Shown here: positions 1 through 64,000 of the stretch, piece by piece
Position numbering within the stretch: the stretch's first letter is position 1
How the letters are laid out: the number at the start of each line of letters is the position of its first letter
Sequence record: EF437941
From: Escherichia phage Phi1
Length of the DNA: 64,000 nucleotides
Reading direction: 5' to 3' (one strand)
Program-made: the position numbers and the translations under genes
Notes under the pieces: generated by a model
Told to the model about the DNA's origin: nothing
Databases searched by the model: none
What the model saw: the letters and a program-made list of their open reading frames with translations, nothing else

Positions 1-2109
1 TTAAAATTTAACATTCTTAACCAGTTTCATAAAGTCTTGTGCGCGTTTGTCATTATGCAGAATACGATACCAGTTATCTACAATATCATACAGTAACGGG
101 CTATTCTCTTTAAACTTCGCACAAACTGCTTTAATTCGTTCGTTTGCTGCCGTGAATTTTTCGTCACAGATCTTTTTAGTTTCTTCGTCCATAATCCAAC
201 GAGTACGAAGGAGTAACTTGGAAACCTCTTTATTATAATGACGACCGTACAGTCTGTCAATAAATTCTGGAATACAGCGTTCTAATTCATCGTCATGAAA
301 CAACATAGTGATCACACCCAGATATTCGCCATACCCCAGATGATTGGTCTTAACCTTCTTAGCCAGACCAGCCAGCTTACCGCGAACAAATTCTAGCGCA
401 CATTCCAATTGTTCGTCAACGAGATATTTTTGTGTCTCGTTTCGAGTAATAATATACTTTGTTACCCCGAAGTAGTCAAGCGCCGTGTGTAATGTATTTT
501 CATTATAGATCGATTGACGGCTACGGCTTTCGAATGTATCACCCACGCGGAACATGTGCAAGCCGGATAACTCGCGAATCTCTGCCGCTTTCATGTGATG
601 GCTGGTTTTATGCCAACTGTCACCAATCTTTTCCATGATATACACGTTAGGCAGCTTAGGAGTCGCTTCACGTTGTGTACGCTCGGTCTTCTCCGGCTTA
701 ACTGCTTTAGCACGCAGATCATCGGCCTCGGACACTTTAATCACGGTCATTTCAGATTCATCATAATACTGTTTGATGTACTCGAAAGTCTCCATATGTT
801 TTTCGTTTTTCTGACGGAACACCAGTACCTTTTTATTGATGCCGTATTCCTGGACCATACCGTTAAGAGTCAGTGCACGCAGTTTCGGTTTATCGGTGTC
901 ATCAATAAGACACGTAATATCTTCTTTATGCATCCATACAAAATGCGTAATGTTGTATTGACTGCTAACGAAAGCAGGGCGCAATTTACTGATTGTGTGA
1001 CGAGTATGATACAGAGTATACACTTGACCTTCTACGTCATTTGGCGAATCTTTACCCGCATTCACAAACTTATTATAGATTGCTACCGGGTCGTCCCATT
1101 GTCCGATCTTACCCATCTTGCTAATAATATTGCGTTGCGTCGATGAATACTCGCTCATAAATTGAGCAAGTTTACGCTCTGTTTTAATGTTGGCGATCTT
1201 TTCTTTAACCTTTTCCAACATCATTTCATTGATTTCTGCAATGCGTTTTTCGATGTTAGCTTTAGTCTCAATTGACAAGTGAACTTCTTCACGCGATGGC
1301 ATCAGGTCCAGATCACCCAACTCAAAATTAATGTAAATGGTCTGGTGCTGGCGGTTTACAGCTTCTAACCATGTTCCGCGAACATATTCATACGGGATCG
1401 GATACTGGATCTTACCCATGATTGCATATACCACATACGCATCATTATCTCGACCATTACAAACATAATAATTATCAAAGCTAGGGAAATAATTAATTTC
1501 GATTGCGTTGATATTCGGTTTGTGTTCCCCAAAATGACGCAGTACAAACTGTGCTTCTCGATGCCATGTCTGAATGTCTTTTTCTTTCACCGGAATAGTG
1601 ATTTTCAGACCATTGTCTTCATAGGTCGGTTCGTCGAAAATCTGCACCATTTTCGGCATAGAGTTTTGCACGAATGCGGTAAAGCCATAAGCGCGACCAT
1701 TGTAGTAGTTTACGATTGTAAAGGTGTCGGTGTAGCTATAAGCAGATTTCGCACCCAAACCAAAAGATCCGATATAATCATTAGTTTGGTCTTTTGTTGA
1801 TTCAAAGTAAACCGTAAACAGTTGTTCTAATTCTTTCTTAGACGGAATACCAGTACCATAATCACGCACAGAAAAATACGGTTCGATTGCAGTCGGTAAA
1901 TGAATATCAAACGGACGATCTAAGGTTCCGGCTTCTTTGTGGGTGTCGGTAGCATTGCATGAATACTCACGGACGCAAGCACGCTCACAATATTGATAAG
2001 TGTTCTTAGAAAGCACCATAAAAGCCTTGCTACTTGCTTTCAGTGAAAAATCAACCGCACCGCTCAAGTCACTGCCAAATACTTCTTCATTATCAATATG
2101 CATTTTCAT
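1..2109 (-). CDS. rIIA: rIIA protein (membrane-associated; GHKL/HSP90-like ATPase fold in N-terminal half)
   Basis: 702-aa ORF; GTGIP and GSFGLGAKSAY ATPase-type motifs; GAGGA RBS before ATG; position next to topo II gene as in T4. Confidence 0.8.
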   Translation of the reverse strand: MKMHIDNEEVFGSDLSGAVDFSLKASSKAFMVLSKNTYQYCERACVREYSCNATDTHKEAGTLDRPFDIHLPTAIEPYFSVRDYGTGIPSKKELEQLFTVYFESTKDQTNDYIGSFGLGAKSAYSYTDTFTIVNYYNGRAYGFTAFVQNSMPKMVQIFDEPTYEDNGLKITIPVKEKDIQTWHREAQFVLRHFGEHKPNINAIEINYFPSFDNYYVCNGRDNDAYVVYAIMGKIQYPIPYEYVRGTWLEAVNRQHQTIYINFELGDLDLMPSREEVHLSIETKANIEKRIAEINEMMLEKVKEKIANIKTERKLAQFMSEYSSTQRNIISKMGKIGQWDDPVAIYNKFVNAGKDSPNDVEGQVYTLYHTRHTISKLRPAFVSSQYNITHFVWMHKEDITCLIDDTDKPKLRALTLNGMVQEYGINKKVLVFRQKNEKHMETFEYIKQYYDESEMTVIKVSEADDLRAKAVKPEKTERTQREATPKLPNVYIMEKIGDSWHKTSHHMKAAEIRELSGLHMFRVGDTFESRSRQSIYNENTLHTALDYFGVTKYIITRNETQKYLVDEQLECALEFVRGKLAGLAKKVKTNHLGYGEYLGVITMLFHDDELERCIPEFIDRLYGRHYNKEVSKLLLRTRWIMDEETKKICDEKFTAANERIKAVCAKFKENSPLLYDIVDNWYRILHNDKRAQDFMKLVKNVKF

Positions 2110-2123
2110 AATATAATCCTCAC

Positions 2124-2381
2124 TTAATTAAAATCTTCTTTGTCCATCTCTGCGTAGATTACATCCCACGCCCATAAATCAATAAACGCATTATATGTCA
2201 CGGTGCAATCGTTGTCAATCACTTCTTTCGCATATTTCTTGATGTTTTCGTAGGAAACTTGCGGATCAATTTTGTGTTTACGAAGGTGCGCATATTCATA
2301 CCTCAAACATTTCATAAACAGGTCCATCGATTTCTTTTCTCGATGGTACTTGGCGATCAGAAAATCAAAACTTCGACTCAT
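2124..2381 (-). CDS. hypothetical protein (rIIA.1 position)
   Basis: 85-aa ORF tightly packed downstream of rIIA neighbour genes; no recognisable motif. Confidence 0.5.
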   Translation of the reverse strand: MSRSFDFLIAKYHREKKSMDLFMKCLRYEYAHLRKHKIDPQVSYENIKKYAKEVIDNDCTVTYNAFIDLWAWDVIYAEMDKEDFN

Positions 2382-2392
2382 TTTCTACTCCC

Positions 2393-2587
2393 TTATACAT
2401 TTTCAATCACCCATTGCAGATGGGCTTCTGCGTCAACCAGTTCAGCGCGGCTTTTCTCTAAGAACTTGCTGTATTCTTTACGTTCCCAATCAGCAATTTC
2501 GTTTTTCAGGACTTCTTCATAGTAAGCAATTACGCCTTTCAGGTCTGAAACTTTACGGCTTGCCAGTTCGATGTAATGGTTACGCAT
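2393..2587 (-). CDS. hypothetical protein
   Basis: 64-aa ORF, start overlaps stop of upstream gene. Confidence 0.45.
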   Translation of the reverse strand: MRNHYIELASRKVSDLKGVIAYYEEVLKNEIADWERKEYSKFLEKSRAELVDAEAHLQWVIENV

Positions 2588-2774
2588 TTTGATTCTCCTT
2601 TGTTACTAGATAACGAATTTGGTCTTGCATTGCGATCAGTTCCCAGCGTGCTACTTTCATCATGGAAACTGACTCTTTGAACATAATATTAGCTTTTTCC
2701 TTCTCCCCTGTCAAGTAGATTTCTGCAATTTTTTCACAAAATTTTTGAGTTTCTTCATTCTTAAACGGTTTCAT
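2580..2774 (-). CDS. hypothetical protein
   Basis: ORF track start is TTG; first ATG (MKPFKNEE) chosen; promoter cassette immediately upstream. Confidence 0.45.
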   Translation of the reverse strand: MKPFKNEETQKFCEKIAEIYLTGEKEKANIMFKESVSMMKVARWELIAMQDQIRYLVTKENQNA

Positions 2775-2804
2775 ATAAGTCAACCTTTTGTTTTTGATGG
2801 GGAC

Positions 2805-2833
2805 ATTATGCTATATCCCCGATCCAGTGTCAA
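2805..2833 (-). promoter_or_regulatory. early sigma70-like promoter with stem-loop around -10 (PeSL-type)
   Basis: minus strand TTGACA-N17-CATAAT; GGGGATATAGCATAATGTCCCC hairpin. Confidence 0.5.
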
Positions 2834-2840
2834 TAACTTT

Positions 2841-3140
2841 TTAATCTTTTTTCAGTGCATCCATTACTCGCGCTGCGATCAGTTCTCGTAAGCACTGATA
2901 ACCATGATATTTGATGGCAATATCACGCAGGTCATTAACCAGTTCCCGTACTTCATGGTCTTTCAAATCGTCTCTGTATTTCGATTTAACCGTGTCTTTA
3001 GGTGGATTGCGGATAACCTGAAAACCTTGTTCTGCAATCACTGCGGCTTCTCGCTGGCGTTCATGCTGTACTGTATTTTTGATCAGGTCTACTTCCATGA
3101 ACTTTGCCATACTCATCATCATGTTATTCTTTTTGCTCAT
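2841..3140 (-). CDS. hypothetical protein
   Basis: ORF 2841..3221 trimmed to internal ATG (MSKKNN) because a promoter cassette occupies 3175..3202. Confidence 0.5.
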   Translation of the reverse strand: MSKKNNMMMSMAKFMEVDLIKNTVQHERQREAAVIAEQGFQVIRNPPKDTVKSKYRDDLKDHEVRELVNDLRDIAIKYHGYQCLRELIAARVMDALKKD

Positions 3141-3174
3141 TATTAAATCCTCATAAAAGAAAAGGGAGACTCCC

Positions 3175-3202
3175 ATTATAGAGAATCTCCCTTGTATGTC
3201 AA
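3175..3202 (-). promoter_or_regulatory. early promoter (PeSL-type)
   Basis: TTGACA ... TATAAT with GGGAG..CTCCC inverted repeat flanking -10. Confidence 0.5.
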
Positions 3203-3205
3203 GTG

Positions 3206-5029
3206 TTATGATTGCATCCAAATTTTGCGTTGATCTGCATCTTCACTATAGAGCAAATCGAATAGCTCTTTATAGTTTTCCGGCAACGTGATGATCTCCA
3301 TTACAGGATCGTTGATCACGCGATGATAATCTGATTCTGTAAGAGATGCTAACCCTTTGATATATCGAATGCTATAACCTTTGATATTATCTCGGTCGTT
3401 CTCAAAATCTTCTAGGTCATAATACCATCGAACATCATCACCTTTCTTTGGTTCCGCAATGATAATAGGTGTTTTGATAAACCGGATTCGACCATCTTCG
3501 AACAATTCAGGCCAACGTGCAAAGAAAGAGATCAGACTAGGTTTAATAGACCCGATCCCGTCAGTATCAGCGTCAGTCATAATCGCAATATTTTTGTATT
3601 GCATAACTTCCAATGCATCAACACCAAATTGCAAGCCAGTGATCGCCATGATGTTAAAAATTTCGGCGTTCTTAACGATCTTTGCCTCCGGTTGTTCCCA
3701 CGTTGTAAGAGTTTTGCCTCGCAACGGGAAACCGCCATGTAAATCTTGATCACGTACAGAGATCAGATAGTTGATCGCGGAATCACCTTCCGTCAAAAAC
3801 AGGGTAGTTTCTGCGTCAGTTCCAATAAGGTTAGCTTTAACGTGCTTTGCTACCTTAGCCCGTTTTGCTGCCTTTGCTGCCTTAGTCGCTGCCGCTTTAT
3901 CTGCTGCCTCTTTGCGTGCCAGGACTACAGCAATAATAGGCATAATAATGTTTTCTTTCTTCGCAATGACTTTAGCCAGCTTTTTAAAATCCAGATCAAT
4001 ATGACGCTTGATATCACCAGTTGGATTAGTCAAGCGTTCTTTTGTCTGTGAATCAAAACGAAGGTTAGGCAATTCACGAACAATCAAAATACAGGTCAAT
4101 CCAGACTTAACCGCAGCTTTAGTAACATCAACCTTATATTCTTTCTTGATTCGTTTTACAATCTCTTCACAAAGATCATCTGTCACGTAGTCTACGTGTG
4201 TTCCCCCGTTTTTGGTAAACAGACCATTAGCAAAGGATACTGATTTAAAACCTTCTCCCTCGACCGCAGGAACTAGGGCAAGTGAAAAGTTTTTATCTTC
4301 AATGACAAACGGATCATCATTGTATAGTTTAGCATAATCCTTGAACTTACTAACAATACGTTTACCATTAAACTTAAACGTGATCTTAGGAAAGATTACG
4401 CTCAATGATTGCAGACGATCATGAACAATATCTAAAACAGAGTTGTCCATCATATAACCTTCGAAGTGGTCGAAGTCTGGGCAAAATGTAACCTTTGTTC
4501 CCTTCAATTTTGATGGTTTTGATGACCATGTGATATTTTCAGCACCGTTTGTGCACTGTACGGTCATTTCTGTTTCGCCGTCACAAGTTACACCAGTAAA
4601 CCAATCGCTAAAGAAATTTGACAACGACGACCCCACACCGTTCATACCTTGCGTTAATCGATTGGTATCATCAAAGTTAGACCCTGCTTTTGTTCGTGTC
4701 CATGCGGCTACAGGTTGAGGAATCTGTGTACCCTCTGGGGTAGTAACCATATGTTGAGGAATACCGCGACCATTGTCTGTTACCGTAACAATATTGTTTT
4801 GGATATCGACGCTAATCACATTGGCAAATTCAAAATTAGTGCGGATCGCCTCGTCTACAGAGTTATCGATGATCTCATCAATGATTTTAACCAGTCCAGG
4901 AACATATGAAATTTTTGTCCATTTACCGAACAGGAAACGTTGATGTTCTTCGTAAGTTGTTGATCCTATATACATTCCTGCACGCTTAAGGACATGTTCA
5001 CGATCAGATAAAATGCGAAACTCACTCAT
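3206..5029 (-). CDS. 39: DNA topoisomerase II large subunit (gp39, 39/60 fused form; GyrB-like ATPase + Toprim)
   Basis: 607 aa; GHKL ATPase motifs (NGRGIP, GxxGxG), Toprim EGDSA and DxD motifs; size matches unsplit gp39 of T2-type phages. Confidence 0.9.
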   Translation of the reverse strand: MSEFRILSDREHVLKRAGMYIGSTTYEEHQRFLFGKWTKISYVPGLVKIIDEIIDNSVDEAIRTNFEFANVISVDIQNNIVTVTDNGRGIPQHMVTTPEGTQIPQPVAAWTRTKAGSNFDDTNRLTQGMNGVGSSLSNFFSDWFTGVTCDGETEMTVQCTNGAENITWSSKPSKLKGTKVTFCPDFDHFEGYMMDNSVLDIVHDRLQSLSVIFPKITFKFNGKRIVSKFKDYAKLYNDDPFVIEDKNFSLALVPAVEGEGFKSVSFANGLFTKNGGTHVDYVTDDLCEEIVKRIKKEYKVDVTKAAVKSGLTCILIVRELPNLRFDSQTKERLTNPTGDIKRHIDLDFKKLAKVIAKKENIIMPIIAVVLARKEAADKAAATKAAKAAKRAKVAKHVKANLIGTDAETTLFLTEGDSAINYLISVRDQDLHGGFPLRGKTLTTWEQPEAKIVKNAEIFNIMAITGLQFGVDALEVMQYKNIAIMTDADTDGIGSIKPSLISFFARWPELFEDGRIRFIKTPIIIAEPKKGDDVRWYYDLEDFENDRDNIKGYSIRYIKGLASLTESDYHRVINDPVMEIITLPENYKELFDLLYSEDADQRKIWMQS

Positions 5030-5132
5030 TATTAAACCTCTTCATAACATAACCATAACTTACTGCAACCGCCACAAAGACGGCTGCAACAATCATATTA
5101 AAAATTGAGTGATTGTCAAGTATATGACTCAT
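5022..5132 (-). CDS. small hydrophobic protein (36 aa)
   Basis: short ORF MSHILDNHSIFNMIVAAVFVAVAVSYGYVMKRFNNE; ATGA overlaps both neighbours; not in ORF track (<60 aa). Confidence 0.3.
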   Translation of the reverse strand: MSHILDNHSIFNMIVAAVFVAVAVSYGYVMKRFNNE

Positions 5133-5302
5133 GACACACGCACATTTTTATCGTAATACCCGCCATTAATCCCGCGCGGGGCAGTTAATCCCTGTTTGCA
5201 TTCTTTACCACATTCAGGACATTCTGCCTTTTCACGCTCGGAAATTTTGCGGATTTTCTGAAATTGACCATGTTCTTCACAAGAATAATCATATAATGGC
5301 AT
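5129..5302 (-). CDS. FmdB-family zinc-ribbon protein
   Basis: MPLYDYSCEEHG...CPECG: N-terminal MP-x-Y-x-Y-x-C and paired CxxC typical of FmdB zinc ribbon; internal ATG chosen. Confidence 0.6.
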   Translation of the reverse strand: MPLYDYSCEEHGQFQKIRKISEREKAECPECGKECKQGLTAPRGINGGYYDKNVRVS

Positions 5303-5303
5303 A

Positions 5304-5972
5304 TTATCCCCTTTGTTTCTTAACTGAATTTGGATCTGGATTTTCTGGCAAGTCTTCCAGACCCATAGCATAACGTTGTGCATAGATTAGCATAAGAATA
5401 TCGCGAGCGCAATCATGAATTGCATCATGCGCGATAAATCCGTCTAGCGTACCCATTGGTAACGGACACTCACACATCCCGCGATGCATCAATGTACGCT
5501 CAATGGCGGTACGAACATCTCGGATGTTCCAGAATCGCACAGGTTCAAGATTGAACGTCTCTCGTGTATTGTGTGCACGTCGAATCATATCAACTAGTAA
5601 TGGAATATCAAACGCATTACCGCGTGACCACATTACGGATTTAACCGGATCTACTCCTACGGATTCACAGAATGCGTTAAAACGCGCTAAACCTTCTTTA
5701 GTTGATACTTCCGTACCATTTGTGATTAATTGCTTTCTCATGCCTTCTGAGGCGGTATTCTTCCACCATTCAACCACACCATGATCAAACACCCTTACAC
5801 CTTTCTGGGAAGGAATATCAAATTTTACCAGAAAGGAATTGTCAACCAGTTCTTTAAATGTAGGTGGGTTGTGCGGATCTTCTTTAAATCCGATTGCTGC
5901 CATATTGATCACCGCCCCATCAGGCGGATAACCTAAACTTTCAAAGTCAATCATTAAATCCACAGGAAGCAT
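5304..5972 (-). CDS. dexA: exonuclease A (DexA, DnaQ-like 3'-5' exonuclease)
   Basis: DFESLG exo motif I, HDAIHDC motif III; close resemblance to T4 DexA as I remember it; internal ATG chosen. Confidence 0.85.
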   Translation of the reverse strand: MLPVDLMIDFESLGYPPDGAVINMAAIGFKEDPHNPPTFKELVDNSFLVKFDIPSQKGVRVFDHGVVEWWKNTASEGMRKQLITNGTEVSTKEGLARFNAFCESVGVDPVKSVMWSRGNAFDIPLLVDMIRRAHNTRETFNLEPVRFWNIRDVRTAIERTLMHRGMCECPLPMGTLDGFIAHDAIHDCARDILMLIYAQRYAMGLEDLPENPDPNSVKKQRG

Positions 5973-5973
5973 T

Positions 5974-6216
5974 TTAAATATCCTCCGCGATATGCCGGAA
6001 CAACTCCAGATCGTTTTTATCAAGAATGAAACCACTACAATCAATAATTCCTTTACCGTAATTATCGGTTAACAATCGGTCCGTTGCCATGTATGCGCGT
6101 ACTTTGTTGTTAAAATTCATTACATGTTGTGCATAGTCACAATGAATCTTTTGACGGTTCCACGCGACAATTGACTGTAGATGTATTACATTAGCCATAT
6201 CATTAATAACAACCAT
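5974..6216 (-). CDS. hypothetical protein
   Basis: 80-aa ORF; same TGA-T-ATG junction architecture as the two genes upstream. Confidence 0.45.
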   Translation of the reverse strand: MVVINDMANVIHLQSIVAWNRQKIHCDYAQHVMNFNNKVRAYMATDRLLTDNYGKGIIDCSGFILDKNDLELFRHIAEDI

Positions 6217-6446
6217 ATCAAAAACCTCGCTTAGTGAAATGTTCTGTCATTTTATTGATACATACATCTTGGTAGTCACGAGATTTTTTTGACGAATTAA
6301 GAGCTACAGCCAAAAAATCCTGTAACTGTTCGTTTGTCATTTTTGGCTTACAACGCGTATCTAAACTCTTCGTTCTTCTAGCTTCATTAGCCATATCAAA
6401 AACCTCGCTTAGTGAAATGCTCGATCATTTTATTGATACATGCAGC
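6213..6446. repeat. direct repeat pair (about 56 bp each, at 6213..6268 and 6391..6446)
   Basis: ccatatcaaaaacctcgcttagtgaaatg...cattttattgatacat repeated with few mismatches; covers 3' end of one small gene and start of next. Confidence 0.7.
6218..6394 (-). CDS. hypothetical small protein (paralog, C-terminal CINKMTEHFTKRGF)
   Basis: 58-aa ORF found by manual translation; shares C-terminal 14 aa with next gene. Confidence 0.45.
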   Translation of the reverse strand: MANEARRTKSLDTRCKPKMTNEQLQDFLAVALNSSKKSRDYQDVCINKMTEHFTKRGF

Positions 6447-6563
6447 TTCACTATCGCCGGACACGTTCCAGCCGTATAGACCCCATCTAAAGCACATGGT
6501 AACAGTTCCATTGTGACGGCTTACCGTCACATCATTAAATTCTGGGATACTTCGCATAATCAT
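6396..6563 (-). CDS. hypothetical small protein (paralog, C-terminal CINKMIEHFTKRGF)
   Basis: 55-aa ORF found by manual translation; GAGGA RBS. Confidence 0.45.
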   Translation of the reverse strand: MIMRSIPEFNDVTVSRHNGTVTMCFRWGLYGWNVSGDSEAACINKMIEHFTKRGF

Positions 6564-6573
6564 AATAATTTCC

Positions 6574-7965
6574 TCAAATATAGTCTACTCGATACCGCGC
6601 ACGGGTAACACCCACATATAATAACTGCATTGCCAATTCGAAGTCAACATTGTCTGTACACATGCAAGGAGTATACAGGAACACGCGGTCTACGCTGATC
6701 CCTTGTGACTTATGAATGGTGCAAGCTGGTAATGCTTTTACATTCAAGAACATACGTTTCATAGTCCAGAAAGAGTCCCAATCTGGTTTAAATTTTGGAT
6801 TCTCTTTCTTCATTTCGCGATATTGTCCGGCGACCGTATTCAGATAGATAGAGAAAATGTTCTTCTGACGTTGTTCTGTCAGAATGTTGATTTCTACCAA
6901 ATCCGGTTTATCTGTAGTGATTCCGACTGCATCTAAACCGACTTTCTGATTTAGGATTTCTTTGTCTTCGTCATCATCGACGCTTTCCACTTTCAGAGTA
7001 TAGCCTAAAACTGGTTGCGGGTCTACTCCCGTGCAACGTAATGTAAATTCACGCGGGATGACCTCTTTAACTCGGATCATCTCACCATTGTTAAAAATGA
7101 CATTGGGAATCTTCTTCCCGCGTTCATCTCGCAGATATTCGATCAACGGTTCCTGAGTAACCAGAATTTCATCTACAATCACTGGTTCATCGGTGTTATA
7201 AACGCGCTTGCGCACAATTTCATTGAGTTTTTCGACGCTCTTGTTAGTGTAAGCCAGAATACGGTTTTCTAGAAGGTCTTCCGGCGTTTTAACGGTTTCG
7301 AAATAATGTTTCATAAACTCCGGCAGAGTTGAGCTATGGAATACACCCTCGTTACCGCACTGCTTTTCGAATACCCATTTACCGTTACGGACAGCGGTCG
7401 CCACATCAATGATCGGTGCATTAGATCGTTTAATTTCTGTCAACTCCACGTTTTGAAAATTTTCATCCGTGAAGAAAGGAGAAATTGACGTTGCACCGCT
7501 CGGATCAACTGGTCGTAACTGGTGCGGATCGCCCACGGCAATAATAACAATTCGACCGTTGATACTCTTCATGAGAATATCAAATAACTTCTTATCGACC
7601 ATACTCGCTTCATCAACAATGATGATCTGAACATCATCTAGTTTAGGAGTATCTTTTTGTTCAAATACTTGAGTATCTTCATAGTTGGTCGGGTTAAGAC
7701 GCAATAAAGCATGTAAAGTAAATGCTTGACGACCTACCGCTTTACTCAAAACCTTTTTAGCCTGGTGGGTAGGCGTTGCCAAAACCACACCAGTTACACC
7801 ACGGCGGACCATTTCCTGAACAATGAATTTCATCATTGCGGTTTTACCAGTACCCGCCGCACCCCGGACAGTTGTATGCTTCTTTTGTTCAATGCGTTTC
7901 ATTAGAACATCAAAAGCATGTTTTTGCCCGTCTGTCAACATATCGAAAGTTAATACTCTGCTCAT
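6574..7965 (-). CDS. dda: Dda DNA helicase (SF1)
   Basis: 463 aa; Walker A GAAGTGKT, DEASM Walker B; strong similarity along length to T4 Dda as remembered. Confidence 0.9.
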   Translation of the reverse strand: MSRVLTFDMLTDGQKHAFDVLMKRIEQKKHTTVRGAAGTGKTAMMKFIVQEMVRRGVTGVVLATPTHQAKKVLSKAVGRQAFTLHALLRLNPTNYEDTQVFEQKDTPKLDDVQIIIVDEASMVDKKLFDILMKSINGRIVIIAVGDPHQLRPVDPSGATSISPFFTDENFQNVELTEIKRSNAPIIDVATAVRNGKWVFEKQCGNEGVFHSSTLPEFMKHYFETVKTPEDLLENRILAYTNKSVEKLNEIVRKRVYNTDEPVIVDEILVTQEPLIEYLRDERGKKIPNVIFNNGEMIRVKEVIPREFTLRCTGVDPQPVLGYTLKVESVDDDEDKEILNQKVGLDAVGITTDKPDLVEINILTEQRQKNIFSIYLNTVAGQYREMKKENPKFKPDWDSFWTMKRMFLNVKALPACTIHKSQGISVDRVFLYTPCMCTDNVDFELAMQLLYVGVTRARYRVDYI

Positions 7966-8279
7966 TATCCTAAAATCCTCACCTTGCGAACACAGATAGT
8001 ATTGAGTTCTCGCCGTACCCGTTCTTTTTCATATTCCGGAATTTTATATTCGATACCATCCCGAACAATGTCAGAGGACCGGATTATACCAAATTTCCTT
8101 TTGGGCACAACCTTGTATTTCGGTTCACCTGCTAATAGACTCTCACGATAATCTATCTGATCACACATTGACGCTAACGCAGCATCATGTGTTTCGCAAG
8201 TTAGGACGCGACCCTTCGCGTCCACTGAGTATTGAAAGAATCCGTCTTTATCACGATAACATACAGCAAATACATGCAT
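7965..8279 (-). CDS. hypothetical protein (dda.1 position)
   Basis: 104-aa ORF, stop overlaps dda start (TAATG). Confidence 0.5.
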   Translation of the reverse strand: MHVFAVCYRDKDGFFQYSVDAKGRVLTCETHDAALASMCDQIDYRESLLAGEPKYKVVPKRKFGIIRSSDIVRDGIEYKIPEYEKERVRRELNTICVRKVRILG

Positions 8280-9034
8280 TATAAACCTACCTTCGCTTTC
8301 ATCAATTCAATCCACGACGCATCAATCGGAAGCCCGTATTTCACGCGTTCTTTTTGTGCTGGCGTTAAGTTCTCATACTTAGAAAGAGATTCAATCAAAA
8401 CGCTGGTATATTTTAGCACGATTTCGGTATTGTTTGCAATAGCCTTAAGTTTTTCTTCTTTCTTGTTGATTTCGCTAAGTGCTTGCTTGAGATCTGCAAT
8501 TTTCTGATAACGTTCTTCCATACGGAAGAGAGTATTTTTAATCGCTCGCTCGGCTGCCTCTGCTTTCTCCGGTTCGTTGTGCTTTTTGTGGCGCTCGATT
8601 GCTAATTTCTTTTCTTCGATTGCCAGTTCCTGATTTTTGATGCGATTCTCGTTAAGTTCGATCCACTCGATGTACTTCGCACGTAGGGCAATTTCATCAT
8701 CAGAAAGTTTACCGTTAGTTCCTAGTTCCTGGATCTCTTTAAGAGATTCGATAGTGTGATTGCCACGGAAAGAATTATATTTCAGTTTAACCGGAATTAC
8801 ATTGCCATCAACATATCCCAGATTGCAATCAATGCGCTCTAAGGAGAGTCCGTCATCACCTTCACCGAAAGCCTCACCCGAATAGGCGCAACGAGTCTGA
8901 CGGTAAATGTTGCGCACAGTGACTAAGCTCATAGAGAAGTCTTTGTTGCGACGTGAAGCGCCAGCCATGATAGAGTTCAGACGGAAAACAACCAGCGCCA
9001 ATTCTTCGTTAGATTTAAAAGCAAATAGTTTCAT
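8279..9034 (-). CDS. hypothetical protein at srd position (possible Srd-like)
   Basis: 251 aa, coiled-coil C-terminal half; assignment positional only. Confidence 0.5.
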   Translation of the reverse strand: MKLFAFKSNEELALVVFRLNSIMAGASRRNKDFSMSLVTVRNIYRQTRCAYSGEAFGEGDDGLSLERIDCNLGYVDGNVIPVKLKYNSFRGNHTIESLKEIQELGTNGKLSDDEIALRAKYIEWIELNENRIKNQELAIEEKKLAIERHKKHNEPEKAEAAERAIKNTLFRMEERYQKIADLKQALSEINKKEEKLKAIANNTEIVLKYTSVLIESLSKYENLTPAQKERVKYGLPIDASWIELMKAKVGL

Positions 9035-9063
9035 AATTGATTCTCCTTAGTTGGTATGTGTGT

Positions 9064-9092
9064 ATTATTGTCTATCTGGTTTGTGTTGTCAA
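9064..9092 (-). promoter_or_regulatory. early promoter
   Basis: TTGACA-N17-AATAAT followed by GGAGAATCAA RBS. Confidence 0.45.
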
Positions 9093-9095
9093 CAC

Positions 9096-9599
9096 TTAAA
9101 TTAAAGAAAATTTGTAAATCTCTATCAGATCGCCGTTACACGCGTAAACTTCCTCGATCTCATCAAGGATCATGGTCGTCCCTGTCTTGTATATGCACTC
9201 GCGCTCATCTGCCAACATAGCATACAAAGACAGTCGAGTAGTCGGATTGTCATACTCTTTAGACACCACTCGGTCAATAGCATGTTCGTAATAATTCATG
9301 CAAGGCTTGGTGGGTTTTATCGCAATAATCTTTCCTGTTGCATAAACATCGGTTGCAAAGTCCTCGGCTGTTGATTGCAGTGGCGTAAAGCTCATAGGAC
9401 GCTCTACAACGAAAGAATCACCTACAATTAAGGTATCCAACTTACGGCCTTCTCTTTTGCTCACACCGCGATACAAGGCTTCATGATGCACTAACCGTTC
9501 AGTCTTTTCGATCAATCCATTAAGGATCGACATATCGATATTTTCTTTAGAGTTCATCACTTCATCAATGATATTAAGTTCTTCTGGTGTAAATTGCAT
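9096..9599 (-). CDS. ADP-ribosyltransferase, ModA/ModB-like
   Basis: candidate R-S-ExE triad (YRG ... SFT ... ERE) in order; position between srd-like gene and gene 56 as modA/modB in T4; internal ATG with GGAGG RBS. Confidence 0.5.
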   Translation of the reverse strand: MQFTPEELNIIDEVMNSKENIDMSILNGLIEKTERLVHHEALYRGVSKREGRKLDTLIVGDSFVVERPMSFTPLQSTAEDFATDVYATGKIIAIKPTKPCMNYYEHAIDRVVSKEYDNPTTRLSLYAMLADERECIYKTGTTMILDEIEEVYACNGDLIEIYKFSLI

Positions 9600-9667
9600 A
9601 ATAAAAAGCCTCCAATCTTTCGACGGGAGGCATAATAAAACCATTATAGATTAGTGTCAACTAATTT

Positions 9668-10192
9668 TTAGTAGCCGCGTTCTTGACGGGCGAAGTTTTC
9701 AGCATTTTTCAGATAGTACAGAATAAAGAGTTCTTGAGCCTCAATACCCAGCGGGATCATCTTTGACAGAATGAAGTGGATAGCGTCCACAAATTCAAAT
9801 TTCACTTCAAGCTGATCTTCTGGTGACAGTTCAGAGAATTTACGCGCTCGCGCTTCCCCGTGGTTCTTTTTCCACATTTTCCAGATTGCGCTTGCATCTT
9901 TACCGTTGGACATTCCACCCAGCGATGTGTAAAGCTCTCGTGTTTCGTCTGCGATAGCGTCATCCATCCGTTGCATCCAATCCAGCATTTCACCGCAAGT
10001 CTCTAGCTTAGTTGGATTTGGGACCCAATCAAATTTTTCGGATAATGCAACCTGCAAACCAGTTTGCATTTCGAGCATCACCTGAAACGGATCTTTACCT
10101 TCTGCAATCGCGTGATGATATGCGGCGATAGCCGCGTTAATATCTTTTTCGTTAACCAGACCAGCACAAGAATTAAATTCTGACATATTCAC
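9668..10192 (-). CDS. 56: dCTP pyrophosphatase gp56 (MazG-like)
   Basis: 174 aa; C-terminal LYYLKNAENFARQERGY and central MazG-like helices match T4 gp56 as remembered. Confidence 0.8.
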   Translation of the reverse strand: MNMSEFNSCAGLVNEKDINAAIAAYHHAIAEGKDPFQVMLEMQTGLQVALSEKFDWVPNPTKLETCGEMLDWMQRMDDAIADETRELYTSLGGMSNGKDASAIWKMWKKNHGEARARKFSELSPEDQLEVKFEFVDAIHFILSKMIPLGIEAQELFILYYLKNAENFARQERGY

Positions 10193-10200
10193 CTCATTAA

Positions 10201-11229
10201 TTAAAATTTACAATATTTCATAAACCGCATTTTAGCCATCAGACCTTGTACGGTGTTCTCTTTGATGTATTCCATGATCTGGTCGCGTGTAGCGCCCTCG
10301 TCCTGAATCATGGCATTAACGTCTTTAGAATGCCACGGGCAACGATCCCACAAAACAATCTTTTCCCCTGCATTGATAAACTTTTCCAGTCGGTGCATTG
10401 TATCGGCTGACCGTGGTTCCGCATCAAGTACAAACACTCGTTGGTCTGGGAAAGGGATTTCATCTAATCCCAACGTACCGCCAGTAATTGCACACCCGTT
10501 ATCAATAAACAATGAATCGATCGGACCTTCTAAGAAATACACTGGTTTACTCGGATCGGCGCGTTCAAGACCATAGACCTTACTCGCTAACTCGTGAGTT
10601 TTAATCGTCATATATTTGGTCTTTCCGTAATCCTTTCTCAATGCTCGCCCCTGAATGGATTCTATCTTGTTCTCGCGGTTAAAGATAGGAATCACTAAAC
10701 GCGGTTCAGGTTGTGGATTCTTGAAAGTATCAGCCTTAATGTGATTTGCTACCTTTTGCCATTCTCTCGTGAAATACAGAAGATCCCATTTATCGTGGGG
10801 AATGCAACGATCACTGACATACTTTATTATAGGATGATTAGCCGGAAGAGTATCTAATCTCTCGCAGAAAGGCAATGTTTGCACTTTCTTAATCTCCGGC
10901 TTTTCTACCTTTTTCAGTGGCTTGAACGTGGTGTTCTTGTGGTCGCCTTGTTCCTTCCGTCGTTCCATAAGCCATTCCCTGAATAGGTCCGGCTTATATT
11001 GTTTGAGAAATTCACCTAACGGCTGATTGTAGTTACAGTTGAAACAGCCGCAACGCAAACTATCCTTATAGGTATAGATACGGAATCGCGCTTGAGTATG
11101 ATTTTTCTTTGAGTCACCGCAGATCGGACAACTACAGACCAGCGTAAATGAGCTAGTATGCAACCGTTTAAAATTTCGTTCGCCGTATATGGCTTTTTCC
11201 GCTATTTCATAATCTGCGTAGTAAATCAT
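10201..11229 (-). CDS. 61: DNA primase gp61
   Basis: 342 aa; N-terminal CPICGD zinc ribbon, Toprim-like core, C-terminal MAKMR..KY; same length as T4 gp61. Confidence 0.9.
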   Translation of the reverse strand: MIYYADYEIAEKAIYGERNFKRLHTSSFTLVCSCPICGDSKKNHTQARFRIYTYKDSLRCGCFNCNYNQPLGEFLKQYKPDLFREWLMERRKEQGDHKNTTFKPLKKVEKPEIKKVQTLPFCERLDTLPANHPIIKYVSDRCIPHDKWDLLYFTREWQKVANHIKADTFKNPQPEPRLVIPIFNRENKIESIQGRALRKDYGKTKYMTIKTHELASKVYGLERADPSKPVYFLEGPIDSLFIDNGCAITGGTLGLDEIPFPDQRVFVLDAEPRSADTMHRLEKFINAGEKIVLWDRCPWHSKDVNAMIQDEGATRDQIMEYIKENTVQGLMAKMRFMKYCKF

Positions 11230-11238
11230 AATAACCTC

Positions 11239-11442
11239 TTATAGCTCAAATTTCATGAAAGTTCCTACACTTTCATTTTCATTCTCTCCGTTTTCATCTA
11301 AGCCAAATTTATAGACACTACCATCTGGCGATGTGTAAGAGAATACACGAAAACGGCCTACCGGATCAAGTTCTGTAAATTCATATTCTTTTCCGGCTTC
11401 AAAAAGTGCATATGTGCTTTTAAGACATTTCATCGTAATCAT
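11239..11442 (-). CDS. hypothetical protein
   Basis: 67-aa ORF. Confidence 0.5.
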   Translation of the reverse strand: MITMKCLKSTYALFEAGKEYEFTELDPVGRFRVFSYTSPDGSVYKFGLDENGENENESVGTFMKFEL

Positions 11443-11582
11443 TTAAGCGCCACCGACAACAGAATGAGAACTACACCAACATACATTGTGATCTCGGATA
11501 ACTTTTCTGTTTTTGTTTTGTGTCCAGATAATCCGAAAACAACAACACCGATAATAGCGGACAGCAAGCCAACGATAAACAT
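11439..11582 (-). CDS. small membrane protein (47 aa)
   Basis: manual translation MFIVGLLSAIIGVVVFGLSG...; stop overlaps next ATG. Confidence 0.4.
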   Translation of the reverse strand: MFIVGLLSAIIGVVVFGLSGHKTKTEKLSEITMYVGVVLILLSVALK

Positions 11583-11589
11583 GATGATA

Positions 11590-11766
11590 CTAAGCACCGT
11601 CTTTCTCCTTTTTGCGTTTTTCTTTACCCGCTACACTAGGTCCACGATTGGTAATAGATCCGTTCGTTTCACCTGCTGCGATCTTCTCAGGATTGCCGCC
11701 AGCATCGCCAGCGGTCATATCTTCTTTGAGTTTATTTTCTTCAACAAACTGTTTAAAGCCAATCAT
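11590..11766 (-). CDS. small protein (58 aa)
   Basis: manual translation MIGFKQFVEENKLKEDMTAGDAGG...; ATGA overlap with upstream gene. Confidence 0.4.
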   Translation of the reverse strand: MIGFKQFVEENKLKEDMTAGDAGGNPEKIAAGETNGSITNRGPSVAGKEKRKKEKDGA

Positions 11767-12140
11767 AGAATAATCTCTTTCAGTAAGTCAACAATCTGGT
11801 CTTTTGTCAGTTTATCCTGATTCTCTACAATCTTGATAACACAAGCGTTAACATCTTTTCGAGTCACGCGGGAGATCGTTTTAATACGATGAAACGGTTC
11901 GTAGAAATATACTGCTTCATTATAGAGAGCGGATACTTTACGACGCATTTGATCTTTATCCGACAAGAAAACAAGTGCTGTTTTATGACCTTCTACACCC
12001 GCCACGTTATATAGTTCAGCAACACCCCAGCGACCGTCCGGTTCAATCATTCCGGCGTGTTTACCGTCGATAAAAATAAGAATATCTCCGTTGAATGCGG
12101 TTTTGAATGCTACATCTTCCGGCGTAATCATATTTTTCAT
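11763..12140 (-). CDS. hypothetical protein
   Basis: 125-aa ORF. Confidence 0.55.
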   Translation of the reverse strand: MKNMITPEDVAFKTAFNGDILIFIDGKHAGMIEPDGRWGVAELYNVAGVEGHKTALVFLSDKDQMRRKVSALYNEAVYFYEPFHRIKTISRVTRKDVNACVIKIVENQDKLTKDQIVDLLKEIIL

Positions 12141-12170
12141 AATATAGTCTCCTTAGAGTTTCATTATAAA

Positions 12171-12806
12171 TTAATCTAATGTAGAAAGCAAATGTTTTGT
12201 TTCTTTCAGTTGTCGTTCAAGATTTTTGCGTTTCTCTTTAAGTTGCATTTTAGCATTATTTCGCTCTCTTGTAACCTCTTTATCAATGCTCTTATTCCAG
12301 TTATCAATATCAGAATAAGTTGGCATACCCAATTCTAGACCTAATGCGGTTGGATGCAGGGTAACAGTCCATAAACCGCTAATCTTCTTAAACAGGTCTG
12401 GGTGTATTGTACTACCTACATCTTCCGGTGTCAACTCTTTTTCTTCTTTCAGTGGTGGGGTCTCGTCATATGGTTCCAGTGCATTTACTTTAATATCAGA
12501 TACCTCATCAAAGAATCCTCGTACATCCGCAGGAAATACACAAGCAATTTCCCAACCGTGATCACGCAGAGAAGTAATATTTTTCACTCCCCCACCATGT
12601 GTGATGATTGATGTGACATTGCCATCAAGGTCCACCGAATTTACGAGAAATGGCTTATCGTCTGTCAGATCATTATAAAACTGTGCTTCGGCTGTAGTCA
12701 TCTCCAGAAACAGATCTCGGATCGGACGACCATCAGGTGCGTTACCTTCCTTGAGAGTATAAAAGCGACTTACGATCCATTTTGGCGGTAAAGCATTAGC
12801 GATCAT
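12171..12806 (-). CDS. hypothetical protein
   Basis: 211-aa ORF with C-terminal coiled coil. Confidence 0.55.
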   Translation of the reverse strand: MIANALPPKWIVSRFYTLKEGNAPDGRPIRDLFLEMTTAEAQFYNDLTDDKPFLVNSVDLDGNVTSIITHGGGVKNITSLRDHGWEIACVFPADVRGFFDEVSDIKVNALEPYDETPPLKEEKELTPEDVGSTIHPDLFKKISGLWTVTLHPTALGLELGMPTYSDIDNWNKSIDKEVTRERNNAKMQLKEKRKNLERQLKETKHLLSTLD

Positions 12807-12856
12807 GTTATATCTCCTATCAAATCATTCACCAGCGCCCCGCAGGGCGCATTTTA

Positions 12857-14269
12857 TTAGAAAGTCATGTTATTTGCTAGCTCGTCGAGTTTTTCTCGTT
12901 TCTCGGCTTGCTGTGCGCTTTGTGGTTTAACTTGTGCATTCTCCTGATCTGCGATCTGGTTTGGTACTTCATACCAACGCTGATTGCCTTTTTTCACACC
13001 AACGTTAAACCGTGAATAATAGTTCTTGTCACCGTAACGAGACTTGATCTGCTTCATGAGTTGAACGCCCATTTTAGCCAGGTCTTCGGTTTCGATAACA
13101 CCCAACATAAAATCGGCTGTAGCCGGAAGACCTGCTGATTCAGCGGTATCACTCATGTTAAGGTCGGAAGCATCCCAACCCGCGCGGGTAGTCTGTGCCG
13201 CAGTCCAACCAACAACATCCCACTTAACAAAAAATCCTCGCAGTTCTTCCGCAATCGCCTTAACTAGTGTGTAACTATTTTCAGAGTATACACGCAAGCG
13301 AGACGATGCGCAAATCCCCAGATAGTCAACAATCACAACATCAGGTTTAAACTGTTTCTTGAGTCGCAATTCATTCATTAACGCCTCAAAGTGATTGGAG
13401 TTCGCGCCACCAGTCGGATACTGCTTGATCATCAATTTTCCAACCGGACGATCTCCGATCTTCTTATTCTTAACACGCTTCATACGTGCTGAATATTCCG
13501 CAAAAGAAACATTACCATTATCCAATTCATCTAATGTAATGTCAAGCAAGTTTGCGTCGATACGTTTGGCTACGACATGCTCTGCCATCTCCATTGAGAT
13601 ATACAATACATCATAACCACATTCCATATAATCCGCAGCAAGAGAACACAATCCAAGCGATTTACCAACATTTACACCAGCAAGCAACACATTTAGCGTT
13701 TTTCTTTCCGCCCCTCCTTTCGTGATTTTATTCAACATCGGCAGCTTAAACGGGATCTTATTCGCTTTAGTCTGATATAGCAAGAATCGTTTTTCAAAGT
13801 CATTAAACCAGTCATGACCTACATCAGAATCAAACGTAATGGATAGTGCTTCCTGCATGATCTCAGGAATAGCTCCCTCACTCGGCAATTTCTTATTCTG
13901 TTTCTCTTTTGGTAGTTGTGCGTTCGCCTGAATCTCTAGCGCCCGTGACATTGCATTATACATGGCACGGTCACGAATAAATTTTTCGGTTTCCTTCATT
14001 AACCAATCAAGGTCTTCCGGTGTATTCTCCAGCGAATCGAGAAGAGTTTTAGCCCCTTCATATGTTGTCTGATTGCCTCTCTCCTTGTCCAAAGCAATCT
14101 GTAATGCAGTTGGCGTAGGAATATTGGAATATTCGTCTACGTGCTTTTTAATCAGCTTATAAATCAGTTTTTCTTCGTCTTCGGTGAAGTAGTCCGCTTT
14201 AAGGTGAGGCCATACATTCGTAAAGAATGCGCCATTGTAAATCAACTGTGAAAAGATAGTTTTAATCAT
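12857..14269 (-). CDS. 41: replicative DNA helicase gp41 (DnaB-like)
   Basis: 470 aa; Walker A GVNVGKS; RecA-fold C-terminal domain. Confidence 0.9.
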   Translation of the reverse strand: MIKTIFSQLIYNGAFFTNVWPHLKADYFTEDEEKLIYKLIKKHVDEYSNIPTPTALQIALDKERGNQTTYEGAKTLLDSLENTPEDLDWLMKETEKFIRDRAMYNAMSRALEIQANAQLPKEKQNKKLPSEGAIPEIMQEALSITFDSDVGHDWFNDFEKRFLLYQTKANKIPFKLPMLNKITKGGAERKTLNVLLAGVNVGKSLGLCSLAADYMECGYDVLYISMEMAEHVVAKRIDANLLDITLDELDNGNVSFAEYSARMKRVKNKKIGDRPVGKLMIKQYPTGGANSNHFEALMNELRLKKQFKPDVVIVDYLGICASSRLRVYSENSYTLVKAIAEELRGFFVKWDVVGWTAAQTTRAGWDASDLNMSDTAESAGLPATADFMLGVIETEDLAKMGVQLMKQIKSRYGDKNYYSRFNVGVKKGNQRWYEVPNQIADQENAQVKPQSAQQAEKREKLDELANNMTF

Positions 14270-14583
14270 ACATAGCCCCCAACTACACGCATAACAAAGG
14301 TCTTGAGTTTATACCAGAAAGTTTCTTTTTTCAACTTTTCTTCTGCTTCTTTGATCTGCGCGGTTAACGCCTTAATGACGTGTGGATATACCACATCACG
14401 ATCTGACGGCGTGGAGTAGTCGACCACAATACCTTTAGTGTCTGGATCGTATTCAACATTATGAATATAGACAATATGATGTTCTCCCTCTTCATCAACA
14501 ATTATCAGTTCCTGAATAACTGTCTTCATTGCTTCTTGAATCAAGCCGTGTGCTTCTTCTAAACTTGTTGGCTTCTTATCCAT
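14266..14583 (-). CDS. hypothetical protein (gene 40 position)
   Basis: 105-aa ORF between gp41 and uvsX. Confidence 0.5.
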   Translation of the reverse strand: MDKKPTSLEEAHGLIQEAMKTVIQELIIVDEEGEHHIVYIHNVEYDPDTKGIVVDYSTPSDRDVVYPHVIKALTAQIKEAEEKLKKETFWYKLKTFVMRVVGGYV

Positions 14584-14605
14584 AATATAATCCTCTCTAG
14601 ATATG

Positions 14606-14625
14606 AAAAAGGGGCACGTAGCCCC
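14606..14625 (-). terminator. rho-independent terminator
   Basis: GGGGCACGTAGCCCC hairpin followed by T-run on minus strand, downstream of uvsX. Confidence 0.55.
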
Positions 14626-14638
14626 TTTACTACCATTG

Positions 14639-15709
14639 TTATGCTAACATATCTTCGATTTCTTTGTCAACTGCTTCGTCGCTGATCACTTGCCCCAGCT
14701 TATAATGATCGTTGATTGCTTCGTTAAACTTATCGTTTGTCAGAAGTGGTTTCCAGAACTCAATGCTATTGGTTTCTTTAGCACGGAACTTGCGTTCTTC
14801 GGTTTCCATCTCTCCGGTCTCAGTATTCAGGATTGAACGAGAATACCAGCCGTTTGACGGTTTCACTACCCAGCCTAACTCTACAGCCAACTCCAGCAAA
14901 CCGGAATAAGGATCGATGCCACCGCTAAATGTTACGCTAATCGGGAACTTAGATTTTTCTTTAACGGTTCGTGATTTTTCCGCATTCAGGATAAAATCAT
15001 AACCAGTAATTTCGGTTCCTTCTTTCTGCTGACGACGACCAATAATAAAAACTTCATTGGCTGAATACATTGCGCCAGTACCGCCGGACATAACGGTCTT
15101 ACTAAACATTTCTTGCGTTTCGTAAGTGTGGTTAATAGCGATGCACGGGATATCATTCATAGTCAGATACGGCGTAACCATACGGAACAAGCCTTTAAGT
15201 GCTTTAGCTCGCGTCATATCCTGTGCGGATTTCTCATTAATCGCGTCTTCAACTTCTTTTTTACTTGCTAAGTTACCGATTGAGTCAATAAAGATGATCA
15301 CTTTATCTTCACGGGTAATTTGCTCAAGCTGGTTCATGATTTCAAATTTAAGTTCTTCGATGTTCTTGATTGGAACATGCACCACGCGATCAGGATCTAC
15401 ACCCATAGATTCAAGATAAGCGGATGTAATACCGAACTCAGAATCAAAGAACAAACACGCCGCATCAGGATTCTGTTTCATGTATGCACTAACGCAAGTT
15501 AATCCCATGTTTGATTTAAAGTGCTTAGACGGACCAGCAAAGAAAATCAGACCAGATTGAAAGCCTTTTTTAAGATCACCTGAAAACGCAATATTCAGCA
15601 TCGGGATCTTAGTGCGAGTATTTGTTTTTTCGTTAAAGAAGCTGGATTTAGACAGTACCGCAGTAGTTTTCAGGGTAGAGTTCTTTTTCAGTTTTTCCAG
15701 TACAGACAT
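14639..15709 (-). CDS. uvsX: UvsX recombinase (RecA-like)
   Basis: 356 aa; Walker A GPSKHFKS; RecA core. Confidence 0.9.
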   Translation of the reverse strand: MSVLEKLKKNSTLKTTAVLSKSSFFNEKTNTRTKIPMLNIAFSGDLKKGFQSGLIFFAGPSKHFKSNMGLTCVSAYMKQNPDAACLFFDSEFGITSAYLESMGVDPDRVVHVPIKNIEELKFEIMNQLEQITREDKVIIFIDSIGNLASKKEVEDAINEKSAQDMTRAKALKGLFRMVTPYLTMNDIPCIAINHTYETQEMFSKTVMSGGTGAMYSANEVFIIGRRQQKEGTEITGYDFILNAEKSRTVKEKSKFPISVTFSGGIDPYSGLLELAVELGWVVKPSNGWYSRSILNTETGEMETEERKFRAKETNSIEFWKPLLTNDKFNEAINDHYKLGQVISDEAVDKEIEDMLA

Positions 15710-15720
15710 TATTAATACCT

Positions 15721-15948
15721 CTATTCAGTTAATCCGTAATACTTTAATTGCTTCATTGTTATTCGATCTTTGTAGTGCTCTTGAATTAACTTTTTCATCG
15801 CATCAACATCGATCGTCACAAATACTTCGTTGCTGTGATTTCCGTGAACTTTCTTGAAATGCTCTATGCCTTCCTCACGTTCGCGTTTAATCTTTTCAAT
15901 GTCTCTCATAATATATTTCTCACGTTGGCGGGTATCGTCACCCAACAC
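15721..15948 (-). CDS. hypothetical protein
   Basis: 75-aa ORF between DNA polymerase and uvsX, where T4 carries beta-gt and gene 42. Confidence 0.5.
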   Translation of the reverse strand: MLGDDTRQREKYIMRDIEKIKREREEGIEHFKKVHGNHSNEVFVTIDVDAMKKLIQEHYKDRITMKQLKYYGLTE

Positions 15949-15970
15949 CCGCCATTATACACACTTTATC

Positions 15971-18649
15971 TTAAATGTCAAACAGGTCCGTAAGCGATGC
16001 CACCTTTTCATATTGCAGCTTTGCAGCCGTGGTAATGTTCTCAAGCGGTTTGACGAAAGTCTTATTAAACAACAAAGGCCAGTCTAACCACTTCAACACT
16101 TCTGATTCAATTTCTGGAGGAATACGAGTACCAGACAACCAACCAAAACAGATTTCTCCAAACGGATTTCGATCTTTAAGCGGTACAATCATAACCTTCT
16201 CGCCTTCACGAATCGGATCTAGTCCGAATTTTCGAGCATTACGATTATAACACAATACACTCTTAACCGCATACGGACAACCCTTAATCGGATACCCGTT
16301 TGAATCGCTGTATTTCTGTAGGTTGTTTGCCGATGATACCGCAGCAACCTCAAGATAGTCAAGTTTTCTAAACTCTTGCTCAAAAATACCGTAGTATTCC
16401 TGCAATGACTCTTCACCTTCCTGCAACATACGGCGAATACATTCTTTCAGTGATTTCTGACATGCTTTAGGTGTAGAACTACGCTGTGTTTCCAAACCCA
16501 TGATTTTTAGCTTAGGTTCAGCAAAGCGCGTTCCTTCCATATCCCAAACATTAAGAGCATAGCGTTTTTTACCCGTCCAGAATCCACCGATACCCGCAGA
16601 TTTCAACGGAGGACCAGCAATTGCCTCACGGTCCATAAACATCAAGTGCTCGTAGTTGTTCATGTACTCGCATAACTCGCGATATCCCTTGTCGATAATA
16701 GGTTCCATTCGATGTTTACCGAAATTATCAAGGAAGTCAACAAGTTTTTCGGTATCGTCGAAACGGTCTTCCCCGCCAACCTTATCAATAACATTATTAA
16801 CCAGCACATAAACGGAGTCAGTATCACAATAACGAACATATGCAAAATCGGTTGTTCCGCAAAGCTCGTTTAAGTATTCGTTAATCTTACGCTCAATCCA
16901 CTGAATTGCAAGCTGACCGAACAGTGTGATCGCACTCGCGTTACGGAGATCATAAAAACGGAATTTAGGATTCCCCAACGCACCATAAAGGGAGTTGATC
17001 AAAACTTTACGAGAAAGCTGGTTTGTATTGCACAAGATCGACTCGTCTTTACATTCTTCCAGCAATTTCTCTAAGGCATCTTTACTTAATTCAGAAAGCA
17101 TCGATTTAAACGCTTCATCAAAGTCGTGACGCACTTCAACGCTATAGCTAATGGTTCCCCCATAAACATGATTTTCATCGTGTAGAATCGCTTTACAGAG
17201 TTCAGCATTGCGATCACATGCCAACATCATGTTTTTGTACTGCTTACGCTGATCGAATACCTTTTTAATCTCAATCGGTACGATACCATGAATATCTTTT
17301 CGATACATCCACCCGTTAGGCGAGCAAGAATACTCATCACTAGGACGCGGTGCAGTTTTATTGATATACGCGTGCATCGGTGCAGCATCAAAAGATCCCG
17401 CGATTGTTTCAGGCGAAATATTAACCTGTCGAATAATAGATGGATACAGACTTGTCAAGTCAAAGCTCATCATCCAACGGTAAGCATTCGGCACAGGTTC
17501 TTTTACGAATGCGCCAGGATAAGTCTGCTTCGGCTGTATCTTGTTCTCTGGTACTACTTTACCCTCAGCTTTCAGAGATCCGAAGATAATAGCATCCCAT
17601 ACTTTCATCGGGTTATAAACATGGTTAAATTTAATCTTTGCATAGAAACATAGGCTATACACCAGATCAATAAAACCACGCTTTTTATCAATCGCCAGCA
17701 CACGATCAACGTCGCCGATGTTATAATCGATGTAAAGTTGATGGTTGTCATCACGCAATTTCTTTAACGGACCATCATAATCAACCTTACCGATTCCGGT
17801 CTCATATTCAGCAACATAATCTAATGCATATGTTGGTTGAGTCGTAAAGCTAAATTTCTTGTACAGGTCAATATAATCAAGGCTTTCGATCCCCATGATC
17901 GTAAATGCTTCACGCTCGTTGCCAAAATCATCCTGTGAGATTCGGGATTTAATCTTACCGCACGGGCTTAGACGGTTAGCGGTTCTACTTCCGAACTTAT
18001 TACTGATACGTTTAATGATATATGGAATATCGAATGTTTCTGTGTTCCAGCCAGTGAAACCAACGGGTCGGTTTTCCTCAAAGAATCGGATGTATTCTAA
18101 TAGCAATTCATCTTCTGTGTCATAGACGTTATAAACAACGCGCTCTACAATATCAGGTCGAAGAATAGACTTGCTTGCTTCCCAGATTTCACCGCTTTTT
18201 CCTTTCAAATCAAATACAAAGAAACGATCATGCACGGAATCATAATGCGTAATTGCATCGATAGGATATTTCGCTTCTTCTGGTTTAGGAAATTCCGGTG
18301 CAGTGACCTCGATATCAACCCATGCTACACGGATTTTATTTCGGTCATATCGAATCTCGCCTTTATACGTATCGGACAGATATGAGATGATAAAATCATC
18401 CATCCCTAGTGCCTCTTGCCCCATTTCTCCCATCTTTTTACGCCATTTGTTGGCCTCGTTCATAGATGGGAATTTTTTAGCAATGCAAGGCTTGCCATAG
18501 ATATCTTTATAATTCGTAACCATACCAGGCGCGGCATGATGAAATAAAGTTGGCGTGTATTCAACGTAACGCTCTTGTTCTTGTCCAACATCATCAATAT
18601 AACGCTCGTAGATCTTATCACCCACTCGCTCACATGACAGAAAATACAT
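15971..18649 (-). CDS. 43: DNA polymerase gp43 (family B)
   Basis: exo motifs, DxxSLYPS and YGDTDS polymerase motifs; start set at internal ATG with AAGGAG RBS (MYFLSCERVG). Confidence 0.95.
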   Translation of the reverse strand: MYFLSCERVGDKIYERYIDDVGQEQERYVEYTPTLFHHAAPGMVTNYKDIYGKPCIAKKFPSMNEANKWRKKMGEMGQEALGMDDFIISYLSDTYKGEIRYDRNKIRVAWVDIEVTAPEFPKPEEAKYPIDAITHYDSVHDRFFVFDLKGKSGEIWEASKSILRPDIVERVVYNVYDTEDELLLEYIRFFEENRPVGFTGWNTETFDIPYIIKRISNKFGSRTANRLSPCGKIKSRISQDDFGNEREAFTIMGIESLDYIDLYKKFSFTTQPTYALDYVAEYETGIGKVDYDGPLKKLRDDNHQLYIDYNIGDVDRVLAIDKKRGFIDLVYSLCFYAKIKFNHVYNPMKVWDAIIFGSLKAEGKVVPENKIQPKQTYPGAFVKEPVPNAYRWMMSFDLTSLYPSIIRQVNISPETIAGSFDAAPMHAYINKTAPRPSDEYSCSPNGWMYRKDIHGIVPIEIKKVFDQRKQYKNMMLACDRNAELCKAILHDENHVYGGTISYSVEVRHDFDEAFKSMLSELSKDALEKLLEECKDESILCNTNQLSRKVLINSLYGALGNPKFRFYDLRNASAITLFGQLAIQWIERKINEYLNELCGTTDFAYVRYCDTDSVYVLVNNVIDKVGGEDRFDDTEKLVDFLDNFGKHRMEPIIDKGYRELCEYMNNYEHLMFMDREAIAGPPLKSAGIGGFWTGKKRYALNVWDMEGTRFAEPKLKIMGLETQRSSTPKACQKSLKECIRRMLQEGEESLQEYYGIFEQEFRKLDYLEVAAVSSANNLQKYSDSNGYPIKGCPYAVKSVLCYNRNARKFGLDPIREGEKVMIVPLKDRNPFGEICFGWLSGTRIPPEIESEVLKWLDWPLLFNKTFVKPLENITTAAKLQYEKVASLTDLFDI

Positions 18650-18681
18650 AATATAAACTCCTTCACTTACGAAAGACACTC

Positions 18682-18710
18682 ATTATAGGGGAATCGACTT
18701 AGTTTGTCAA
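18682..18710 (-). promoter_or_regulatory. promoter upstream of gene 43
   Basis: TTGACA-N17-TATAAT on minus strand, about 30 nt before the polymerase ATG. Confidence 0.5.
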
Positions 18711-18731
18711 TACCCCTATCCCATCAGTATC

Positions 18732-19094
18732 TTAGCGTCCGATCTGATATTTCTCGATCAGCGTCCACTCTTCTTTCTGTTTGAAAGACAGTACACGGAA
18801 ATTATTAACTTCGGTAGTTTCAAAATCACTATCAATCAAGGTACACAGATTCCACTGCGCCAGAAGTTTTGCAATGTTATTACGGCGTAATTCATCTTCC
18901 CACGTCATTTTAACACTACGACCATCTAATTTCAACAACTCCTTGAAATGAACGATGTAATAGCGCCCCTTCTTCTGGAGAATATGACAAGACTGATACA
19001 GTGTCTTGTCTCGATTGTTGGCAATGCCGCAGCGGGTTAAAGTTTCCTTAATTTTAAGGAAGTTTTCAGGACTAATCAAATTAATTTCAATCAT
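18732..19094 (-). CDS. regA: translational repressor RegA
   Basis: 120 aa; near-collinear match to T4 RegA as remembered. Confidence 0.9.
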   Translation of the reverse strand: MIEINLISPENFLKIKETLTRCGIANNRDKTLYQSCHILQKKGRYYIVHFKELLKLDGRSVKMTWEDELRRNNIAKLLAQWNLCTLIDSDFETTEVNNFRVLSFKQKEEWTLIEKYQIGR

Positions 19095-19095
19095 T

Positions 19096-19674
19096 TTACC
19101 ACCTTTCTATAATCTTTTTAAGTCGTTTCCTTTCTGTCTGATTCTGAGTAACACCCGCAAAAAGTTCATCGGTCGCATACGGTTTAATGTGCTTCAATAA
19201 CTTGTCCATATATCCCTTTTCATTAGCCAAATCGAGATAAAACCGGGCGTCATCCATATTTACACAATATGCTTTCGCCACTGCCATTAAAACCAATTTT
19301 TGGTCCAATTCTTCTGTTAGTTTAGCCCATTTACCGTATCGTTTCCCCTTAGAAATACTCTGTAAGAGATAATCAAAATGCATTTGATCTGGGAGGCCAT
19401 GACCGATTAAATTCATCACATACGCGCTATATAGACAATCTGCGTGCTGGGAAAGAGCGGTGTTAATCCATCTCTGGTTATATGCAGAATTGTTTCCCAC
19501 ATTAACGCGCTGTTTATCTAAGGTGATATGATCCATCAGAGCAAATAATGCATTGTCGGTTTTCTCGGTGAATGTATCCGCTAATTCAGACACCTTTTCC
19601 CAATCACGAGAGCGCCATGCAATTTCATGCTCGTTTAATTGTGTATCATCTTCACCGAAAAATTGACCTAACAT
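19096..19674 (-). CDS. 62: clamp loader small subunit gp62
   Basis: 192 aa; position between regA and gp44. Confidence 0.8.
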   Translation of the reverse strand: MLGQFFGEDDTQLNEHEIAWRSRDWEKVSELADTFTEKTDNALFALMDHITLDKQRVNVGNNSAYNQRWINTALSQHADCLYSAYVMNLIGHGLPDQMHFDYLLQSISKGKRYGKWAKLTEELDQKLVLMAVAKAYCVNMDDARFYLDLANEKGYMDKLLKHIKPYATDELFAGVTQNQTERKRLKKIIERW

Positions 19675-20648
19675 TATACGAACTCCAATTCAACCATTAA
19701 TTGCATTAACAAAAAGACAATATGAATCTCTTTATCAGCCGCGTGCGCAAACATCTGATTATTTTCACCGATAATCTCAGTGAGACGAATAATAGAAGCT
19801 GGCTTAACTTGAGTATACAACTCATTATAAAGTTTCTTGACAAATTGAGCGTATGTATTGGTATATCGCGGTGCAAGTTTACGCACATTAGCAAACTGTT
19901 TAGTTTTAAGTGCTTCCACCACATCGGTTACTTCGGTATTGCTACTTTCGATAACCATGCTCAATACGCCAGCATCAATTTTACCATGTTTAGCGTAGCG
20001 ATCCAAAAGTTTCATTACGCGCCGGAAGTCTGGAAAGTTCTGCTTAACCAGTTCCGCTAATACGCGCATTTCTTCTACTGGCACACCTTCTTTATCAAGA
20101 ATTGCTTTACACCGGACGATCATTTCTTTCATCATGCGAAGCTGATCATCTTTAGTCGGAGATCCAAACGTGATGGGATCAAATCGAGATCGTAACGCCG
20201 GGATAATACCTTCTAGATCGTTTGCTGTGATAATGAATGTCACGTTGTTTGAGTATGCCTCAGAGAAACTACGCAAGTGTCTTTGAGCGTCAGCTAGCCC
20301 CGCTCGGTCATACTCATCGATAATAACAACTTTGCCTTTTTCTCGTTTTTCTTCATCGAGTGATACACTCTGCGCAAAGCGTGTAATCTCATCGCGGATA
20401 AAATCAATCTTACAATCTGCGCCGTTAACAAACAGATAATCAACACCCACATCTTCGCAAAGCGCCTTAGCAACGGTTGTTTTACCAGTACCCGGCGATG
20501 GGCTATGCAGAATCATTGAAGGGATTCGGCCTTGCTTAACAATCTGCGCGAAGATCTTTTTATCTGCTTCCGGCAGAATACATTCAGAAATTGATTTCGG
20601 ACGGTATTTCTGTTCCCACTGAAACTCATTTTCATTAACACTCAGCAT
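19674..20648 (-). CDS. 44: clamp loader large subunit gp44 (AAA+)
   Basis: Walker A SPSPGTGKTT, DEYD Walker B, SRC motif-like; internal ATG with GAGGTGA RBS. Confidence 0.9.
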   Translation of the reverse strand: MLSVNENEFQWEQKYRPKSISECILPEADKKIFAQIVKQGRIPSMILHSPSPGTGKTTVAKALCEDVGVDYLFVNGADCKIDFIRDEITRFAQSVSLDEEKREKGKVVIIDEYDRAGLADAQRHLRSFSEAYSNNVTFIITANDLEGIIPALRSRFDPITFGSPTKDDQLRMMKEMIVRCKAILDKEGVPVEEMRVLAELVKQNFPDFRRVMKLLDRYAKHGKIDAGVLSMVIESSNTEVTDVVEALKTKQFANVRKLAPRYTNTYAQFVKKLYNELYTQVKPASIIRLTEIIGENNQMFAHAADKEIHIVFLLMQLMVELEFV

Positions 20649-20713
20649 ATAATCACCTCTCACAAATTACATCATTAAAACGGGGAGTATTTACACTCCC
20701 CACAAACATTATA

Positions 20714-21403
20714 TTAGTCGGTGTAGCTGGAGTCAAGGTCACACGCGATCATATAAGATACGGTTTCACTTGCCAGCCATACAGCCTTACGGCGAGTGAA
20801 GCTCAGTTTGTAATCGCCGAAGTCAGTAGCAACCAGTTTCATGTTATCTTTACGAATAAAGAAATGGAAGTCTGCGGTTCCGGTATATTCGCCCATATCA
20901 AGACAAAACATCTCATTAGGATTATTTTTGTCAATCTCTTCCCAGCCTTTGATCATAAGACGACCATCAATCGGCAGAAATTCAAGGCGATCCACTTTAA
21001 GCTGATTGCTCATTTTCATAAGCTGTTTCAGATCGTCGTTGCTCAGTTCGTAATCTACATCGCTTGCAGGTGGAGTAACTCGGCCTTTCGGTGACACGAT
21101 AGCGGCAGCACTAGCACCAGGATAATTAATTTTCAGACGATCATTAGACACACGAATGTTTCCGGTGCGGTCATCAACCGTAATATCTGCTTCATCGCCT
21201 ACCAGATTCAGAATACCCAGGAAAGAGTTAAGATCATAGATCCCAATTTCGTGTTCCAGTTCTTGATTCAGAGTCGCTTCACCATATACAACGTTTGTCA
21301 TGTTTTTGGTGATCAGGACGTTTCCTTTTTTCAGGATGATACCTGGGTTAATAGCGGAAAAGTTTTTCAGGGTAGCAATGGTTTCTTTAGTCAGTTTCAT
21401 CAA
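20714..21403 (-). CDS. 45: sliding clamp gp45
   Basis: 229 aa; position and size. Confidence 0.85.
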   Translation of the reverse strand: MMKLTKETIATLKNFSAINPGIILKKGNVLITKNMTNVVYGEATLNQELEHEIGIYDLNSFLGILNLVGDEADITVDDRTGNIRVSNDRLKINYPGASAAAIVSPKGRVTPPASDVDYELSNDDLKQLMKMSNQLKVDRLEFLPIDGRLMIKGWEEIDKNNPNEMFCLDMGEYTGTADFHFFIRKDNMKLVATDFGDYKLSFTRRKAVWLASETVSYMIACDLDSSYTD

Positions 21404-21430
21404 ATCACCTTTATCATGTTAATCAATTAA

Positions 21431-21808
21431 TTACGGGTTTACTTCGTGTTCGTTACGAATCTTGAGCATTTTGTTTTGGAAGTTTTCCGCAGCTTGCTCA
21501 TCAATATTATGAGTATACTTAAATCCAATGTATGCTGTCAAGTATTGTTGCAGAGCATAGACAGTAACAGGATTCTTTGCGGTCTTCTTGCCTTCTAGAT
21601 ATACCAGATCACCACGAACATCAAACGCAAGTTTACGACGAATCACATTATCAACAAACTCATCAACAACAAAATGCCAAATGTTGCTATCGGTTCCAAT
21701 ATCAAAATTAACCACACAGCCATGTTTGACATAATCAAACGGTATCGGGAATAGTTTATAGTCAAGTTCGATAAACATTAATTGTTCTTTTAAGCTCATA
21801 CGTTTCAT
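21431..21808 (-). CDS. hypothetical protein (rpbA position)
   Basis: ORF downstream of gene 45; start ambiguous. Confidence 0.5.
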   Translation of the reverse strand: MKRMSLKEQLMFIELDYKLFPIPFDYVKHGCVVNFDIGTDSNIWHFVVDEFVDNVIRRKLAFDVRGDLVYLEGKKTAKNPVTVYALQQYLTAYIGFKYTHNIDEQAAENFQNKMLKIRNEHEVNP

Positions 21809-21812
21809 TCTA

Positions 21813-22190
21813 TCACTTCCCATCAGCAATTGCGATCAGACGAGTTACTACTACGCTAGCGGCTTCAATCAGCAGTTCATCAGTGTCAATCTGATAACCC
21901 TTTTCGAGAATATCTTTACCTCGAATAGTTTTAGCGCCTTTAGCAATTGAATCATTATAATACTTGCGCATTGCCGCGATCCATTCTTTTTGCACCATAT
22001 CGTCAATATGCGCGTACAGTTCAAAGCGTGCTTGCTGCGGGATAACCTTCATTTTAGCTTTCTCGCTTTCCGGCATTTGTAGTACCCACGCTTTACGGAT
22101 CTTATTCATTGCTCGGTCAAATTCGAGGCTGGTTTTCTTGTTCTGAATGTCTGCTACAGTAATTTTAGCCAGGTTTGCGGAAGTAGTCAT
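21813..22190 (-). CDS. hypothetical protein
   Basis: ORF 21813..22205 with start moved to ATG after GGAGA RBS. Confidence 0.5.
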   Translation of the reverse strand: MTTSANLAKITVADIQNKKTSLEFDRAMNKIRKAWVLQMPESEKAKMKVIPQQARFELYAHIDDMVQKEWIAAMRKYYNDSIAKGAKTIRGKDILEKGYQIDTDELLIEAASVVVTRLIAIADGK

Positions 22191-22220
22191 AATATTAATC
22201 TCCAAAATAAAATCAGTATA

Positions 22221-22451
22221 TCACGTTCTAAAGTTTGTTGCAACCCCAGCATCAGGGTAATCAAGTTTATCTAAGTTGGGGACCAGCATAAACTCATGAT
22301 GACGACAAGACAACATTTTTGTTATGTCTTCATCGCTGTATATGCTGTTTTTCATATCCCCCATACTAACTACATATTCTTCACCGGAATATAGATTGAT
22401 TAAGGTATACAATTCTAACTCCGGCTGCGTTACTCTGTCAAATGTTAACAT
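22221..22451 (-). CDS. hypothetical protein
   Basis: 76-aa ORF. Confidence 0.45.
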   Translation of the reverse strand: MLTFDRVTQPELELYTLINLYSGEEYVVSMGDMKNSIYSDEDITKMLSCRHHEFMLVPNLDKLDYPDAGVATNFRT

Positions 22452-24120
22452 TCATTTCAGTGAATCGCCCACGTTTAACCATCTTGAGATGACGGCTAAA
22501 ATCATCAGGGTTATGGTCACGATGGCTGATAATATACACGTTATCATCTAACTTGTCAATGATGGAATCAAGTGCTTTTACGCCTTGAACGTCCGTAGCC
22601 CCATCATAAATTTCGTCGAGTACCAACAAAGAAATATTAGTACCAGATACCTTACCAGCAACATCACGCCATGTAAAGAGCATCGCAAGATCAATACGTG
22701 CTTTTTCGCCTTGACTGAATGATGTATACGAAAACGATTCACGCCCCCGTGATTTGATTGTTTCGTTAAACTCTTCATCTAGCGTAAAGATATAATCCGC
22801 TTCCATGATATCAAGATAATACGCAATCCGATCATTGAAATATGGAATATATTTCTTGACGATAGACGCCTTAACACCGGAATCTTTCAACATTTCTGTT
22901 ACAAATCCACGGTGATATTTTTCAAGAACTAGCTTTGATTTTTCATTAGTGATCTCTACCAGTTCGTGTTCCAGTTTAGCAAGTTCTTCGGAATTGTCAA
23001 CCCTTTCTTTTTGCAATTCTTGCATTGCTTTCTGGATCTGCTTAGCACGACCTACAGATGCCGTTAAATTCGCTCTCTGTAACTCTATAGCGCGTTTAAT
23101 TTCCAAGACCTTAGTTTGTGCTGTCTGGAAAGAATTGGCCTTCTCTGCGTACTCTACGCGTTTCTCGTCAATCAGAGACAGTTTATGTTCTGCTTGTGCT
23201 TTTTGTTCGCGTACAGCTTGATCATTACCCTGAATGATCGGTTGTGTGCACGTAGGACAGATCCCGCCTTTCTCATGCATATGAATAACACGGTCAAAGT
23301 TCTGGATCTGCGCACCAATCTGTGCGATGGCCGTATTAATTTTAGCCAATGCCGCGCTAGGATCTTCCGGCATAACAACAGCCAATAGCTCATCGGTCAA
23401 GCGCGTTTCTTCGGCTTTAAACGCTTTAGCTGATTCTACTTCTTTCTCGTACATATTCTGCAAACGCTGTAGATTCTCGGCACTCGCCTTGCTAGCGTCT
23501 TCTATGTACTTTTTATGAGTGTTGATTTGTTGCTGAACGTGATTAGCTTTCATTTCCTGCATTTGGATATTCTGGGTAATCTCGCGCACATACGCTTTAT
23601 TCAGTTTATCCATTTCGCCTAGCGTAGCAATATCTAATAGGTCTTCTACCAGTTTACGGCGACCCGCTGCCGGAAGACTCATAAACGGAACATAACCAGC
23701 AGTGCCTAAAACAACGATCTGTTTGAAGCTGGCTAGGTTCATGCCTATGATACCTTCAAAATATTCCTGAAAGTCTTTGGTGCTTGCGCTCTCGTCGATC
23801 TTTTGACCGTCGCGATGCACTTCGAATACTTCCGGCTTTTGACCACGTTTGATATAAAACTCTTTCCCGTCCAGTTCAAACCAGACTTCGACTAACAGTT
23901 TCTTTTTGTGAACGCTGTTAATCAATTGGCCTTTCTTGATACTACGAAACGGTTTACCGAACAACACAAAGCAAAGCGCCTCGATCATTGTTGATTTACC
24001 AGCACCGTTAACACCAGTGATTAGTGTCTTTTTGAATCCGTCTAGCTGAATCTCTACAGGTTCAGCACCCACGCTCATTATATTTTGATAGCGCAAGGTT
24101 TTAAAATTTAACTTTGCCAT
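22438..24120 (-). CDS. 46: recombination endonuclease subunit gp46 (Rad50/SbcC-like ATPase)
   Basis: 560 aa; Walker A GVNGAGKST, coiled coil with CPTC zinc hook, signature and D-loop at C-terminus. Confidence 0.9.
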   Translation of the reverse strand: MAKLNFKTLRYQNIMSVGAEPVEIQLDGFKKTLITGVNGAGKSTMIEALCFVLFGKPFRSIKKGQLINSVHKKKLLVEVWFELDGKEFYIKRGQKPEVFEVHRDGQKIDESASTKDFQEYFEGIIGMNLASFKQIVVLGTAGYVPFMSLPAAGRRKLVEDLLDIATLGEMDKLNKAYVREITQNIQMQEMKANHVQQQINTHKKYIEDASKASAENLQRLQNMYEKEVESAKAFKAEETRLTDELLAVVMPEDPSAALAKINTAIAQIGAQIQNFDRVIHMHEKGGICPTCTQPIIQGNDQAVREQKAQAEHKLSLIDEKRVEYAEKANSFQTAQTKVLEIKRAIELQRANLTASVGRAKQIQKAMQELQKERVDNSEELAKLEHELVEITNEKSKLVLEKYHRGFVTEMLKDSGVKASIVKKYIPYFNDRIAYYLDIMEADYIFTLDEEFNETIKSRGRESFSYTSFSQGEKARIDLAMLFTWRDVAGKVSGTNISLLVLDEIYDGATDVQGVKALDSIIDKLDDNVYIISHRDHNPDDFSRHLKMVKRGRFTEMNVNI

Positions 24121-24364
24121 TAATCCACTCCGCGATCACACATTCCATAATATTAAATGCTAACACATCTTCATCAATGTTGTAAACACTTGCCGCCTTC
24201 ACTTTAACTAGTGTGTCTTTGCGATCTGGCAACATGATCACATAATCCAGTGTCGCAGGATCATATGTCATAAAGGGATCAATGTAAATCCCTTTATTCA
24301 ATGCCAGATATTCGCGAAGACCTTCTATAACCCTGTGTCTAAGGTAGGTCATCGATAGAATCAT
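24101..24364 (-). CDS. hypothetical protein
   Basis: 87-aa ORF. Confidence 0.45.
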   Translation of the reverse strand: MILSMTYLRHRVIEGLREYLALNKGIYIDPFMTYDPATLDYVIMLPDRKDTLVKVKAASVYNIDEDVLAFNIMECVIAEWINGKVKF

Positions 24365-24957
24365 TTTAGTTTATGTTCCTCTAAAAATTCTTCAATTTCA
24401 CCTTGCAGGTCTTCCGCTTGTTGTTCCAGAATATCGCGAAATTCACCTACAGTCAAGCGGTAATCACATTTCACCAGTCGATGTGGGAGAATATACCCTT
24501 TATACATCGTCTCTGACGCTTCCAGGAATACCCCACTATGCATGACAGAGATCCAACCTGTTAACGTCAATGGAGTATTAGGGAAATAATACTTGCTGGA
24601 TTGTTTCCACTGGACGAAAGCACCATATACAATCGGATTATATTCACCAACCACACTCTTAATAATGGATTCTACTTTGTCTTTTACAAAGTCGCCAATG
24701 CCCATAGTCACCATCAATTCTTGTGGGTGAATCACTTTAAGGTAACGACGGTAGCCGTCATCATACCACATCTTAACAACTGGCTGACCCCACATTTTAG
24801 CAATACGCGCTTTCAGATAACCATAGATCGGATTCTTGTAATATGATTGTTTTATTGTGTATGCGTGCACCAATTCAATAAAATATTCCATTGCTATCGA
24901 ATCAGGATCAGCCGCGACCATAGTCGTATTCATAATATGTTCCTCGTTCAATTTCAT
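24361..24957 (-). CDS. hypothetical protein
   Basis: 198-aa ORF. Confidence 0.5.
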   Translation of the reverse strand: MKLNEEHIMNTTMVAADPDSIAMEYFIELVHAYTIKQSYYKNPIYGYLKARIAKMWGQPVVKMWYDDGYRRYLKVIHPQELMVTMGIGDFVKDKVESIIKSVVGEYNPIVYGAFVQWKQSSKYYFPNTPLTLTGWISVMHSGVFLEASETMYKGYILPHRLVKCDYRLTVGEFRDILEQQAEDLQGEIEEFLEEHKLK

Positions 24958-25225
24958 ATTGTTTCAGGTCTTCTAAAAGTTCATCCACTGCTTGTTTCAG
25001 CACATGACGCAGCGTAAAGTAATAGCTTTCATCAAATTCTATTTCCGCGCGAGGAATAGAGCGAAACTTACACTTAACGGTAGTATCAGTGAGTCGCTTT
25101 TCGACCATCATCCGAACTTCTTCATGCTCTTTGGAATACCATACATCAACGGAGATCCCCTTACGTCGAGCAAACATAGGCAATGCCGCATTAAATTCCA
25201 TTACCTTTTGTGCAAGTGTTTTCAT
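24908..25225 (-). CDS. hypothetical protein
   Basis: 105-aa ORF. Confidence 0.45.
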   Translation of the reverse strand: MKTLAQKVMEFNAALPMFARRKGISVDVWYSKEHEEVRMMVEKRLTDTTVKCKFRSIPRAEIEFDESYYFTLRHVLKQAVDELLEDLKQYEIERGTYYEYDYGRG

Positions 25226-25485
25226 CGTACAGACCCCATAGATCCACGCGCAATAACATTCTGGGTAATATCAGCAACCTTACGGGATACGATGTTTGTT
25301 AGCCCCTCTTTGGTGATATTTTCACGATCAAATGGGATTTCGTCATGAGTCCACAAACCATAGTTAGATCGAAATGATAGCATATACTGACCATCTCGCA
25401 CAACTTCAAATACATGGATCTTAGTGAATTTCGATAAACCTTCGTTGATTTCTTTCAGTGCATTAGCAATCATAACAACCTCCAA
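25222..25485 (-). CDS. hypothetical protein
   Basis: 87-aa ORF. Confidence 0.45.
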   Translation of the reverse strand: MEVVMIANALKEINEGLSKFTKIHVFEVVRDGQYMLSFRSNYGLWTHDEIPFDRENITKEGLTNIVSRKVADITQNVIARGSMGSVR

Positions 25486-25527
25486 TCAATTTTTAGAGAG
25501 TATAACGGGGATTTCTCCCCGCGTCAA

Positions 25528-26553
25528 CTAACTTTTTGCGCTATTTACTTCGGCTAAAAGTTCATCAGAAATACGCTTAACTGCCGCAAGTTCTTCCGGT
25601 TCTAGGTTTTGTTCTTCCAGATATTCGTAGACCATCTGAATAGTGCTTTTAACTTCAATAACACCTGTTTCCTGTGATGCGCTACTCTCCAGCTTATGGA
25701 CCACTTTTAGCTTGTGTACAACGGCCTCTAACGCGCTTTCTAACTTACTTAACCCATTATCAGCAACCGTTGCGATAAGACGCACACTAAGCCCCTTAAA
25801 GCGTTCTACATCGATTTTATCATCTGACGGGTAAGTGATACGCACATGATAAGTTTTGTCATTCTGGATAAACTCTTTTTTGTGTGTATCGGTATCGAAT
25901 ACCCAAAACCCACGCGGATCGTTTTCGTCACCCGCCGTTAGTGTGTATGGTGTACCAATATACGTTACGTTACCGCCATCACTGATAGTATGAAAGTGAC
26001 CGGAAAACACTTCACGGTATTTCTTTAGGAAGTCCGCGCTATAACCTTCGGATTTTAGACCTTTATAGAAATAGTAACCGGACAATTCCCAATGGCCTAC
26101 ACAATATTCGCTGAATGAGTTTTGAATAAACTCTAAAATCTCTGATTTGTTATCATCACAAAACCACGGGAACAGATCAAATGATACACCATCAAAGGTG
26201 AATGTTTCCGGCTTATCAATAACTTTAATACAATCATACTGGCTTAACACTTCACGCGGTGCGTTAGGCTGGATCTTGTTTCGTTTAAACATATCATGAT
26301 TCCCAACCGTGATATAACAAGTAATACCAGCCTCTTCCAGTAGCGGGATAATTTTCGTTCTATTAAAACGCATAGTTGCATGTGTGATTGCTTTTCGGCA
26401 ATCAAACCAGTCCCCTGTCTGAATCCATACCTTAATATTATGCTCTTTGGAGTATTCAACCGCTTTCTTGATGGTATCAAGAATATACTCATGCACCCAC
26501 GGATCATCGCCACCGATACCAGTATGCAGATCACCTAAAAGCAAAATTTTCAT
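25528..26553 (-). CDS. 47: recombination nuclease gp47 (Mre11/SbcD-like)
   Basis: 341 aa; calcineurin-like phosphoesterase motifs GDLH, GDWFD, GNHD. Confidence 0.9.
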   Translation of the reverse strand: MKILLLGDLHTGIGGDDPWVHEYILDTIKKAVEYSKEHNIKVWIQTGDWFDCRKAITHATMRFNRTKIIPLLEEAGITCYITVGNHDMFKRNKIQPNAPREVLSQYDCIKVIDKPETFTFDGVSFDLFPWFCDDNKSEILEFIQNSFSEYCVGHWELSGYYFYKGLKSEGYSADFLKKYREVFSGHFHTISDGGNVTYIGTPYTLTAGDENDPRGFWVFDTDTHKKEFIQNDKTYHVRITYPSDDKIDVERFKGLSVRLIATVADNGLSKLESALEAVVHKLKVVHKLESSASQETGVIEVKSTIQMVYEYLEEQNLEPEELAAVKRISDELLAEVNSAKS

Positions 26554-26599
26554 AGTCTCTTCCTCTCTTCGTTTTCGATGCTCTCACTATATCACAGAA

Positions 26600-26625
26600 A
26601 AATAAAAAGGGAAACCCCTTTCAGA
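26600..26625 (-). terminator. weak hairpin/terminator
   Basis: AAAGGGGTTTCCCTTT followed by T-run on minus strand. Confidence 0.3.
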
Positions 26626-26643
26626 GTCTCCCTTATAAAGCCA

Positions 26644-26958
26644 TTACAGCATACTTAATACCGTTTGCCTTGTACTAATCCACATAGCAGAAAGCAGTTC
26701 TGGCGTGTGTGGCTGTTTGTAGATATCACGTAACTTTCCGATAGCGTAGATATACGCATCACGGTTATCATCGATGATAGCTTGTTCAGCCCACCGCTTA
26801 AGGCGTGCAATCTCTCGCGAGTTCTTACGCAAGATCTTTTCCGCTTTCTTAGCGGCTTTAGCCTCTAGTTCTGCTTGTACTTTGTCTACTTCATTCACTG
26901 CAATCTGGTCATGCTGTTCATCGTAAGTCATGTTATTTTCCTTCCGGGATATAGTCAA
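26644..26958 (-). CDS. hypothetical protein
   Basis: 104-aa ORF. Confidence 0.5.
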   Translation of the reverse strand: MTISRKENNMTYDEQHDQIAVNEVDKVQAELEAKAAKKAEKILRKNSREIARLKRWAEQAIIDDNRDAYIYAIGKLRDIYKQPHTPELLSAMWISTRQTVLSML

Positions 26959-27166
26959 TTATTAAAGAAAATTCATCTTCTGATACATTATAGCTATGTG
27001 AGATTGTACCCGTCAAGACCTCAAGATCCGGTGATTTGATATTGCACGGATCGATAATCACCGGAACACCGCAATCTCTCAAAAATAATTTGGCGAAATA
27101 CGGCACAAGGTCAGTTTCAAACTCGGCTTCTTCCAGCAAACGGGAAATGTTAATTTTCAATCTCAT
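26933..27166 (-). CDS. hypothetical protein
   Basis: 77-aa ORF. Confidence 0.45.
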
Positions 27167-27683
27167 AAAATTGGTCCAGGCTAGGCAATTCCTCGGTCAA
27201 TACATCTTCAACCTTTGGCGCTTTCGGTTTATTGACCGATTCCTCGTAGTTGTTGATTTTATCGTAAATGTCCTGTATGAATGCCTCATCAGCAATCTGG
27301 CACATATCAGCGTCGCGTTCGTCATATACATGATGCACAAAATATTTGTATTTTGCGGCTGTCGCTGTTCTTTCTTTTTTAATGCGCTGCACAAAAGCAT
27401 TAAAGCACGCTTGCGTGATGTAAGCATGAGGATTTTTATACTTTGTCTCGTCAAAATTAATCAAACCCTTGACCGCCGCTTCGATTCCGTCGTCGATCAT
27501 TTCTTCGCGCCATGTTTGACTATAACCAGAAAAGTTAAAACGCCGTGATAGATTTTTAGAGATTTGCATAATTGCCAGGCCGATTTGATCGCTCATTGGC
27601 ACTTGCCGACCTTCTGCTGCAATTCGTTGTTTCCAACGGCAAATTTCTTCGTAAAGCTCTTTATTGTTTACATAATCAGACAT
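27150..27683 (-). CDS. 55: late-transcription sigma factor gp55
   Basis: 177 aa; strong similarity to T4 gp55 as remembered ([31 protein letters not shown]). Confidence 0.9.
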
Positions 27684-27723
27684 TTCGCACCCTCGCTATT
27701 ATTTAGGAAATAACCCTTTCGGG

Positions 27724-29193
27724 CTATTCCCCATTGCCATTATACTTTCTTTGCTTAGTTATCCACACTCTAACCATCTCTACTGATTCGCCGTCAGAGG
27801 GATCAAGAGTTTTTCCTTTTTTCTTCATGCGGTACTTAAATCCGTTAAATCTTGCATTCTCTTGCTCGTTAAAGTCGAACATCTTTTTAAATGATTTTCT
27901 CCCTTTACGCTCACCGCATTCTAGCGGAATCATTCGATCTGTTATTACATTGGCATTAGGCAGAAACGTTTTTAGATAATCCACCAACGCCCAATCAGGA
28001 ACATATAGATTAACATTCTCCTTGCTCTCGTTGTCTCTCAGGTTACAACGCAAACATAATTGAAATGCTGGTTCCAGATAATCAGACACATGACGCGCTT
28101 TCAAAAACTCGTTTGTCGGGAGATCACAACTATTAGCAAGACCTTTTAAAATATCAATCTCCCATCGTTGAGGGTTAAAGCTGAACATCACAGCAACATT
28201 TTTATGATGAATGTAAGAGTTAAGACCATAAGATCCGTAAGGTATCCGCTCACCAATACCATTTGTGCACGCTTCACGGTCCCGATTCACGGTATAAATG
28301 AAGTCATCACCACATTCATTTTTAACCATATCAACAAGACGTTCAAAGGTATTGTTTGTTTCTGACTGGTGACGTGACCAGCGTTCGGAGTCCGTCATAA
28401 GGATGATGTTAACTCTATCTGTATTTTTATACTCTTTGAAATATAGTCTGGATTCTAGCGCACTCGGAACAAAATCGCAATTTGCATAGTATCGTAGATA
28501 CTTCCCACTATATGTATCAAAGAGATTTGCACATGCTATCGTAACCTTTTTAAAGTCTCCCCACGTAACGTGTTTGTTATCGTTCAAGAAAACAATTTTC
28601 GACCCATTCTTCCGGTGTCCTTCGTTATGTTTTACCATAACGTTGATTTTCTTCTCTAATAACGCCTCATAAAGCCCTCTAAGAGAAGAATCGATCATAT
28701 CAGTACCATCCTTTGCACTTTCTATCTTTTCTTTGATAGCGGCCTTCTCAGAGTCTTTTAGAACTAAGTTCTGTAGGCATTCCGATTCGTCGGCGATTGG
28801 TTCGCAATGCTTCGTGATAAGTTCAAGATTAGACTTAAACGGATACTCATTAAATTCAACCAGTTGAGGAACTTCATCAATGTAAAGAGCATATTCACCA
28901 AACATTTTTGAACGTTCCATATTAGATAACGCTGTATGTGTAATGAATATCACATCAGCACCATCTTTAACTGATTGCATTATAGACGCTTGCACTGTCT
29001 TAAGGCTTCTTAGTCTTGTGCTATCAATCAAGACAGCACGACCGCCCATTCTTTTAAACTTATTGTAAGATTGTTCACTTAAAACACGAGATGGCGAAGC
29101 AATAACCGCTTTTTCTTTTGTCTCTAGGACGTGGGAAAGTATAGCATCAGTTTTCCCCGCCGCTGGCAATGCGATTAATGTTTCAATCTTCAT
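27724..29193 (-). CDS. P-loop NTPase, helicase-like (function unknown)
   Basis: 489 aa; Walker A ALPAAGKT at residues 8-15, SPSRVL (motif Ia-like), YIDEVPQ Walker B; remaining 370 aa without motifs I recognise. Confidence 0.65.
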   Translation of the reverse strand: MKIETLIALPAAGKTDAILSHVLETKEKAVIASPSRVLSEQSYNKFKRMGGRAVLIDSTRLRSLKTVQASIMQSVKDGADVIFITHTALSNMERSKMFGEYALYIDEVPQLVEFNEYPFKSNLELITKHCEPIADESECLQNLVLKDSEKAAIKEKIESAKDGTDMIDSSLRGLYEALLEKKINVMVKHNEGHRKNGSKIVFLNDNKHVTWGDFKKVTIACANLFDTYSGKYLRYYANCDFVPSALESRLYFKEYKNTDRVNIILMTDSERWSRHQSETNNTFERLVDMVKNECGDDFIYTVNRDREACTNGIGERIPYGSYGLNSYIHHKNVAVMFSFNPQRWEIDILKGLANSCDLPTNEFLKARHVSDYLEPAFQLCLRCNLRDNESKENVNLYVPDWALVDYLKTFLPNANVITDRMIPLECGERKGRKSFKKMFDFNEQENARFNGFKYRMKKKGKTLDPSDGESVEMVRVWITKQRKYNGNGE

Positions 29194-29498
29194 TAGAAAC
29201 CCTTACGTCGTGCTTTCTGGCATTTCTTAATCATTTTATCAGAAATTTCGCGCTTAGGTGCAATCTCTTTCACACCGAAAGCACTAATGCCAAATTCAGA
29301 GAGAATATATTCAACCAACAATTCACGCACACGCGCTTTACCGATATTCACGCCGTTATTTTTCAGATATGTCTGGCCTTCGACTTGCATCAGATCTAAG
29401 TCTGCGTCGGTAATATTGATTTCTTCCATGCGCCCAAATCGAGAATAAACCATGTGTGCGATTGCATTGTGTACTAACATAATATATTCCTCACTCAA
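29193..29498 (-). CDS. hypothetical protein, translationally coupled to NTPase
   Basis: 101-aa ORF whose stop overlaps NTPase start. Confidence 0.5.
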   Translation of the reverse strand: MSEEYIMLVHNAIAHMVYSRFGRMEEINITDADLDLMQVEGQTYLKNNGVNIGKARVRELLVEYILSEFGISAFGVKEIAPKREISDKMIKKCQKARRKGF

Positions 29499-29501
29499 GA
29501 A

Positions 29502-29660
29502 TTACTTAATGATACTTACTTTACCAGATCCGTGACAATGAGCGCAACACCCATCACCACGCAATCCTGTTCCGTTACAGTGTTTACACTTCTTCAACGG
29601 TAAAGCCATTATAGCAAATAAAGCAATAATGAACACAGAAACTAAATTCTCAATAATCAT
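29502..29660 (-). CDS. small membrane-anchored zinc-finger protein (52 aa)
   Basis: manual translation: N-terminal hydrophobic segment then CKHCNGTG...CAHCHGSG (DnaJ-type CxxCxGxG x2); GAGGG RBS. Confidence 0.4.
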   Translation of the reverse strand: MIIENLVSVFIIALFAIMALPLKKCKHCNGTGLRGDGCCAHCHGSGKVSIIK

Positions 29661-29919
29661 AAATCGCCCTCAGTTCTTTATAGCCTCCAATGTGCTCGTT
29701 GTCAATGAATATCTGGGGGTATACAAATCGGAGGCTCTTTGAGTTCAGCCTCCCCGCCAGTTCTTCAATCATATCACGGTCGGGAATAATGTCAACCCCG
29801 ACCTGCTTGAATACTGGTTTAAGTGTATACGGAATACCCAGATCATCCAGTAGCTTCATTGCACCAATACAACCATAACAATGATAAGCCTCTTTCGGTA
29901 TGCCGTATATCTCGATCAT
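29650..29919 (-). CDS. glutaredoxin/NrdH-like redoxin
   Basis: 89 aa; CYGC dithiol motif near N-terminus, glutaredoxin-like length; nrdH position. Confidence 0.6.
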   Translation of the reverse strand: MIEIYGIPKEAYHCYGCIGAMKLLDDLGIPYTLKPVFKQVGVDIIPDRDMIEELAGRLNSKSLRFVYPQIFIDNEHIGGYKELRAIYDY

Positions 29920-30392
29920 TTCTCAGCCTTTAATCTTTCTAGTTCTTCTTGCAGTTCCTTGATCCGTTGGTCACGTTCAAAGTCACGCTGCAACTTAGTG
30001 GCAAATACTCGTTTAAACTGTTTGTAATCATCGATTTTAAACACTTCTTCTTCGCCATAGCGACGCACAGAAACTTCGTAGTTATTGAAGAATTGTTGCA
30101 TCATTGCTTCGGATGATAGTTCTGCTGATACTACTTTAAAATATTGATCTTCGGTAGGTGAAAACCAATTACAAGCATAAAGATAAACCTTTTCATTGTC
30201 TGGACACTGGTAAGCCTTACCATCGATTTCAATCACAGAAACATATTCAGGTATAGTAGATGAATCAATAGCTAAGACTTTAAACGAACGGTCCCCGATA
30301 AACTCGGAGATCACACGATTCGCATCACTGGTTGCAAAGGCTTTACGCGCTTGTTCGCTTTTCCACTGATAGGTCATACCAACAACAAACAT
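29916..30392 (-). CDS. paralog family A protein
   Basis: MFVVGMTYQWKSEQARKAF...IEIDGKAY...; shares the about 90-aa N-terminal domain with seven neighbours. Confidence 0.55.
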   Translation of the reverse strand: MFVVGMTYQWKSEQARKAFATSDANRVISEFIGDRSFKVLAIDSSTIPEYVSVIEIDGKAYQCPDNEKVYLYACNWFSPTEDQYFKVVSAELSSEAMMQQFFNNYEVSVRRYGEEEVFKIDDYKQFKRVFATKLQRDFERDQRIKELQEELERLKAEK

Positions 30393-30393
30393 A

Positions 30394-31218
30394 TTACCAA
30401 CCTCGCTCTTTACCAATCAAAAATTCAACTTCACGACGTTTAATGTCTTCTTGAAGGTCTTTAATCTTCTGGCGATCTTGCATGATTTCGTCCATTTTGT
30501 CAAGTGCTGCAATAAAATCATCGAAACGTTCAAAGGTTTTACCTTCATTTGCTTCGCCAAATTTAACCATTGTCAGGCCGTAACGACTACTAAACAGACG
30601 TTTCAACTGTCCAACGATCTTAGAATCAGTGGTTATAACTTCCAATTCTTCTACTTCTTGAAAGAATTTTCTATCAGAATCAATAAACCAGCTAGTTCCT
30701 TTATGGTCTTTATCCTCGGTTGCGCTCATTAGAGTATGGTCTTTACCATCAATTTCAATTACATCAATTTGCCCACATGGACTAACCTTTTTAACAGTAA
30801 AAGGTCTATAATTTATTGCTCGTGCAATAACATAATTAAGGTTAGATACGTTTTCAGCATAATGACAGAAGTCGGTCATAGCCTTATCATCTTTCCCAGT
30901 GTAAGTTTTACCAACCTCCCATTTCTGGAGAACTTCTTCAACTTCACGAAAGAATTTTCTATCGAATGGACTAAAGAAATATGTTGCAGTCCAAATGTCT
31001 TTTCCTGTAGCAGTTTTCGCCGTATGATAAACACCGTCTAGCTCTATTGCATTAATCCAACCGTTACCCTCGATCTCGATGATGGTAAATGGCTTGTCAC
31101 CAATAGCTACGCTAATATCGCTATTAAGTGGAGAAAGAACACCTTCTCCGTTAGTAATAAACTCAGTTTTAGAGTTTTCATCTTTCCAAGTGTAAGTTTT
31201 ACCAATTTCCCATTTCAT
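30394..31218 (-). CDS. paralog family A protein (two tandem domain copies)
   Basis: MKWEIGKTYTWKD...DRKFFREVEE then KWEVGKTYTGKD...DRKFFQEVEE, followed by coiled-coil tail. Confidence 0.6.
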   Translation of the reverse strand: MKWEIGKTYTWKDENSKTEFITNGEGVLSPLNSDISVAIGDKPFTIIEIEGNGWINAIELDGVYHTAKTATGKDIWTATYFFSPFDRKFFREVEEVLQKWEVGKTYTGKDDKAMTDFCHYAENVSNLNYVIARAINYRPFTVKKVSPCGQIDVIEIDGKDHTLMSATEDKDHKGTSWFIDSDRKFFQEVEELEVITTDSKIVGQLKRLFSSRYGLTMVKFGEANEGKTFERFDDFIAALDKMDEIMQDRQKIKDLQEDIKRREVEFLIGKERGW

Positions 31219-31230
31219 AATATATTCCCC

Positions 31231-31695
31231 TTAACCGATTTTATCAAGTTCGTTTAATGCTTTCTCTGCTTCCTGTATAGCTTGCACCCTTTCCGGCATT
31301 TTGTCAAGAAAATCTTTCAACTCTTCAAAACTGGAGATATGACGCAAGGCGTTAGCACCGATAGCCGCATGTGATTTGCATTCAAAGCGAATTTTATAAT
31401 TATCCATCGCCAATTTGAGAAGATCAATTAGTTTAGATTCTTCTGGAATACTAATTTCTTCAAATCTGCTACGGTCGTGATCCAGAAACCAACAATATAG
31501 ACCTACATCGGTTGAACTCATATAAGTTCCATCATGAAGATATACAGATCGCACGTATCCTTTTTTCACATCAACCGACGCAACTTTAAACGGTAATCTC
31601 AGATATTTCAAATAATCAACATCATACCATTTAAAAAATTGGTTTGCATCTTTTACATCTTTCCACGCATAGGTCTTACCAACTTCCCATTTCAT
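31231..31695 (-). CDS. paralog family A protein
   Basis: MKWEVGKTYAWKD ... DRSRFEEI; helical C-terminus. Confidence 0.6.
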   Translation of the reverse strand: MKWEVGKTYAWKDVKDANQFFKWYDVDYLKYLRLPFKVASVDVKKGYVRSVYLHDGTYMSSTDVGLYCWFLDHDRSRFEEISIPEESKLIDLLKLAMDNYKIRFECKSHAAIGANALRHISSFEELKDFLDKMPERVQAIQEAEKALNELDKIG

Positions 31696-31699
31696 AATA

Positions 31700-32227
31700 T
31701 CATCTCTCATTTTTGATACGTGATTCTAATTGGATCATACGGTCGCGCGTTTGCTTGTATTCGCGGATAGCACCGATCCGGCTAGGCATACCATCCAGTA
31801 CGCTCTTAATCCCTTCTAGGGTAGTGATTTTAGCAATGCTATTATGTAACCCCATCTTATCGATCAACTGAATGTCGTAGGCTTCCATAAGCAGACCCAG
31901 GCGTTCTAAAGTTAGGTCTTCTTCCTTTTCTTCCGATTCTGGAATCTTAGGTTCAATAGTAACTTCTGTAAAGAAACGACGCTCACCCGACCAAAACCAC
32001 ACGCCGGAACAACCAATAGGGGATTCTTTTAACGTCATAGAGTCGTAACCACTGCCGATAATAGTAATTTCTCTAACATCACCATCATCGTCAATGTCTT
32101 CTACCCTAAACGGGCGACCAGCCAACAAGTCAACAATACATCTGTTAATAGACGACGAAAATTTAGTCAGTTCGGCTTTCGACGCTTCGCATTCAATCTT
32201 GTAAGTTTTACCAACTTCCCATTCCAT
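31700..32227 (-). CDS. paralog family A protein
   Basis: MEWEVGKTYKIE ... ERRFFTEV; helical C-terminus; GAGGTGA RBS. Confidence 0.6.
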   Translation of the reverse strand: MEWEVGKTYKIECEASKAELTKFSSSINRCIVDLLAGRPFRVEDIDDDGDVREITIIGSGYDSMTLKESPIGCSGVWFWSGERRFFTEVTIEPKIPESEEKEEDLTLERLGLLMEAYDIQLIDKMGLHNSIAKITTLEGIKSVLDGMPSRIGAIREYKQTRDRMIQLESRIKNER

Positions 32228-32237
32228 AATAATCACC

Positions 32238-32741
32238 TCAAATAATTTTCACTGGAATACTATTAACAATCTTGTATTGTACTTGATTGTCAGACCCCCG
32301 CCACGGCTTCTTCGTTGGCATATCTTTAATATAACGACCATCGATGAACATGTCAACTGATTCTACAATTTTTCTTTGCTCATCATTCAATTGGTCAAGG
32401 GTATAACCGGACCATAGCCAAATATCTTTATTTGGCATCCATGATTTTACTTCATCGATGATCCGCTGTACACCCTTTAAATTGCGTTTATACAGTGGAT
32501 CTCCACCTAAGAATGTTAGCCCCTGAATAAAATCAGGTCTAAGCAGATCCAGAATCAATCCCATTGTATCATCGGTGAATGGTTCCCCGTTCTTAGGATT
32601 GAGTATACTGGAATTAAAGCAACCATCACATGCGTGTGAACATCCGGTAACGTAAAGGGAGACTCTCACTCCCTCACCGTTAACCATATCACAATCTTTA
32701 ATATCGGCATAGCGTAGTTTGCCGTATGTATCAGAACTCAT
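32238..32741 (-). CDS. nrdG: anaerobic ribonucleotide reductase activating protein NrdG (radical SAM)
   Basis: CSHACDGC (Cx3Cx2C-type cluster) near N-terminus; about 167 aa. Confidence 0.85.
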   Translation of the reverse strand: MSSDTYGKLRYADIKDCDMVNGEGVRVSLYVTGCSHACDGCFNSSILNPKNGEPFTDDTMGLILDLLRPDFIQGLTFLGGDPLYKRNLKGVQRIIDEVKSWMPNKDIWLWSGYTLDQLNDEQRKIVESVDMFIDGRYIKDMPTKKPWRGSDNQVQYKIVNSIPVKII

Positions 32742-32883
32742 ATTCAATTACCCCGAACTCGTTTACAATCTGCGCTTTATAGTAACCGCCGCGAGATGCC
32801 AATAGATAAGCTGGGCTTAGGTATTCGTATTCACGGATTTCTACTTGTGCGTTTTCAGTTTCCCAAATCAGTAAAGTCCACAT
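32731..32883 (-). CDS. small protein (50 aa)
   Basis: manual translation MWTLLIWETENAQVEIREYEY...; preceded by cassette RBS GGAGAATCAAAT. Confidence 0.4.
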   Translation of the reverse strand: MWTLLIWETENAQVEIREYEYLSPAYLLASRGGYYKAQIVNEFGVIEYEF

Positions 32884-32924
32884 ATTTGATTCTCCTGTAA
32901 AGTTGTATCTCGTCTTGATGAATA

Positions 32925-32955
32925 TAGTATAGGGGATCTCGCGATCCCAGTCAAG
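32925..32955 (-). promoter_or_regulatory. early promoter (PeSL-type)
   Basis: TTGACT GGGATCGCGAGATCCCC TATACT: the 17-nt spacer is a perfect hairpin. Confidence 0.5.
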
Positions 32956-32958
32956 CGT

Positions 32959-33486
32959 TTATTTTAAATTTTTTCGAATGTATTCAGACCATTCCTTCCC
33001 TGTCATTTCGGACCCGTTCTGGAAACTGAAATATTCATACGGCATCGAGTCAAGATAAAACAGGATCATACATCGCGCCATATAATACCAATCACGATTA
33101 AAGTAAACTACGTTATCACCAGTACCATCAACCCCTTTATCATAACCATCGCGGGTACGGGAGACCCATTGAATAGTATCAGTTTTCTCACGGATAGTAA
33201 CAGGTTCCCAATATCCAGCACATCCAGCATGACCACACGAACAAGTAAGGAAATATTGTCCTTTTGCTTTGTTGTCATCCCATTCACGATGGATTGGTTC
33301 GATCTCGTGAAACAGTGCCAAACAATCATGATTATGCAACACTGGCTTACCATCAATCAATGCATGGAATGTATGCAAACGACCAGTAGACAAATAGCTA
33401 TCCTCACGCTCAACCAGTTCAATAGCAATCCTTTTAGCTCGTTCTTTGTGTCGTTGTGCTTTACGCTTACGGTTTAATGATTTCAT
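32959..33486 (-). CDS. hypothetical Cys/His-rich protein
   Basis: HNHDC ... CSCGHAGCAGYW; start at ATG after GAGGTGA RBS. Confidence 0.5.
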   Translation of the reverse strand: MKSLNRKRKAQRHKERAKRIAIELVEREDSYLSTGRLHTFHALIDGKPVLHNHDCLALFHEIEPIHREWDDNKAKGQYFLTCSCGHAGCAGYWEPVTIREKTDTIQWVSRTRDGYDKGVDGTGDNVVYFNRDWYYMARCMILFYLDSMPYEYFSFQNGSEMTGKEWSEYIRKNLK

Positions 33487-33503
33487 ATTCACCTCACACA
33501 TTA

Positions 33504-34046
33504 TCAAAGGTCGCGATATAGTACATTATGAAAATGAGAACTTGCATTACCAATATTGTAGATAATAAATTCTTCATCCGGCGCTTGCGCTACAAATTGA
33601 GTATGAGCAACCGCCACAACCTTAAAAATACGATCCGTTATCTTGTGTTTAATTTCTGCTCCTACTTCCATAGGAACATATTCCTGTGTTTCTGTTTCAG
33701 TCGCAAAACAGCCATCTTCTTCATAAGCACGAACAAATCGATCGCAATCAGTACGCTTAACAAATTCAAGAGTATACAATTCTCGTGAATTGTCGGTATA
33801 GACCAATACAGAATTATTATGATAGCGAATCACATACAGGTTATTATCATCGTCAATTACGCAAAAGCTACGGATTCCTTCGCCTTTACTCCAGCAGATA
33901 TTAACCACCGTTCCTCTAATAAAAAAACTTTCCTTTAAATTAAAACTAGTCAATGTGCTAGCGTGCATTTTAACAACAACACCATCGCCAATTTCCAGTT
34001 TACGAAGTTTAACTTCTTTGCTCAGTACACAAAACATCATCATCAT
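33504..34046 (-). CDS. hypothetical protein
   Basis: 180-aa ORF. Confidence 0.5.
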   Translation of the reverse strand: MMMMFCVLSKEVKLRKLEIGDGVVVKMHASTLTSFNLKESFFIRGTVVNICWSKGEGIRSFCVIDDDNNLYVIRYHNNSVLVYTDNSRELYTLEFVKRTDCDRFVRAYEEDGCFATETETQEYVPMEVGAEIKHKITDRIFKVVAVAHTQFVAQAPDEEFIIYNIGNASSHFHNVLYRDL

Positions 34047-34075
34047 GTTGTCCTCTCGTTGTTTTCGATGTGAGC

Positions 34076-34103
34076 ATTATACATTAGCTAATCACGTTGT
34101 CAA
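34076..34103 (-). promoter_or_regulatory. early promoter
   Basis: TTGACA-N16/17-TATAAT. Confidence 0.5.
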
Positions 34104-34113
34104 CACCCCAAAA

Positions 34114-34140
34114 CGAAAAAGCCGACCCTTTCGGATCGGC
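34114..34140 (-). terminator. rho-independent terminator after nrdD
   Basis: AGCCGATCCGAAAGGGTCGGCTTTTTCG; same hairpin family as terminators at 47362 and 53276. Confidence 0.6.
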
Positions 34141-34146
34141 TAAAAA

Positions 34147-36009
34147 TTACATGTGCTTAACGCGGTTTACCATCTCGGAGTGTTTCCCGTGGTTAAATGG
34201 ACGCAGATCAACAGATCCAAGATATCCACTAACGCGACGGATAACATTCATTTTTTCCAGATTATCATTGCCGCAATCAGGACAAACAAAACCAGTCTCG
34301 GTCGCTCTCATTTCCTTAGTAGATCCGCATACATGACACACATCAGAAGGAGTATTAACACCGAAGTAGTGCAATTTATCCATTGCATAGTCTACTACAG
34401 TTTCAAGACCTTTCAGGTTGTTTTTCATGTCTGGGAACTCAACATAAGAGATCATGCCACCGGACGCCAGCCAGTGATAATCTTTCTCAAAGTCGATTTT
34501 CTCAAATGGAGTGACTTTCCGGTCTACGTCGAGGTGGAATGAGTTGGTGTACCAGTCTTTATCGGTAGCGCCCTTAACAATACCAAATTGCTCTCGGTCC
34601 AGTCGATTAAATCGATAGCAAAGGCTCTCGGCTGGCGTACCGTAAAGACTAAACCCAAGTCCGGTTTCGTCCTTCCATTTTTCAGTATAATGACGCAAGA
34701 TCTTAAGAATATGTTTACCGTATCGCTGCACATCTTCCGAATCAAACGGATGAACACCAAACAGGACGCTCAATACCTCATGTAAACCAATATATCCAAG
34801 AGAGATACTAGCGCGACCATCTTTCAGCACTTCAAAAATTTCATCGTTTTGATGAATACGGAAAAATGCACCTTCGGTATACAGTACAGGAGCAACATTG
34901 GCTTTAGCCCCTTTTAAAGCGTCTACGCGACTCATGAGCGCATCAAAGCAAATAGGCATACGATTAGCTAGCTCTTGTTCGAATAGCTCAATTCTGCGCA
35001 TTACAGACGCTTTACCAGCACGACGCGCGGCAATAAGGGCAATACGCGGAAGATTCAGAGTCACAACACCTAAGTTATTACGTCCGTCTAATACTTCTTC
35101 GCCTTTCTCATTATGCCACACACCCAGGAAGCTACGACAACCCATCGGGCTAACCGGAACACTAGATCCAGTGATACTACGGTTATTCTTCGCAGAGATA
35201 TAATCAGGGGTAAGACGCTTACTAGAACATTCCAATGCAAGTTGCTTAATGTCGTAGTTCGGATCTTCCGGGTTAAGGTTTAATCCTTCTTCTAAGAACA
35301 TCACCAGCTTAGGAAACACCGGAGTTATACCATCTTTACCTAAACCTTTAGTTCGAACTTTCAGGATCGCTTTCTGAATCAGTTTTTCTTCCCAGCTAGT
35401 ACCCATACCAAATGTTAAAGTCACAAAAGGCGTTTGACCGTTGGTGGAGAACAAAGTGTTGATTTCATATTCCAACGCTTGATACCCGTCTAGCGTTTCT
35501 TTTTCTGTCTTCTCTTGTGCATAGAGAGTATCAGCTTTGATTCCGTAGGTTTCGGCATCAGCAAGGTGTTTATGATATGTTTTCTCAACATACGGTGCTA
35601 ACACCTGATCGATGTTTGCAATTGTGGTCCCGCCATATTGATGACTTGCCACCTGTGCGATAATTTGAGCGGTTACAGCACAAGCAACACCGATCGATTT
35701 AGGACTTTCGATTTGTGCGCTACCCAATTTAAAACCATTCTCTAACATGTCTTTGAGATTAACAAGACAGCAGTTAGTAAACGGCATAGCGGGTGCATAA
35801 TCCATATCATGATAATGAATATCACCGTCTACATGCGCTTTATAGATGTGCTCAGGTAACACGGTTTTAGCAATCTGTTTAGACACAGCGCCAGCAATCA
35901 GATCTCGACGTGTCGGGAATGTTCGCGCGTCTTTGTTCGCGTTCTCTTTGCTTACTTCGTTTTCTTTACCCGTTGCGATCTCTGTAATGTCTTTGATTAG
36001 TTTTTCCAT
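34147..36009 (-). CDS. nrdD: anaerobic ribonucleoside-triphosphate reductase NrdD
   Basis: 620 aa; C-terminal zinc ribbon CHVCGS...CPDCG and glycyl radical motif RVSGYLG; continuous ORF (no intron). Confidence 0.95.
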   Translation of the reverse strand: MEKLIKDITEIATGKENEVSKENANKDARTFPTRRDLIAGAVSKQIAKTVLPEHIYKAHVDGDIHYHDMDYAPAMPFTNCCLVNLKDMLENGFKLGSAQIESPKSIGVACAVTAQIIAQVASHQYGGTTIANIDQVLAPYVEKTYHKHLADAETYGIKADTLYAQEKTEKETLDGYQALEYEINTLFSTNGQTPFVTLTFGMGTSWEEKLIQKAILKVRTKGLGKDGITPVFPKLVMFLEEGLNLNPEDPNYDIKQLALECSSKRLTPDYISAKNNRSITGSSVPVSPMGCRSFLGVWHNEKGEEVLDGRNNLGVVTLNLPRIALIAARRAGKASVMRRIELFEQELANRMPICFDALMSRVDALKGAKANVAPVLYTEGAFFRIHQNDEIFEVLKDGRASISLGYIGLHEVLSVLFGVHPFDSEDVQRYGKHILKILRHYTEKWKDETGLGFSLYGTPAESLCYRFNRLDREQFGIVKGATDKDWYTNSFHLDVDRKVTPFEKIDFEKDYHWLASGGMISYVEFPDMKNNLKGLETVVDYAMDKLHYFGVNTPSDVCHVCGSTKEMRATETGFVCPDCGNDNLEKMNVIRRVSGYLGSVDLRPFNHGKHSEMVNRVKHM

Positions 36010-36054
36010 TGTATCACCTATGAAAAAGCGGGATTTTCTCCCGCTCGTTGATAG

Positions 36055-36549
36055 TTATTTTACCAGTTCTGCTAATTCTTTTTCTTTAGCTTCCAGTTCA
36101 GCCTTAAGCTGTTTAATCTCTTGTCGCTTCTTATTAGCGGCTTCCTGCTTACTATTTCGGATAATCTGATCTAGATACAACTCCCAATCCTGAATATTTT
36201 TGATAATATAACCGTCAACATTAATTGGTCGGATATTTAGTACAGCTTCCAGTTTAGTCGCAAAAACTTTAATTGCTGGTGTGAAGTATTCATATTCGTT
36301 ATCTTCAAACCAATAACCTAGACTTGCATTCTCAATGCGAAGACGAAGTTCAAGATCAAGGTCTTTATCTTCGGTGTAAAGATCTTGCACATGTCCCATC
36401 GAGCTAACAACAACTTTAAAACGAATTTTATCAACACCACCAAACACATCAGTAAGGATACCAGCAATTGAGCTATTAGCGCAAGATTGGTCGCTGAATG
36501 CGTCAAGGTTTTCTTTAGTTACAGTATACCAAACATCTTGTACCCACAT
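36055..36549 (-). CDS. paralog family A-like protein (divergent)
   Basis: divergent copy of the N-terminal domain plus coiled-coil C-terminus (KQLKAELEAKEKELAEL). Confidence 0.5.
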   Translation of the reverse strand: MWVQDVWYTVTKENLDAFSDQSCANSSIAGILTDVFGGVDKIRFKVVVSSMGHVQDLYTEDKDLDLELRLRIENASLGYWFEDNEYEYFTPAIKVFATKLEAVLNIRPINVDGYIIKNIQDWELYLDQIIRNSKQEAANKKRQEIKQLKAELEAKEKELAELVK

Positions 36550-36579
36550 AATATAATCCTCTCGTTGTTAAGTGGGAGT

Positions 36580-36607
36580 ATTATAGCATACTCCCTTTGC
36601 ATGTCAA
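36580..36607 (-). promoter_or_regulatory. early promoter (PeSL-type)
   Basis: TTGACA ... TATAAT inside GGGAGTATGCTATAATACTCCC hairpin. Confidence 0.5.
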
Positions 36608-37782
36608 GCACGAACTTTTTTCTTTACTGCTTTCACCTTCTGGCGAATTGCTCGAATCTCTTCGATCTCTTTTTCAGTCTCTTTAACAATTTCTTTGCGA
36701 TTCTGAATATCTGTATCGAGATTATCATCAAGTTTAGGCAGCATGTCAATCAAGAACTTTTTAAAGTCTTTCAGGTTTCGGATAACAGCACCTTCACCCA
36801 TTACCGCCACCCCTACACCATCCGGCAGATCACCAAACAGCTTAACCAGTTCAGATAGATGACCATGATCTTCTAGTGCTTCTTCCGGTTCAGATGGCAG
36901 TTCAACAAAGTAATAACGTTCATCATTGCTGATCAGGTGATACCAGCAAAGCCCAAAAGATTTAGGAGTATATTCTACACCACCAACTTCAACCGCGTCA
37001 ACACTTCCGAAAGAATCTACTTTAGTTACCTTAAATCCATGTTCCAGCGTTTTAATAATTTCAATAACATGACTGGATACGGTTTCAGTATTAAACCAAT
37101 GAGGCAAATTATGTGGATTTGGTTTGTATCGTTCGCCTACTTTAAATCTCTGACCACGCTCTTGCATACGGACATATTCAACTCGCGTGATTTCCGCGAA
37201 GTATTCAAATTCGCTACCGTCAAACAAGCAATTCCATTGATCACAAAAACGATCCGCCTTAACGGTTTCACCTTTCGCGGTGATCATGGTAGCCGACCCG
37301 TGCAATTCTTCTTCAACTAAAAAGCCATATTCGACAAAATCAACAAGTTTCATGGCTTCTTTGTGCTCTGGATCATGCTCTCCCCAGAATCGCTTAAATT
37401 CTTGCAAACCTTCCGGGGTAAACGAATAACATTTACCTTTTTCAAAGTAAGTCGGCATTGCATCCTCTTTCTTGTTCATCGCTTCGTATGCCTCTTTTGA
37501 GATACGTTTAAAGAATTTACGCTCATCGTGCATAAGCATAACAGCCCAATAATAAACGATATCCTCAGCGGAATAAACTACATCTCCAGCTTCAATAGTA
37601 ATAACATGACCGTGGTCATCTTTTTCTAATACTTTAAAGCCCTTTTCTACGATTCCAGCAACCCGAATATGACCACGGCGCGAAGCATCGGTCGGAATAG
37701 TTGAATAGCGAGAAAAGTCTAGAAACTCATCTTTACCACCTTCACGGAATGCATAGTAATGCCCTTCAAAGAATTTAGCCAT
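36604..37782 (-). CDS. paralog family A protein (multi-domain, 392 aa)
   Basis: three to four repeats of the family domain (e.g. HDERKFFKRI, NDERYYFVEL) plus coiled-coil tail. Confidence 0.6.
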   Translation of the reverse strand: MAKFFEGHYYAFREGGKDEFLDFSRYSTIPTDASRRGHIRVAGIVEKGFKVLEKDDHGHVITIEAGDVVYSAEDIVYYWAVMLMHDERKFFKRISKEAYEAMNKKEDAMPTYFEKGKCYSFTPEGLQEFKRFWGEHDPEHKEAMKLVDFVEYGFLVEEELHGSATMITAKGETVKADRFCDQWNCLFDGSEFEYFAEITRVEYVRMQERGQRFKVGERYKPNPHNLPHWFNTETVSSHVIEIIKTLEHGFKVTKVDSFGSVDAVEVGGVEYTPKSFGLCWYHLISNDERYYFVELPSEPEEALEDHGHLSELVKLFGDLPDGVGVAVMGEGAVIRNLKDFKKFLIDMLPKLDDNLDTDIQNRKEIVKETEKEIEEIRAIRQKVKAVKKKVRA

Positions 37783-37813
37783 AATATAATCCTCTCGTTG
37801 TTTAAATGGGAGT

Positions 37814-37842
37814 ATCTTACTACTCCCGTTTCATCATGTCAA
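37814..37842 (-). promoter_or_regulatory. early promoter (PeSL-type)
   Basis: TTGACA-N17-TAAGAT with GGGAGTAGTAAGATACTCCC hairpin; -35 overlaps upstream stop codon. Confidence 0.5.
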
Positions 37843-38405
37843 GCGTTAAATGACTTTTGGATCTCTTTCAGTTCAGCTACTTTATCGGCGCTATACTTTG
37901 CTTGATGTTCCATGCGCTTAAGCTCACCTTTGATATAGGTTTCTAGCTTAGGTTTATTCTCAATCAGAAAATCTTTCAAGTCATCGGCATTTTTAAAGTA
38001 TAGCTGATTATCAAAGCTAAAATCTTCCAGCGTCAATGATACCAAAGAAGACTTCGCAAACAAGTTAATCAGATCTTCCAGAGATTCTTCTTTCTTAACT
38101 GGTTTCATTTCTTCAAACTGCTTTTTAGTGATGCGTTTAAAGTATTTGCGCTCGCTTGCATCAATCATTATTGACGCGCCCTCATAATCATGAGTTTCTA
38201 CCAAATACACTTTACCCATAACATTAACCGTAAGAACTTTAAAGCCCCGGTGAAGCACACCATACAGGAACTTGTTATGTTGTGGATAGCGTTTAACAAA
38301 TTCCTCTGCGGACTCAGAATTACGGAAAGTGTAATAACGACCTCGTTCAAAAACAGCATCATTTGAAGACTTAGACGGATACAATTTATACGTTTTCTGT
38401 ACCAT
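37839..38405 (-). CDS. paralog family A protein
   Basis: MVQKTYKLY ... SERKYFKRI; helical C-terminus. Confidence 0.55.
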   Translation of the reverse strand: MVQKTYKLYPSKSSNDAVFERGRYYTFRNSESAEEFVKRYPQHNKFLYGVLHRGFKVLTVNVMGKVYLVETHDYEGASIMIDASERKYFKRITKKQFEEMKPVKKEESLEDLINLFAKSSLVSLTLEDFSFDNQLYFKNADDLKDFLIENKPKLETYIKGELKRMEHQAKYSADKVAELKEIQKSFNA

Positions 38406-38419
38406 AATATAATCCTCTA

Positions 38420-38692
38420 TCATTTCACTAATTGAACAGCACGAAACAGAATGCGGTCACACGGAAGCAGCATAAATTCCCAACGCGGATCAAAGTCTTT
38501 AGCGGTGTATGTTTTCCCATCAACAGAGATTTCACTTACATAACCAATAGGTGACACTTTAAGAACAGTAAATCCATTCTTGATTGCTTCGTAGGTATCT
38601 TTCAGACCTTCGTAGTCGTCCTCTAAGAAGTCTTTACGTGCTTGCTCAGATTTAAAAACATAGGCCACGCCAGCTTTAAACATCTTACGCAT
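38420..38692 (-). CDS. paralog family A protein (single domain)
   Basis: MRKMFKAGVAYVFKSEQARKDF ... VDGKTYTAKDF; AAGGAGAATCAACA RBS. Confidence 0.55.
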   Translation of the reverse strand: MRKMFKAGVAYVFKSEQARKDFLEDDYEGLKDTYEAIKNGFTVLKVSPIGYVSEISVDGKTYTAKDFDPRWEFMLLPCDRILFRAVQLVK

Positions 38693-38723
38693 TGTTGATT
38701 CTCCTTCTTGATTAGATGGGAGC

Positions 38724-38752
38724 ATTTTACTACTCCCATTTCTTATTGTCAA
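38724..38752 (-). promoter_or_regulatory. early promoter (PeSL-type)
   Basis: TTGACA-N17-TAAAAT with GGGAG..CTCCC hairpin. Confidence 0.5.
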
Positions 38753-38755
38753 CTA

Positions 38756-39229
38756 CTATCTTAATCTTTGTATGAATTGTTTCTTATACTTCTTCGTGAT
38801 TTCTTCTCGTGTATCAGCGTCGCAGTAATCGAAACCTTCTGCGTCCATAATAGCAACCATCTCCGCTCGTGTCAAGCGTGAAAATCGTTTTACTTTATCA
38901 ACGGCATATTGAGGATGTAAATGATTGTTGGTGTAGTCTCCTTTGATGTAATTAACATAGTTTGTAGCCCAAACAACGAAATCAGCACCTAAAGCACCAA
39001 CACCAAACCGTTTAAAGTCTCCGGTCAACGATCCTTCTAGGCGGTTGCAACACGAATGAAGCAATCCCCTTACGCGGCCTTGCCCTTTCCCTTCTAGATC
39101 GTGGTCGTGGTCAAGATGGTTTTTGCTCATATCCTCAAAAAGTGGCAATTGACAAAGGGGGCAAATGCCCCCCTGTTTTTCGAATAGTTCTTGTTTGTAC
39201 TCTTTAGCACTCTTAGCAGTCAGTAACAT
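38756..39229 (-). CDS. 49: endonuclease VII (gp49, Holliday junction resolvase)
   Basis: 157 aa from internal ATG; CPLCQ ... HLDHDHDL ... RGLLHSCCN zinc/His-Cys box matches T4 endo VII. Confidence 0.9.
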   Translation of the reverse strand: MLLTAKSAKEYKQELFEKQGGICPLCQLPLFEDMSKNHLDHDHDLEGKGQGRVRGLLHSCCNRLEGSLTGDFKRFGVGALGADFVVWATNYVNYIKGDYTNNHLHPQYAVDKVKRFSRLTRAEMVAIMDAEGFDYCDADTREEITKKYKKQFIQRLR

Positions 39230-39253
39230 AAATTCACCCTCCAAAGAAGGTAT

Positions 39254-39535
39254 TTAACCATTAATCTTGTTTTTGACTACAAAGGATCGGAACTCATCAA
39301 AGCCACCGATATAATCACCATCATAGAAAATCTGCGGCATGGTGGCAATAACTTCTACCCCTGCGCGATCCTGAATATCGGCAATGATAGAATCAATCTT
39401 TACCGGGCGACCGTTTTCGTCCACACCATCATTAACCGGAATGTAGATGTAAGGGATCTTACGCGCTTCACAAAGGCGCTTTGCATTCTGGCAATACTTA
39501 CAGTTGTAACCTTCAAAACCAAAAATTTCTACCAT
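39254..39535 (-). CDS. nrdC: NrdC thioredoxin/glutaredoxin
   Basis: CKYC active site followed by NAKRL as in T4 thioredoxin (CVYC..NAKRL); about 93 aa. Confidence 0.75.
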   Translation of the reverse strand: MVEIFGFEGYNCKYCQNAKRLCEARKIPYIYIPVNDGVDENGRPVKIDSIIADIQDRAGVEVIATMPQIFYDGDYIGGFDEFRSFVVKNKING

Positions 39536-39543
39536 GTTATACC

Positions 39544-40356
39544 TCAATCTACGTTAGTTACATAAACTTCTTGCGTATCAGAAGACTTGCCACCTGAACG
39601 ATCTAGGCAATAGGTCTTATTCAACAAGACGCAGTTTAAATCATTCCGCTTGATAAAGTCAAGAAGATGATCATTTGCCTTTCCCTTATGATGCGTGACA
39701 TTACTTATACCAAACTGAAAACCACGCGCCATAATAGATTCTACCCACTGATAGAATTTAATCTCTTCCTCGTCACTCCAGAACTTATTATATTCCGCAG
39801 AAGTGATAAGGTACGGCGGGTCCAAATAAACGAAATCACCTGGCAAGATCTCGATCTCGTCATAACGACCGGACGTAAAACTGATTCGACCGTCTTTGTT
39901 TTCTTCCTTAAAATTCAGGACACGCTCTACCGCGTTTTCGTTAAAAGTCCGGCGACCAAAATTAGCATTAAATTCGCCCTTCCTGTTATGGCGGTTAATG
40001 TTGCTAAAACTGTGCTGAATCAGAACAAACAGAGATAGCGGATCTGGATTCTCATTATACTTCTTACGGAATGCCATGTAAGCATCTTTATCATCACGAG
40101 ACAAATCATTCTCGGCAATAATCCGCTTGATCGTAGAAACCGGATCAGGACACTCGTCAATCGCTTTGTACGCTTCAATTAAGCGGTGATCATAGTCATT
40201 AGCCAGCACATCCCCTTCGACGTACAGAGACACGCTCAAGCCGCCACAAAAGGCATCAACAAAGCGGTTATAGTGCTTAGGGAAATACTTACTAACACCT
40301 GGCAATAGCTTTTCCTTATTGCCAGTATAGGGAATTAAACCTAATGCTTTCTTCAT
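39544..40356 (-). CDS. dam: DNA adenine methyltransferase Dam
   Basis: 270 aa; FCGG SAM-binding motif and DPPY catalytic motif; collinear with T4 Dam as remembered. Confidence 0.9.
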   Translation of the reverse strand: MKKALGLIPYTGNKEKLLPGVSKYFPKHYNRFVDAFCGGLSVSLYVEGDVLANDYDHRLIEAYKAIDECPDPVSTIKRIIAENDLSRDDKDAYMAFRKKYNENPDPLSLFVLIQHSFSNINRHNRKGEFNANFGRRTFNENAVERVLNFKEENKDGRISFTSGRYDEIEILPGDFVYLDPPYLITSAEYNKFWSDEEEIKFYQWVESIMARGFQFGISNVTHHKGKANDHLLDFIKRNDLNCVLLNKTYCLDRSGGKSSDTQEVYVTNVD

Positions 40357-40787
40357 TATCCCTTCCTCAAATAAGTTCTCTCAATCTCTACCAGTTCGAA
40401 AAATTCTTGCCAATCACACGGAAAATTGCAGTTTCCGAAATGATCCTCTTTGTAAAGTTCTTTACCGGATGGCAGCTTAATATCTGTTACGCTGTAGTAT
40501 CCGCAACAATCGCAATCACCCTCTGTATATTTTGTTTTAGTCGGAATATCCATCATTGCCAGATACAAAGGTACATCGTCTTGCTCAAAGTTCATGTAAC
40601 CTTCATGGTCGAATGAAACAAAGTTATCATCGCCACCGAAAGGGATATAATGGTCATAATCGGTTACAGGTTGACCGTGTAATTCCCATTCTACAATTTT
40701 AACATTACCACTAAACTTTATACCCATAATTTCAACAAGAAAATGAGTATCGTCAATGTAAATCTTACTAGGGGTTGGATAAACCAT
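40356..40787 (-). CDS. hypothetical protein
   Basis: 143-aa ORF. Confidence 0.5.
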   Translation of the reverse strand: MVYPTPSKIYIDDTHFLVEIMGIKFSGNVKIVEWELHGQPVTDYDHYIPFGGDDNFVSFDHEGYMNFEQDDVPLYLAMMDIPTKTKYTEGDCDCCGYYSVTDIKLPSGKELYKEDHFGNCNFPCDWQEFFELVEIERTYLRKG

Positions 40788-40797
40788 TATATAATCC

Positions 40798-41094
40798 TCA
40801 TATCTCAGAGAATAGAATCTCTGTTAGCTTCACTGACTGCTCTCTGAATGTTAGCGTATACTCGAAAGGAAAGTCAACACCTAATTTCAGAAGAGAATAG
40901 CCTACCGCCTCTTTATGTTTATCGGTTAGGGCGATCCTAACCAATTCCCGTTGAATCTCTTTAGGCGGTGAATGGATAGTAACACGGGTATCATGTAATG
41001 TCCAGTCACCATTTCGAATTAAGATTAACGGTTTATCATCATTGAAGATCACCGACCCCTTTCCGGTCGGTGAGTGTTTTATATTAATCATCAA
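40798..41094 (-). CDS. hypothetical protein
   Basis: 98-aa ORF. Confidence 0.5.
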   Translation of the reverse strand: MMINIKHSPTGKGSVIFNDDKPLILIRNGDWTLHDTRVTIHSPPKEIQRELVRIALTDKHKEAVGYSLLKLGVDFPFEYTLTFREQSVKLTEILFSEI

Positions 41095-41305
41095 ATTCTA
41101 AGAAATATTCTGGAACGATATAACCGTTAAAGTCATTACACTTATAAAAATGTGGTGCATTTAATGCTGGATGAGCATTAGTAAAGAGTTTACCCTCTAG
41201 AAACAGAATGTAATTAATAGGTCTAATACCGACAGAATCAGGGTCTAAACCTTTTTCTTTCAGTTCAGCCAGCGTTAAAACTCGTCCAGATCGTAACTTA
41301 GCCAT
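41084..41305 (-). CDS. hypothetical protein
   Basis: 73-aa ORF. Confidence 0.45.
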   Translation of the reverse strand: MAKLRSGRVLTLAELKEKGLDPDSVGIRPINYILFLEGKLFTNAHPALNAPHFYKCNDFNGYIVPEYFLEFDD

Positions 41306-41591
41306 GATTTACCCCCAATTCATCAAGATTATGTCGCAGCATTTCAGAGTATTTTTCTACTTCCTTAATCTTAGTGTGGATCTCCACGATCTCATCTTCA
41401 CTATCAGAAAGTTTAATGGCAATAGGGGTGCTGCTTTTACCCACCTTGATCGCTTCTTTCAGTTCAACCAACATGTCCGCGTGTTTCAATAGTAATTCTT
41501 CACGTTGAACATAAGCTACGGTCAAAGCCTCATCAGCGATTTCTAAAGCATTTTCAGCGACACCAACAACCATTTTACGAGTAGACAGCAT
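41298..41591 (-). CDS. hypothetical protein
   Basis: 97-aa ORF. Confidence 0.45.
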   Translation of the reverse strand: MLSTRKMVVGVAENALEIADEALTVAYVQREELLLKHADMLVELKEAIKVGKSSTPIAIKLSDSEDEIVEIHTKIKEVEKYSEMLRHNLDELGVNHG

Positions 41592-41605
41592 AAATTCACC
41601 TCACA

Positions 41606-41914
41606 TTATTTCACATTAACGCCGTCATCAATCCAGCCGACGCTATTTGGTTTAACAGTTTTACCATAGGATGCATACTTAATCAAGCATGGTTTAACAT
41701 CATTATCAAATCTTCCTAAACGTACCCCAAGATCAGGAATATCCATGTATGCGGCTTTATATCCCCATGTGCCATATTCAGAATCAATCTCAACCGGACG
41801 GCCTTTAAAAGCATACACTACACCGTGACGGTCAACGATAACATAGCAATAACCAGCCGGAAGATACACAGTTTCGCCGTAAACTTTAACTGGAGTAGCA
41901 GAAGAGATAAACAT
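41606..41914 (-). CDS. hypothetical protein
   Basis: 102-aa ORF. Confidence 0.5.
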   Translation of the reverse strand: MFISSATPVKVYGETVYLPAGYCYVIVDRHGVVYAFKGRPVEIDSEYGTWGYKAAYMDIPDLGVRLGRFDNDVKPCLIKYASYGKTVKPNSVGWIDDGVNVK

Positions 41915-41984
41915 AATATAATCCTCACATCGTTCATTTGATGCGGTTATTATAGATTAACCGCATTTTCATGTCAAACAGTTT

Positions 41985-42293
41985 TTAAAAATCTTCTTCC
42001 GGTTTATATCGACCGTCATCGACTGGTTTTGGACTGAATCCGGTATGTGTGCGCGGCTTCGCTTCCGGTTTACCGGCAATCATCAAACCAAAACATTTCA
42101 GCCCTTTATAACACATAACAATATTAACCACGCTCCAAGTTATAGGCCATATAATAGAACAAATGGCATATGCTCCAATATCGACCTCTTTGGTGTCCTT
42201 GTCGAATCTGGCATACAAGCAAATTATAAGATAGGTGATCATTGCACCAGTAGGCCAAATATAAAGCACATTAACAATATCTTGTGTTGTCAC
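41985..42293 (-). CDS. hypothetical membrane protein
   Basis: 102 aa, two hydrophobic segments. Confidence 0.5.
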   Translation of the reverse strand: MTTQDIVNVLYIWPTGAMITYLIICLYARFDKDTKEVDIGAYAICSIIWPITWSVVNIVMCYKGLKCFGLMIAGKPEAKPRTHTGFSPKPVDDGRYKPEEDF

Positions 42294-42302
42294 GTTATCC
42301 TC

Positions 42303-42581
42303 CTACATGTCTTGCAGAGCATAAAAGCATTTTTCTTCGTAGTCATAGAAAATGTCAAAGTATGCTTTTTCTACATACTCACCATTGATCCAAGCGGCAG
42401 TAACAATCAGAGTGGTCCAGTTAGATCCGCTCTCAACGGTAAAGGTTTTAATACCCAGCTTAACAGCCAAGTCACGAGCAAACTGGTCGCAACCACGACA
42501 GGATGTGATATTGGAAGTTTTGATTTTAAAGCCACCGCGAGTTTTAGAAATTTCTACTTTAGCGAAAGACAGGTTGCTCAT
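42303..42581 (-). CDS. hypothetical protein
   Basis: 92-aa ORF with cassette RBS. Confidence 0.5.
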   Translation of the reverse strand: MSNLSFAKVEISKTRGGFKIKTSNITSCRGCDQFARDLAVKLGIKTFTVESGSNWTTLIVTAAWINGEYVEKAYFDIFYDYEEKCFYALQDM

Positions 42582-42623
42582 TTTGATTCTCCTTAAGAAA
42601 GTATGTTTCGTTTTGATGTGTGT

Positions 42624-42652
42624 AGTATAGGGGATACGTGATCCCCTGTCAA
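42624..42652 (-). promoter_or_regulatory. early promoter (PeSL-type)
   Basis: TTGACA GGGGATCACGTATCCCC TATACT: spacer is a perfect palindrome. Confidence 0.5.
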
Positions 42653-42659
42653 CAACTTT

Positions 42660-42989
42660 TTATGATTTTAGTGAATTAACTACTACATCAAAATGATGTA
42701 CAGAGTACACCTTACGAAACACGTATTCATCATGTTTAGGAATCGCCCCTAACCGCTCTATTTCGCTCGCTGACACGATAAACCGCTTATCTGGTGCATT
42801 TACCTTATATGCTTCAACAACGCACGGAAAACGCGTTTTAGCGAGTTCTGGATAGTTTTCCGAATCCATCAGGACAATGAATACCCTATTACATTGATTG
42901 TAGAATCCTGTTTTTGATTTCATCAAGTTTTCTTCTCTGTGAAATTCGTGCAATCTTCCTTTCATGATTTCGTTGGTTCCTGTCTTCAT
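42660..42989 (-). CDS. hypothetical protein
   Basis: ORF; start uncertain (overlaps upstream ORF). Confidence 0.45.
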   Translation of the reverse strand: MKTGTNEIMKGRLHEFHREENLMKSKTGFYNQCNRVFIVLMDSENYPELAKTRFPCVVEAYKVNAPDKRFIVSASEIERLGAIPKHDEYVFRKVYSVHHFDVVVNSLKS

Positions 42990-43230
42990 AGTCTACCCAC
43001 TCAACAAGGTCTTTACCTAACTCGAAAGCCCATTCTCGGTCCTGCTTTACGTTTTGTAGGTATGGGCTTTCCGACACTCGACGAAGTGATGTTGTCGTAA
43101 CAAGAATGATCCCAGGAATGGTCGGATGTTCCTTGCCATATACAATAGGACGCGAGTTACTATCAATACCTTGTAAGAAGGTGTATCCTGAATCACTTAG
43201 AATCATATACTTTTTCATTTCACACATCAC
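42889..43230 (-). CDS. hypothetical protein
   Basis: 113-aa ORF. Confidence 0.45.
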   Translation of the reverse strand: MMCEMKKYMILSDSGYTFLQGIDSNSRPIVYGKEHPTIPGIILVTTTSLRRVSESPYLQNVKQDREWAFELGKDLVEWVDYEDRNQRNHERKIARISQRRKLDEIKNRILQSM

Positions 43231-43487
43231 AGTTTCCTCAACCAGTTATTAAAGCGAGTAAACCATGATGCTTTTCGTGCTTCTTCTTCGGCTTTGCACG
43301 CACGCAAACCACTGAAACACCATTCATAATCATCACTGAAACATGATTCAACAGGAACACCCGCATTTCGTAGTTCTCTGGTCGTTATCATGAATCCTTG
43401 ACATAATGGGCGACCTTCAACAATGATAGGAAGTTTAACTTTTTCCATGAAAGTATACCCAGCACGGTCAATAATTTCAATCTTCAT
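43227..43487 (-). CDS. paralog family B protein
   Basis: MKIEIIDRAGYTFMEKVKLPIIVEGR...; paralog of 43505..43702 and 45820..46041. Confidence 0.5.
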   Translation of the reverse strand: MKIEIIDRAGYTFMEKVKLPIIVEGRPLCQGFMITTRELRNAGVPVESCFSDDYEWCFSGLRACKAEEEARKASWFTRFNNWLRKL

Positions 43488-43504
43488 AATATAATCTCAA
43501 TTAG

Positions 43505-43702
43505 TTATACCGCCCAGGCTTCATTTGCACGAAAACACCATTCATACTCAGGAAAATAACCTTTAATTGGTACGCCAGCTTTTTGTAGTTCCTGCGTTTC
43601 TACAAGATAATCAAGCCCATAACGACGACCTTCCACGATGATAGGAAGTTTAACGCCATTCATGAAAGAAAATCCACCGTCATCAATAATTTCAATTTTC
43701 AT
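43505..43702 (-). CDS. paralog family B protein
   Basis: MKIEIIDDGGFSFMNGVKLPIIVEGR...YEWCF. Confidence 0.5.
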   Translation of the reverse strand: MKIEIIDDGGFSFMNGVKLPIIVEGRRYGLDYLVETQELQKAGVPIKGYFPEYEWCFRANEAWAV

Positions 43703-43946
43703 TTACATTATCTCCATAGATCTTTCCAGCAATATCAATTTCACCAGCGCGAACATCTAGGATAAGATGCGGTAGGTGTATGCAGTTTTCCCACCCTACG
43801 CGCTTCATTTCTTCTACGGTAACGTAAGCCCACCCGTTCGCTGTAATAAAGTCTACTTCAACCTTGATAGGAAAGCAAGACTTTTCTATGTCTTCGAATC
43901 CGACAATATGTTTTGTTGTTGAATATGGAATATATCCGGTGATCAT
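43692..43946 (-). CDS. hypothetical protein
   Basis: 84-aa ORF. Confidence 0.45.
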   Translation of the reverse strand: MITGYIPYSTTKHIVGFEDIEKSCFPIKVEVDFITANGWAYVTVEEMKRVGWENCIHLPHLILDVRAGEIDIAGKIYGDNVNEN

Positions 43947-44404
43947 TTTGTGATCTCCTTATACTCAACACACCATAAGCGGGTAGCCCATGATAAACGC
44001 TCATAACGCTGGCAGAAATCGGACCATAGATATTGTGCACCGTTCGGCATAGTTGAAATATGCGTTTTCTCTCCAACTTTCACGAAAGAAGTATTCGATT
44101 TTGTGATCTCGACCGGAGTATATCCGAAAGCGGGTTCCAATCCAACATCTGAACTAAATTCCAATTTAACAGAATTTGTTTTTCTGACCGCTGTACGGTT
44201 TCCTTCTGGGTATAGCACAGCAGGTTTAGCGCCTAAGCGGATAAACTCAGTGTTTTTAATAAACAGAATATCATGATAACCGTCATATTCCGACACTTCC
44301 ATAGTAACAGGAAAATCGATATGTGCTAAACCTGGTAGATCTCGCATATCATGAAATGTAGCCATCAACTTTTTCATCTTGTATGCCTCACTCTTCTGTT
44401 TCAT
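43943..44404 (-). CDS. hypothetical protein
   Basis: 153-aa ORF. Confidence 0.5.
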   Translation of the reverse strand: MKQKSEAYKMKKLMATFHDMRDLPGLAHIDFPVTMEVSEYDGYHDILFIKNTEFIRLGAKPAVLYPEGNRTAVRKTNSVKLEFSSDVGLEPAFGYTPVEITKSNTSFVKVGEKTHISTMPNGAQYLWSDFCQRYERLSWATRLWCVEYKEITK

Positions 44405-44624
44405 TTCTTTTATATGGTACTATAACAGGATTAATACAGCAAGCACCAATTACGTTATGAGCACCACAATTTAAACATTTATAGTCATGGAACTTATTAA
44501 GAAATCGACCAAACTCATAACCGACTAGCGCCGCATGTACTTGAGTCTCGATCTCATCCATATCAGCCAATGTTTTAACCTTCATAGTATAATCCTCAAA
44601 TGGTAGTTTTGCGAAGATGGTCAT
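44388..44624 (-). CDS. hypothetical protein
   Basis: 78-aa ORF. Confidence 0.45.
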   Translation of the reverse strand: MTIFAKLPFEDYTMKVKTLADMDEIETQVHAALVGYEFGRFLNKFHDYKCLNCGAHNVIGACCINPVIVPYKRNETEE

Positions 44625-44886
44625 TACATGCTTTTAATGCATCGGTCGCGGTGTCATAGCGAGTATTATCATAGCACCAATAACCATCTGTCAACTGATA
44701 AATTAATCCATCCTTTTTAGCTTCGATGAAAGACAACTCTTTGAAAGTTTCTACTTTCTTTGCTGATACTCCACGGTCACGGCGTTTATAGAGTTTAGCT
44801 AAAATGCGTTCAGCTTGTTCCTCTTTATCGCCAGACAGATCCCAGATGATGCTTCGGATATGCTTGATTAATTGTTCAGTGGTCAT
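44596..44886 (-). CDS. hypothetical protein
   Basis: 96-aa ORF with cassette RBS. Confidence 0.5.
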   Translation of the reverse strand: MTTEQLIKHIRSIIWDLSGDKEEQAERILAKLYKRRDRGVSAKKVETFKELSFIEAKKDGLIYQLTDGYWCYDNTRYDTATDALKACNDHLRKTTI

Positions 44887-44915
44887 CTTTGATTCTCCTT
44901 AGTTGGTATGCGTGC

Positions 44916-44943
44916 ATTATAGCATTGTGATTATCTTTGTCAA
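44916..44943 (-). promoter_or_regulatory. early promoter
   Basis: TTGACA-N16-TATAAT. Confidence 0.5.
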
Positions 44944-44947
44944 CACC

Positions 44948-44981
44948 CAAAAAACAAAAAAGGCTATCCCGAAGGATAGCC
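44948..44981 (-). terminator. rho-independent terminator
   Basis: GGCTATCCTTCGGGATAGCC hairpin followed by T-run on minus strand. Confidence 0.6.
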
Positions 44982-44988
44982 CATAAAA

Positions 44989-45765
44989 TTACACGCGAGC
45001 ACCGTAGATCGTGCCTACTTTATCCCAACGAGGGGCATTACCAGTAACGGCTTTACCAGCAGCACCACCGTTATATTCTGTACCGTTACCCTGAGTATTA
45101 CATCTTCCTCCAGCAGCACCAACGTTACCTCCAGCACCGCCTGTATATGCACTAAGAGACCCCGAACCAACAGATCCTTTACCTGGAGCGGAAATGGAGC
45201 CAGCGGTTGCACCAGAACCCATATTAGAGGAAGACCCACCAGCACCGAATGGGCGACCACCGCCACCACCAAATACTAGTATACCCCTGTTACCGCCACC
45301 ACCACCGCCACCGCCGCCAACGATAGCACCGTTATTTGTAATTCGTAGACGTGTACCGATAGCGTTATTGATTGCGTTTCCACCAGCAGCGCCAGCAGCG
45401 TTACTACCACCATTACCCCCACGTCCGTAGACAGTCACACCGGAGTTAATGATCAATGTTACATATTCGTTTGTTAACGAGCTAGGGAAGTCAAGACAAG
45501 GAACGCCAGTAGAATGAGAAACAATATTACCAGTGATAGTAATTACTACCGGAGTAGATCCTTGTGCTTTCATCCAGTTAATAAGAGTGTCTTTATTGTA
45601 AGAGTTACTAGCACCAATGCTATAATGAATCTCTTTAGAGCGTCCGACCATTGCCGACATATACGCCGGACGACCTAAGCGTACAGCTTGCATTGCGGCG
45701 CTCATCCACCGTTGACCAGTCTCGGACACCGCAGATGATCCTACCCATCCAGAAGATATTGCCAT
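44989..45765 (-). CDS. glycine-rich protein (function unknown)
   Basis: 258 aa; globular N-terminal region then long Gly/Ala/Ser/Asn low-complexity region with G9 run; GAGGA RBS; own terminator. Confidence 0.6.
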   Translation of the reverse strand: MAISSGWVGSSAVSETGQRWMSAAMQAVRLGRPAYMSAMVGRSKEIHYSIGASNSYNKDTLINWMKAQGSTPVVITITGNIVSHSTGVPCLDFPSSLTNEYVTLIINSGVTVYGRGGNGGSNAAGAAGGNAINNAIGTRLRITNNGAIVGGGGGGGGGNRGILVFGGGGGRPFGAGGSSSNMGSGATAGSISAPGKGSVGSGSLSAYTGGAGGNVGAAGGRCNTQGNGTEYNGGAAGKAVTGNAPRWDKVGTIYGARV

Positions 45766-45819
45766 AAAATTTCCTCACAAGAAAAGCCCCAATTAAGGGG
45801 CATTGATTGATAATATTAC

Positions 45820-46041
45820 TTAGATGACCTCTGCTTCACCATCCAGGAAGAAAGACCATGTTTTGTTAGGATAGCGAAGCGCCCATGATTCAGCAGTTTT
45901 AACACCAGCTTCGAACAATTGACGGCTGGTTACTTTAGCCATACCATCTTCGATGGCAACGTTTTCAATAATCATCGGGTACTTAGCGCCACGCATGAAA
46001 CCGAAACCAGCGGAAGATTTGATAATTTTAACAGTTGCCAT
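45820..46041 (-). CDS. paralog family B protein
   Basis: MATVKIIKSSAGFGFMRGAKYPMIIENV...; internal ATG after GGAGAATCAAAA. Confidence 0.5.
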   Translation of the reverse strand: MATVKIIKSSAGFGFMRGAKYPMIIENVAIEDGMAKVTSRQLFEAGVKTAESWALRYPNKTWSFFLDGEAEVI

Positions 46042-46080
46042 TTTTGATTCTCCTAGAAAGTGTCGTGTTTCGATGGGTGT

Positions 46081-46110
46081 ATTATGCAATAACACCGGAA
46101 CGATGTCAAC
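46081..46110 (-). promoter_or_regulatory. early promoter
   Basis: TTGACA-N17-CATAAT. Confidence 0.5.
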
Positions 46111-46127
46111 ACTTTCTAAGAAAAATT

Positions 46128-46412
46128 TTAAATTAATCGAATATAGCCCAGAATTTCAGCACCTTTAGCTAGTCCTAAAACCTCCCATTCAAGGTCGCCG
46201 TAGTCATAATTTGCAACCATCAGTTCACCGTTTTTCATGCAGCAATCATGAGAGAAAATTTGCCCCGCATAAACTACGATAGTAATAAACTTTCCTGATT
46301 CTGGCGGTATGGAAGACAAAGCGACCATATGACCATTCAGCTTAGTCACCAGTGATGGAACAATAAAATTCGGGCTTACCTGAATACCGTTAAATTCGTT
46401 TGTGTCTTTCAT
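46128..46412 (-). CDS. hypothetical protein
   Basis: 94-aa ORF. Confidence 0.45.
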   Translation of the reverse strand: MKDTNEFNGIQVSPNFIVPSLVTKLNGHMVALSSIPPESGKFITIVVYAGQIFSHDCCMKNGELMVANYDYGDLEWEVLGLAKGAEILGYIRLI

Positions 46413-46759
46413 GCCAGACCTCGCAAAACACTAATAGCATAATCATGCTGGTTATTCATAATATCAATTGCATTGTGATAACGAGCTAAACCATCAAGGA
46501 TAAATTCTTGTTTATCCTGTTTCAGTTTGGTATCACGCGCAGCCATAAGAGCATCGAGAACAGGTCCAAAGTGATTATCTAATTCATCTTCGGTTGCAAT
46601 GTTTCCTATTGCATCGTCGATCCGTGATTCTAATGCTTGCTTTTCGTTGATCACTTGCTGGGTATATTCCAACACATCAAGAATATCGCGGGTAACGTCG
46701 CCATGATAAGGTATCCCCGCATGAAGATGATCAATTAATCGCTGAATATCAATGTTCAT
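46409..46759 (-). CDS. hypothetical protein
   Basis: 116-aa ORF. Confidence 0.5.
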   Translation of the reverse strand: MNIDIQRLIDHLHAGIPYHGDVTRDILDVLEYTQQVINEKQALESRIDDAIGNIATEDELDNHFGPVLDALMAARDTKLKQDKQEFILDGLARYHNAIDIMNNQHDYAISVLRGLA

Positions 46760-47094
46760 TTGTAACCCTCCTCTGAAAGCACATCCCAGATCGTTGCGTC
46801 AAGATGCATTAAATTCCACATAATAGAGTCATAACTACCGAAGCCAGAAGTAAAAATTACATCACACTGGCGATAAGTCTTATGAAAATCGGTAGCGGTC
46901 TTTGCGTCAATAGGCATATCGTCACCGGAAAGCACCAGACATTTAAGAATCATAACTCTGTTAGCCGTTGGCGCTTGCTTAGTCTTTTCAGCATATTTTT
47001 CGATGATCCGTTTTGCCTTTTCTTCTTTGATACGTCCAGACCAAATCCGGTTTCGGTATTGATTCATAATAATTTCAATCACATCATTTTGCAT
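46756..47094 (-). CDS. hypothetical protein
   Basis: 112-aa ORF. Confidence 0.5.
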   Translation of the reverse strand: MQNDVIEIIMNQYRNRIWSGRIKEEKAKRIIEKYAEKTKQAPTANRVMILKCLVLSGDDMPIDAKTATDFHKTYRQCDVIFTSGFGSYDSIMWNLMHLDATIWDVLSEEGYK

Positions 47095-47293
47095 TCTTCA
47101 CGGTCTCCATAATTGTTTTGTAAGCCAGTTTAAGATGATCACCGAAAAACTTTGCAGTGTTACCCTTCGGATCGCGGAGCATGGTTTCTACGATCTCATC
47201 GGCAGTAACAATTTCTCCTTTCTTTGCTGCATGTTCTACCATATACTTCAAAGTTTCTTCGGAAGCAAGTGCTGCGGCTACTGGATTAATCAT
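47084..47293 (-). CDS. hypothetical protein
   Basis: 69-aa ORF with cassette RBS. Confidence 0.5.
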   Translation of the reverse strand: MINPVAAALASEETLKYMVEHAAKKGEIVTADEIVETMLRDPKGNTAKFFGDHLKLAYKTIMETVKNAK

Positions 47294-47322
47294 TTTGATT
47301 CTCCTTTGTTGTCGATGTGTGC

Positions 47323-47351
47323 ATTATGCTATACCATGATCCGGTTGTCAA
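47323..47351 (-). promoter_or_regulatory. early promoter
   Basis: TTGACA-N17-CATAAT. Confidence 0.5.
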
Positions 47352-47361
47352 CACCTAAAAA

Positions 47362-47387
47362 CGAAAAAGCCACCCTTTCGGATGGCT
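47362..47387 (-). terminator. rho-independent terminator
   Basis: AGCCATCCGAAAGGGTGGCT hairpin followed by T-run. Confidence 0.55.
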
Positions 47388-47402
47388 TTTGATTATATTT
47401 TA

Positions 47403-47700
47403 TTCACGTCCATTTGTATAGTAGTGTTTGAATCGACCGTAACCAGTTTCAATGGTCATTGTTCTTTGGTGAACAATAGCCCAATAACCGTTACAGGAAT
47501 ATTGCAGATACAAATCTTTACCTTTCATAAACTCATTAAAGATTGTTTCTGCCAGTCATAATAGACAACATCTTCAAGTTACCCATCCATGCGGGTCTTC
47601 CGATTCGGCAGTAATTGAACACGCGAAAGTATGAGGAAGCCAAATGGTTGTGTTAATGCTAGTTTTCTTTTACTTCTGGTATGTATCCCACTGTGACTAA
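47403..47700 (-). pseudogene. possible decayed gene / gene remnant
   Basis: three short minus-strand ORF fragments (14, about 40, and 42 codons) in different frames, no long ORF, no obvious RBS. Confidence 0.25.
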
Positions 47701-47702
47701 CA

Positions 47703-48101
47703 TTAAGCCAGTCGAGTGAGTTTATAAATTGTTTTAAAGCATAGAGCTTTGATATCGTCTAAAACACTCTGTAACGAGCTATCAACATCATTATAAATCT
47801 CACTAGCCATTTGCGTTAACTCTTGCAAATAGGCAATTTCGCTAATCTCCTTGCGGACGACCAACGTTGGCTGATAACGACCAGTGATCCCAATATTGGT
47901 TTCAGTGAAATTATCAACCAATTCTTGCATTTCAAGATAGAACTCTTCTAGAGCCTTATGTTTTGCATAAGACCCCGGACCAGTTACCCCAAAATGCGCA
48001 GAATGCATATAAGTAACACTCATCAGACATTCACCGATAAAGCGGTCAACTTTATTAGCTTTCCCATCTTCGGACGTCTTTCGAAAATCACTGAATTTCA
48101 T
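47703..48101 (-). CDS. hypothetical protein, possibly ferritin/Dps-like
   Basis: YMHSAHFGVTGPGSYAKHKALEEFY resembles Dps helix-A/B signature; shorter than Dps; start set at internal ATG. Confidence 0.45.
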   Translation of the reverse strand: MKFSDFRKTSEDGKANKVDRFIGECLMSVTYMHSAHFGVTGPGSYAKHKALEEFYLEMQELVDNFTETNIGITGRYQPTLVVRKEISEIAYLQELTQMASEIYNDVDSSLQSVLDDIKALCFKTIYKLTRLA

Positions 48102-48390
48102 GTTCTCGATTCTCCATATTATGCAACATAACAAATTGTTGTGCGGCATATTCCCCCATAATAAAACACTGCTTAGAATCCATACATTTACTACGAGCAT
48201 ACATCTTCATAATATGGGCATGAAATTTCTGGCTGGTTTCAATGGAAGGAGATATTTTGTTTACATATACTATCATTGCACCGTCGAAATAATCAGTAAA
48301 GTCACCAGTTGGATCATATTGATCAGCACTAACGCTTCCGACCGCAGTAAAGCATATTGCCGCTGTTAGAGTTTTACGAATAAATGACAT
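48088..48390 (-). CDS. rI: RI lysis-inhibition antiholin-like periplasmic protein
   Basis: 100 aa; N-terminal signal/anchor; two Cys in C-terminal domain; adjacent to tk; late-promoter motif upstream. Confidence 0.55.
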   Translation of the reverse strand: MSFIRKTLTAAICFTAVGSVSADQYDPTGDFTDYFDGAMIVYVNKISPSIETSQKFHAHIMKMYARSKCMDSKQCFIMGEYAAQQFVMLHNMENREHEIQ

Positions 48391-48423
48391 AAGTCATTCC
48401 CCCAGATTTAAAATATTCAGTTA

Positions 48424-48431
48424 TATTTATA
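48424..48431 (-). promoter_or_regulatory. T4-type late promoter motif TATAAATA
   Basis: exact TATAAATA on minus strand about 35 nt upstream of the rI-like ATG. Confidence 0.45.
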
Positions 48432-48458
48432 ATCTGGGGCTTTATTTATGATTAACTC

Positions 48459-49055
48459 TTATTTGGTAGTACCGTCAATAAAATGTTTACGGCACACAGA
48501 AACATATTTATCCTCTGCACCAACTTCTATTTGAGCACCATCGCGAATAACATTACCATCTTTATCTACTCGAAGGACCATTGTTGCTTTCTTGCCACAA
48601 TGACAAATACCCTTCATTTCGACCAGCTTATCGGCAAATGCCATTAATGCCGCAGATCCTTCAAATAGATTGCCCTGAAAGTCAGTGCGAAGGCCATAGC
48701 ACAGTACAGGGATATTTGCATCATCAACAAGCGCACACAAGCCTAAAACATGCTCTTTAGTCATAAATTGGGCTTCGTCTACAAAAACTGCATCTGGACG
48801 CCATCGATCCGGTCTACGCTTACCTAACGATTCACGATAAACCAAGTCGAAAAGATCATCAGATTTAGTGAAGGTGATCGCTGGAGCACTTAGGCCAATT
48901 CGGGAAACGACTTCACTTTCTGAATCTCGATTATCAATCGCTGGCTTAAGAATTAATACTCGCATATCACGTTCGGTATAGTTATAAGCACTTTGTAATA
49001 GGGAAGTTGATTTGCCAGCGTTCATAGATGCATAGTAGAAATATAATTGCGCCAT
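48459..49055 (-). CDS. tk: thymidine kinase
   Basis: 198 aa; P-loop MNAGKST, VDEAQF, zinc ribbon CHCGKKA ... CRKH. Confidence 0.9.
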   Translation of the reverse strand: MAQLYFYYASMNAGKSTSLLQSAYNYTERDMRVLILKPAIDNRDSESEVVSRIGLSAPAITFTKSDDLFDLVYRESLGKRRPDRWRPDAVFVDEAQFMTKEHVLGLCALVDDANIPVLCYGLRTDFQGNLFEGSAALMAFADKLVEMKGICHCGKKATMVLRVDKDGNVIRDGAQIEVGAEDKYVSVCRKHFIDGTTK

Positions 49056-49348
49056 TAATTAATCTCCAAAAATCCAGCAAGACCTAAACCGATATAAGTC
49101 CATATACCAATAAAAAAGATGTTAATGCTCATGGCAAGGATAAACCCTTTCAGCGTTTTGGGATACCCAACCCAATATTCCCGACCATCTTCTAACCGGA
49201 TCAACTTATTGCCTTGCGAGTCCATATCAACTACAACATGTTTATTTCGAGATTGCACTAGATATTGTTTTACAATCTCTACACCCGCCATAATAACAAT
49301 AACGAAAATAAAAGTCCACACAACAAGATTAATGATAGTCTCAAGCAT
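49055..49348 (-). CDS. hypothetical membrane protein
   Basis: 97 aa, two hydrophobic segments. Confidence 0.5.
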   Translation of the reverse strand: MLETIINLVVWTFIFVIVIMAGVEIVKQYLVQSRNKHVVVDMDSQGNKLIRLEDGREYWVGYPKTLKGFILAMSINIFFIGIWTYIGLGLAGFLEIN

Positions 49349-49391
49349 TTTCTATCACCTCCACCCAATCAGGTGTTTCCTGAAAGACTCC

Positions 49392-49583
49392 TTAGCCTTC
49401 ATGATGGTCGCAACCTTTATTGCTACAGTACATCCACCAATCCCACATTCCCCACGGTAAACGCTGCATATCGTCGTTACAACAAGTGAAGATGATAGGC
49501 CAACCACATCTAACACATCGGCAGTTTTCTTTCATGTGAGCGGTATTAGGCTTCTTCATAGATGACTCCAATATAATCGACAT
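49392..49583 (-). CDS. Cys-rich small protein
   Basis: 63 aa; CRCVRCG ... CCND ... CSNKGC. Confidence 0.4.
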   Translation of the reverse strand: MSIILESSMKKPNTAHMKENCRCVRCGWPIIFTCCNDDMQRLPWGMWDWWMYCSNKGCDHHEG

Positions 49584-49786
49584 TTACATTTAGGGCAATG
49601 CGGTTCTTTAATATAATACCCGTCTGTCTTTGGAACACTAACAGGAGCGGTTTTTATATTATATTCAGTGAAACAACGAAAACAAGTTACGTTTTCTACA
49701 GACTGACGTTTCACCCAATCACCGGAATATAGATCATTTTTATTTGTCATATTCAACCACCACAATGTTAATGTCTGGAGTAGCAA
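49556..49786 (-). CDS. Cys-rich small protein (zinc-ribbon-like)
   Basis: CFRCF ... CPKCKC. Confidence 0.4.
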   Translation of the reverse strand: MLLQTLTLWWLNMTNKNDLYSGDWVKRQSVENVTCFRCFTEYNIKTAPVSVPKTDGYYIKEPHCPKCKCRLYWSHL

Positions 49787-50195
49787 TATTAATAATCTCT
49801 TCTACACATTCCCACTCAAGGCCACCGATACCGCAACCGATTTTAGGAATATAGAAAGGCTGTATAGCACCTTCAAAAACATCATTGAGAGACTCAAATC
49901 CTTTCAGGATAGCACCATATTCAGCATTTGGACCCGGTCGGAATTGGGTATAGAGATTCACCCCGCACCAGTTATAACCATTAACTTGATGCGTCCAGAT
50001 ACTAAACCCACCCAACTTTTCTACCTTACCGCGAGAAGTTTGCTTGTCAATCTCTAACGCTTGCGGGAACTCTTTCGCGATCTTTGCAGCAATACCAGCG
50101 CCCATAGTATGAAAACAATTACAACCATGAATTAAATGACCGTTTCCTTGTTTAAACAGGGCGATGAGATCGCCCTTTACAGTATCAATAATCAT
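49740..50195 (-). CDS. macro domain protein (ADP-ribose binding/processing)
   Basis: 151 aa; HGCNCFHTMGAGIA and GCGIGG motifs typical of macro domains. Confidence 0.65.
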   Translation of the reverse strand: MIIDTVKGDLIALFKQGNGHLIHGCNCFHTMGAGIAAKIAKEFPQALEIDKQTSRGKVEKLGGFSIWTHQVNGYNWCGVNLYTQFRPGPNAEYGAILKGFESLNDVFEGAIQPFYIPKIGCGIGGLEWECVEEIINIATPDINIVVVEYDK

Positions 50196-50210
50196 AATAT
50201 AAACCTCTCA

Positions 50211-50570
50211 TTAGTCACGGGAAGACAACCCAGCCATAAAACGGCTTAACAGTGTGTCGCGATAAGCAAAGCATAATTGCTTATCAGGGGCAGTATCACA
50301 CAGGTTGCGTTTTGTTTTAGCAAAGCTGGCAATACTCAGATCCCATGCTCGATTTTTTCGTTTTTCGTCTCGACCTTGTTTGTATGCTTCATCAAGTTCG
50401 AGCGCGATAAAATCACTACACATGTTATCATCATCACAGAAAGTTTTAATTATCTTTTTGTTGATCTCAAATCCTTTGTATTCGAACTTTGGATAAGGGC
50501 GCTCATTACTAGCAAGCGCACCAGCCGAGAACATCATAGCAATCATAGCAATTATTGTCAACTTTTTCAT
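50211..50570 (-). CDS. secreted/periplasmic hypothetical protein
   Basis: 119 aa; N-terminal signal peptide (MKKLTIIAMIAMMFSAGALA), four Cys. Confidence 0.5.
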   Translation of the reverse strand: MKKLTIIAMIAMMFSAGALASNERPYPKFEYKGFEINKKIIKTFCDDDNMCSDFIALELDEAYKQGRDEKRKNRAWDLSIASFAKTKRNLCDTAPDKQLCFAYRDTLLSRFMAGLSSRD

Positions 50571-50577
50571 ATATTCC

Positions 50578-51168
50578 TCAATAGCGTTTAGTCTTAAGAA
50601 TGCCTTTACTCTTTAGATGGTTAGCCTTTTTTAGTACGTCATCAGCATAACCTAATCCGGCTTTATAGTTCCATCCAGCATTGTAAGAAGCTAGCGCGAG
50701 TCGGATATTACCGTTTCGAATATCCAGCCAGTATGCTAACTCATCCATCGCGTAGAATGCAGAAACCTCGCGATTCATGATAAAGTTGATAGTCTGGCGA
50801 TCACTCATTTTAACACCACGCTTTGCATTTTTCGCTTTCACCGTTTTAAGGTAATTTTGAAATAATCCATAAGCATGATGATTTTTCTTTGGTGCTAAGT
50901 TTGCACCCGCGCTTGATTCTTGCCATGCGATACCCGCTAGGATGTGGCCTAAACCCTTTCCGTTATAGCGAATATTCGGATGGTACTTTTTCAACTTACC
51001 GCTTTTCTCGAATTGCTCGCCGTATTGATAGGCGAAATGTAAATTATCTAGTTGGTGTGCTGTAAAGTTGTCTATCGGCGCTTTTTTGATCGGTGCGCTA
51101 GTCGATGCGTGTGTAGCACCAACGGCTAGTGACAGACTCAATACTATCGCTTTTAGAACTTTTAACAT
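50578..51168 (-). CDS. soluble lytic transglycosylase-like protein with signal peptide
   Basis: 196 aa; signal peptide; SLT motifs GIAWQES (catalytic Glu) and SYNAG. Confidence 0.65.
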   Translation of the reverse strand: MLKVLKAIVLSLSLAVGATHASTSAPIKKAPIDNFTAHQLDNLHFAYQYGEQFEKSGKLKKYHPNIRYNGKGLGHILAGIAWQESSAGANLAPKKNHHAYGLFQNYLKTVKAKNAKRGVKMSDRQTINFIMNREVSAFYAMDELAYWLDIRNGNIRLALASYNAGWNYKAGLGYADDVLKKANHLKSKGILKTKRY

Positions 51169-51204
51169 TAATTTCTCCTGTTTGGCTTAACTTTCTGATT
51201 CCAT

Positions 51205-51231
51205 AATATAGCCCTATCACCAGAAAGTCAA
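51205..51231 (-). promoter_or_regulatory. promoter (TTGACT-N15-TATATT; possible MotA-box-like TGCTTGA)
   Basis: minus strand AATGCTTGACT...TATATT upstream of SLT gene. Confidence 0.35.
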
Positions 51232-51254
51232 GCATTATTTTTAACCAATTTCCA

Positions 51255-51677
51255 TTATTGGTCTACCTTCAAAACAACCGCCGACATTTTACCCGCCAGT
51301 CGTTTTGGATTCTCTATAATCATTCGGCAGCATAGACCGTGATATGGCTTACCCTCTTCGATTAGATCTACTGTCATCCCGATCCACATGTTACCGTCAG
51401 TAATTTCTAATCGATTAGGTCGGTCTTCCATTTTCAGGAAGTCGAAGATCTCCGGCAAACGAGTTTCTATCTTATTGAATAGTTCCATTGTCTTATGTTC
51501 ATCAATATGACGATCGGTTAGACGGTCGATCATATGCGGACTAAAGCGAATGAAAATATACTCACCATAACCATCATTCAAGCACTTTTCTTTGATCTTC
51601 GCATTGGTTTTGCGCATTTCGGTTTCGAAGAATCTACGCAGCTTACTACGGCGAACATGTACGTTAATTGTTTCCAT
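51255..51677 (-). CDS. regB: RegB site-specific endoribonuclease
   Basis: RRSKLRRFFETE, RLEITDGNMWIGMTV, CRMIIENPKRLAGK match T4 RegB as remembered; start at ATG after AAGGA. Confidence 0.85.
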   Translation of the reverse strand: METINVHVRRSKLRRFFETEMRKTNAKIKEKCLNDGYGEYIFIRFSPHMIDRLTDRHIDEHKTMELFNKIETRLPEIFDFLKMEDRPNRLEITDGNMWIGMTVDLIEEGKPYHGLCCRMIIENPKRLAGKMSAVVLKVDQ

Positions 51678-51681
51678 TTTA

Positions 51682-52017
51682 TTATCCTTTCTTAAACAAA
51701 TTGCGAATCCAGTATACAAACGGGATTTCTTTAAACTTGAATTTCTCTATAGTTAATTCTTTAGTAGCAAGATGAATACCATAAGCATCATGTGTCACGA
51801 TATGCCATTTTCTATAGTCCAAATGTGAACAACCGTCTGGATCTAGGTTAATAAGAGTTTCTCGCTCACTAGGATTATTTTTCCACAATTTTGTAATAGG
51901 ATCGCACATAATTCGACCTAGCGTACCATGAATAATCTCACAACGGTAAAGTTTTCCAGCAGTGAGATAGGCGCACCCGTCATAGTCGGTATAAACAAAC
52001 ACTTCTTTAACACTCAT
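51682..52017 (-). CDS. paralog family C protein
   Basis: DGCAYL ... DPDGCSHLDYRKW; internal ATG after AAGGAG. Confidence 0.5.
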   Translation of the reverse strand: MSVKEVFVYTDYDGCAYLTAGKLYRCEIIHGTLGRIMCDPITKLWKNNPSERETLINLDPDGCSHLDYRKWHIVTHDAYGIHLATKELTIEKFKFKEIPFVYWIRNLFKKG

Positions 52018-52045
52018 TTTAATACTCCTTTGTTTCGATGGGGGT

Positions 52046-52074
52046 ATATTACTACCCCCGTTTTGTTGTGTCAA
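52046..52074 (-). promoter_or_regulatory. early promoter (PeSL-type)
   Basis: TTGACA-N17-TAATAT within GGGGGTAGTAATATACCCCC hairpin. Confidence 0.5.
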
Positions 52075-52320
52075 CTACTTTTTCAAGATTTTTTTAATTG
52101 CGTTCCAAAGACCTTTATTCTCAGGTTGTTTTGGTTCTTCGATCAGTGTCCAGGTTCGACCGTCTAAGTGTGCACAATTTTTAAGACAAATAAAAATCTG
52201 GTGTCCCTTATCATCACGGATATAACCACTATTCGCAAATCTTTCATGTGGTGTATATTCATACAGTGTATTTGGTGTAATATACTTGCGGTTACTATAA
52301 GGTGTCATCACATACATCAT
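52075..52320 (-). CDS. paralog family C protein
   Basis: NCAHLDGRTW motif. Confidence 0.5.
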   Translation of the reverse strand: MMYVMTPYSNRKYITPNTLYEYTPHERFANSGYIRDDKGHQIFICLKNCAHLDGRTWTLIEEPKQPENKGLWNAIKKILKK

Positions 52321-52511
52321 GGTACTAACTCCCATTTATCACCGCGAAGATGAGAACATCCACCATCAAGAAGGATCGTAATACGAAACCCCGCATCATC
52401 TTCAATATACCCGATAGTCGGTGGATATTCGTCGTCTCGTGCCGGGGTAAAATCATACATCTTTCCCGGTGTGATATCAGTGCCTTTATTGCTATTGGTA
52501 TAAACTTGCAT
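52317..52511 (-). CDS. paralog family C protein
   Basis: GGCSHLRGDKW motif. Confidence 0.5.
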   Translation of the reverse strand: MQVYTNSNKGTDITPGKMYDFTPARDDEYPPTIGYIEDDAGFRITILLDGGCSHLRGDKWELVP

Positions 52512-52532
52512 TTTCTTAATCTCCTATATTAA

Positions 52533-53231
52533 CTAACCACGGGTATAGTGTTCCAGAACAACTGTCAGATGAATATATTCTAATAGATCTTTCCAAAAGT
52601 CAACATCTGGTTCTTCCGGCATACCGTTTTTCTTTGCCTCTTCACGAGCGAGTTTAACACGCTCGTAGAGATCTTTCAATTCTTCCCGCACATTATCAAA
52701 GGTTCTTTCTCCTAACTTACACGCTAAAATAGAAGAACGTCGCGCGAGCGGGAATTGTAGATCACCTGTCTGATAGATTTCAAGTAGCTGATAACCAACA
52801 CGCAGAGCATGAGAAAGATCTTTCCAGTTACTGAAATACTTTTCAGATTTGGCTACCTGTTTCTTGAGATAACCAGACAAACCCCACATCCCAACATGAT
52901 AGAATTTATCGCGATGTGTTCGGATGTATTCCCATTCTCTGGAGGATTCGATCAACATGTTACTAGGAGCGTGCACCATGTCAATAGCGCCGATATCACC
53001 TTTACATGCCAGATTGATAAACCGTTTTAGACTGAACATATTAACGTCAATATCGTCTTTGGTGTTCTTGATACCTTGACCGCTAGTGCTTTGGTCATAG
53101 TGTTCTTTCATCGATCCTAAGATAATTTCTTTCGCAGTCGGAACAAAGATACCACGATAATCTTTATCGGAATTTTCAGTATCAAGGCCGTATAAGTGAG
53201 ATCCGAAGACCATTTTAACCATTGTATGCAT
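52533..53231 (-). CDS. Pol-beta superfamily nucleotidyltransferase (function unknown)
   Basis: 232 aa; N-terminal FGSHLYG-x6-SDKD = G[SG]x(9-13)DxD nucleotidyltransferase signature; helical C-terminal half; GAGGG RBS. Confidence 0.65.
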   Translation of the reverse strand: MHTMVKMVFGSHLYGLDTENSDKDYRGIFVPTAKEIILGSMKEHYDQSTSGQGIKNTKDDIDVNMFSLKRFINLACKGDIGAIDMVHAPSNMLIESSREWEYIRTHRDKFYHVGMWGLSGYLKKQVAKSEKYFSNWKDLSHALRVGYQLLEIYQTGDLQFPLARRSSILACKLGERTFDNVREELKDLYERVKLAREEAKKNGMPEEPDVDFWKDLLEYIHLTVVLEHYTRG

Positions 53232-53275
53232 AATTAAACCCTCAGTTGATTAAGAGATTGCATCATATCATCATA

Positions 53276-53308
53276 AAACGAAAAAGCCAACCCTTTTCGG
53301 ATTGGCTT
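53276..53308 (-). terminator. rho-independent terminator
   Basis: GCCAATCCGAAAAGGGTTGGC hairpin followed by T-run, downstream of grcA-like gene. Confidence 0.55.
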
Positions 53309-53317
53309 GATGAAAAA

Positions 53318-53734
53318 TTAGAGAGATTCGGTAAAGGTACGCGCGATAACGTCACGCTGCTGGTCTGGAGTCAGACTATTGAAGCGCACCGCGTAACCAG
53401 AAACGCGAATTGTAAGCTGCGGGTACTTCTCAGGATGTTCAACAGCGTCCAGCAACATTTCTCGTAACAATACGTTAACATTCAAATGCTGACCACCTTC
53501 GACAACCGGAGCACCATTATCTACAATGACAGGGCGGAAGCTAGTTGTGTGCAGTGCCAGCGAATCGACGTCTTCTGCGGTGATCACATGATCTTCTGCG
53601 AAAGTTTTACTAACAATTACTTTAGCGCCGATCAGTGCTTTCGGTTCGGATACCAGAATCATAGGCGCGAAGTGTCCACCAATAATAGTACCTTTATGCT
53701 CACCTTTCATGATTTGAATTGCTTTAAATTCCAT
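53318..53734 (-). CDS. grcA: autonomous glycyl radical cofactor GrcA/YfiD-like protein
   Basis: 138 aa; C-terminal about 60 aa nearly identical to E. coli GrcA as I remember it ([11 protein letters not shown]...[32 protein letters not shown]). Confidence 0.85.
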
Positions 53735-53744
53735 AATTCACCTC

Positions 53745-53870
53745 TTATAGATCAGGACGTTCGTCATTAACTTTTCCAACCAAAACACCATAGAGTTTAT
53801 CAGGTTGGACTTTACGATTCTTTTTAATTGTAGCACGAAATCGACGAGCTACGCTATCTTTATTTTTCAT
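53745..53870 (-). CDS. small basic protein (41 aa)
   Basis: manual translation MKNKDSVARRFRATIKKNRKVQPDKLYGVLVGKVNDERPDL; TAATG overlap with upstream gene. Confidence 0.35.
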   Translation of the reverse strand: MKNKDSVARRFRATIKKNRKVQPDKLYGVLVGKVNDERPDL

Positions 53871-54355
53871 TAGTTGATACCTAAGCCAATGAAAATAGGT
53901 TGGTCTTCTACATTACCCATCCCAACACTAAGTCGATTTACTTCTAAAAACTGCAATACGCTGTCAGTAAATCCGCGCATGGTAGTATCTAGGATAAAAA
54001 TTGTTTTGTCAAGACTACGACCTCGCCATGTGATCGGATTCAGGAAAGTTCGGATCGACGTACAATCTACATTTGAAATATTTACATTTTCACCGCGACC
54101 GCGATCTCGGATCGTTTTGACATGTTCCCGCGTTGTTGAAACGATAAAGACACTATAGCCTTTTCGCGTATAATGATCATATAACTTGATTGTAGCGTCT
54201 GTATGCCCTGTTTGACGGCCTAAATTGATTGAGACGATGGAATCTAGGTCATCAGCAAAATTGCGTCGCTTACGGCGTTCTATGATGCCATTTACGGCAG
54301 ATACACACGCAGCATAAATCAAATCTTTACTTTCTAATTTTACATCAATATTCAT
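53870..54355 (-). CDS. hypothetical protein
   Basis: 161-aa ORF. Confidence 0.5.
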   Translation of the reverse strand: MNIDVKLESKDLIYAACVSAVNGIIERRKRRNFADDLDSIVSINLGRQTGHTDATIKLYDHYTRKGYSVFIVSTTREHVKTIRDRGRGENVNISNVDCTSIRTFLNPITWRGRSLDKTIFILDTTMRGFTDSVLQFLEVNRLSVGMGNVEDQPIFIGLGIN

Positions 54356-54417
54356 GGTAAAGTCTCCAGTGAACGGGGAGAGATCCTTAGATGGTCTCCC
54401 CGTTGATGGTTAATATT

Positions 54418-54807
54418 TTATTTTTGGTCTGGGTATTTGCTGTGTGGTAATTGTAGATGAGGACCATCTTTAAACGATACCCAATCCCCACCCCATTCAA
54501 CAGGAACACCCAATTCTCGACCAGCTTGTTTAAATGCATCAGCGATCATGCGGTAATATTTCATATTCCATGTATCTTTATCTTTCGGATACGCTACAAC
54601 GTCAACCGCGAAACCGTGAAGATGACGAGATTTCATAGTCTTAGATTTACCTTCCGCAACATATTTCTTTTGCGTTGCGAGACTACGCACACCTTCCGTA
54701 ATACCAAAATCGACCGGAGTCAGTTCTAACGCACGATGAACGACTTTTACCAGGTCTGGATGTACACCAACAAGCCGATCTTTGCTTCTTTGAGATAATT
54801 TAAACAT
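54418..54807 (-). CDS. endolysin, L-alanyl-D-glutamate peptidase (peptidase M15/VanY-like)
   Basis: 129 aa; SRHLHGFAVDV zinc-binding motif (SxHxxGxAxD) and C-terminal His; occupies the position of lysozyme e. Confidence 0.8.
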   Translation of the reverse strand: MFKLSQRSKDRLVGVHPDLVKVVHRALELTPVDFGITEGVRSLATQKKYVAEGKSKTMKSRHLHGFAVDVVAYPKDKDTWNMKYYRMIADAFKQAGRELGVPVEWGGDWVSFKDGPHLQLPHSKYPDQK

Positions 54808-54835
54808 TATTCACCCCCTTTGTGAGTGATAATAT

Positions 54836-55027
54836 TTAGATTCCGGCGATCCTGCATAGAGTTCTTGTATTAGCACCAATAAGGATAGCATTAACGACAA
54901 CCATTCCCCAATCAACCCACGGATTATTATAAATGTTAAATCCGTTTGTTAGGCCAAATACAAGCATTCCAGTACACATACTCAGAGCAACAATCAACAT
55001 CACGGTAAAACCAAATGCAAATCTCAT
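54836..55027 (-). CDS. small membrane protein
   Basis: 63 aa, two hydrophobic helices. Confidence 0.45.
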   Translation of the reverse strand: MRFAFGFTVMLIVALSMCTGMLVFGLTNGFNIYNNPWVDWGMVVVNAILIGANTRTLCRIAGI

Positions 55028-55028
55028 A

Positions 55029-55295
55029 TCATTTTCCTTTTCTCTGTTTACGTTTATAAAAGTAATACATTACATCATCACGTCCGGTGATCCAACATGC
55101 TAGGGCAGTAAACAGGTTTACAATTCCCAACACACCTACTGACGCGGCGCTGTCAACAGACATAGGAACAGTAAAGGCCATAGCTAACATAGCAACGCCA
55201 CAAATGACATTAAGCACCATTATAATAAGACCGAAGAAAACCATTGTCAATCCTCCCAAATAAGAAAACCAACAATCACGCCAGTGATAAGACAT
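55029..55295 (-). CDS. small membrane protein
   Basis: 88 aa, hydrophobic. Confidence 0.45.
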   Translation of the reverse strand: MSYHWRDCWFSYLGGLTMVFFGLIIMVLNVICGVAMLAMAFTVPMSVDSAASVGVLGIVNLFTALACWITGRDDVMYYFYKRKQRKGK

Positions 55296-55438
55296 GATGC
55301 GCCGCTAATAAGACAACCCGCGCCAAGTGATTCCCACCAGATCAGAGAAGCGACAATAACGCAAAATCCCCAGACTACCGCAATCACAACATAGGCAATG
55401 GTCGCCCAAAACATATATTTGTTCATAATAAACCCCAT
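55247..55438 (-). CDS. small membrane protein
   Basis: 63 aa, hydrophobic. Confidence 0.4.
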   Translation of the reverse strand: MGFIMNKYMFWATIAYVVIAVVWGFCVIVASLIWWESLGAGCLISGASCLITGVIVGFLIWED

Positions 55439-55611
55439 TCACCAAACAAATAAGAAAAAAGCCATATCAACAGAAACGAGGCAATTGATCCGGCAAGCAA
55501 AATGATATTAGAGAATCCGCCGTCTATCCAGGCGACAAAACAGAATACGCCAGTATAGAAGCATAAACCCATTACAAAGCATACTATAAGCAACCATAGA
55601 CAAAACGCCAT
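55423..55611 (-). CDS. small membrane protein
   Basis: 62 aa, hydrophobic. Confidence 0.4.
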   Translation of the reverse strand: MAFCLWLLIVCFVMGLCFYTGVFCFVAWIDGGFSNIILLAGSIASFLLIWLFSYLFGEWGLL

Positions 55612-55672
55612 AGAAAGCCCTCCATCGAGATAAATTAGTGCGGGTAGGGGACTGCACTACCCGCTTTGTTAA

Positions 55673-55831
55673 TCAACGCAGAGCTTGTTCTAGCGCGATC
55701 CCAAACCATCCACAAACAACGCCCATACAGACAGCTACAAGAAGATTCATTCTCTCTTTAGGGATCATTGCAATCATAACAACAACCATACAGAAAGCCA
55801 TTACCATTGAAGTTAACATTTGTTCAACCAT
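55673..55831 (-). CDS. small membrane protein (52 aa)
   Basis: manual translation MVEQMLTSMVMAFCMVVVMIAM... Confidence 0.35.
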   Translation of the reverse strand: MVEQMLTSMVMAFCMVVVMIAMIPKERMNLLVAVCMGVVCGWFGIALEQALR

Positions 55832-55833
55832 TA

Positions 55834-56172
55834 TCACACCTTTAAAGTCATAGACGCATAAACATTAATGCCAGGCCAGTTAGGATCGCAATTATACTCA
55901 ACATCCCACAAATAAAGCGGTTTAGATGTATCAGCCAAGTTTTTAAAATCTTCTACCCACATTTCAATGCTATATGATGGATAAACTAGGCTGTCATATC
56001 CTCCGTAACGTTGGCCTACTGGTCGGTCAGTAAAAACTACCTCAAGATCCGGTAATTCTTTTTCAAGGATAACCGCCAGCGCATAAATCAGACGGTCTTC
56101 CTTGTTACGCTGCCGAAGGACCGTTGTCAGTTGGTTTTTCTGGTTCACTAGCAAGCACCTCCACATTTTCAC
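55834..56172 (-). CDS. hypothetical protein (start uncertain; overlaps upstream ORF by 68 nt)
   Basis: 112-aa ORF. Confidence 0.4.
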   Translation of the reverse strand: MKMWRCLLVNQKNQLTTVLRQRNKEDRLIYALAVILEKELPDLEVVFTDRPVGQRYGGYDSLVYPSYSIEMWVEDFKNLADTSKPLYLWDVEYNCDPNWPGINVYASMTLKV

Positions 56173-56425
56173 AGAATGAAATTTTCACAGACACAATTTT
56201 ACCATAAGTGAAGAATGAATATACATTATCGATATATTCAACGTCACCTACAATCACATCAAACTGCGGATCAGCAACCGCCGCAACATATTCTACCAGT
56301 TCATCAAGAGAATGCAACTTAATTTCATCAATTCGGCTGTATTTGGTTGCATCTTTGATTTTAAAACCACGTTCTTTCAGCTTATCAATTAGAATTTCAC
56401 GCGGAGTTTCAAACAGTTTGCTCAT
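56105..56425 (-). CDS. hypothetical protein
   Basis: 106-aa ORF with GAGGATT RBS. Confidence 0.5.
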   Translation of the reverse strand: MSKLFETPREILIDKLKERGFKIKDATKYSRIDEIKLHSLDELVEYVAAVADPQFDVIVGDVEYIDNVYSFFTYGKIVSVKISFCENVEVLASEPEKPTDNGPSAA

Positions 56426-56446
56426 AATATAATCCTCACATTAAAT

Positions 56447-56647
56447 CTAAAATTTGTTAACGACGAATTGCATAATTAGACTAATCACAAACATTGCAAA
56501 CCAAGTATAAATGCAACAGATAAAAGCTACATACAATTCAATCTGGTCAGAGAATACACCGGGTAAAAGCATTAGCAAAATAACAACAGTAAAGACGCTA
56601 GCGATACCCGCAACAAAACCAATATCATTTTTACTAATCGTCATCAA
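56447..56647 (-). CDS. small membrane protein
   Basis: 66 aa hydrophobic. Confidence 0.45.
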   Translation of the reverse strand: MMTISKNDIGFVAGIASVFTVVILLMLLPGVFSDQIELYVAFICCIYTWFAMFVISLIMQFVVNKF

Positions 56648-56853
56648 GTCACCGTTTTGTAAAGAAACACAATAAAATCCAAGACAAGAAAGACAGTGTA
56701 AATGATCATCGTCAAGACAGTAAACACTGTCAAATTTTCATCGTTAGTTAATTCATAGTCGCCCATCCATACAATCACAAGATATAGCATTGAAAGAATG
56801 GAAGCACCTACGAAGTTAAAAAACATATTCTTGAGCGTCATATTAACAACCAT
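56644..56853 (-). CDS. small membrane protein
   Basis: 69 aa hydrophobic. Confidence 0.45.
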   Translation of the reverse strand: MVVNMTLKNMFFNFVGASILSMLYLVIVWMGDYELTNDENLTVFTVLTMIIYTVFLVLDFIVFLYKTVT

Positions 56854-57025
56854 CGCGGCTTAAGTCAACAGCAATTGCATACAGCATAATGAATATGCTA
56901 GCAGATCCAAGAATCAATACACCCTCACATTTTGAAACTCGCTCATCAAAATGTAACATTATCCATCCGAGGATGTTAAAGGCGCAGACCGCGCCTATGT
57001 TCGCTAACCAATTAATCTTTTTCAT
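56843..57025 (-). CDS. small membrane protein
   Basis: 60 aa hydrophobic. Confidence 0.4.
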   Translation of the reverse strand: MKKINWLANIGAVCAFNILGWIMLHFDERVSKCEGVLILGSASIFIMLYAIAVDLSRDGC

Positions 57026-57033
57026 AATATACC

Positions 57034-57360
57034 TTAGAAAGAAACAGTTTTCAAGAAATCCAGATTTTCAGTACCGAAAACAGAAAAGTAGTGTTTTCCT
57101 TTTTCGGTTTTAGAGAAAGCGATTGTCTTCTCTACATGGTGACGGAAGCCAGACAGACGATCACCCAGGTCAAGGCGGCAAGCGTAAGTAGTGCCGTTTT
57201 CGAAAGTAACCTCGATTTGAGTTTTGTCATATTCGCTTTCATAGGCTTTTGCTGCCGCGTCCTGTGCTTTACGCTCGAAGTCTTCGAAGTGGAATACTTC
57301 GTTTGCGTTAGCGAATACAGAAGATTCAGAGAAGATAACTTTAACAGATACTGGTTTCAT
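57034..57360 (-). CDS. hypothetical protein
   Basis: 108-aa ORF with cassette RBS. Confidence 0.5.
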   Translation of the reverse strand: MKPVSVKVIFSESSVFANANEVFHFEDFERKAQDAAAKAYESEYDKTQIEVTFENGTTYACRLDLGDRLSGFRHHVEKTIAFSKTEKGKHYFSVFGTENLDFLKTVSF

Positions 57361-57402
57361 TTTGATACTCCTTAGTAGTTCGTGTTTCGTTTCGATGGGT
57401 GT

Positions 57403-57431
57403 ATTATGCTATACACCCTCTTGTGTGTCAA
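57403..57431 (-). promoter_or_regulatory. early promoter
   Basis: TTGACA-N17-CATAAT. Confidence 0.5.
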
Positions 57432-57439
57432 CAACTTTT

Positions 57440-57628
57440 TTAGTCTTTTTTCATAATTTCTAGAGCAGTTTCTACAGCACCTTTCCAACCCTCCCACATA
57501 ATGGACATAGTAATGAAGTTAAAGCACCCGCAGGAATCAACCTTTTTAGAGATAAACCATTCAACAAATCCTTCGCTCATACCATGCTCTTTAGCGGATT
57601 CGCGTAATTGTTCAATTTGGTCTTCCAT
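57440..57628 (-). CDS. hypothetical protein
   Basis: 62-aa ORF. Confidence 0.45.
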   Translation of the reverse strand: MEDQIEQLRESAKEHGMSEGFVEWFISKKVDSCGCFNFITMSIMWEGWKGAVETALEIMKKD

Positions 57629-57637
57629 AGTATCACC

Positions 57638-57826
57638 TCAACACTTAACGTTATTCAAACGATTTTGAAAGTACATATAGCAAGCATAATTTTGCTTTGG
57701 TTGTACCGTATCAGATAGACACGCTTTTACAGCCTCGCGGTCCGATGGATCTACACCCTCAGCTTTAAGTAATGCTAAAATCTGGTTATATCGTACTCTT
57801 AGTTGTACTAATGGTTTATCCCCCAT
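57638..57826 (-). CDS. hypothetical protein
   Basis: start at internal ATG after GGGGG RBS. Confidence 0.45.
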   Translation of the reverse strand: MGDKPLVQLRVRYNQILALLKAEGVDPSDREAVKACLSDTVQPKQNYACYMYFQNRLNNVKC

Positions 57827-57836
57827 ATTACCCCCA

Positions 57837-58064
57837 TTATAGTTGATCAGCAATGTATGCGGTGCATTTGCGGAGTTTAGCCATAGCACCACCTTTCATG
57901 TCGCTTGCGCCTACAATGTTCATGATCTCTAAGCGATCAGCCGGATTCAGTCTAGTAGCCCAGATCTGGTTAGCCAGTTCCATTTTACCCATCTGCGGTT
58001 CCATCTCAAACAGTTCACGCTCAAAGTCGATAATTTCTTTTGCGGCGTCTTTAAAGTTAATCAT
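57837..58064 (-). CDS. hypothetical protein
   Basis: 75-aa ORF with cassette RBS. Confidence 0.5.
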   Translation of the reverse strand: MINFKDAAKEIIDFERELFEMEPQMGKMELANQIWATRLNPADRLEIMNIVGASDMKGGAMAKLRKCTAYIADQL

Positions 58065-58093
58065 TTTGATTCTCCCGTTTCGTTGATGGTTGT

Positions 58094-58122
58094 ATTGTAG
58101 GGGAGTTATCCTCCCCTGTCAA
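58094..58122 (-). promoter_or_regulatory. early promoter (PeSL-type)
   Basis: TTGACA GGGGAGGATAACTCCCC TACAAT: spacer is a hairpin. Confidence 0.5.
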
Positions 58123-58130
58123 CACTTTTA

Positions 58131-58316
58131 TCAGAAATATGCAATATAGTTTGCCAGTCCTACAGAGTCATCATTCGGCATTGCTTTTACTGCCAGTTCA
58201 AACCCTGCTTCAACTTTCTGTTTAGCGGATTCTTCGTTATAACCCCAGATTACCAGAATAGCTACTACGTTTTCTTTGCTTACTGCTTTCAGTGCTTTAG
58301 TGATGCGACGTGCCAT
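58131..58316 (-). CDS. hypothetical protein
   Basis: 61-aa ORF. Confidence 0.45.
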   Translation of the reverse strand: MARRITKALKAVSKENVVAILVIWGYNEESAKQKVEAGFELAVKAMPNDDSVGLANYIAYF

Positions 58317-58362
58317 AATTTGATTCTCCGTTTAAGAAAGTGTGTTTCGTTTCGATGGGTGT

Positions 58363-58391
58363 ATTATGCTATAGGCCGGATCTGGTGTCAA
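58363..58391 (-). promoter_or_regulatory. early promoter
   Basis: TTGACA-N17-CATAAT. Confidence 0.5.
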
Positions 58392-58415
58392 CAACTTTTT
58401 TAAAAAAATTTTAGG

Positions 58416-58444
58416 CAATAAAAAAGCCACTCCGAAGAGTGGCT
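58416..58444 (-). terminator. rho-independent terminator
   Basis: AGCCACTCTTCGGAGTGGCT hairpin (UUCG loop) followed by T6. Confidence 0.6.
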
Positions 58445-58448
58445 TATA

Positions 58449-58590
58449 GGGAAGGTAGCGAATCTTCCTTGTCTCCAACCTGCTAGCGGCCTAGCAAGTG
58501 AATGCTTTAGCGTACCGGATCGCCCACATACGCTGTAATAAATGCGGCTAGGTGACGTCCAAATCATTCTAACCGCGCTGTCTTTAGTTC
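58449..58590 (-). ncRNA. candidate small structured RNA (untranslated region between late-promoter motif and terminator)
   Basis: no plausible ORF; two stable hairpins; TATAAATA motif at 58596..58603 upstream and terminator downstream. Confidence 0.25.
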
Positions 58591-58594
58591 ACTA

Positions 58595-58813
58595 TTATTT
58601 ATATCGCTTTCTCTCGCGACGTTTTTGATCTTCTTCCTTGATAGAGTTAAATGCATCAAAAAGACACATGACACTGATAATGAACATAACCGTATTTTCT
58701 ACGATATCCAACGGCTTCGCATCAGTACAGATCACCCAAACGGTAAGAAATGCAAATAAGGCAGAAGAGATCACAAGCATGATACTTGCTAAGATATAAA
58801 AAGTCATTTTCAT
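58595..58813 (-). CDS. small membrane protein
   Basis: 72 aa, two TM helices then basic tail. Confidence 0.45.
   Translation of the reverse strand: MKMTFYILASIMLVISSALFAFLTVWVICTDAKPLDIVENTVMFIISVMCLFDAFNSIKEEDQKRRERKRYK
58596..58603 (-). promoter_or_regulatory. T4-type late promoter motif TATAAATA
   Basis: exact TATAAATA on minus strand. Confidence 0.35.
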
Positions 58814-59004
58814 GGTTTTACCTCAATTCTTCGATATTCATCACACATCCACGCAGTAAGCAAGAATCCCAACACATAAGCAACAAAATACGTTAATGCT
58901 TCTTCTGGTTCGGTGCTATGCGCCATCATCAGACCAGCGAGAAAGGTCTTAACAATTACATTTAAAATAATTAGCCACGCAAATAATTTCATCGTTTGCC
59001 CCAT
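58810..59004 (-). CDS. small membrane protein
   Basis: 64 aa. Confidence 0.45.
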   Translation of the reverse strand: MGQTMKLFAWLIILNVIVKTFLAGLMMAHSTEPEEALTYFVAYVLGFLLTAWMCDEYRRIEVKP

Positions 59005-59228
59005 TTCGGACGAGTCTTTTCAAACTTATACATTACGCAACAATCTCGAATCATCCACGTAACAAGAGCACCAGTCAACACAGACAACACACAGAAGAAG
59101 TAAAACGGTCCGGTTGCATTATCAACATGAGCAAGCCATGTAAAGAAAACACATGCAAGGAATGTAAAGAACATCATAAAACACAAGAAAGCAAAATATT
59201 TTATGCTACTCATAGCGCCACCATACAA
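58989..59228 (-). CDS. small membrane protein
   Basis: 79 aa. Confidence 0.45.
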   Translation of the reverse strand: MYGGAMSSIKYFAFLCFMMFFTFLACVFFTWLAHVDNATGPFYFFCVLSVLTGALVTWMIRDCCVMYKFEKTRPKWGKR

Positions 59229-59316
59229 CAGATCATAAGAAAACCCAACGCAATAAGAATTGCATCAAATTTAGTGAACTCCGGTCCACCTATCAACATC
59301 ATTCGTTCCTGTTCAG

Positions 59317-59559
59317 TTATAGATCACAGAGCCATCTTAAAGCACCACATAAAGCGAGCAGAATACTAGGTATAAACGAGATCAAAACAAGTTTGCAAAA
59401 ATCATCTAAGGTAACACCGGAATAGCTACCAACTGTAACAACACCGATCATAAGACACAGAAAGAAAACAAATGCAATCAGAAACAAAGTATTGCTAAAC
59501 AGTTTAGTGATCATTAGACACCCCACGACGGTCAATTTCAAAAACTTTTTTATCATCAA
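59317..59559 (-). CDS. small membrane protein
   Basis: 80 aa. Confidence 0.45.
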   Translation of the reverse strand: MMIKKFLKLTVVGCLMITKLFSNTLFLIAFVFFLCLMIGVVTVGSYSGVTLDDFCKLVLISFIPSILLALCGALRWLCDL

Positions 59560-59707
59560 CGAAGCATGTCACAACTGCCTCGTTGACTTCCGCAAATTGT
59601 TGTGTTACCCACTTAAGGTCAGATCGAAACAATGTTCTATTAATAACAAATGTTTTACCGCTCTTATCCTTACCCATAAATTTTGCTTTAACCATATCCA
59701 ATTCCAT
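59504..59707 (-). CDS. hypothetical protein
   Basis: 67-aa ORF with AAGGTGA RBS. Confidence 0.45.
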   Translation of the reverse strand: MELDMVKAKFMGKDKSGKTFVINRTLFRSDLKWVTQQFAEVNEAVVTCFVDDKKVFEIDRRGVSNDH

Positions 59708-59716
59708 ATTATCACC

Positions 59717-59875
59717 TTATTTGCTAATCGCTAAACCTAATCCGAAGAGAGCACCCGACGCTACAGTATACCCGAAAGTTTCAAAGGCAGTAAAGATATC
59801 TAAGCCACCAGCTAACAGAGTTGCAGTAAACAGAGTACCAGCTACGAACATAAAAGTTTTACCGATAAATTTCAT
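59717..59875 (-). CDS. small membrane protein (52 aa)
   Basis: manual translation MKFIGKTFMFVAGTLFTATLLAGGLDIF... Confidence 0.4.
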   Translation of the reverse strand: MKFIGKTFMFVAGTLFTATLLAGGLDIFTAFETFGYTVASGALFGLGLAISK

Positions 59876-59906
59876 TTTGATTCTCCTTTCGTTTGTTTGT
59901 GGGGGT

Positions 59907-59935
59907 ATCTTACTACCCCCGTTTCATGTTGTCAA
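59907..59935 (-). promoter_or_regulatory. early promoter (PeSL-type)
   Basis: TTGACA-N17-TAAGAT inside GGGGGTAGTAAGATACCCCC hairpin. Confidence 0.5.
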
Positions 59936-59941
59936 CTATTT

Positions 59942-60316
59942 TTAAGAATATTTTACTTCGTCTACAATGTCTTTCATGACATTGATTTCCATTCCGGTCA
60001 GAACACGTTGGAACATGTGCTGAACATACGCTTTCAGGTATTCATTTGATGGCTTGCTATCGAAAGTCTTTTTAGTGTAGTAGTCATCACCGAAAGCTAC
60101 TGTAATTACATTTTCGTCGTCGTTCCAAGCGATATAAGCAAATTTGCCGTTATCCCAGAAGCGAGCACTAATTGCTACTTTTGTTGAATCGAATCCTACT
60201 TCGCTGTGAGATTCAAGAACTACTTGCGTGCCAGTTTCTTTATGAATGTAGTAGCGGGATACTAAGTCAAAGTTACGGGTGTAGTGACATTCGAACTTAT
60301 CTTTAAACATCATCAT
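59942..60316 (-). CDS. hypothetical protein
   Basis: ORF with GGAGAATCAAAA RBS. Confidence 0.5.
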   Translation of the reverse strand: MMMFKDKFECHYTRNFDLVSRYYIHKETGTQVVLESHSEVGFDSTKVAISARFWDNGKFAYIAWNDDENVITVAFGDDYYTKKTFDSKPSNEYLKAYVQHMFQRVLTGMEINVMKDIVDEVKYS

Positions 60317-60354
60317 TTTTGATTCTCCCAAGTGTTTTTCGTTTCTATGTGTGC

Positions 60355-60383
60355 ATTATGCTATAGTCGTTTATGGTTGTCAA
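60355..60383 (-). promoter_or_regulatory. early promoter
   Basis: TTGACA-N17-CATAAT. Confidence 0.5.
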
Positions 60384-60391
60384 CACATAAA

Positions 60392-60420
60392 AACAAAAAA
60401 ACCCCGAAAAATTTTCGGGG
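60392..60420 (-). terminator. rho-independent terminator
   Basis: CCCCGAAAATTTTTCGGGG hairpin followed by T-run. Confidence 0.6.
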
Positions 60421-60427
60421 TATAGAA

Positions 60428-60898
60428 TTACAGTTTGGTCGTCCACTCCAGGTCTAGATCTTCGACATATTCATGAGATCGGACAATCTCTAAATCGAAC
60501 TCTAGGTCAGTGCCAAATTTACGCGCACCAACATCATAAGAAAGCGTGATATGCGGTACATATTCAGGATAATCCCACGTCGCACCTAAAGCAGTTCCGA
60601 TATCGTGTCTGAATTGCATGTAGTCGCTTTCAAATGCCAACACAAGCGCATTAGTACCGGATTGAGTTTCAAACACTTTCAGATGGCATAGAGAGCCTAA
60701 AAACTTTTCACCCTCTTCTGGGATAAACGGAACATAGACACGAGAATATAAGATAGTGCTATGCAGTTTATCACGAGGAACGGCATTAGGCAGATCGTAG
60801 AACTCCTGCAATTTTTCAATGCGGTCTAGTGTATCCTCAGTGAATTTAACAGCCGCATATGTACCTTTAACGGATTCTCGAAACGGGGTCATAATCAA
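60428..60898 (-). CDS. 57B: 2H phosphoesterase, gp57B/Acb1-like (anti-CBASS cyclic-nucleotide phosphodiesterase candidate)
   Basis: 156 aa; two H-x-T/S-x motifs (HSTI, HITL) at the spacing of 2H phosphoesterases; immediately downstream of 57A-like and gene 1 as in T4. Confidence 0.65.
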   Translation of the reverse strand: MIMTPFRESVKGTYAAVKFTEDTLDRIEKLQEFYDLPNAVPRDKLHSTILYSRVYVPFIPEEGEKFLGSLCHLKVFETQSGTNALVLAFESDYMQFRHDIGTALGATWDYPEYVPHITLSYDVGARKFGTDLEFDLEIVRSHEYVEDLDLEWTTKL

Positions 60899-61161
60899 GC
60901 CTCCGTGATCAGTTCTACTTCCTCTTTATCGTCTTCCGCTGCTTCGTCTTTAGGGAGAAGTGCTTTCACTTCTTCGACAATCGCATCAAGGGAAACAGTG
61001 CCGTTTTCGTCTGGCTGAATACCCAGAATGCGTACCAGTTCCATCAATACACGCTCACGATCTTTCAGTTGGCCTTCTAAGAATGCGGCCTTTTCTTGAG
61101 TGTCAAACAGACGTACTTTCAGGACATTAATCATTTGTTCATGCTGATTGGACATATTCAC
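60895..61161 (-). CDS. 57A: tail-fibre assembly chaperone gp57A-like
   Basis: 88 aa, acidic coiled coil; position between gene 1 and 57B. Confidence 0.55.
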   Translation of the reverse strand: MNMSNQHEQMINVLKVRLFDTQEKAAFLEGQLKDRERVLMELVRILGIQPDENGTVSLDAIVEEVKALLPKDEAAEDDKEEVELITEA

Positions 61162-61187
61162 ATCTCCTACTTGTTGATAACTTTTTA

Positions 61188-61844
61188 TTAAATGTTCGCG
61201 AGAATCGCGCTTTCAAATTCTTCTAATGTGCCATTATTTATAATGATGGTTTCACCGTCAATAGGCAAAATTCCTTTTTCGGTGGAGTGAGTCGATACAA
61301 TACCAGTATCACGCTGAATATGCAACACCTTAGCACCCATAGAACGCATGAGAGCAATTTCAATAGGCTGACGCACATCAACCACTACAAAATACCCTTC
61401 TTCATTTTTGCGCTTCATAAACTCATCCACAAAGAGATTACACCAATAAAGCGGATTGATCAAGTTAACCATTATATCAGTACCGAGAGTGGTTAACATG
61501 AGACGAATAGACCAGACGTTATTATGTTTTTCGCCGATCTCATTAACGACCTTGTAAATCTCAGCCAGACGATCACAAGTAAAGGAGCTACCGCCATACT
61601 TCGAATCTAGCATAAGCAGACACTGAATAAACCACTTATGCGCGGTGTAGGTATCAATACCTAGATCGGCTTCTCTGTCACGCCCTAACCCGTCAAAGTC
61701 AAGATAAGTCAGACCTAAGTCTGGTTGACATTCGCATAAGATTTCTTTGATCGGTGCTGCCAGTTGATAACTGTGTCCATCAATGATTAACGCGGCAGTG
61801 TCTTTTCCTACTCGCTTTTTACCACAAAGTGCAATCAATTTCAT
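61188..61844 (-). CDS. 1: deoxynucleoside monophosphate kinase gp1
   Basis: 218 aa; P-loop GKKRVGKDT, TLGTD, VVVDVRQ; collinear with T4 gp1 as remembered. Confidence 0.85.
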   Translation of the reverse strand: MKLIALCGKKRVGKDTAALIIDGHSYQLAAPIKEILCECQPDLGLTYLDFDGLGRDREADLGIDTYTAHKWFIQCLLMLDSKYGGSSFTCDRLAEIYKVVNEIGEKHNNVWSIRLMLTTLGTDIMVNLINPLYWCNLFVDEFMKRKNEEGYFVVVDVRQPIEIALMRSMGAKVLHIQRDTGIVSTHSTEKGILPIDGETIIINNGTLEEFESAILANI

Positions 61845-61859
61845 TATATAAGCCTCTTA

Positions 61860-62450
61860 TTACTTTCTAAAAGCAGGGTGCATAGCTTTAATACCTTCCA
61901 CCCGCTGACGATCCGCCGCCTGAATTGCTGGGCGAGGAACGATCAGTTGACCATCACGTTCAATGCTCATTGTTTTAAATGGAAGAATTGCAGTACACAC
62001 CAGAGATTCATGCATATCATCGGTGTATGTTAACTCAAGTTCCCCCAATTGTGAACACCAACAACCATAAAAGTTAAAGGTGCAAACAATGTTACGTCGT
62101 TCATTGTCCATCATGTGAACTTGAACGGCTTCCGGCATTGAATCCTTCCACGCTGTGGAATTACCGTTATTGTAGTCTACTATAGAAAGCATCCATGTGT
62201 AAAGGTTTAGATAGCTTTCTAGATGTTCATCGACAATAAACCGAACTACCAACGGGTCAAACTCCACATGACTAGACGGATAATCAGCAACCGCCAAACC
62301 ATATTGACCAGCAACTTGCTTAGTCGGTGGAATGGTTATAGCAGGAAGTGTAACACCTTGACAGTTTAAAGTAAAGCCTTTTGTTAGTTGTCCATCTGGA
62401 ATATTGATCTGCCAGTTACTAGGGTTAGCATAGTTAAAGAGATTAGACAT
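61860..62450 (-). CDS. hypothetical protein at gene 3 position (possible tail completion protein)
   Basis: 196-aa ORF following gene 1; positional inference only; GAGGAA RBS. Confidence 0.4.
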   Translation of the reverse strand: MSNLFNYANPSNWQINIPDGQLTKGFTLNCQGVTLPAITIPPTKQVAGQYGLAVADYPSSHVEFDPLVVRFIVDEHLESYLNLYTWMLSIVDYNNGNSTAWKDSMPEAVQVHMMDNERRNIVCTFNFYGCWCSQLGELELTYTDDMHESLVCTAILPFKTMSIERDGQLIVPRPAIQAADRQRVEGIKAMHPAFRK

Positions 62451-62639
62451 TACTGATTCCTCAAATGAAAATATTTATTAACAATTGTCGCTTTGCGACG
62501 TGCCGTAGGCACTGACTACTTTTTAACCGAAACAAATTTTTATTATTCTAAAGATCTTTCTTCGTTTTGGTTATGTTTTAACCAATAACTATATTTTTAT
62601 ACAGTAATAAATAAAACGGGTACTATACGAGGACTTCTT

Positions 62640-62894
62640 ATGACAGAAGACATTTTGTTAAAACTCTATGATCGTTTGGATAACGAATTAGCAACATTGC
62701 GGGGTGAAGTTCTCTATTTGTCTAAATGCAATACAGATCTGCTTAAGCAGATTGCAGAAAGGGATGACCAAATAAAATCCCTTTCAGGTGCATTACGTGA
62801 TCGCGACAAGGCATTAGAGATTTTACAGCGTGTTACCAATAAGGAAGAATTAAAAGACTTCTTACATGGTTATGCTCATGCTATCGATCTATAA
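62640..62894 (+). CDS. hypothetical coiled-coil protein (plus strand)
   Basis: 84-aa ORF with GAGGA RBS 7 nt upstream; followed by strong bidirectional terminator. Confidence 0.5.
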   Translation: MTEDILLKLYDRLDNELATLRGEVLYLSKCNTDLLKQIAERDDQIKSLSGALRDRDKALEILQRVTNKEELKDFLHGYAHAIDL

Positions 62895-62895
62895 T

Positions 62896-62926
62896 AAAAA
62901 AGCCCGTCAATGACGGGCTTAATTTT
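62896..62926. terminator. bidirectional rho-independent terminator
   Basis: AAAAA AGCCCGTCAATGACGGGCT TAATTTT between convergent genes. Confidence 0.6.
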
Positions 62927-63977
62927 AATATGTATCAGCTAATTTAATTATGTTATCAAGTTCCGTGATTGGTAAAGTTTCTGTGTATCCATCTTTCAAC
63001 ATGGATTTGTCAACAACGCCACAATGATAAGTTCTCTTTATTTCCTTTTCAAGTTCCCACGGAATCCAGCCATCAACACTTTGTTTGACGTAAACAAGTT
63101 TGTGAACAAACTTAGATTTCTGCATATGTTGTTTCATTCTGGTTTCTGGTAATTCATTGGTTACACCAAACTTTATAAATTTATCATCTAACGTCTGGAT
63201 ATAAAAATATCCCATCTCAGATGGACGATAGCCAGAAGAACTACATTTCGGACACCCTTTAGATCTATGACCATCAAAAGTACAAAATCTAACAGAAAAC
63301 TCCTGATTGTGTTTATTGCACTTCATTTTCAACCATGATTTATCAGATCCTATCCATCCACCATCAAATTCAATAAAACTATAATTTAATTGGTCGCATC
63401 TTTCAATTATTCGTTTAATAGCCACACTTTCTGGTAACAAGTGTGTTGTCTTTTTACTTTCGTTTACACATTTCTTACAACCACATGTCCCACACTTCGT
63501 GAAGTTAAAGAATTGTGTGTTCTTCCAAATATGGTTATGTTTCTTACATTTTAATATCATTTTAGTAGTGACGTGCTTCCACGCACCAACAAAACCTAAA
63601 AATTCATAGTTTAATTCCTCACATCTTTCTTTTGCTATTTTAATAGCGTCTTCTTCTAGTAAAGACCCGTTACACTGCGGACAGCCTACTATAACCTTTT
63701 TACCATAGAAACTATTGCTAGAAACATCATAGATAGACCCGTGCTTATTGCATTGGATAACAGATCTAGTCAATTTTCCTTTCCATTCTCCAGAAAATCC
63801 TAAGAATGTATGGTCGACAAGTTTACACCTTTCAATAACTTTATCCGCAAATTCTCTAGGAGATTTTGTTACCTTGTTTACTCTGTATTCTATTTCTTCC
63901 GGTTGACGAAGATCATAAACGTGGGGATTGCTCCCCACGGAATTAATATTACGCATCTTTCCACACCTTCCTTGCAT
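62925..63977 (-). CDS. multi-zinc-ribbon protein with C-terminal T5orf172/GIY-YIG-like domain (homing-endonuclease-like)
   Basis: 350 aa; three repeated modules with CxxC pairs; C-terminus GYFYIQ...KFGVT...R...E pattern resembling GIY-YIG/T5orf172. Confidence 0.5.
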   Translation of the reverse strand: MQGRCGKMRNINSVGSNPHVYDLRQPEEIEYRVNKVTKSPREFADKVIERCKLVDHTFLGFSGEWKGKLTRSVIQCNKHGSIYDVSSNSFYGKKVIVGCPQCNGSLLEEDAIKIAKERCEELNYEFLGFVGAWKHVTTKMILKCKKHNHIWKNTQFFNFTKCGTCGCKKCVNESKKTTHLLPESVAIKRIIERCDQLNYSFIEFDGGWIGSDKSWLKMKCNKHNQEFSVRFCTFDGHRSKGCPKCSSSGYRPSEMGYFYIQTLDDKFIKFGVTNELPETRMKQHMQKSKFVHKLVYVKQSVDGWIPWELEKEIKRTYHCGVVDKSMLKDGYTETLPITELDNIIKLADTY

Positions 63978-64000
63978 CGTAATTTTTTCCCTTTGACAAG

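Follow-up and report, generated by a model that had tools for sequence, protein, structure and literature searches.

RlaP was named in 2016 by Burroughs and Aravind for genes adjoining RNA ligases, as related in two later papers (PMC7824862, PMC12776372), and in 2021 Iyer et al. predicted that the RlaP proteins of phages restore, prior to ligation, nucleotides taken by RNases such as RloC (PMC7824862). RloC-like nucleases, which remove nucleotides, have been portrayed as built to defeat phage repair in this way. Two bacterial members, PfRlaP and PaRlaP (Pseudomonas fluorescens and P. aeruginosa), were studied by Carruthers, Fatma & Huang in a non-peer-reviewed bioRxiv preprint of December 2025 (PMC12776372). 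These enzymes add 1-2 NMPs to an RNA 3'-OH and do not extend 3'-phosphorylated RNA, work better with Mn2+ than with Mg2+, show little NTP specificity with dATP also accepted, and use neither DNA nor E. coli proteins as substrates (PMC12776372). On a mimic of a cleaved tRNA the anticodon-side 3' end, i.e., that of the tRNA 5' half, was the better substrate and the acceptor-end strand the poorer one; a tRNA that was repaired after losing a nucleotide was aminoacylated better; and many cellular RNAs, rRNA-sized and full-length-tRNA-sized species included, were labelled in vitro (PMC12776372). The proposal of the preprint is that RlaP repairs tRNAs trimmed by nucleases such as RloC, and its crystal structure of PfRlaP consists of a nucleotidyltransferase (NTase) domain and a helical domain, with the last helix packing back on the NTase domain (PMC12776372).

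The phage T4 member of the family is NrdC.11, which carries the name [quoted passage not shown]. The preprint places it in network cluster 5, as compared to cluster 1a for the tested enzymes, and describes it as “of unknown function” (PMC12776372). We note that nrdC.11 lies in a fragment lost from a viable genome-reduced T4 (PMC9825161), and such dispensability fits an accessory, host-dependent role.

The window analysed here, a stretch of 64,000 nucleotides of Escherichia phage Phi1 (EF437941), holds a gene of this kind. Databases and literature already cover the gene, its family and the role proposed for it, and what we add is descriptive: a minimal Krischvirus RlaP without the T4-type insertion, an insertion module that was apparently lost several times, and the adjacency of ligase, Pnkp and RtcB genes inside the NrdC.11 clade. 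By analogy with the characterised bacterial enzymes, the Phi1 protein is probably an RlaP-family template-independent RNA 3'-end nucleotidyltransferase that refills broken RNAs in phage repair.

The Phi1 gene and its surroundings

The gene and the signals upstream of it are as follows.

52533-53231, minus strand: complete CDS of an RlaP-family (PF10127) nucleotidyltransferase, 232 aa plus stop, from the list of open reading frames; the Krischvirus short-form homologue of T4 NrdC.11
53239-53243, minus strand: Shine-Dalgarno sequence GAGGG, 7 nt 5' of the ATG, read directly from the sequence
53284-53308, minus strand: intrinsic-terminator-like hairpin with a 10-bp stem and then a T-run, from a consensus scan, between the upstream GrcA-like gene and the RlaP gene
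53290-53262, minus strand: putative weak promoter-like site, TTGGCT-17-TATGAT with TG, from a consensus scan, overlapping the hairpin

The 232-residue reading frame begins MHTMVKMVFGSHLYGLDTENSDKDY (52533..53231, minus strand) and the N-terminal sequence of its protein is MHTMVKMVFGSHLYGLDTENSDKDYRGIFVP... The annotations of Ec_Makalu_003 and Ec_Makalu_002 likewise put a ribosome-binding site at the place of this GAGGG, and a terminator is annotated at the position of the hairpin in GEC-3S, Makalu_002 and Makalu_003, and on the opposite strand in TB34. The neighbours of the gene in the window are the GrcA-like gene, three small paralogues of unknown function and regB, the last being about 0.8 kb downstream on the same strand, and in GEC-3S a promoter is annotated between the RlaP gene and regB. 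A preliminary description, made from the letters alone, had put the gene in a variable region between regB and the endolysin, and the two boundaries are indeed there, with RegB at 51255-51719 (Pfam REGB_T4, E=1.6e-48) and the endolysin, a Peptidase_M15_4 protein, at 54418-54807. The word “variable” applies to the DNA immediately upstream, where some relatives carry an inserted HNH homing endonuclease, but not to the gene itself, which has an identical position in all six Krischvirus loci and in the one 57%-identical relative examined. The GC content of the gene is 0.41, equal to that of its flanks, so base composition gives no sign of a recent foreign origin.

Judged by its conservation, the reading frame is a real gene and not a chance one. 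Its DNA is present at 95-99% identity in 57 phage records, all of them RB49-like Krischvirus; the protein and its Krischvirus RB49 counterpart agree at every residue (100% identity), and the gene of GEC-3S (NC_025425) is 99.1% identical to that of Phi1. Of the 31 sites that vary among six Krischvirus orthologues, 27 are third codon positions, and pN/pS between pairs is 0-0.03, a pattern that indicates strong purifying selection on the RlaP gene. More widely, an exhaustive HMMER scan of 1.84 billion representative proteins returned 3,575 homologues at E<=1e-3, and of 50,697 phage records searched by tblastn 1,618 contain a homologue. Out of 5.8 billion proteins searched, 288 matched; PF10127 is carried by all 120 of the 120 matches listed, some of which are named NrdC.11.

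Family assignment

The protein almost certainly belongs to the RlaP family. Its match to Pfam PF10127 (“RlaP, RNA repair pathway DNA polymerase beta family”) scores 53.6 bits as compared to a gathering cutoff of 23 (E=3.4e-14) and aligns residues 7-191 with model positions 24-198 of 249, and it also matches phrog_388, “nucleotidyltransferase”, at E=2.1e-79. Pfam returned no match besides RlaP, the NCBIfam search of the protein returned none, and PADLOC gave no defence-family match, its sole match being unrelated (10.9 bits, E=0.032). The RefSeq label of the GEC-3S orthologue (NC_025425) is “nucleotidyltransferase”; in other records the labels are hypothetical protein or “putative 38.9 kDa protein”, the old name of T4 NrdC.11, and some records mislabel it “thioredoxin” or “glutaredoxin nrdC”.

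The preliminary description had called the product a Pol-beta family nucleotidyltransferase of unknown function. The first half of this was right, both by the catalytic signature and by the Pfam RlaP score of 53.6 bits; the second half does not hold, given the RlaP family match, the “nucleotidyltransferase” label in RefSeq and the published proposal of a role in RNA repair.

Catalytic residues and predicted structure

Four features of the protein were mapped back onto the DNA.

53160-53204, minus strand: catalytic signature G10-S11-x10-D22-x-D24, GSHLYGLDTENSDKD, from a 62-sequence alignment
53046-53054, minus strand: third acidic motif D60-I61-D62 in the KNTKDDID block, from the alignment, at the strand at 61-67 of the AlphaFold2 (AF2) model
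52947-53231, minus strand: predicted minimal Pol-beta NTase domain, residues 1 to about 95 (AF2 model, pLDDT 97)
52533-52946, minus strand: predicted all-helical C-terminal domain, residues about 96-232

The canonical G-S-x(9-13)-D-x-D signature noted in the preliminary description is present exactly, as G10-S11-x10-D22-K23-D24 with K23 at the middle position of the D-x-D. On closer alignment with 62 diverse homologues its Asp pair is retained: none of them departs at G10, S11 or D22, and at least 90% keep D24. Further along, D60 is kept in 59 of 62 sequences and D62 also in 59 of 62, the remaining three having E at D62, so that together the protein carries the elements of the Pol-beta signature (hG[GS], [DE]h[DE]h and a third conserved carboxylate), the “three strictly conserved aspartates”. 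Either D60 or D62 is a candidate for the third catalytic carboxylate; one of the two presumably binds metal, and to name which one would be a matter of interpretation. Other core residues that are kept, besides G10, S11, D22, D24, D60 and D62, are N56, D84 and H87, and in the helical domain the conserved cleft residues are W100, R107, Y121, Q125, K128, W136, K137, S140, H141, R144, Q148, P161, K172 and G174. In the alignment the catalytic and cleft residues are all intact; the one exception among the core residues is D135.

The AF2 model, built on the 62-sequence alignment, has a pLDDT of 97.0 and a pTM of 0.92. The strands of the NTase domain are at 2-9, 23-30, 44-48, 61-67 and 93-95, with short helices, and they are followed by helices over 98-201 and then by a long terminal helix at 210-230. 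Helices only are predicted from 98 to 230, in agreement with the some 130 helical residues noted earlier, and structure prediction, which had been proposed for placing the protein among NTase clades, yields an NTase domain and a helical domain, the placement in RlaP coming from sequence.

By the predicted model, no solved structure is close among the PDB entries searched. With Foldseek the matches in the PDB were kanamycin NTase (KNTase) and Hailong HalB, at E~1e-4 and TM 0.37-0.50, in a copy that apparently does not hold PfRlaP. When the PDB was searched by sequence, either with the protein alone or with a 62-sequence profile, only chance matches came up (haemoglobin and troponin T, E of at least 0.0075), again in a copy apparently without the PfRlaP structure, and HalB was absent even at E<=1 in the profile search. 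A library of viral predicted structures recovers the identical protein A0A482GR29 and many phage, giant-virus and baculovirus (HE65) NTases.

Several better known families were weighed and set aside. The architecture had been likened to KNTase, AbiEii/MNT and small CD-NTase-like enzymes; a KNTase-like architecture stands at the fold level by Foldseek, but the family is RlaP and none of those. KNTase/ANT(4'), and likewise LinB and AadA, were rejected at TM ~0.4, 10-13% identity and no family-level sequence match, and AbiEii/MNT with no Pfam match but RlaP, only noise in PADLOC, and neighbours that are not AbiEi or HEPN. Membership in the CD-NTases (CBASS cyclases) was rejected with neither a match to CD-NTase/SMODS models nor a cGAS-like fold, and membership with Hailong HalB for its lack of sequence homology. 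A HEPN Rx4-6H motif (R107-x4-H112) was rejected because the family consensus has Thr at the position of H112. The relatives suggested in the preliminary description, and its plan to assay phage fitness on hosts carrying CBASS, Thoeris or TA systems, were off target.

The same comparisons bear on two other functions. One is the nucleotidylylation of a small molecule or a protein, as by KNTase/ANT-, LinB- or MNT-like enzymes, the last through an antitoxin-like AMPylation. With TM values of 0.37-0.42, identities of 10-13%, no Pfam, NCBIfam or PADLOC match and no conserved HEPN Rx4-6H, and with E. coli proteins and DNA not being substrates of the bacterial RlaP (PMC12776372), we regard this as highly unlikely. 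Alternatively, the protein might synthesize a short oligonucleotide or nucleotide signal, e.g., a HalB-like oligodeoxyadenylate, and so subvert a host defence in which that molecule is monitored. This seems to us just as improbable: there is no sequence relationship to HalB, the likeness is one of fold at 13% identity, PADLOC has no defence-family match, and the characterised RlaP needs an RNA primer and stops after 1-2 additions (PMC12776372).

A short form of NrdC.11

After the Krischvirus-type proteins the best matches are NrdC.11 homologues of 300-350 aa (E 1e-45 to 1e-66); among the matches listed, a single 57%-identical short relative is followed by 300-345-aa proteins of T4-like phages. 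The T4-type proteins, of about 300-350 aa, carry an alpha/beta module of about 105 aa between two helices of the helical domain, whereas the Phi1 protein is without it, and the place can be read from the alignments.

52833-52850, minus strand: junction K128-S129-E130-K131-Y132-F133, site of the absent module of about 105 aa, from alignments

The missing segment would follow the helix that ends in ...KKQVAKS and precede the NWKDLSHALR motif, and at the junction the Phi1 sequence reads ...QVAKS-EKYFSNWK... The motifs that flank the module, KYGxKGSR and YGxRAxxAxxNxGxDW, are both absent as well. Because the whole module and both flanking motifs are missing, the Phi1 protein is best described, on these alignments, as a short-form relative and not a typical NrdC.11. 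In an AF2 model of a T4-type protein, P0037 of Escherichia phage Bp7 (pLDDT 94), the module is folded, at residues about 132-240, and runs from a helix through two strands, a second helix and three strands to a last helix. Alignment to the Pfam RlaP model is contiguous for the short forms but is broken at model position ~142 for the long ones, and the closest short-form relative of the Phi1 protein, P0002, aligns to model positions 23-229; the contiguous alignment means that the short form is organised like the Pfam RlaP model.

In an unbootstrapped neighbor-joining tree on the shared columns, the query and P0002 are sister to a long form, P0121, and the short forms stand in three separate places among the long forms. 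This scatter, together with deletion boundaries that differ between short forms, suggests that the module was lost repeatedly. As for its identity, the best PDB match of a 23-sequence profile was a de novo designed protein (E 0.028), with MTR4 at 0.04, and Pfam scans of the 23 members gave scattered single matches, the best of them a sub-threshold DUF1409 (E=1.6e-4).

Loss of the module could alter the choice of substrate. We have kept, because HalB is the nearest solved fold, the reading that the short form is a non-repair enzyme, either a HalB-like oligonucleotide maker or an RNA-end tagger that manipulates a host immune sensor; the repeated module loss would then mark a change of substrate, but we give this a very small chance. 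A further reading is that the Phi1 gene is a functionless, degenerate remnant of NrdC.11 left by an internal deletion. It is without some 105 residues that almost all close relatives have, and D135, an Asp in 54 of 57 long forms, is an Asn in the Phi1 protein (and Asn or Ser in 3 of 5 short forms). Such decay is scarcely credible for a gene with pN/pS of 0-0.03, intact catalytic and cleft residues, a compact AF2 model at pLDDT 97 and a contiguous Pfam RlaP alignment, and with a 57%-identical relative that shares both the short form and the genomic position.

RNA-repair genes in related phages

The setting of the gene was compared across 80 viral loci encoding relatives of the query, which were searched with Rnl1, Pnkp, Rnl2, RtcB and RtcA and with control proteins, key neighbours being checked in Pfam. 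In one of them (L086) the RlaP reading frame overlaps the start of that of an Rnl1-family ligase (PF09511). In another (L063) RlaP is followed without intergenic gaps by an RNA_ligase (PF09414) gene and then by a Pnkp homologue, which matches GEC-3S Pnkp by tblastn at E=1e-38 and 98% coverage. In a third (L038) a HAD_PNKP phosphatase frame abuts RlaP. RtcB is encoded 1.5-1.9 kb downstream of RlaP on the same strand in five loci (L070, L080, L090, L071 and L027), and in L070 an ATP-ligase-domain protein comes directly after RlaP. Using single-sequence seeds, an RNA-repair gene was found <=4 kb from RlaP in about 10 of the 80 loci, some of which are near-duplicates. With near-duplicate loci and no control, this linkage at the level of the clade is supportive rather than statistical.

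Beside the Phi1 gene itself there are no RNA-repair genes among the neighbours in the window. GEC-3S encodes Pnkp (kinase plus HAD_PNKP) and an Rnl1 with the tRNA-specific C-terminal domain, from genes (pseT and rnlA) about 75 kb from its RlaP gene, as well as a second, stand-alone HAD_PNKP phosphatase. No ligase was found near the two distant phage homologues inspected, from a mycobacteriophage and a Bacillus phage; the former is near an integrase and a repressor, and the latter adjoins ribonucleotide reductase (RNR) genes. A functional tie to RNR or glycyl-radical genes was considered in view of the nrdC region in T4, the GrcA-like gene here and NrdH or RNR in two other phages. Across the 80 loci the T4-like gene order is seen with Tk in 21, EndoVII in 16 and NrdC in 11, and the proximity of RNR and glycyl-radical genes looks like conserved gene order in T4-like loci.

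The gene order also touches on the possibility that the enzyme serves RNA turnover or regulation, by placing short 3' tails on mRNA fragments, e.g., those made by RegB, or on host RNAs, and so altering their decay or stability. The bacterial RlaP does label many cellular RNAs in vitro with little NTP specificity (PMC12776372), and regB, about 0.8 kb downstream on the same strand in Phi1, lies within 4.5-9 kb of the NrdC.11 homologue in many T4-like loci. This proximity, however, looks like conserved T4-type gene order and not like an operon, with the promoter of GEC-3S in between, and within the clade RlaP is fused or tightly joined to genes for ligases, Pnkp and RtcB rather than to RNase genes. 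RegB leaves 3'-phosphate ends. The bacterial RlaP does not extend 3'-phosphorylated RNA (PMC12776372). Altogether we consider a tailing role unlikely.

Alternatively, the protein might be a relaxed CCA-adding-like enzyme that restores, independently of any ligase, tRNA acceptor ends nibbled by host toxins. It is a Pol-beta NTase for which an RNA 3'-OH is the expected acceptor, the bacterial RlaP labels species of the size of full-length tRNA (PMC12776372), and no tRNA genes were found within the 64-kb window, such that at least that part of the genome supplies none. We nevertheless consider it unlikely, since the acceptor-end strand is the poorer substrate in the tRNA-half mimic and the anticodon-side 3' end the better one (PMC12776372), an enzyme with little NTP specificity would rarely rebuild CCA correctly, and the gene-neighbourhood signal is one of ligases and end-healing enzymes.

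Proposed mechanism

Of the parts of the preferred reading, refilling of broken RNAs by an RlaP-family enzyme, we hold it likely, on the strength of the bacterial enzymes, that the Phi1 protein extends RNA 3' ends, and consider the chances about even that it acts against nucleases. From the same analogy we infer an RNA substrate, the addition of 1-2 nt, the metal preference and a role in counter-defence. In the scheme that we envisage, the G10-S11 loop and the carboxylates of D22, D24 and D60-D62 would bind the NTP and two divalent metals, probably Mn2+, the RNA 3'-OH end would be held in the cleft between the NTase and helical domains, and one or two NMPs would then be added to it. In the infected cell, host anticodon nucleases would cut tRNA, those of the RloC type also removing a nucleotide; phage Pnkp would heal the ends to 3'-OH and 5'-P; RlaP would refill the missing nucleotide(s), chiefly on tRNA 5' halves; and Rnl1, which needs 3'-OH and 5'-P, would seal the break.

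Because Rnl1 joins a 3'-OH, the product of RlaP, to a 5'-P, RlaP chemistry fits the phage better than it does the RtcB operons; RtcB chemistry, unlike that of Rnl1, is not compatible with the RlaP product (PMC12776372). If this scheme is true, T4-like phages carry a third RNA-repair enzyme beside Pnkp and Rnl1, and RlaP lets them put back the nucleotides that “smart” anticodon nucleases, RloC among them, cut out. As the repair idea is already published (PMC7824862, PMC12776372), the window adds to it only a compact, insertion-free phage member. A 232-aa protein with a confident model could nonetheless be convenient for experiments on phage RlaP.

Comparison with known systems

Class II CCA-adding enzymes and poly(A) polymerases are members of the Pol-beta superfamily that add nucleotides to an RNA 3'-OH without a template. 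They are much larger than the Phi1 protein, with different head, neck and body domains, and the latter gave no Pfam match to them; the characterised RlaP, unlike them, stops after 1-2 additions with little NTP specificity. KNTase/ANT(4'), LinB and AadA act on small molecules and resemble the Phi1 protein at the level of the fold only. Hailong HalB (PDB 9DBH) is an oligodeoxyadenylate-synthesising NTase of an anti-phage system with a partner channel, HalA; at 13% identity its likeness to the Phi1 protein is that of a shared NTase-plus-helical-bundle fold.

PfRlaP and PaRlaP belong to the same Pfam family as the Phi1 protein and, like it, have the three conserved Asp and no large insertion. The domain order of PfRlaP, compared by the published description of its crystal structure, matches that of our AF2 model. 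On the other hand, both are distant in sequence from the phage clade and fall in a different network cluster, and the Pseudomonas genes are inside rtcB-rtcA operons, whereas the Phi1 gene is solitary in a phage early region and its partner ligase is of the Rnl1 type.

The closest relatives are T4 NrdC.11 and its Straboviridae homologues, with 42-57% identity over the N-terminal half, the best conserved part, and clear homology also in the C-terminal helices, within the same phrog_388. The genomic place differs, the Krischvirus gene being between regB and the endolysin beside the GrcA-like gene and T4 nrdC.11 in the nrdC-mobD stretch, but these relatives are encoded by the same kind of phage, equipped with Pnkp and Rnl1.

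Genes flanking the RlaP gene

We note that the gene directly upstream of the Phi1 RlaP gene, the short-form (module-lacking) counterpart of T4 nrdC.11, encodes a homolog of E. coli GrcA (YfiD), an autonomous glycyl-radical cofactor.

Window 53318-53734, minus strand: GrcA-like gene, 138 aa
Window 53232-53317: spacer between the GrcA-like and RlaP genes; terminator hairpin only, no HNH gene

The protein amounts to a phage-borne “spare-part” glycyl-radical domain: although the N-terminal half has diverged, the final ~60 residues are almost identical to E. coli GrcA and the C-terminus of PflB, with matches to PDB 6OWR (E=5.8e-33) and to the Pfam Gly_radical family (E=1.5e-16). The phage carrying this gene also encodes NrdD and NrdG, and in six other T4-like loci GrcA-like homologs of 48-60% identity lie 6-10 kb from the nrdC.11 gene.

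The spacer itself varies among relatives, two of which carry a NUMOD4/HNH_3 homing endonuclease gene between the GrcA-like and RlaP genes.

L008 (phage MIZ4) 889-1482: HNH homing endonuclease gene
L005 (metagenomic relative) 3951-4547: HNH homing endonuclease gene

The HNH gene is a presence/absence polymorphism at this site, a pattern typical of homing.

Immediately after the RlaP gene, in the stretch leading to regB, come three small tandem paralogs belonging to phrog_6261 and phrog_15978, families to which no function has been assigned.

Window 52317-52511, minus strand: small paralog, 64 aa
Window 52075-52335, minus strand: small paralog, 86 aa
Window 51682-52074, minus strand: small paralog, 111-130 aa

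The C-x-H-L...W residues are invariant across all three. At L005, the locus whose RlaP is 57% identical, the RlaP gene is followed by two ORFs of 68 and 87 aa, close in size to the window paralogs and possibly related to them.

Variation among RlaP homologs

The long-form, T4-type NrdC.11 proteins contain an alpha/beta module of ~105 aa that is absent from the window protein. In the AF2 model of the Escherichia phage Bp7 protein (P0037) the module, at residues ~132-240, folds confidently, with pLDDT of 94-97 in most 10-residue blocks and dips to 75-86 at the module edges, and across T4-type NrdC.11 proteins it is flanked by the nearly invariant motifs KYGxKGSR and YGxRA...DW. Sequence-profile searches detected no relative of the module in PDB or Pfam; it is possibly an RNA-recognition element.

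Further afield, a homolog of 23% identity was found in a temperate mycobacteriophage.

L011 3995-4747: gene 32 of Mycobacterium phage AvadaKedavra, distant RlaP homolog

The genes for the integrase and the immunity repressor lie close by, and no ligase occurs in the L011 neighborhood of gene 32. Such a setting would suit a prophage-expressed function, and the product of gene 32 may therefore not serve as a repair enzyme in the lytic cycle. The independent short-form homolog P0143 (258 aa) reads SDTNY as compared to SDxDY, and because Asn replaces the second catalytic Asp this protein may be catalytically impaired.

Annotated ligases and the rnlB position

The RefSeq label “RNA ligase” for one gene of phage GEC-3S is wrong, and could misdirect searches for RNA-repair genes.

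Window 60428-60898, minus strand: predicted Acb1 gene
GEC-3S L001 1341-1805: its ortholog, labeled “RNA ligase” in RefSeq

The GEC-3S product, on which the Pfam test was done, is Acb1, an anti-CBASS phosphodiesterase (PF23474, E=1.5e-51), and its gene sits between those for a 57A-like chaperone and a dNMP kinase. From annotation, no gene in the examined parts of the GEC-3S record is designated rnlB (RNA ligase 2). The T4 rnlB position, right after the gene 24 homolog and far upstream of hoc, is instead occupied in GEC-3S by a gene with another annotation.

GEC-3S record 98047-98634 (L003 35153-35740): gene annotated “DprA-like DNA recombination-mediator protein”, at the position of T4 rnlB

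Follow-up and report, generated by a model that had tools for sequence, protein, structure and literature searches.

Glycyl radical spare parts in Escherichia coli and in T4-like phages

Pyruvate formate-lyase (PFL) proper is a catalytic subunit of approximately 760 aa with Cys418 and Cys419 in its active site. The genus Krischvirus comprises the RB49-like relatives of T4 within the Straboviridae. For the small E. coli protein YfiD (GrcA), it was reported that it binds O2-cleaved PFL, that only then it is activated efficiently by PFL-AE, and that its N-terminal 60 residues contribute both to the binding of cleaved PFL and to activation (PMC8683613). The T4 counterpart, Vs.6, is also termed Y06I. 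According to the account of Wagner et al. (2001, BBRC 285:456) that is given in PMC8683613, the PFL activase transfers a glycyl radical to Y06I, as it does to YfiD, and both proteins reconstitute PFL that has been fragmented by oxygen; a 2026 review also summarizes these findings. Nolan et al. (2006, PMC1524935) recorded vs.6 with a Gly_radical domain in 6/6 T4-like genomes.

A vs.6 ortholog in phage Phi1

The window analyzed here is the whole stretch of 64,000 nt from record EF437941 (Escherichia phage Phi1). On its minus strand, the ORF list and our reading of the sequence agree on a gene of 138 codons that extends from an ATG to a TAA stop (Table 1). This gene is very probably the Krischvirus ortholog of T4 vs.6 (Y06I) and as such would encode a GrcA/YfiD-type protein that acts as autonomous glycyl radical cofactor for PFL. 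It belongs to an established family, whose function has been shown for the T4 ortholog.

Orthology to the T4 gene is seen both in the protein and in its genomic position. The Vs.6 proteins of Phi1 and T4 align over their full length (58% identity, E 4e-47). They share an N-terminal signature, a PFL-like C-terminal domain and membership in PHROG 1209, which the Phi1 protein matches over the entire profile (E 3.4e-51, residues 3-138 on profile positions 1-121 of 121). According to the annotations, vs.6 occupies the same slot in T4 and RB49, namely between regB and vs.8 with the lysis enzyme beyond, the order of the T4 block being vs - vs.1 - regB - small ORFs - vs.6 - vs.7/vs.8 - lysis enzyme. 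The neighboring products are related as well, with 42% identity between the RegB proteins and 25% (E 9e-06) between the Vs.8 proteins of the two phages. Three differences from T4 concern the architecture and the surroundings of the gene: T4 Vs.6 has 120 aa, whereas the Phi1 protein has 138 aa, the latter carries an insertion of approximately 18 residues in the N-terminal half, and nrdC.11 lies directly downstream of vs.6 in Phi1.

Phi1 is itself a Krischvirus. The 4 kb around vs.6 show 97-98% nucleotide identity to the genomes of GEC-3S and RB49 as well as to those of about 55 further members of the genus; the orthologs in RB49 and GEC-3S, annotated vs.6, are themselves 97-98% identical to the Phi1 gene. 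In phage Skers, a protein 100% identical to Phi1 Vs.6 bears the annotation 'autonomous glycyl radical cofactor GrcA'. Altogether, 1,579 records of the phage collection contain a Vs.6 homolog, and many of them carry this same designation. Among the holders are T4-like phages that infect Escherichia, Klebsiella, Salmonella, Yersinia or Aeromonas, but also T5-like phages, in which the C-terminal part only is found, and jumbo phages.

The assignment to the GrcA/YfiD class, which a first-pass annotation had proposed from the sequence alone, is supported by matches in Pfam, NCBIfam and the PDB. Pfam Gly_radical is the sole domain detected (61.3 bits, E 1.5e-16, residues 78-119). GrcA is the top NCBIfam family with 133.8 bits, which is below the equivalog cutoff of 170 (TIGR04365); the alignment begins at residue 37, and the score stays under the cutoff because the N-terminal half differs. 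The closest solved structure is E. coli YfiD/GrcA (6owr, E 5.8e-33, residues 37-138), followed by the C-terminus of PflB (E 5.5e-27). In size and architecture, the protein agrees with the class as described by TIGR04365 and IPR011140: it has 138 aa, where class members have approximately 120-140, and a C-terminal glycyl radical domain alone.

An assignment to PFL proper (TIGR01255) was rejected. The protein scores 88.4 bits where the cutoff is 994, and it covers profile positions 683-744 only. It has neither the catalytic barrel nor Cys418/Cys419 of PflB and is no formate-lyase by itself. Formate-lyase labels on phage proteins of 120-138 aa are over-calls. The annotation of vs.6 varies considerably among phage records, including 'pyruvate formate-lyase', '2-ketobutyrate formate-lyase', 'acetyltransferase', 'ribonucleotide reductase subunit' and hypothetical protein, with a 'tail length tape-measure protein' nearby.

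Expression signals are predicted on both sides of the gene, i.e., a strong Shine-Dalgarno sequence and a terminator-like hairpin (Table 1). The hairpin has a calculated RNA folding energy of -19 kcal/mol with a z of -3.07, and in the relatives G37-3, G2248 and Makalu_001 a terminator is annotated at the equivalent position. The weak promoter match that overlaps it comes from a consensus scan alone. As a side observation, the combination of terminator hairpin and overlapping sigma-70-like match (53262-53308, minus strand) resembles the promoter-stem-loop (PeSL) cassettes; in PMC2839356, such cassettes are described as agents of the shuffling of modules between RB49 and phi1. Two plus-strand ORFs that overlap vs.6, at 53246..53467 and 53486..53770, were taken as shadow ORFs, the minus-strand gene being strongly supported.

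Table 1. Positions of vs.6, its parts and the associated elements in the 64,000-nt window of EF437941.
Feature	Position	Strand	Evidence and remarks
vs.6 / phage grcA CDS	53318..53734	-	138 aa + TAA stop; ATG at 53734, TAA at 53318-53320; ORF list, Pfam, PHROG and PDB matches
Phage-type N-terminal half, codons 1-77	53504..53734	-	KAIQIxxGEHKGTI signature and ~18-aa Krischvirus-specific insertion; alignment of phage and bacterial types
Glycyl radical domain, codons 78-138	53321..53503	-	duplicates PflB residues 700-760; PflB and GrcA alignments, AF2 model
RVSGY fingerprint, codons 110-114	53393..53407	-	columns invariant in 80 homologs
Gly113 codon, predicted radical site	53396..53398	-	aligns with YfiD G102 / PflB G734
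Shine-Dalgarno AAGAGGTGA (predicted)	53738..53746	-	ends 3 nt before the vs.6 ATG; overlaps the stop codon of an upstream 41-aa ORF; sequence reading
Intrinsic-terminator-like hairpin (predicted)	53274..53308	-	10-bp GC-containing stem and T run; 10 nt past the vs.6 stop; terminator scan
Sigma-70-like promoter match, TTGGCT-17-TATGAT, extended TG	53262..53290	-	overlaps the terminator, reads into nrdC.11; consensus scan, 9/12, weak
vs.6-nrdC.11 intergenic gap, empty HEG site	53232..53317	.	86 nt; comparison with sister Krischviruses
NrdD (class III ribonucleotide reductase)	34147..36009	-	Pfam NRDD 582.9 bits, Gly_radical 81.8 bits
NrdG activase	32238..32747	-	Pfam Fer4_12 148.5 bits; corresponds to RB49 nrdG

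The glycyl radical domain

The C-terminal half of Phi1 Vs.6 is a near copy of a bacterial glycyl radical domain. Its last 60 residues are identical to E. coli K-12 GrcA at 55 of 60 positions, in agreement with the near-identity, RVSGY motif included, that the first-pass annotation had noted, and residues 78-138 are identical to PflB 700-760 (PDB 1h16, 2pfl) at 50 of 61 positions (82%). The likeness is not confined to the short motif but spans the whole domain of approximately 60 aa. Beyond it, a weaker similarity to bacterial GrcA continues for about 40 more residues and reaches the GrcA stretch ARCIVAKAGYAED. In one detail the sequence sides with PflB: the segment REMLLDA matches PflB, not GrcA.

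The sequence RVSGYAV is found at residues 110-116. An alignment of 80 homologs contains 23 invariant columns, those of RVSGY among them, and the predicted radical glycine of Phi1 Vs.6 is retained as in the small stand-alone protein of E. coli. In the AF2 model (mean pLDDT 79), the C-terminal domain includes blocks above 90. It superposes on the YfiD NMR structure 6owr (92% identity, TM(target) 0.80) and also on crystal structures of PFL.

Compared with E. coli grcA, dN of the radical domain is 0.09 while dS is saturated (Nei-Gojobori, NG86); the domain is under strong purifying selection. It is held almost constant presumably because it has to fit host PflB and PflA, and the extreme conservation of this module would reflect how tight a fit these two host proteins demand.

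The same domain raises the question of the partner. NrdD of the phage itself is another oxygen-cleavable glycyl radical enzyme that is encoded, along with NrdG, 17 kb from vs.6, and RVSGY occurs in both Vs.6 and NrdD. Nolan et al. (2006, PMC1524935) suggested a role of vs.6 in nucleotide metabolism from the shared Pfam domain. We nevertheless regard it as exceedingly improbable that Vs.6 assists the phage NrdD, be it as spare part or as accessory. A spare part must duplicate the C-terminal domain of its partner. BLASTP of Vs.6 against NrdD of the window gave a best E of 1.3 and the five residues RVSGY as the only shared stretch; the 82% match over 61 aa is instead to PflB. A role with NrdD is also at odds with the rescue of PFL by T4 Y06I, as PMC8683613 relates it from Wagner et al. 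(2001).

The N-terminal half

The N-terminal half differs from the bacterial proteins, in line with the first reading of this sequence: residues 1-36 have no alignment to bacterial GrcA. The first ~36 residues are unrelated to those of E. coli GrcA, where the bacterial type reads MITGIQITKAAN..NSFWLLD. Phi1 Vs.6 instead contains the phage-type signature KAxQIxxGxHKGTI ... IVSKTFxED. Among the top 120 database matches to Vs.6, 49 carry the phage and 54 the bacterial signature. The phage type is common to T4, Kosakonia phages, Yersinia phages and jumbo phages and is found throughout the Straboviridae. Between Phi1 and T4, the N-terminal halves share about 34% identity, in line with the neighboring orthologs.

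The AF2 model contains strands in this half (pLDDT ~80). Thus, the N-terminus of Phi1 Vs.6 is predicted to be partly beta-structured, whereas that of bacterial GrcA is disordered (PMC8683613). A Foldseek search of the model against the PDB matched the C-terminal domain and returned no match for the N-terminal half. The 18-aa insertion and the predicted partial structure of the N-terminus could alter regulation or the choice of partner.

From this half, a different function might be argued, in which Vs.6 acts as a decoy or modulator that, by binding PflA or PflB of the host, redirects fermentation or shuts it down, or else serves TdcE and not PflB. The N-terminal half is phage-specific and carries an insertion, the equivalent half of YfiD controls binding and activation, and the protein scores below the GrcA equivalog cutoff. 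A simple decoy, however, would not need what is found in the other half, namely a radical domain in which all invariant residues, among them the radical glycine, are kept under strong purifying selection. Moreover, the T4 ortholog restores PFL activity according to the account in PMC8683613. We therefore consider these functions quite unlikely and retain the reading of Vs.6 as a cofactor for PFL.

Age of the gene and comparison with T4

Amino acid identity to the host was the reason to regard vs.6, or its C-terminal half, as a recent capture from an enterobacterial grcA. To the 55/60 identities with E. coli GrcA may be added up to 57/60 with other Enterobacterales, found among the best 80 of at least 577 loci. 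With a GC content of 0.464, vs.6 lies at the 97th percentile of the ORFs in the window, and GC3 of the C-terminal domain (0.49) at the 94th; recent host-derived C-termini do occur in T4-type phages.

At the nucleotide level, the 60 codons that resemble the host gene agree with E. coli grcA at 74.4% of all positions and at 45% of third positions, and dS is saturated; 32 of the 55 codons for identical amino acids differ synonymously. Between the paralogous E. coli genes grcA and pflB, dS is 0.80, a synonymous divergence smaller than that of Phi1 vs.6 from grcA. As synonymous sites are saturated, the amino acid identity to the host is no evidence of recent transfer here. A blastn search of vs.6 against 5,426 E. 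coli genomes had pflB as its top match (75.7% over 185 nt). The search for a donor, evaluated for the best 80 of at least 577 bacterial grcA loci from species-representative genomes, gave a maximum nucleotide identity of 80%, with 58% at third positions.

In codon usage, the preference scores of the two halves of Phi1 vs.6 are equal (N-terminal +0.40, C-terminal +0.44), in contrast to a sharp break in T4. The phage-versus-host codon score of the whole gene lies at the 10th percentile of the window ORFs with a sign that is still phage-like; this mildly atypical usage is not decisive and gains meaning solely from the comparison with T4.

The claim of the first-pass annotation that an enterobacterial host gave rise to the gene recently is not borne out in view of the saturated dS, a nucleotide identity of at most 80% among the best 80 of at least 577 loci, the synteny with T4 and the phage-type N-terminus; we consider such a capture very improbable. 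The results indicate that vs.6 is an old phage gene whose radical domain has been kept host-like by selection. As the slot is shared with T4 and the N-terminus is of the phage type, the gene predates the Krischvirus/Tequatrovirus split.

T4 provides the contrasting case and served as positive control for a recent exchange. The C-terminal 60 codons of T4 vs.6 are 97.8% identical at the nucleotide level to E. coli K-12 grcA, with two synonymous differences and a dS of 0.07 (compared segments: T4 vs.6 7558-7740 and E. coli grcA 1567-1750, positions in the extracted loci), as opposed to 74% and a saturated dS for the Phi1 copy. In T4, identity to grcA begins abruptly at the EGG codons, and GC3, which is 0.18 over the N-terminal half, jumps to 0.42 over the C-terminal one. 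The C-terminal identity follows host phylogeny, with 97% for Escherichia and 91% for Citrobacter (best 80 of at least 577 loci). T4 is not alone, as 497 phage records match nt 200-384 with 95-99% identity to grcA of E. coli; vs.6 of Klebsiella phages is 80-88% identical to the E. coli gene. From these comparisons, it looks as if the radical module of the T4 lineage was recently overwritten by the host gene through gene conversion, and that of the Phi1 lineage was not.

Predicted role during infection

By homology to T4 Y06I and YfiD, the following course of events may be proposed. Oxygen would cut host PflB at its glycyl radical, G734. The C-terminal domain of phage Vs.6, whose 60 residues nearly copy PflB 700-760, would dock into the damaged enzyme, and the host activase PflA would place the radical on Gly113, the predicted site. 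PFL activity (pyruvate + CoA -> acetyl-CoA + formate) would then be regained without resynthesis of the 85-kDa subunit. Since a T4-like phage shuts off host expression, it plausibly brings its own spare part, by which fermentative energy and acetyl-CoA could be maintained in anaerobic or microaerobic infection. In parallel, NrdD and NrdG of the phage would provide dNTPs. For Phi1 Vs.6, the placement of the radical, the choice of partner and the gain for the phage are inferred.

The host components of this scheme exist, as both pflA and pflB are present in the E. coli genome. In tblastn searches, T4-like phages yielded no PflA homolog of full length, and their partial matches are presumably NrdG; the few full-length matches among phages come from records that are non-T4-like or fragmentary. 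Vs.6 must therefore rely on PflA of the host.

The presence of the phage's own NrdD and NrdG, noted already in the first reading, is confirmed by Pfam for both proteins. The picture of an investment in anaerobic infection that had been drawn from it is reasonable and fits, although it is not new. That T4-like phages carry a GrcA-type spare part together with an anaerobic reductase is consistent with infection in a gut of fluctuating oxygen.

Homing endonucleases beside vs.6 in sister Krischviruses

A comparison within the genus reveals that the stretch between vs.6 and nrdC.11 exists in two states. It measures 85-86 nt and contains no homing endonuclease gene (HEG) in the window, RB49, kvi, Makalu_001 and G2248, whereas it measures 591-662 nt and contains a free-standing NUMOD4-HNH gene in phiS, JK32, JSE, G37-3, 011D4 and FL04. 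The HEGs are of two types, one of approximately 175 aa in phiS, JSE and 011D4 and one of 197 aa in JK32, G37-3 and FL04, with a mutual identity of 27%. Neither has detectable similarity to MobD of T4, which is likewise located upstream of nrdC.11.

The HEG carriers differ from the window in a sharply delimited tract. Nucleotide identity amounts to 95-100% in vs.8, the 5' half of vs.6 and nrdC.11, but to 60-78% exactly across the 3' half of vs.6. Within the gene, dS is 0.03-0.08 over codons 1-58, whereas over the last 60 codons it lies between 1.5 and saturation. The 3' halves of the carriers contain 12-26 amino acid changes, with the fingerprint R[VI]SGYA intact. Two phages without an HEG, kvi and G2248, show intermediate identity to the window in the 3' half (90.5% and 87.4%) next to 98-99% in the 5' half. 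For these two, past loss of the HEG or partial conversion is a possible explanation.

Free-standing HEGs of T-even phages are described as having distant cleavage sites and as causing co-conversion of flanks and marker exclusion (PMC2988022). The Krischvirus locus resembles the systems SegG/gene 32 and MobE/nrdB treated there, in that an intergenic HEG adjoins a divergent vs.6 tract of approximately 200-250 nt within flanks that are 95-100% identical. It differs from them in that the window itself is without an endonuclease.

Taken together with the T4 data, these observations lead us to a tentative proposal, to which we assign slightly less than an even chance: the radical module of vs.6 may be a recurrent recombination cassette. 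The window would then represent the naive, HEG-free allele. Two distantly related HEG families would each have brought a strongly recoded 3' half of vs.6, which is likely to be the homing or cleavage target together with the co-conversion tract, and in T4-type phages the module would have been overwritten by host grcA. If this is true, mixed infection with phages of the JSE or JK32 type should lead to cleavage of RB49-type DNA in the interval 53320-53560 or close to it, and the marker should be lost. The vs.6 gene could provide a new marker-exclusion locus, and the HEG-linked replacement along with the host conversion in T4 could serve as a natural experiment on the substitutions that a spare-part domain tolerates.

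To trace where the HEG-linked alleles came from, the 3' half of JK32 vs.6 and the adjoining HEG were compared by blastn with the phage collection, which retrieved nine Krischvirus records only and elsewhere nothing above approximately 73%; the donor lineage of the divergent alleles thus lies outside the sampled phages. In a literature search that covered few subscription-journal papers, we found no description of an HEG at vs.6 or of the evolution of phage grcA beyond Wagner et al. 2001, Nolan et al. 2006 and the structural papers on YfiD.

A further candidate gene of this kind occurs nearby. In phiS, JK32 and JSE, an extra gene of 576 nt with HNH_3 and AP2 domains, another likely homing endonuclease, lies between vs.8 and the M15 endolysin gene (positions 242-817 of the extracted loci). 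It is absent from the window (~54356-54417) and from G37-3.

Further features of the region

Two groups of small genes on the minus strand flank the locus. Between regB and nrdC.11, three consecutive small ORFs of 130, 86 and 64 aa (51682-52511) share a C-terminal motif, which reads GCSHLDYRKWHIV, NCAHLDGRTWTLI and GGCSHLRGDKWELV, respectively; the three look like tandem paralogs. Downstream of the M15 endolysin gene, the stretch 54836-55837 contains five short and very hydrophobic ORFs of 54-88 aa, predicted to encode membrane proteins, and displays a strong AT skew.

Follow-up and report, generated by a model that had tools for sequence, protein, structure and literature searches.

The window analysed here is a 64,000-nt stretch of Escherichia phage Phi1 (sequence record EF437941), by sequence an RB49-like T4-type coliphage (Krischvirus), which shows 98% DNA identity to GEC-3S, RB49 and 55 other Krischvirus records. 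The minus strand carries all genes of its endolysin/small-ORF region. The endolysin gene (54418..54807, minus strand; ortholog of RB49p102, EndoRB49) encodes a 129-aa zinc M15 (M15_C) L-alanyl-D-glutamate peptidase. The initial annotation had recognized an M15 L-Ala-D-Glu peptidase from the motif SRHLHGFAVDV, and matches to Pfam PF13539 (Peptidase_M15_4; E = 2.2e-11, 44.6 bits against a cut-off of 25) and PHROG 465 'endolysin' (E = 2e-68) bore this out. Inspection of the protein sequence revealed the zinc ligands H62, D69 and H117, all in place, together with the catalytic D114 and W109, at the positions reported for these key residues of EndoRB49 (PMC10487532). The protein also matched ChiX (5opz, E = 2e-37) and the T5 endolysin (2mxz, E = 2e-21), and its family is found in 1,259 phage records. 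Hydropathy and sequence reading of the endolysin detected no signal peptide, SAR domain or hydrophobic segment. EndoRB49 has been purified and its L-Ala-D-Glu cleavage demonstrated (PMC8140593; PMC10487532); the same cleavage by the Phi1 endolysin itself is presumed from its 98% identity to EndoRB49. Being approximately 98% identical to the solved structures PDB 23ri_A and 8q2g_A and orthologous to a biochemically studied protein, the enzyme was already known and adds nothing new in itself, since purification, assays and structures of this ortholog are on record. Homing-endonuclease co-conversion was considered for the divergent 3′ end of the endolysin gene in phages JSE and phiS but is suggestive only, because contig L012 has the same 3′ variant without the endonuclease.

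The genomic position of the endolysin matches that of EndoRB49 in RB49. The proposal that it occupies the place of lysozyme e in T4 is approximately correct: the gene lies in the vs.8-to-57B block in the matching orientation, whereas in T4 denV, ipII and ipIII intervene between vs.8 and e. An intrinsic terminator with a 10-bp stem followed by a T run (53284..53308, minus strand), located 3′ of a vs.6/GrcA-like gene, closes the unit and is kept in relatives.

Directly 5′ of the endolysin, as the initial annotation had stated, lie five small hydrophobic ORFs, which we found to be genuine two-helix genes of 52–71 aa, all on the minus strand. The nearest, s1 (54836..55027; RB49p103 ortholog; PHROG 15016), encodes 63 aa with two hydrophobic helices and a conserved loop, NGFxIYNNPWVDWG. 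It is preceded by s2 (55029..55244; RB49p104 ortholog), whose product has two transmembrane (TM) helices and a basic tail, YYFYKRKQRKGK; the longest s2 ORF (55029-55295) would give 88 aa, and the protein is 71 aa long when read from the Shine-Dalgarno-preceded ATG at 55244, which has GGAGG 8 nt on its 5′ side. Next come s3 (55247..55426; RB49p105 ortholog; PHROG 16151; 59 aa with two TM segments, or 63 aa for the longest ORF, 55247-55438), s4 (55423..55611; RB49p106 ortholog), an extremely hydrophobic protein of 62 aa without K or R, and s5 (55673..55831; RB49p107 ortholog; PHROG 16035), with 52 aa (54 aa for the longest ORF, 55673-55837), two TM segments and a basic connecting loop, PKERMN. 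Each protein has two hydrophobic segments, with maximal 19-residue Kyte-Doolittle values of 2.2–2.7, and AlphaFold2 modelled s2 (71 aa; helices 2-25 and 30-69) and s1 (63 aa) as two-helix hairpins with moderate to low confidence (pLDDT 73 and 63, respectively). The charged tail of s2 is absent from s1, s3, s4 and s5. In several public records one or two of the small ORFs lack annotation, and several label s2 'tail length tape-measure protein'.

The arrangement of these genes is compact, the s4-s3-s2-s1 junctions measuring −4, +2 and +1 nt, with the s3 start overlapping the s4 stop (ATGA), and the four genes are probably translationally coupled. GGAG, the RegB target, occurs within the Shine-Dalgarno sites of s2 and s4. 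Between s5 and s4 lies a GC-rich hairpin (55640..55664, minus strand; arms GCGGGUAG and CUACCCGC; dG −14.3, z −3.2) with a conserved stem and a variable loop, possibly an attenuator or mRNA stabiliser. Four of the five small genes are intact in all nine genomes compared, at pN/pS 0.04–0.26 (0.04–0.42 for the small genes overall). The most constrained is s2 (pN/pS 0.04), whose second TM helix and tail are invariant. Diverged metagenomic relatives retain all five in intact form and in synteny, and comparison with the diverged contigs gave dN/dS values of 0.13–0.39 for the four scorable genes, s5 being excluded since its length differs. Their dS amounts to 0.25–0.8, with cassette swaps. Present in 56 of 57 records, s4 has been lost by deletion in phage ELT4 and carries a frameshift in ECD7; on the evidence of these genomes it is dispensable. 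ORFs this short, lacking family matches and in part unannotated in several public records, might be fortuitous reading frames of a T-rich spacer, not genes; the purifying selection on each, their intact and syntenic state in diverged contigs, their Shine-Dalgarno sites, the start/stop junctions of −4 to +2 nt and a separate PHROG family for each make that very improbable.

The small genes are confined to a single genus. A tblastn search of s1–s5 against 50,697 phage genomes (E ≤ 1) returned no match outside Krischvirus: matches of s3 were restricted to 57 Krischvirus records, those of s5 to Krischvirus and those of s1 to Krischvirus-like sequences. A word-seeded search of s1 and s2 in 5.8e9 proteins likewise found nothing beyond Krischvirus-like sequences, and a HMMER profile search of s2 among 1.84e9 representatives detected no homolog outside its own cluster. 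When all small ORFs were compared with Pfam (E ≤ 0.01 and E ≤ 10) and PHROGs, the only results were PHROGs of unknown function confined to one genus and compositional matches below threshold, and our literature search found no paper on them. The idea of a recent duplication family among s1–s8 was dropped because all-against-all blastp and phmmer comparisons gave nothing above 20 bits. The cluster of five described initially does adjoin the endolysin but is part of a larger one, as 11 of the 12 strongly hydrophobic small genes of the 64-kb window fall in 54836-59556 (hypergeometric P ~4e-8). This larger cluster contains a second sub-cluster of three two-TM genes (56447..57025, minus strand), namely s6 (56447-56644), s7 (56644-56841) and s8 (56843-57025), in which s6/s7 form a variable cassette that is replaced or frameshifted in several genomes.

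Transcription of the small genes appears to start from early promoters. The nearest early promoter of the unit (57403..57431, minus strand) reads GTTGACA-N17-CATAAT, and two more sites of the same stereotyped class lie at 58391-58363 and 58122-58094 on this strand. The class comprises 18 sites on the minus strand and 0 on the plus strand (0.14 expected), and its sites keep the −35 and −10 elements but vary in the spacer. Between 58596 and 54840 the minus strand contains no late box. A sigma-70-like site at 55250-55222 (11/12 matches) was rejected as an internal promoter because it overlaps the s3 stop and s2 start, misfits the early-promoter class and degrades in contig L014. From this context we infer early expression of s1–s5; novel ORFs of T4-like phages appear to be co-expressed with early genes (Nolan et al. 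2006, PMC1524935).

The initial annotation had suggested that the small ORFs could include holin, antiholin or spanin components, a role that is not supported in view of a T4-type lysis set encoded apart from them, the lack of any family match and the early-unit context. In RB49, a T4-type holin T (RB49p254) and the PseT.3/PseT.2 spanins (RB49p222/221) have their genes away from the small ones, and rI is present too; the corresponding T4-type RI antiholin of Phi1 lies in the window at 48088-48390 (Pfam PF24205, E = 2e-23). Direct reading of the small protein sequences found no lipobox with Cys and no periplasmic or soluble domain. A spanin assignment (i-, o- or u-spanin) would draw on nearness to the endolysin only; for proteins of 52–71 aa that are nearly all membrane-embedded, with neither lipobox nor periplasmic domain, in a phage type whose representative RB49 is already listed in the T4 PseT.3/PseT.2 spanin families (PMC6139136), we regard it as contradicted by these sequences and extremely improbable.

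Another reading gives the small proteins, s2 or s1 above all, a part in lysis: they might serve the endolysin as an additional holin or pinholin, as an antiholin or as a timing modulator, left from or added to a holin-endolysin cassette. Class II holins have two TM domains and a basic tail. This architecture is shared by s2, whose 71 aa comprise two TM helices and end in a strongly basic tail; s2 is also the most constrained of the five, and a single gene separates it from the endolysin, encoded on the same strand. As the s1 stop codon falls inside the start-masking hairpin of the endolysin (see below), translational coupling would be possible. ChiX of Serratia, the close homolog noted above, works with a holin-like partner. 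Yet the traits that s2 fits (small size, TM segments, charged C terminus) are common to many non-holins, and matches of the small proteins to holin families stayed far below threshold (E 0.05–9, 7–14 bits; cut-offs 27–29). The complete T4-type set of T, RI and spanins, the placement of the small genes behind early promoters and the absence of a late promoter for them also argue against a lytic role, as does the lack of small-gene homologs in other phages, including approximately 1,200 non-Krischvirus records with this endolysin family. In the one other lineage examined, RB43-like phage Miller, the M15 endolysin has no such small neighbours. Moreover, the endolysin has no SAR domain, and therefore a pinholin would not release it. 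A lytic function of the small proteins is accordingly improbable in our assessment, and the sequence evidence points to early inner-membrane accessory proteins as their most likely identity.

What such accessory proteins might do can be narrowed only tentatively. They could mediate superinfection exclusion or immunity as analogs of T4 Imm/Sp, blocking later phage DNA entry. T4 Imm is itself a small early inner-membrane protein, and within the two RB49 stretches inspected (200-61,401 and 114,100-164,018) the annotation lists neither imm nor sp. Genus-restricted, fast-evolving mosaic genes (with the dS range and cassette swaps given above) would also fit phage–phage conflict. On the other hand, s1–s8 gave no match to Pfam Imm_superinfect or any other family at E ≤ 10, no single ORF is tied to exclusion, and the strong conservation of s2 is unlike that of a typical arms-race gene. 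Exclusion is therefore a possible but rather unlikely role. A more elaborate and still more doubtful proposal is that s4-s3-s2-s1, perhaps with s5, form a Krischvirus-specific hetero-oligomeric inner-membrane complex serving competitor exclusion, neutralisation of membrane-acting host defence or T-holin timing; because the s1 stop sits inside the hairpin, such a complex would be physically coupled to endolysin translation.

A late-promoter-like box, TCTAAATA (54833..54840, minus strand), lies 33 nt 5′ of the endolysin ATG and overlaps the s1 stop codon. It occurs once in the whole window, where only seven TNTAAATA boxes are found on the minus strand, and is identical to the 8-mer annotated as 'late RB49 promoter' at NC_005066 142181-142188. 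Position 2 of the box does not agree with the T4 consensus TATAAATA, and a C there is rare in late-promoter boxes outside phage Aeh1 (Nolan et al., PMC1524935). The 33-nt spacer with TCTAAATA before the endolysin is invariant in 12 relatives (eight Krischvirus genomes and four diverged contigs), in contrast to a dS of approximately 0.9 in the adjoining coding sequence. Transcription from this box is predicted to start at approximately 54827.

The box is embedded in a predicted RNA hairpin (54797..54842, core 54801-54838, minus strand), whose 5′ arm AAAUAUUAUCACUC pairs with GGGUG-AAUAAUGUUU and which would bury the Shine-Dalgarno sequence and AUG of the endolysin. The predicted stem covers G30–G34 and A36–A45, including the AUG, and has a dG of −12.5 kcal/mol (z −4.39), with none of 200 shuffles folding equally well. 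As 11 of the 15 paired 5′-arm bases lie 5′ of the predicted late start, RNA initiated there would lack most of the arm, and the computed energy for opening positions −18..+10 is 14.45 kcal/mol in read-through RNA against 5.3–6.1 in late-start RNA. The same computation for T4 e gave 15.9 against 4.3/1.6 kcal/mol. This energy is unspecific: in long RNA, s4 (14.4 kcal/mol) and s2 (12.9) score equally high in their initiation regions, and we therefore dropped opening energy alone as a specific marker of endolysin repression. An equivalent box-in-hairpin design is predicted for rI as well as for the M15 endolysin gene of Miller, an RB43-like phage. Taken as predictions, use of the promoter, a late start and repression of translation at the endolysin together describe a gene that is apparently switched on late by a hairpin like that at T4 lysozyme. 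One element could soften this 'off early' model: with the s1 stop inside the hairpin 5′ arm, ribosomes finishing s1 might melt the structure, and some endolysin could then be made early, coupled to s1.

We consider it probable, with some reserve, that the locus combines a known endolysin, late gating of the T4 e type and early accessory membrane genes. According to this model, the M15 enzyme would roughly fill the slot of T4 lysozyme e and have replaced its function. Because it has no export signal, the endolysin would have to wait for holin T, on which its release would depend, with RI regulating T and the PseT.3/PseT.2 spanins completing lysis. The endolysin gene would stand at the end of a long early unit, on whose read-through RNA the hairpin would keep its Shine-Dalgarno sequence and AUG buried; with the putative late promoter TCTAAATA embedded in the 5′ arm, late transcripts from ~54827 would lack that arm and be translatable. 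Such gating would follow the logic of T4 gene e at a non-homologous enzyme. Meanwhile, s1–s5 would be made from early promoters and act on the host envelope, for example in the exclusion of competing phages or in counter-defence.

The predicted placement of the late box TCTAAATA within a hairpin that masks the endolysin start, as at T4 e, is new here, and our literature search found nothing on the promoter of EndoRB49. Translational gating of the T4 lysozyme gene e was reportedly described by McPheeters et al. in 1986. A T4 review covers this gating and treats RB49 only as having 'no apparent gene e' (PMC3014915), so that the RB49 endolysin case was passed over because RB49 has "no gene e". 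A non-homologous endolysin in the role of T4 lysozyme thus appears to have gained the same control, a hairpin-buried late promoter. If true, selection would act on the regulatory logic that silences the lytic enzyme on early read-through RNA, not on a particular sequence, a point to which the predicted recurrence of the design at rI, for the antiholin, and at the M15 endolysin of Miller adds. The eleven small membrane proteins encoded within 4.7 kb, all restricted to the genus, in turn provide a compact set of candidates for early host-envelope functions, few of which, to our knowledge, are understood in T4-type phages. For annotation, small hydrophobic ORFs beside the endolysin should not be named 'holin', nor s2 'tail length tape-measure protein'.

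Among known systems, the closest to the enzyme is EndoRB49 (NP_891673; PDB 8q2g, 23ri), of equal 129-aa length, ~98% identity and matching zinc ligands, D114 and W109. Relative to the 23ri sequence the Phi1 endolysin has three substitutions (A44 for E, V110 for T and Q128 for P), from which no functional effect is expected. EndoT5 (2mxz), ChiX (5opz) and the M15_C endolysins (PHROG 465) share the fold family, the active-site motif H-x6-D ... D-x2-H and the single-domain globular form of the Phi1 enzyme, although ChiX is a bacterial secretion-associated enzyme, unlike a phage endolysin, and calcium activates EndoT5 but not EndoRB49 (PMC10487532). Class II holins and pinholins such as S21 68 of phage 21 resemble s2 in length, two TM helices and basic C-terminal tail, and s2 differs from them in having no family match, an early promoter context and a T holin already present. 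T4 has small early membrane proteins (Imm, Sp and Ac) and, upstream of e, the uncharacterised ORFs e.3, e.4 and trna.4; like s1–s5 they are small hydrophobic products of the plastic vs.8-57B region, encoded on the same strand, and e.3, e.4 and trna.4 are likewise TM-like by score. None of these T4 proteins shows sequence similarity to s1–s5 (tblastn, E ≤ 1), and e.3 and e.4 are about twice as long.

A further comparison is with T4 gene e, in which the late box lies within the 5′ arm of a hairpin masking the Shine-Dalgarno sequence and AUG, as is predicted for the Phi1 endolysin. T4 e has two boxes, at −34 and −21, and the Phi1 endolysin one, at −33, and the computed opening energy falls from 14.5 to ~5.5 kcal/mol for the Phi1 endolysin and from 15.9 to 4.3 kcal/mol for T4 e. 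The Phi1 case differs in its non-homologous enzyme, its unrelated leader sequence, the box TCTAAATA instead of TATAAATA and the stop codon of the upstream ORF, which falls within the stem, yet both genes end an early read-through unit.

Comparison of the 3.3-kb stretch around the endolysin gene with complete phage genomes revealed 97–98% identity to 56 Krischvirus (Straboviridae) genomes, with GEC-3S and RB49 among the top matches, and searching more sensitively with only the small-ORF stretch returned the same 57 records and no others. The window is therefore from an RB49-like, T4-type coliphage, and RB49 coordinates minus approximately 300 roughly give window coordinates. The endolysin, the small ORFs and the other genes treated here all lie on the (−) strand. 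The initial annotation had assigned the endolysin to the M15 peptidases, and its 129-aa product (54418–54807, −) indeed matched Pfam Peptidase_M15_4 above threshold, PHROG 465 'endolysin' (E 2e-68) and, at ~98% identity over the full length, the solved structures 23ri_A and, under the name 'peptidoglycan L-alanyl-D-glutamate endopeptidase', 8q2g_A; Serratia ChiX (5opz) and the T5 endolysin (2mxz) are more remote relatives. The zinc ligands H62, D69 and H117 and the catalytic D114 and W109 described for EndoRB49 (PMC10487532) are all present, as are all M15_C family features testable from sequence. Hydropathy revealed no hydrophobic segment in the protein, which thus has no signal or SAR sequence. 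We conclude that the endolysin is a cytoplasmic, holin-dependent M15 L-Ala-D-Glu peptidase. Because an enzyme of the EndoRB49 type has already been purified and characterized, this assignment is correct but not new; RB49p102 is annotated as 'putative endolysin', and the family is common (1,259 phage records). In JSE and phiS, a 191-aa HNH_3 + AP2 homing endonuclease (loci L008 588–1163 and L005 588–1163, respectively) is inserted between vs.8 and the endolysin, just downstream of the latter, and the last ~26 endolysin codons form a divergent mosaic, ICGVDWVTFKDGPHMELDKKVYPDPV. The same 3′ variant occurs in metagenomic contig L012 without the homing endonuclease.

Upstream of the endolysin lie the five small ORFs s1–s5 (−; s1 nearest), encoding 63, 71, 59, 62 and 52 aa, respectively, when counted from starts with Shine–Dalgarno sites. 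As initially annotated, they are hydrophobic: each contains two hydrophobic stretches (maximum 19-residue Kyte–Doolittle score 2.2–2.7), and AlphaFold2 modelled s1 and s2 as two-helix hairpins with moderate to low confidence. In all nine genomes compared, s1, s2, s3 and s5 are intact, with pN/pS of 0.04–0.26; the value for s4 (55423–55611) is 0.42, and this gene is lost in ELT4 by a ~146-bp deletion and frameshifted in ECD7, so that s4, at least, is individually dispensable. A more distant lineage, represented by metagenomic contigs (s2 79–86% identical), keeps the order s5-s4-s3-s2-s1-endolysin, and against it four of the small genes gave dN/dS of 0.13–0.39 at dS up to 0.7, s5 being omitted for its differing length. 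Junctions of −4 nt (s4/s3), +2 nt (s3/s2) and +1 nt (s2/s1) represent packing typical of translationally coupled genes. Set against these ratios and this order, the reading of the ORFs as non-coding has practically no probability: s1–s5 are real, genus-restricted genes for small membrane proteins. Orthologs of s2 (55029–55244) are labelled 'tail length tape-measure protein' in the JEP8, ELT3, ELT4, AV108 and PHB13 records, evidently an annotation error on a 71-aa protein that is being propagated.

The proposal that these proteins could include holin, antiholin or spanin components is not supported; the evidence points against a part in lysis. RB49 has a T4-type holin t (RB49p254), the spanins pseT.3/pseT.2 and rI, all away from this cluster, and both T4 spanin families list RB49 (Kongari et al., PMC6139136). 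In the window, the rI ortholog (48088–48390, −) matches the T4-like antiholin family (E 2e-23). Spanins are ruled out, and that reading is left with next to no probability, because s1–s5 all lack both a lipobox and a soluble periplasmic domain. In Pfam, with matches listed up to E 10, no small protein reached threshold; the few holin-family matches scored 7–14 bits against cut-offs of 27–29. Homologs outside Krischvirus-like sequences were found neither in 50,697 phage genomes nor, for s1 and s2, among 5.8 billion proteins; 1.84 billion representatives searched in full with an s2 profile likewise gave none. The small proteins show no detectable paralogy with one another, and s1–s5 belong to no described family. 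The M15 endolysin of Citrobacter phage Miller (RB43-like) has quite different, mostly soluble neighbours and no adjoining cluster of small membrane genes, so the linkage is genus-specific. From their position and two-helix form, s2 or s1 might be suspected of acting in lysis, but this is improbable.

Search for promoters revealed a stereotyped early class, comprising an A-rich tract, GTTGACA, 17 nt, TAGCATAAT and CAC.CAT; sites of the GTTGACA-N17-TAGCATAAT type number 18 on the (−) strand of the 64-kb window and 0 on the (+) strand (0.14 expected), including those at 60383, 58391, 58122, 57431, 47351 and 46109 (−). At 58391, 58122 and 57431, diverged relatives retain the −35 and −10 elements but differ in the spacers. 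Between 57431 and 47351 (−) there are none, and strong terminators (58445–58424 and 53308–53284, −) flank the unit; from these positions, s8–s1, the endolysin, vs.8 and the GrcA-like vs.6 appear to form one early unit. The (−) strand carries seven TNTAAATA boxes in 64 kb but none between 58596 and 54840, so no late promoter belongs to the small genes themselves. The early-mRNA nuclease RegB targets GGAG, a motif present in the Shine–Dalgarno sites of s2 and s4 and absent from that of the endolysin. This placing fits the report by Nolan et al. (PMC1524935) that T4-like phages appear to express their novel ORFs alongside early genes.

The small genes belong to a larger island. Three further two-TM genes (s6–s8, 56447–57025, −) and, in an upstream transcription unit, three small hydrophobic genes (58595–59556, −; 72, 64 and 79 aa) bring the total to 11 membrane-protein genes in 4.7 kb, none with a Pfam match. 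Of 12 small genes with strong hydrophobicity in the 64-kb window, 11 fall within 54836–59556, a clustering far from chance. Among relatives, W115 and ELT4 carry frameshifts in s7, and in SFHK24, phiS, Makalu_003 and JSE another small membrane gene takes the place of s6/s7; the changes at s4 and s6/s7 (56447–56841) indicate cassette-like turnover. The membrane-gene groups are separated by the RB49p108/p109 orthologs (55834–56425, −), which encode soluble proteins of 104 and 106 aa without a family match, overlap by 44 nt, include one GTG start and are very strongly conserved (dN/dS 0.02–0.18). Between s5 and s4, a GC-rich hairpin (55640–55664, −) with a conserved 8-bp stem, GCGGGUAG/CUACCCGC, and a 9-nt loop that differs in nearly every genome precedes a weak U-containing tract and may function in attenuation or in mRNA stability. 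In T4, the uncharacterized e.3, e.4 and trna.4 (L015 5958–6694 and 11330–11515) are also membrane-like by score; hydrophobic ORFs thus lie upstream of the endolysin there too, although without sequence similarity to the genes described here.

The 28 nt from the s1 stop to the endolysin ATG, with flanks, read TCTAAATATTATCACTCACAAAGGGGGTGAATA. Eight Krischvirus genomes and the four diverged contigs share it unchanged, except that ECD7 has an additional G in the loop, despite dS of ~0.9 in the adjoining endolysin coding sequence. It contains the box TCTAAATA (54840–54833, −), the sole copy in the window of an 8-mer annotated 'late RB49 promoter' at 142181–142188 of the RB49 record. In the predicted RNA hairpin (54797–54842, −), AAAUAUUAUCACUC pairs with GGGUG-AAUAAUGUUU, so that both the Shine–Dalgarno and the AUG are paired (ΔG −12.5 kcal/mol, z −4.39; none of 200 shuffled sequences was as stable). 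If the box occupies −13 to −6 (Nolan et al., PMC1524935), the late start is predicted at ~54827, giving a transcript without 11 of the 15 paired 5′-arm bases. Opening positions −18 to +10 is computed to cost 14.45 kcal/mol on the long RNA and about 5.5 kcal/mol on the late RNA; this quantity is not specific by itself, because equally high values were obtained for translation initiation at s4 and s2. As the s1 stop lies inside the stem, a terminating ribosome might open the hairpin and permit some coupled endolysin translation. The same design is predicted for rI, whose upstream element (48378–48440, −) carries a perfect TATAAATA (48431–48424) in the 5′ arm and the Shine–Dalgarno in the 3′ arm (ΔG −24.9, z −7.0), with a computed opening energy of 24.0 on the long RNA and 9.0 kcal/mol from the late start.

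Taken together, we somewhat favour a picture in which the M15 enzyme is gated late and the small proteins are early accessories. The endolysin would be silent on early read-through RNA and made from the late promoter within the masking hairpin; holin T, under RI control, would release it and the spanins would finish lysis. The small proteins would be inner-membrane accessories, encoded in the plastic vs.8–57B region and made early, perhaps with the host envelope as their site of action, for example in exclusion of other phages or counter-defence; superinfection exclusion specifically, as initially suggested, suits membrane proteins of this kind but, with no member of a described family among them, seems unlikely. 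The island of orphan membrane genes is unremarkable, and the endolysin is an ordinary, characterized enzyme in a known genus with a plausible claim to be a new case of a known regulatory device.

That device, a late promoter within a hairpin, was shown to operate at the T4 lysozyme gene (McPheeters et al. 1986, reviewed in PMC3014915). The review counts RB49 as one of the phages 'with no apparent gene e', and the endolysin locus is therefore not covered there. Structurally, the in silico layout resembles that of T4 e, and a like function is predicted: the same computation gives opening costs of 15.9 and 4.3 kcal/mol for T4 e, and the late boxes lie at −34 and −21 in T4 e and at −33 here. Position 2 of the box at this locus does not follow the T4 consensus. 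The Miller endolysin element (L016 3440–3515) places CGTAAATA inside a predicted nested hairpin whose outer stem, GCCUCU/AGAGGU, covers the Shine–Dalgarno (z −4.8; opening 9.0 to 2.7 kcal/mol), an analogous logic in unrelated sequence.
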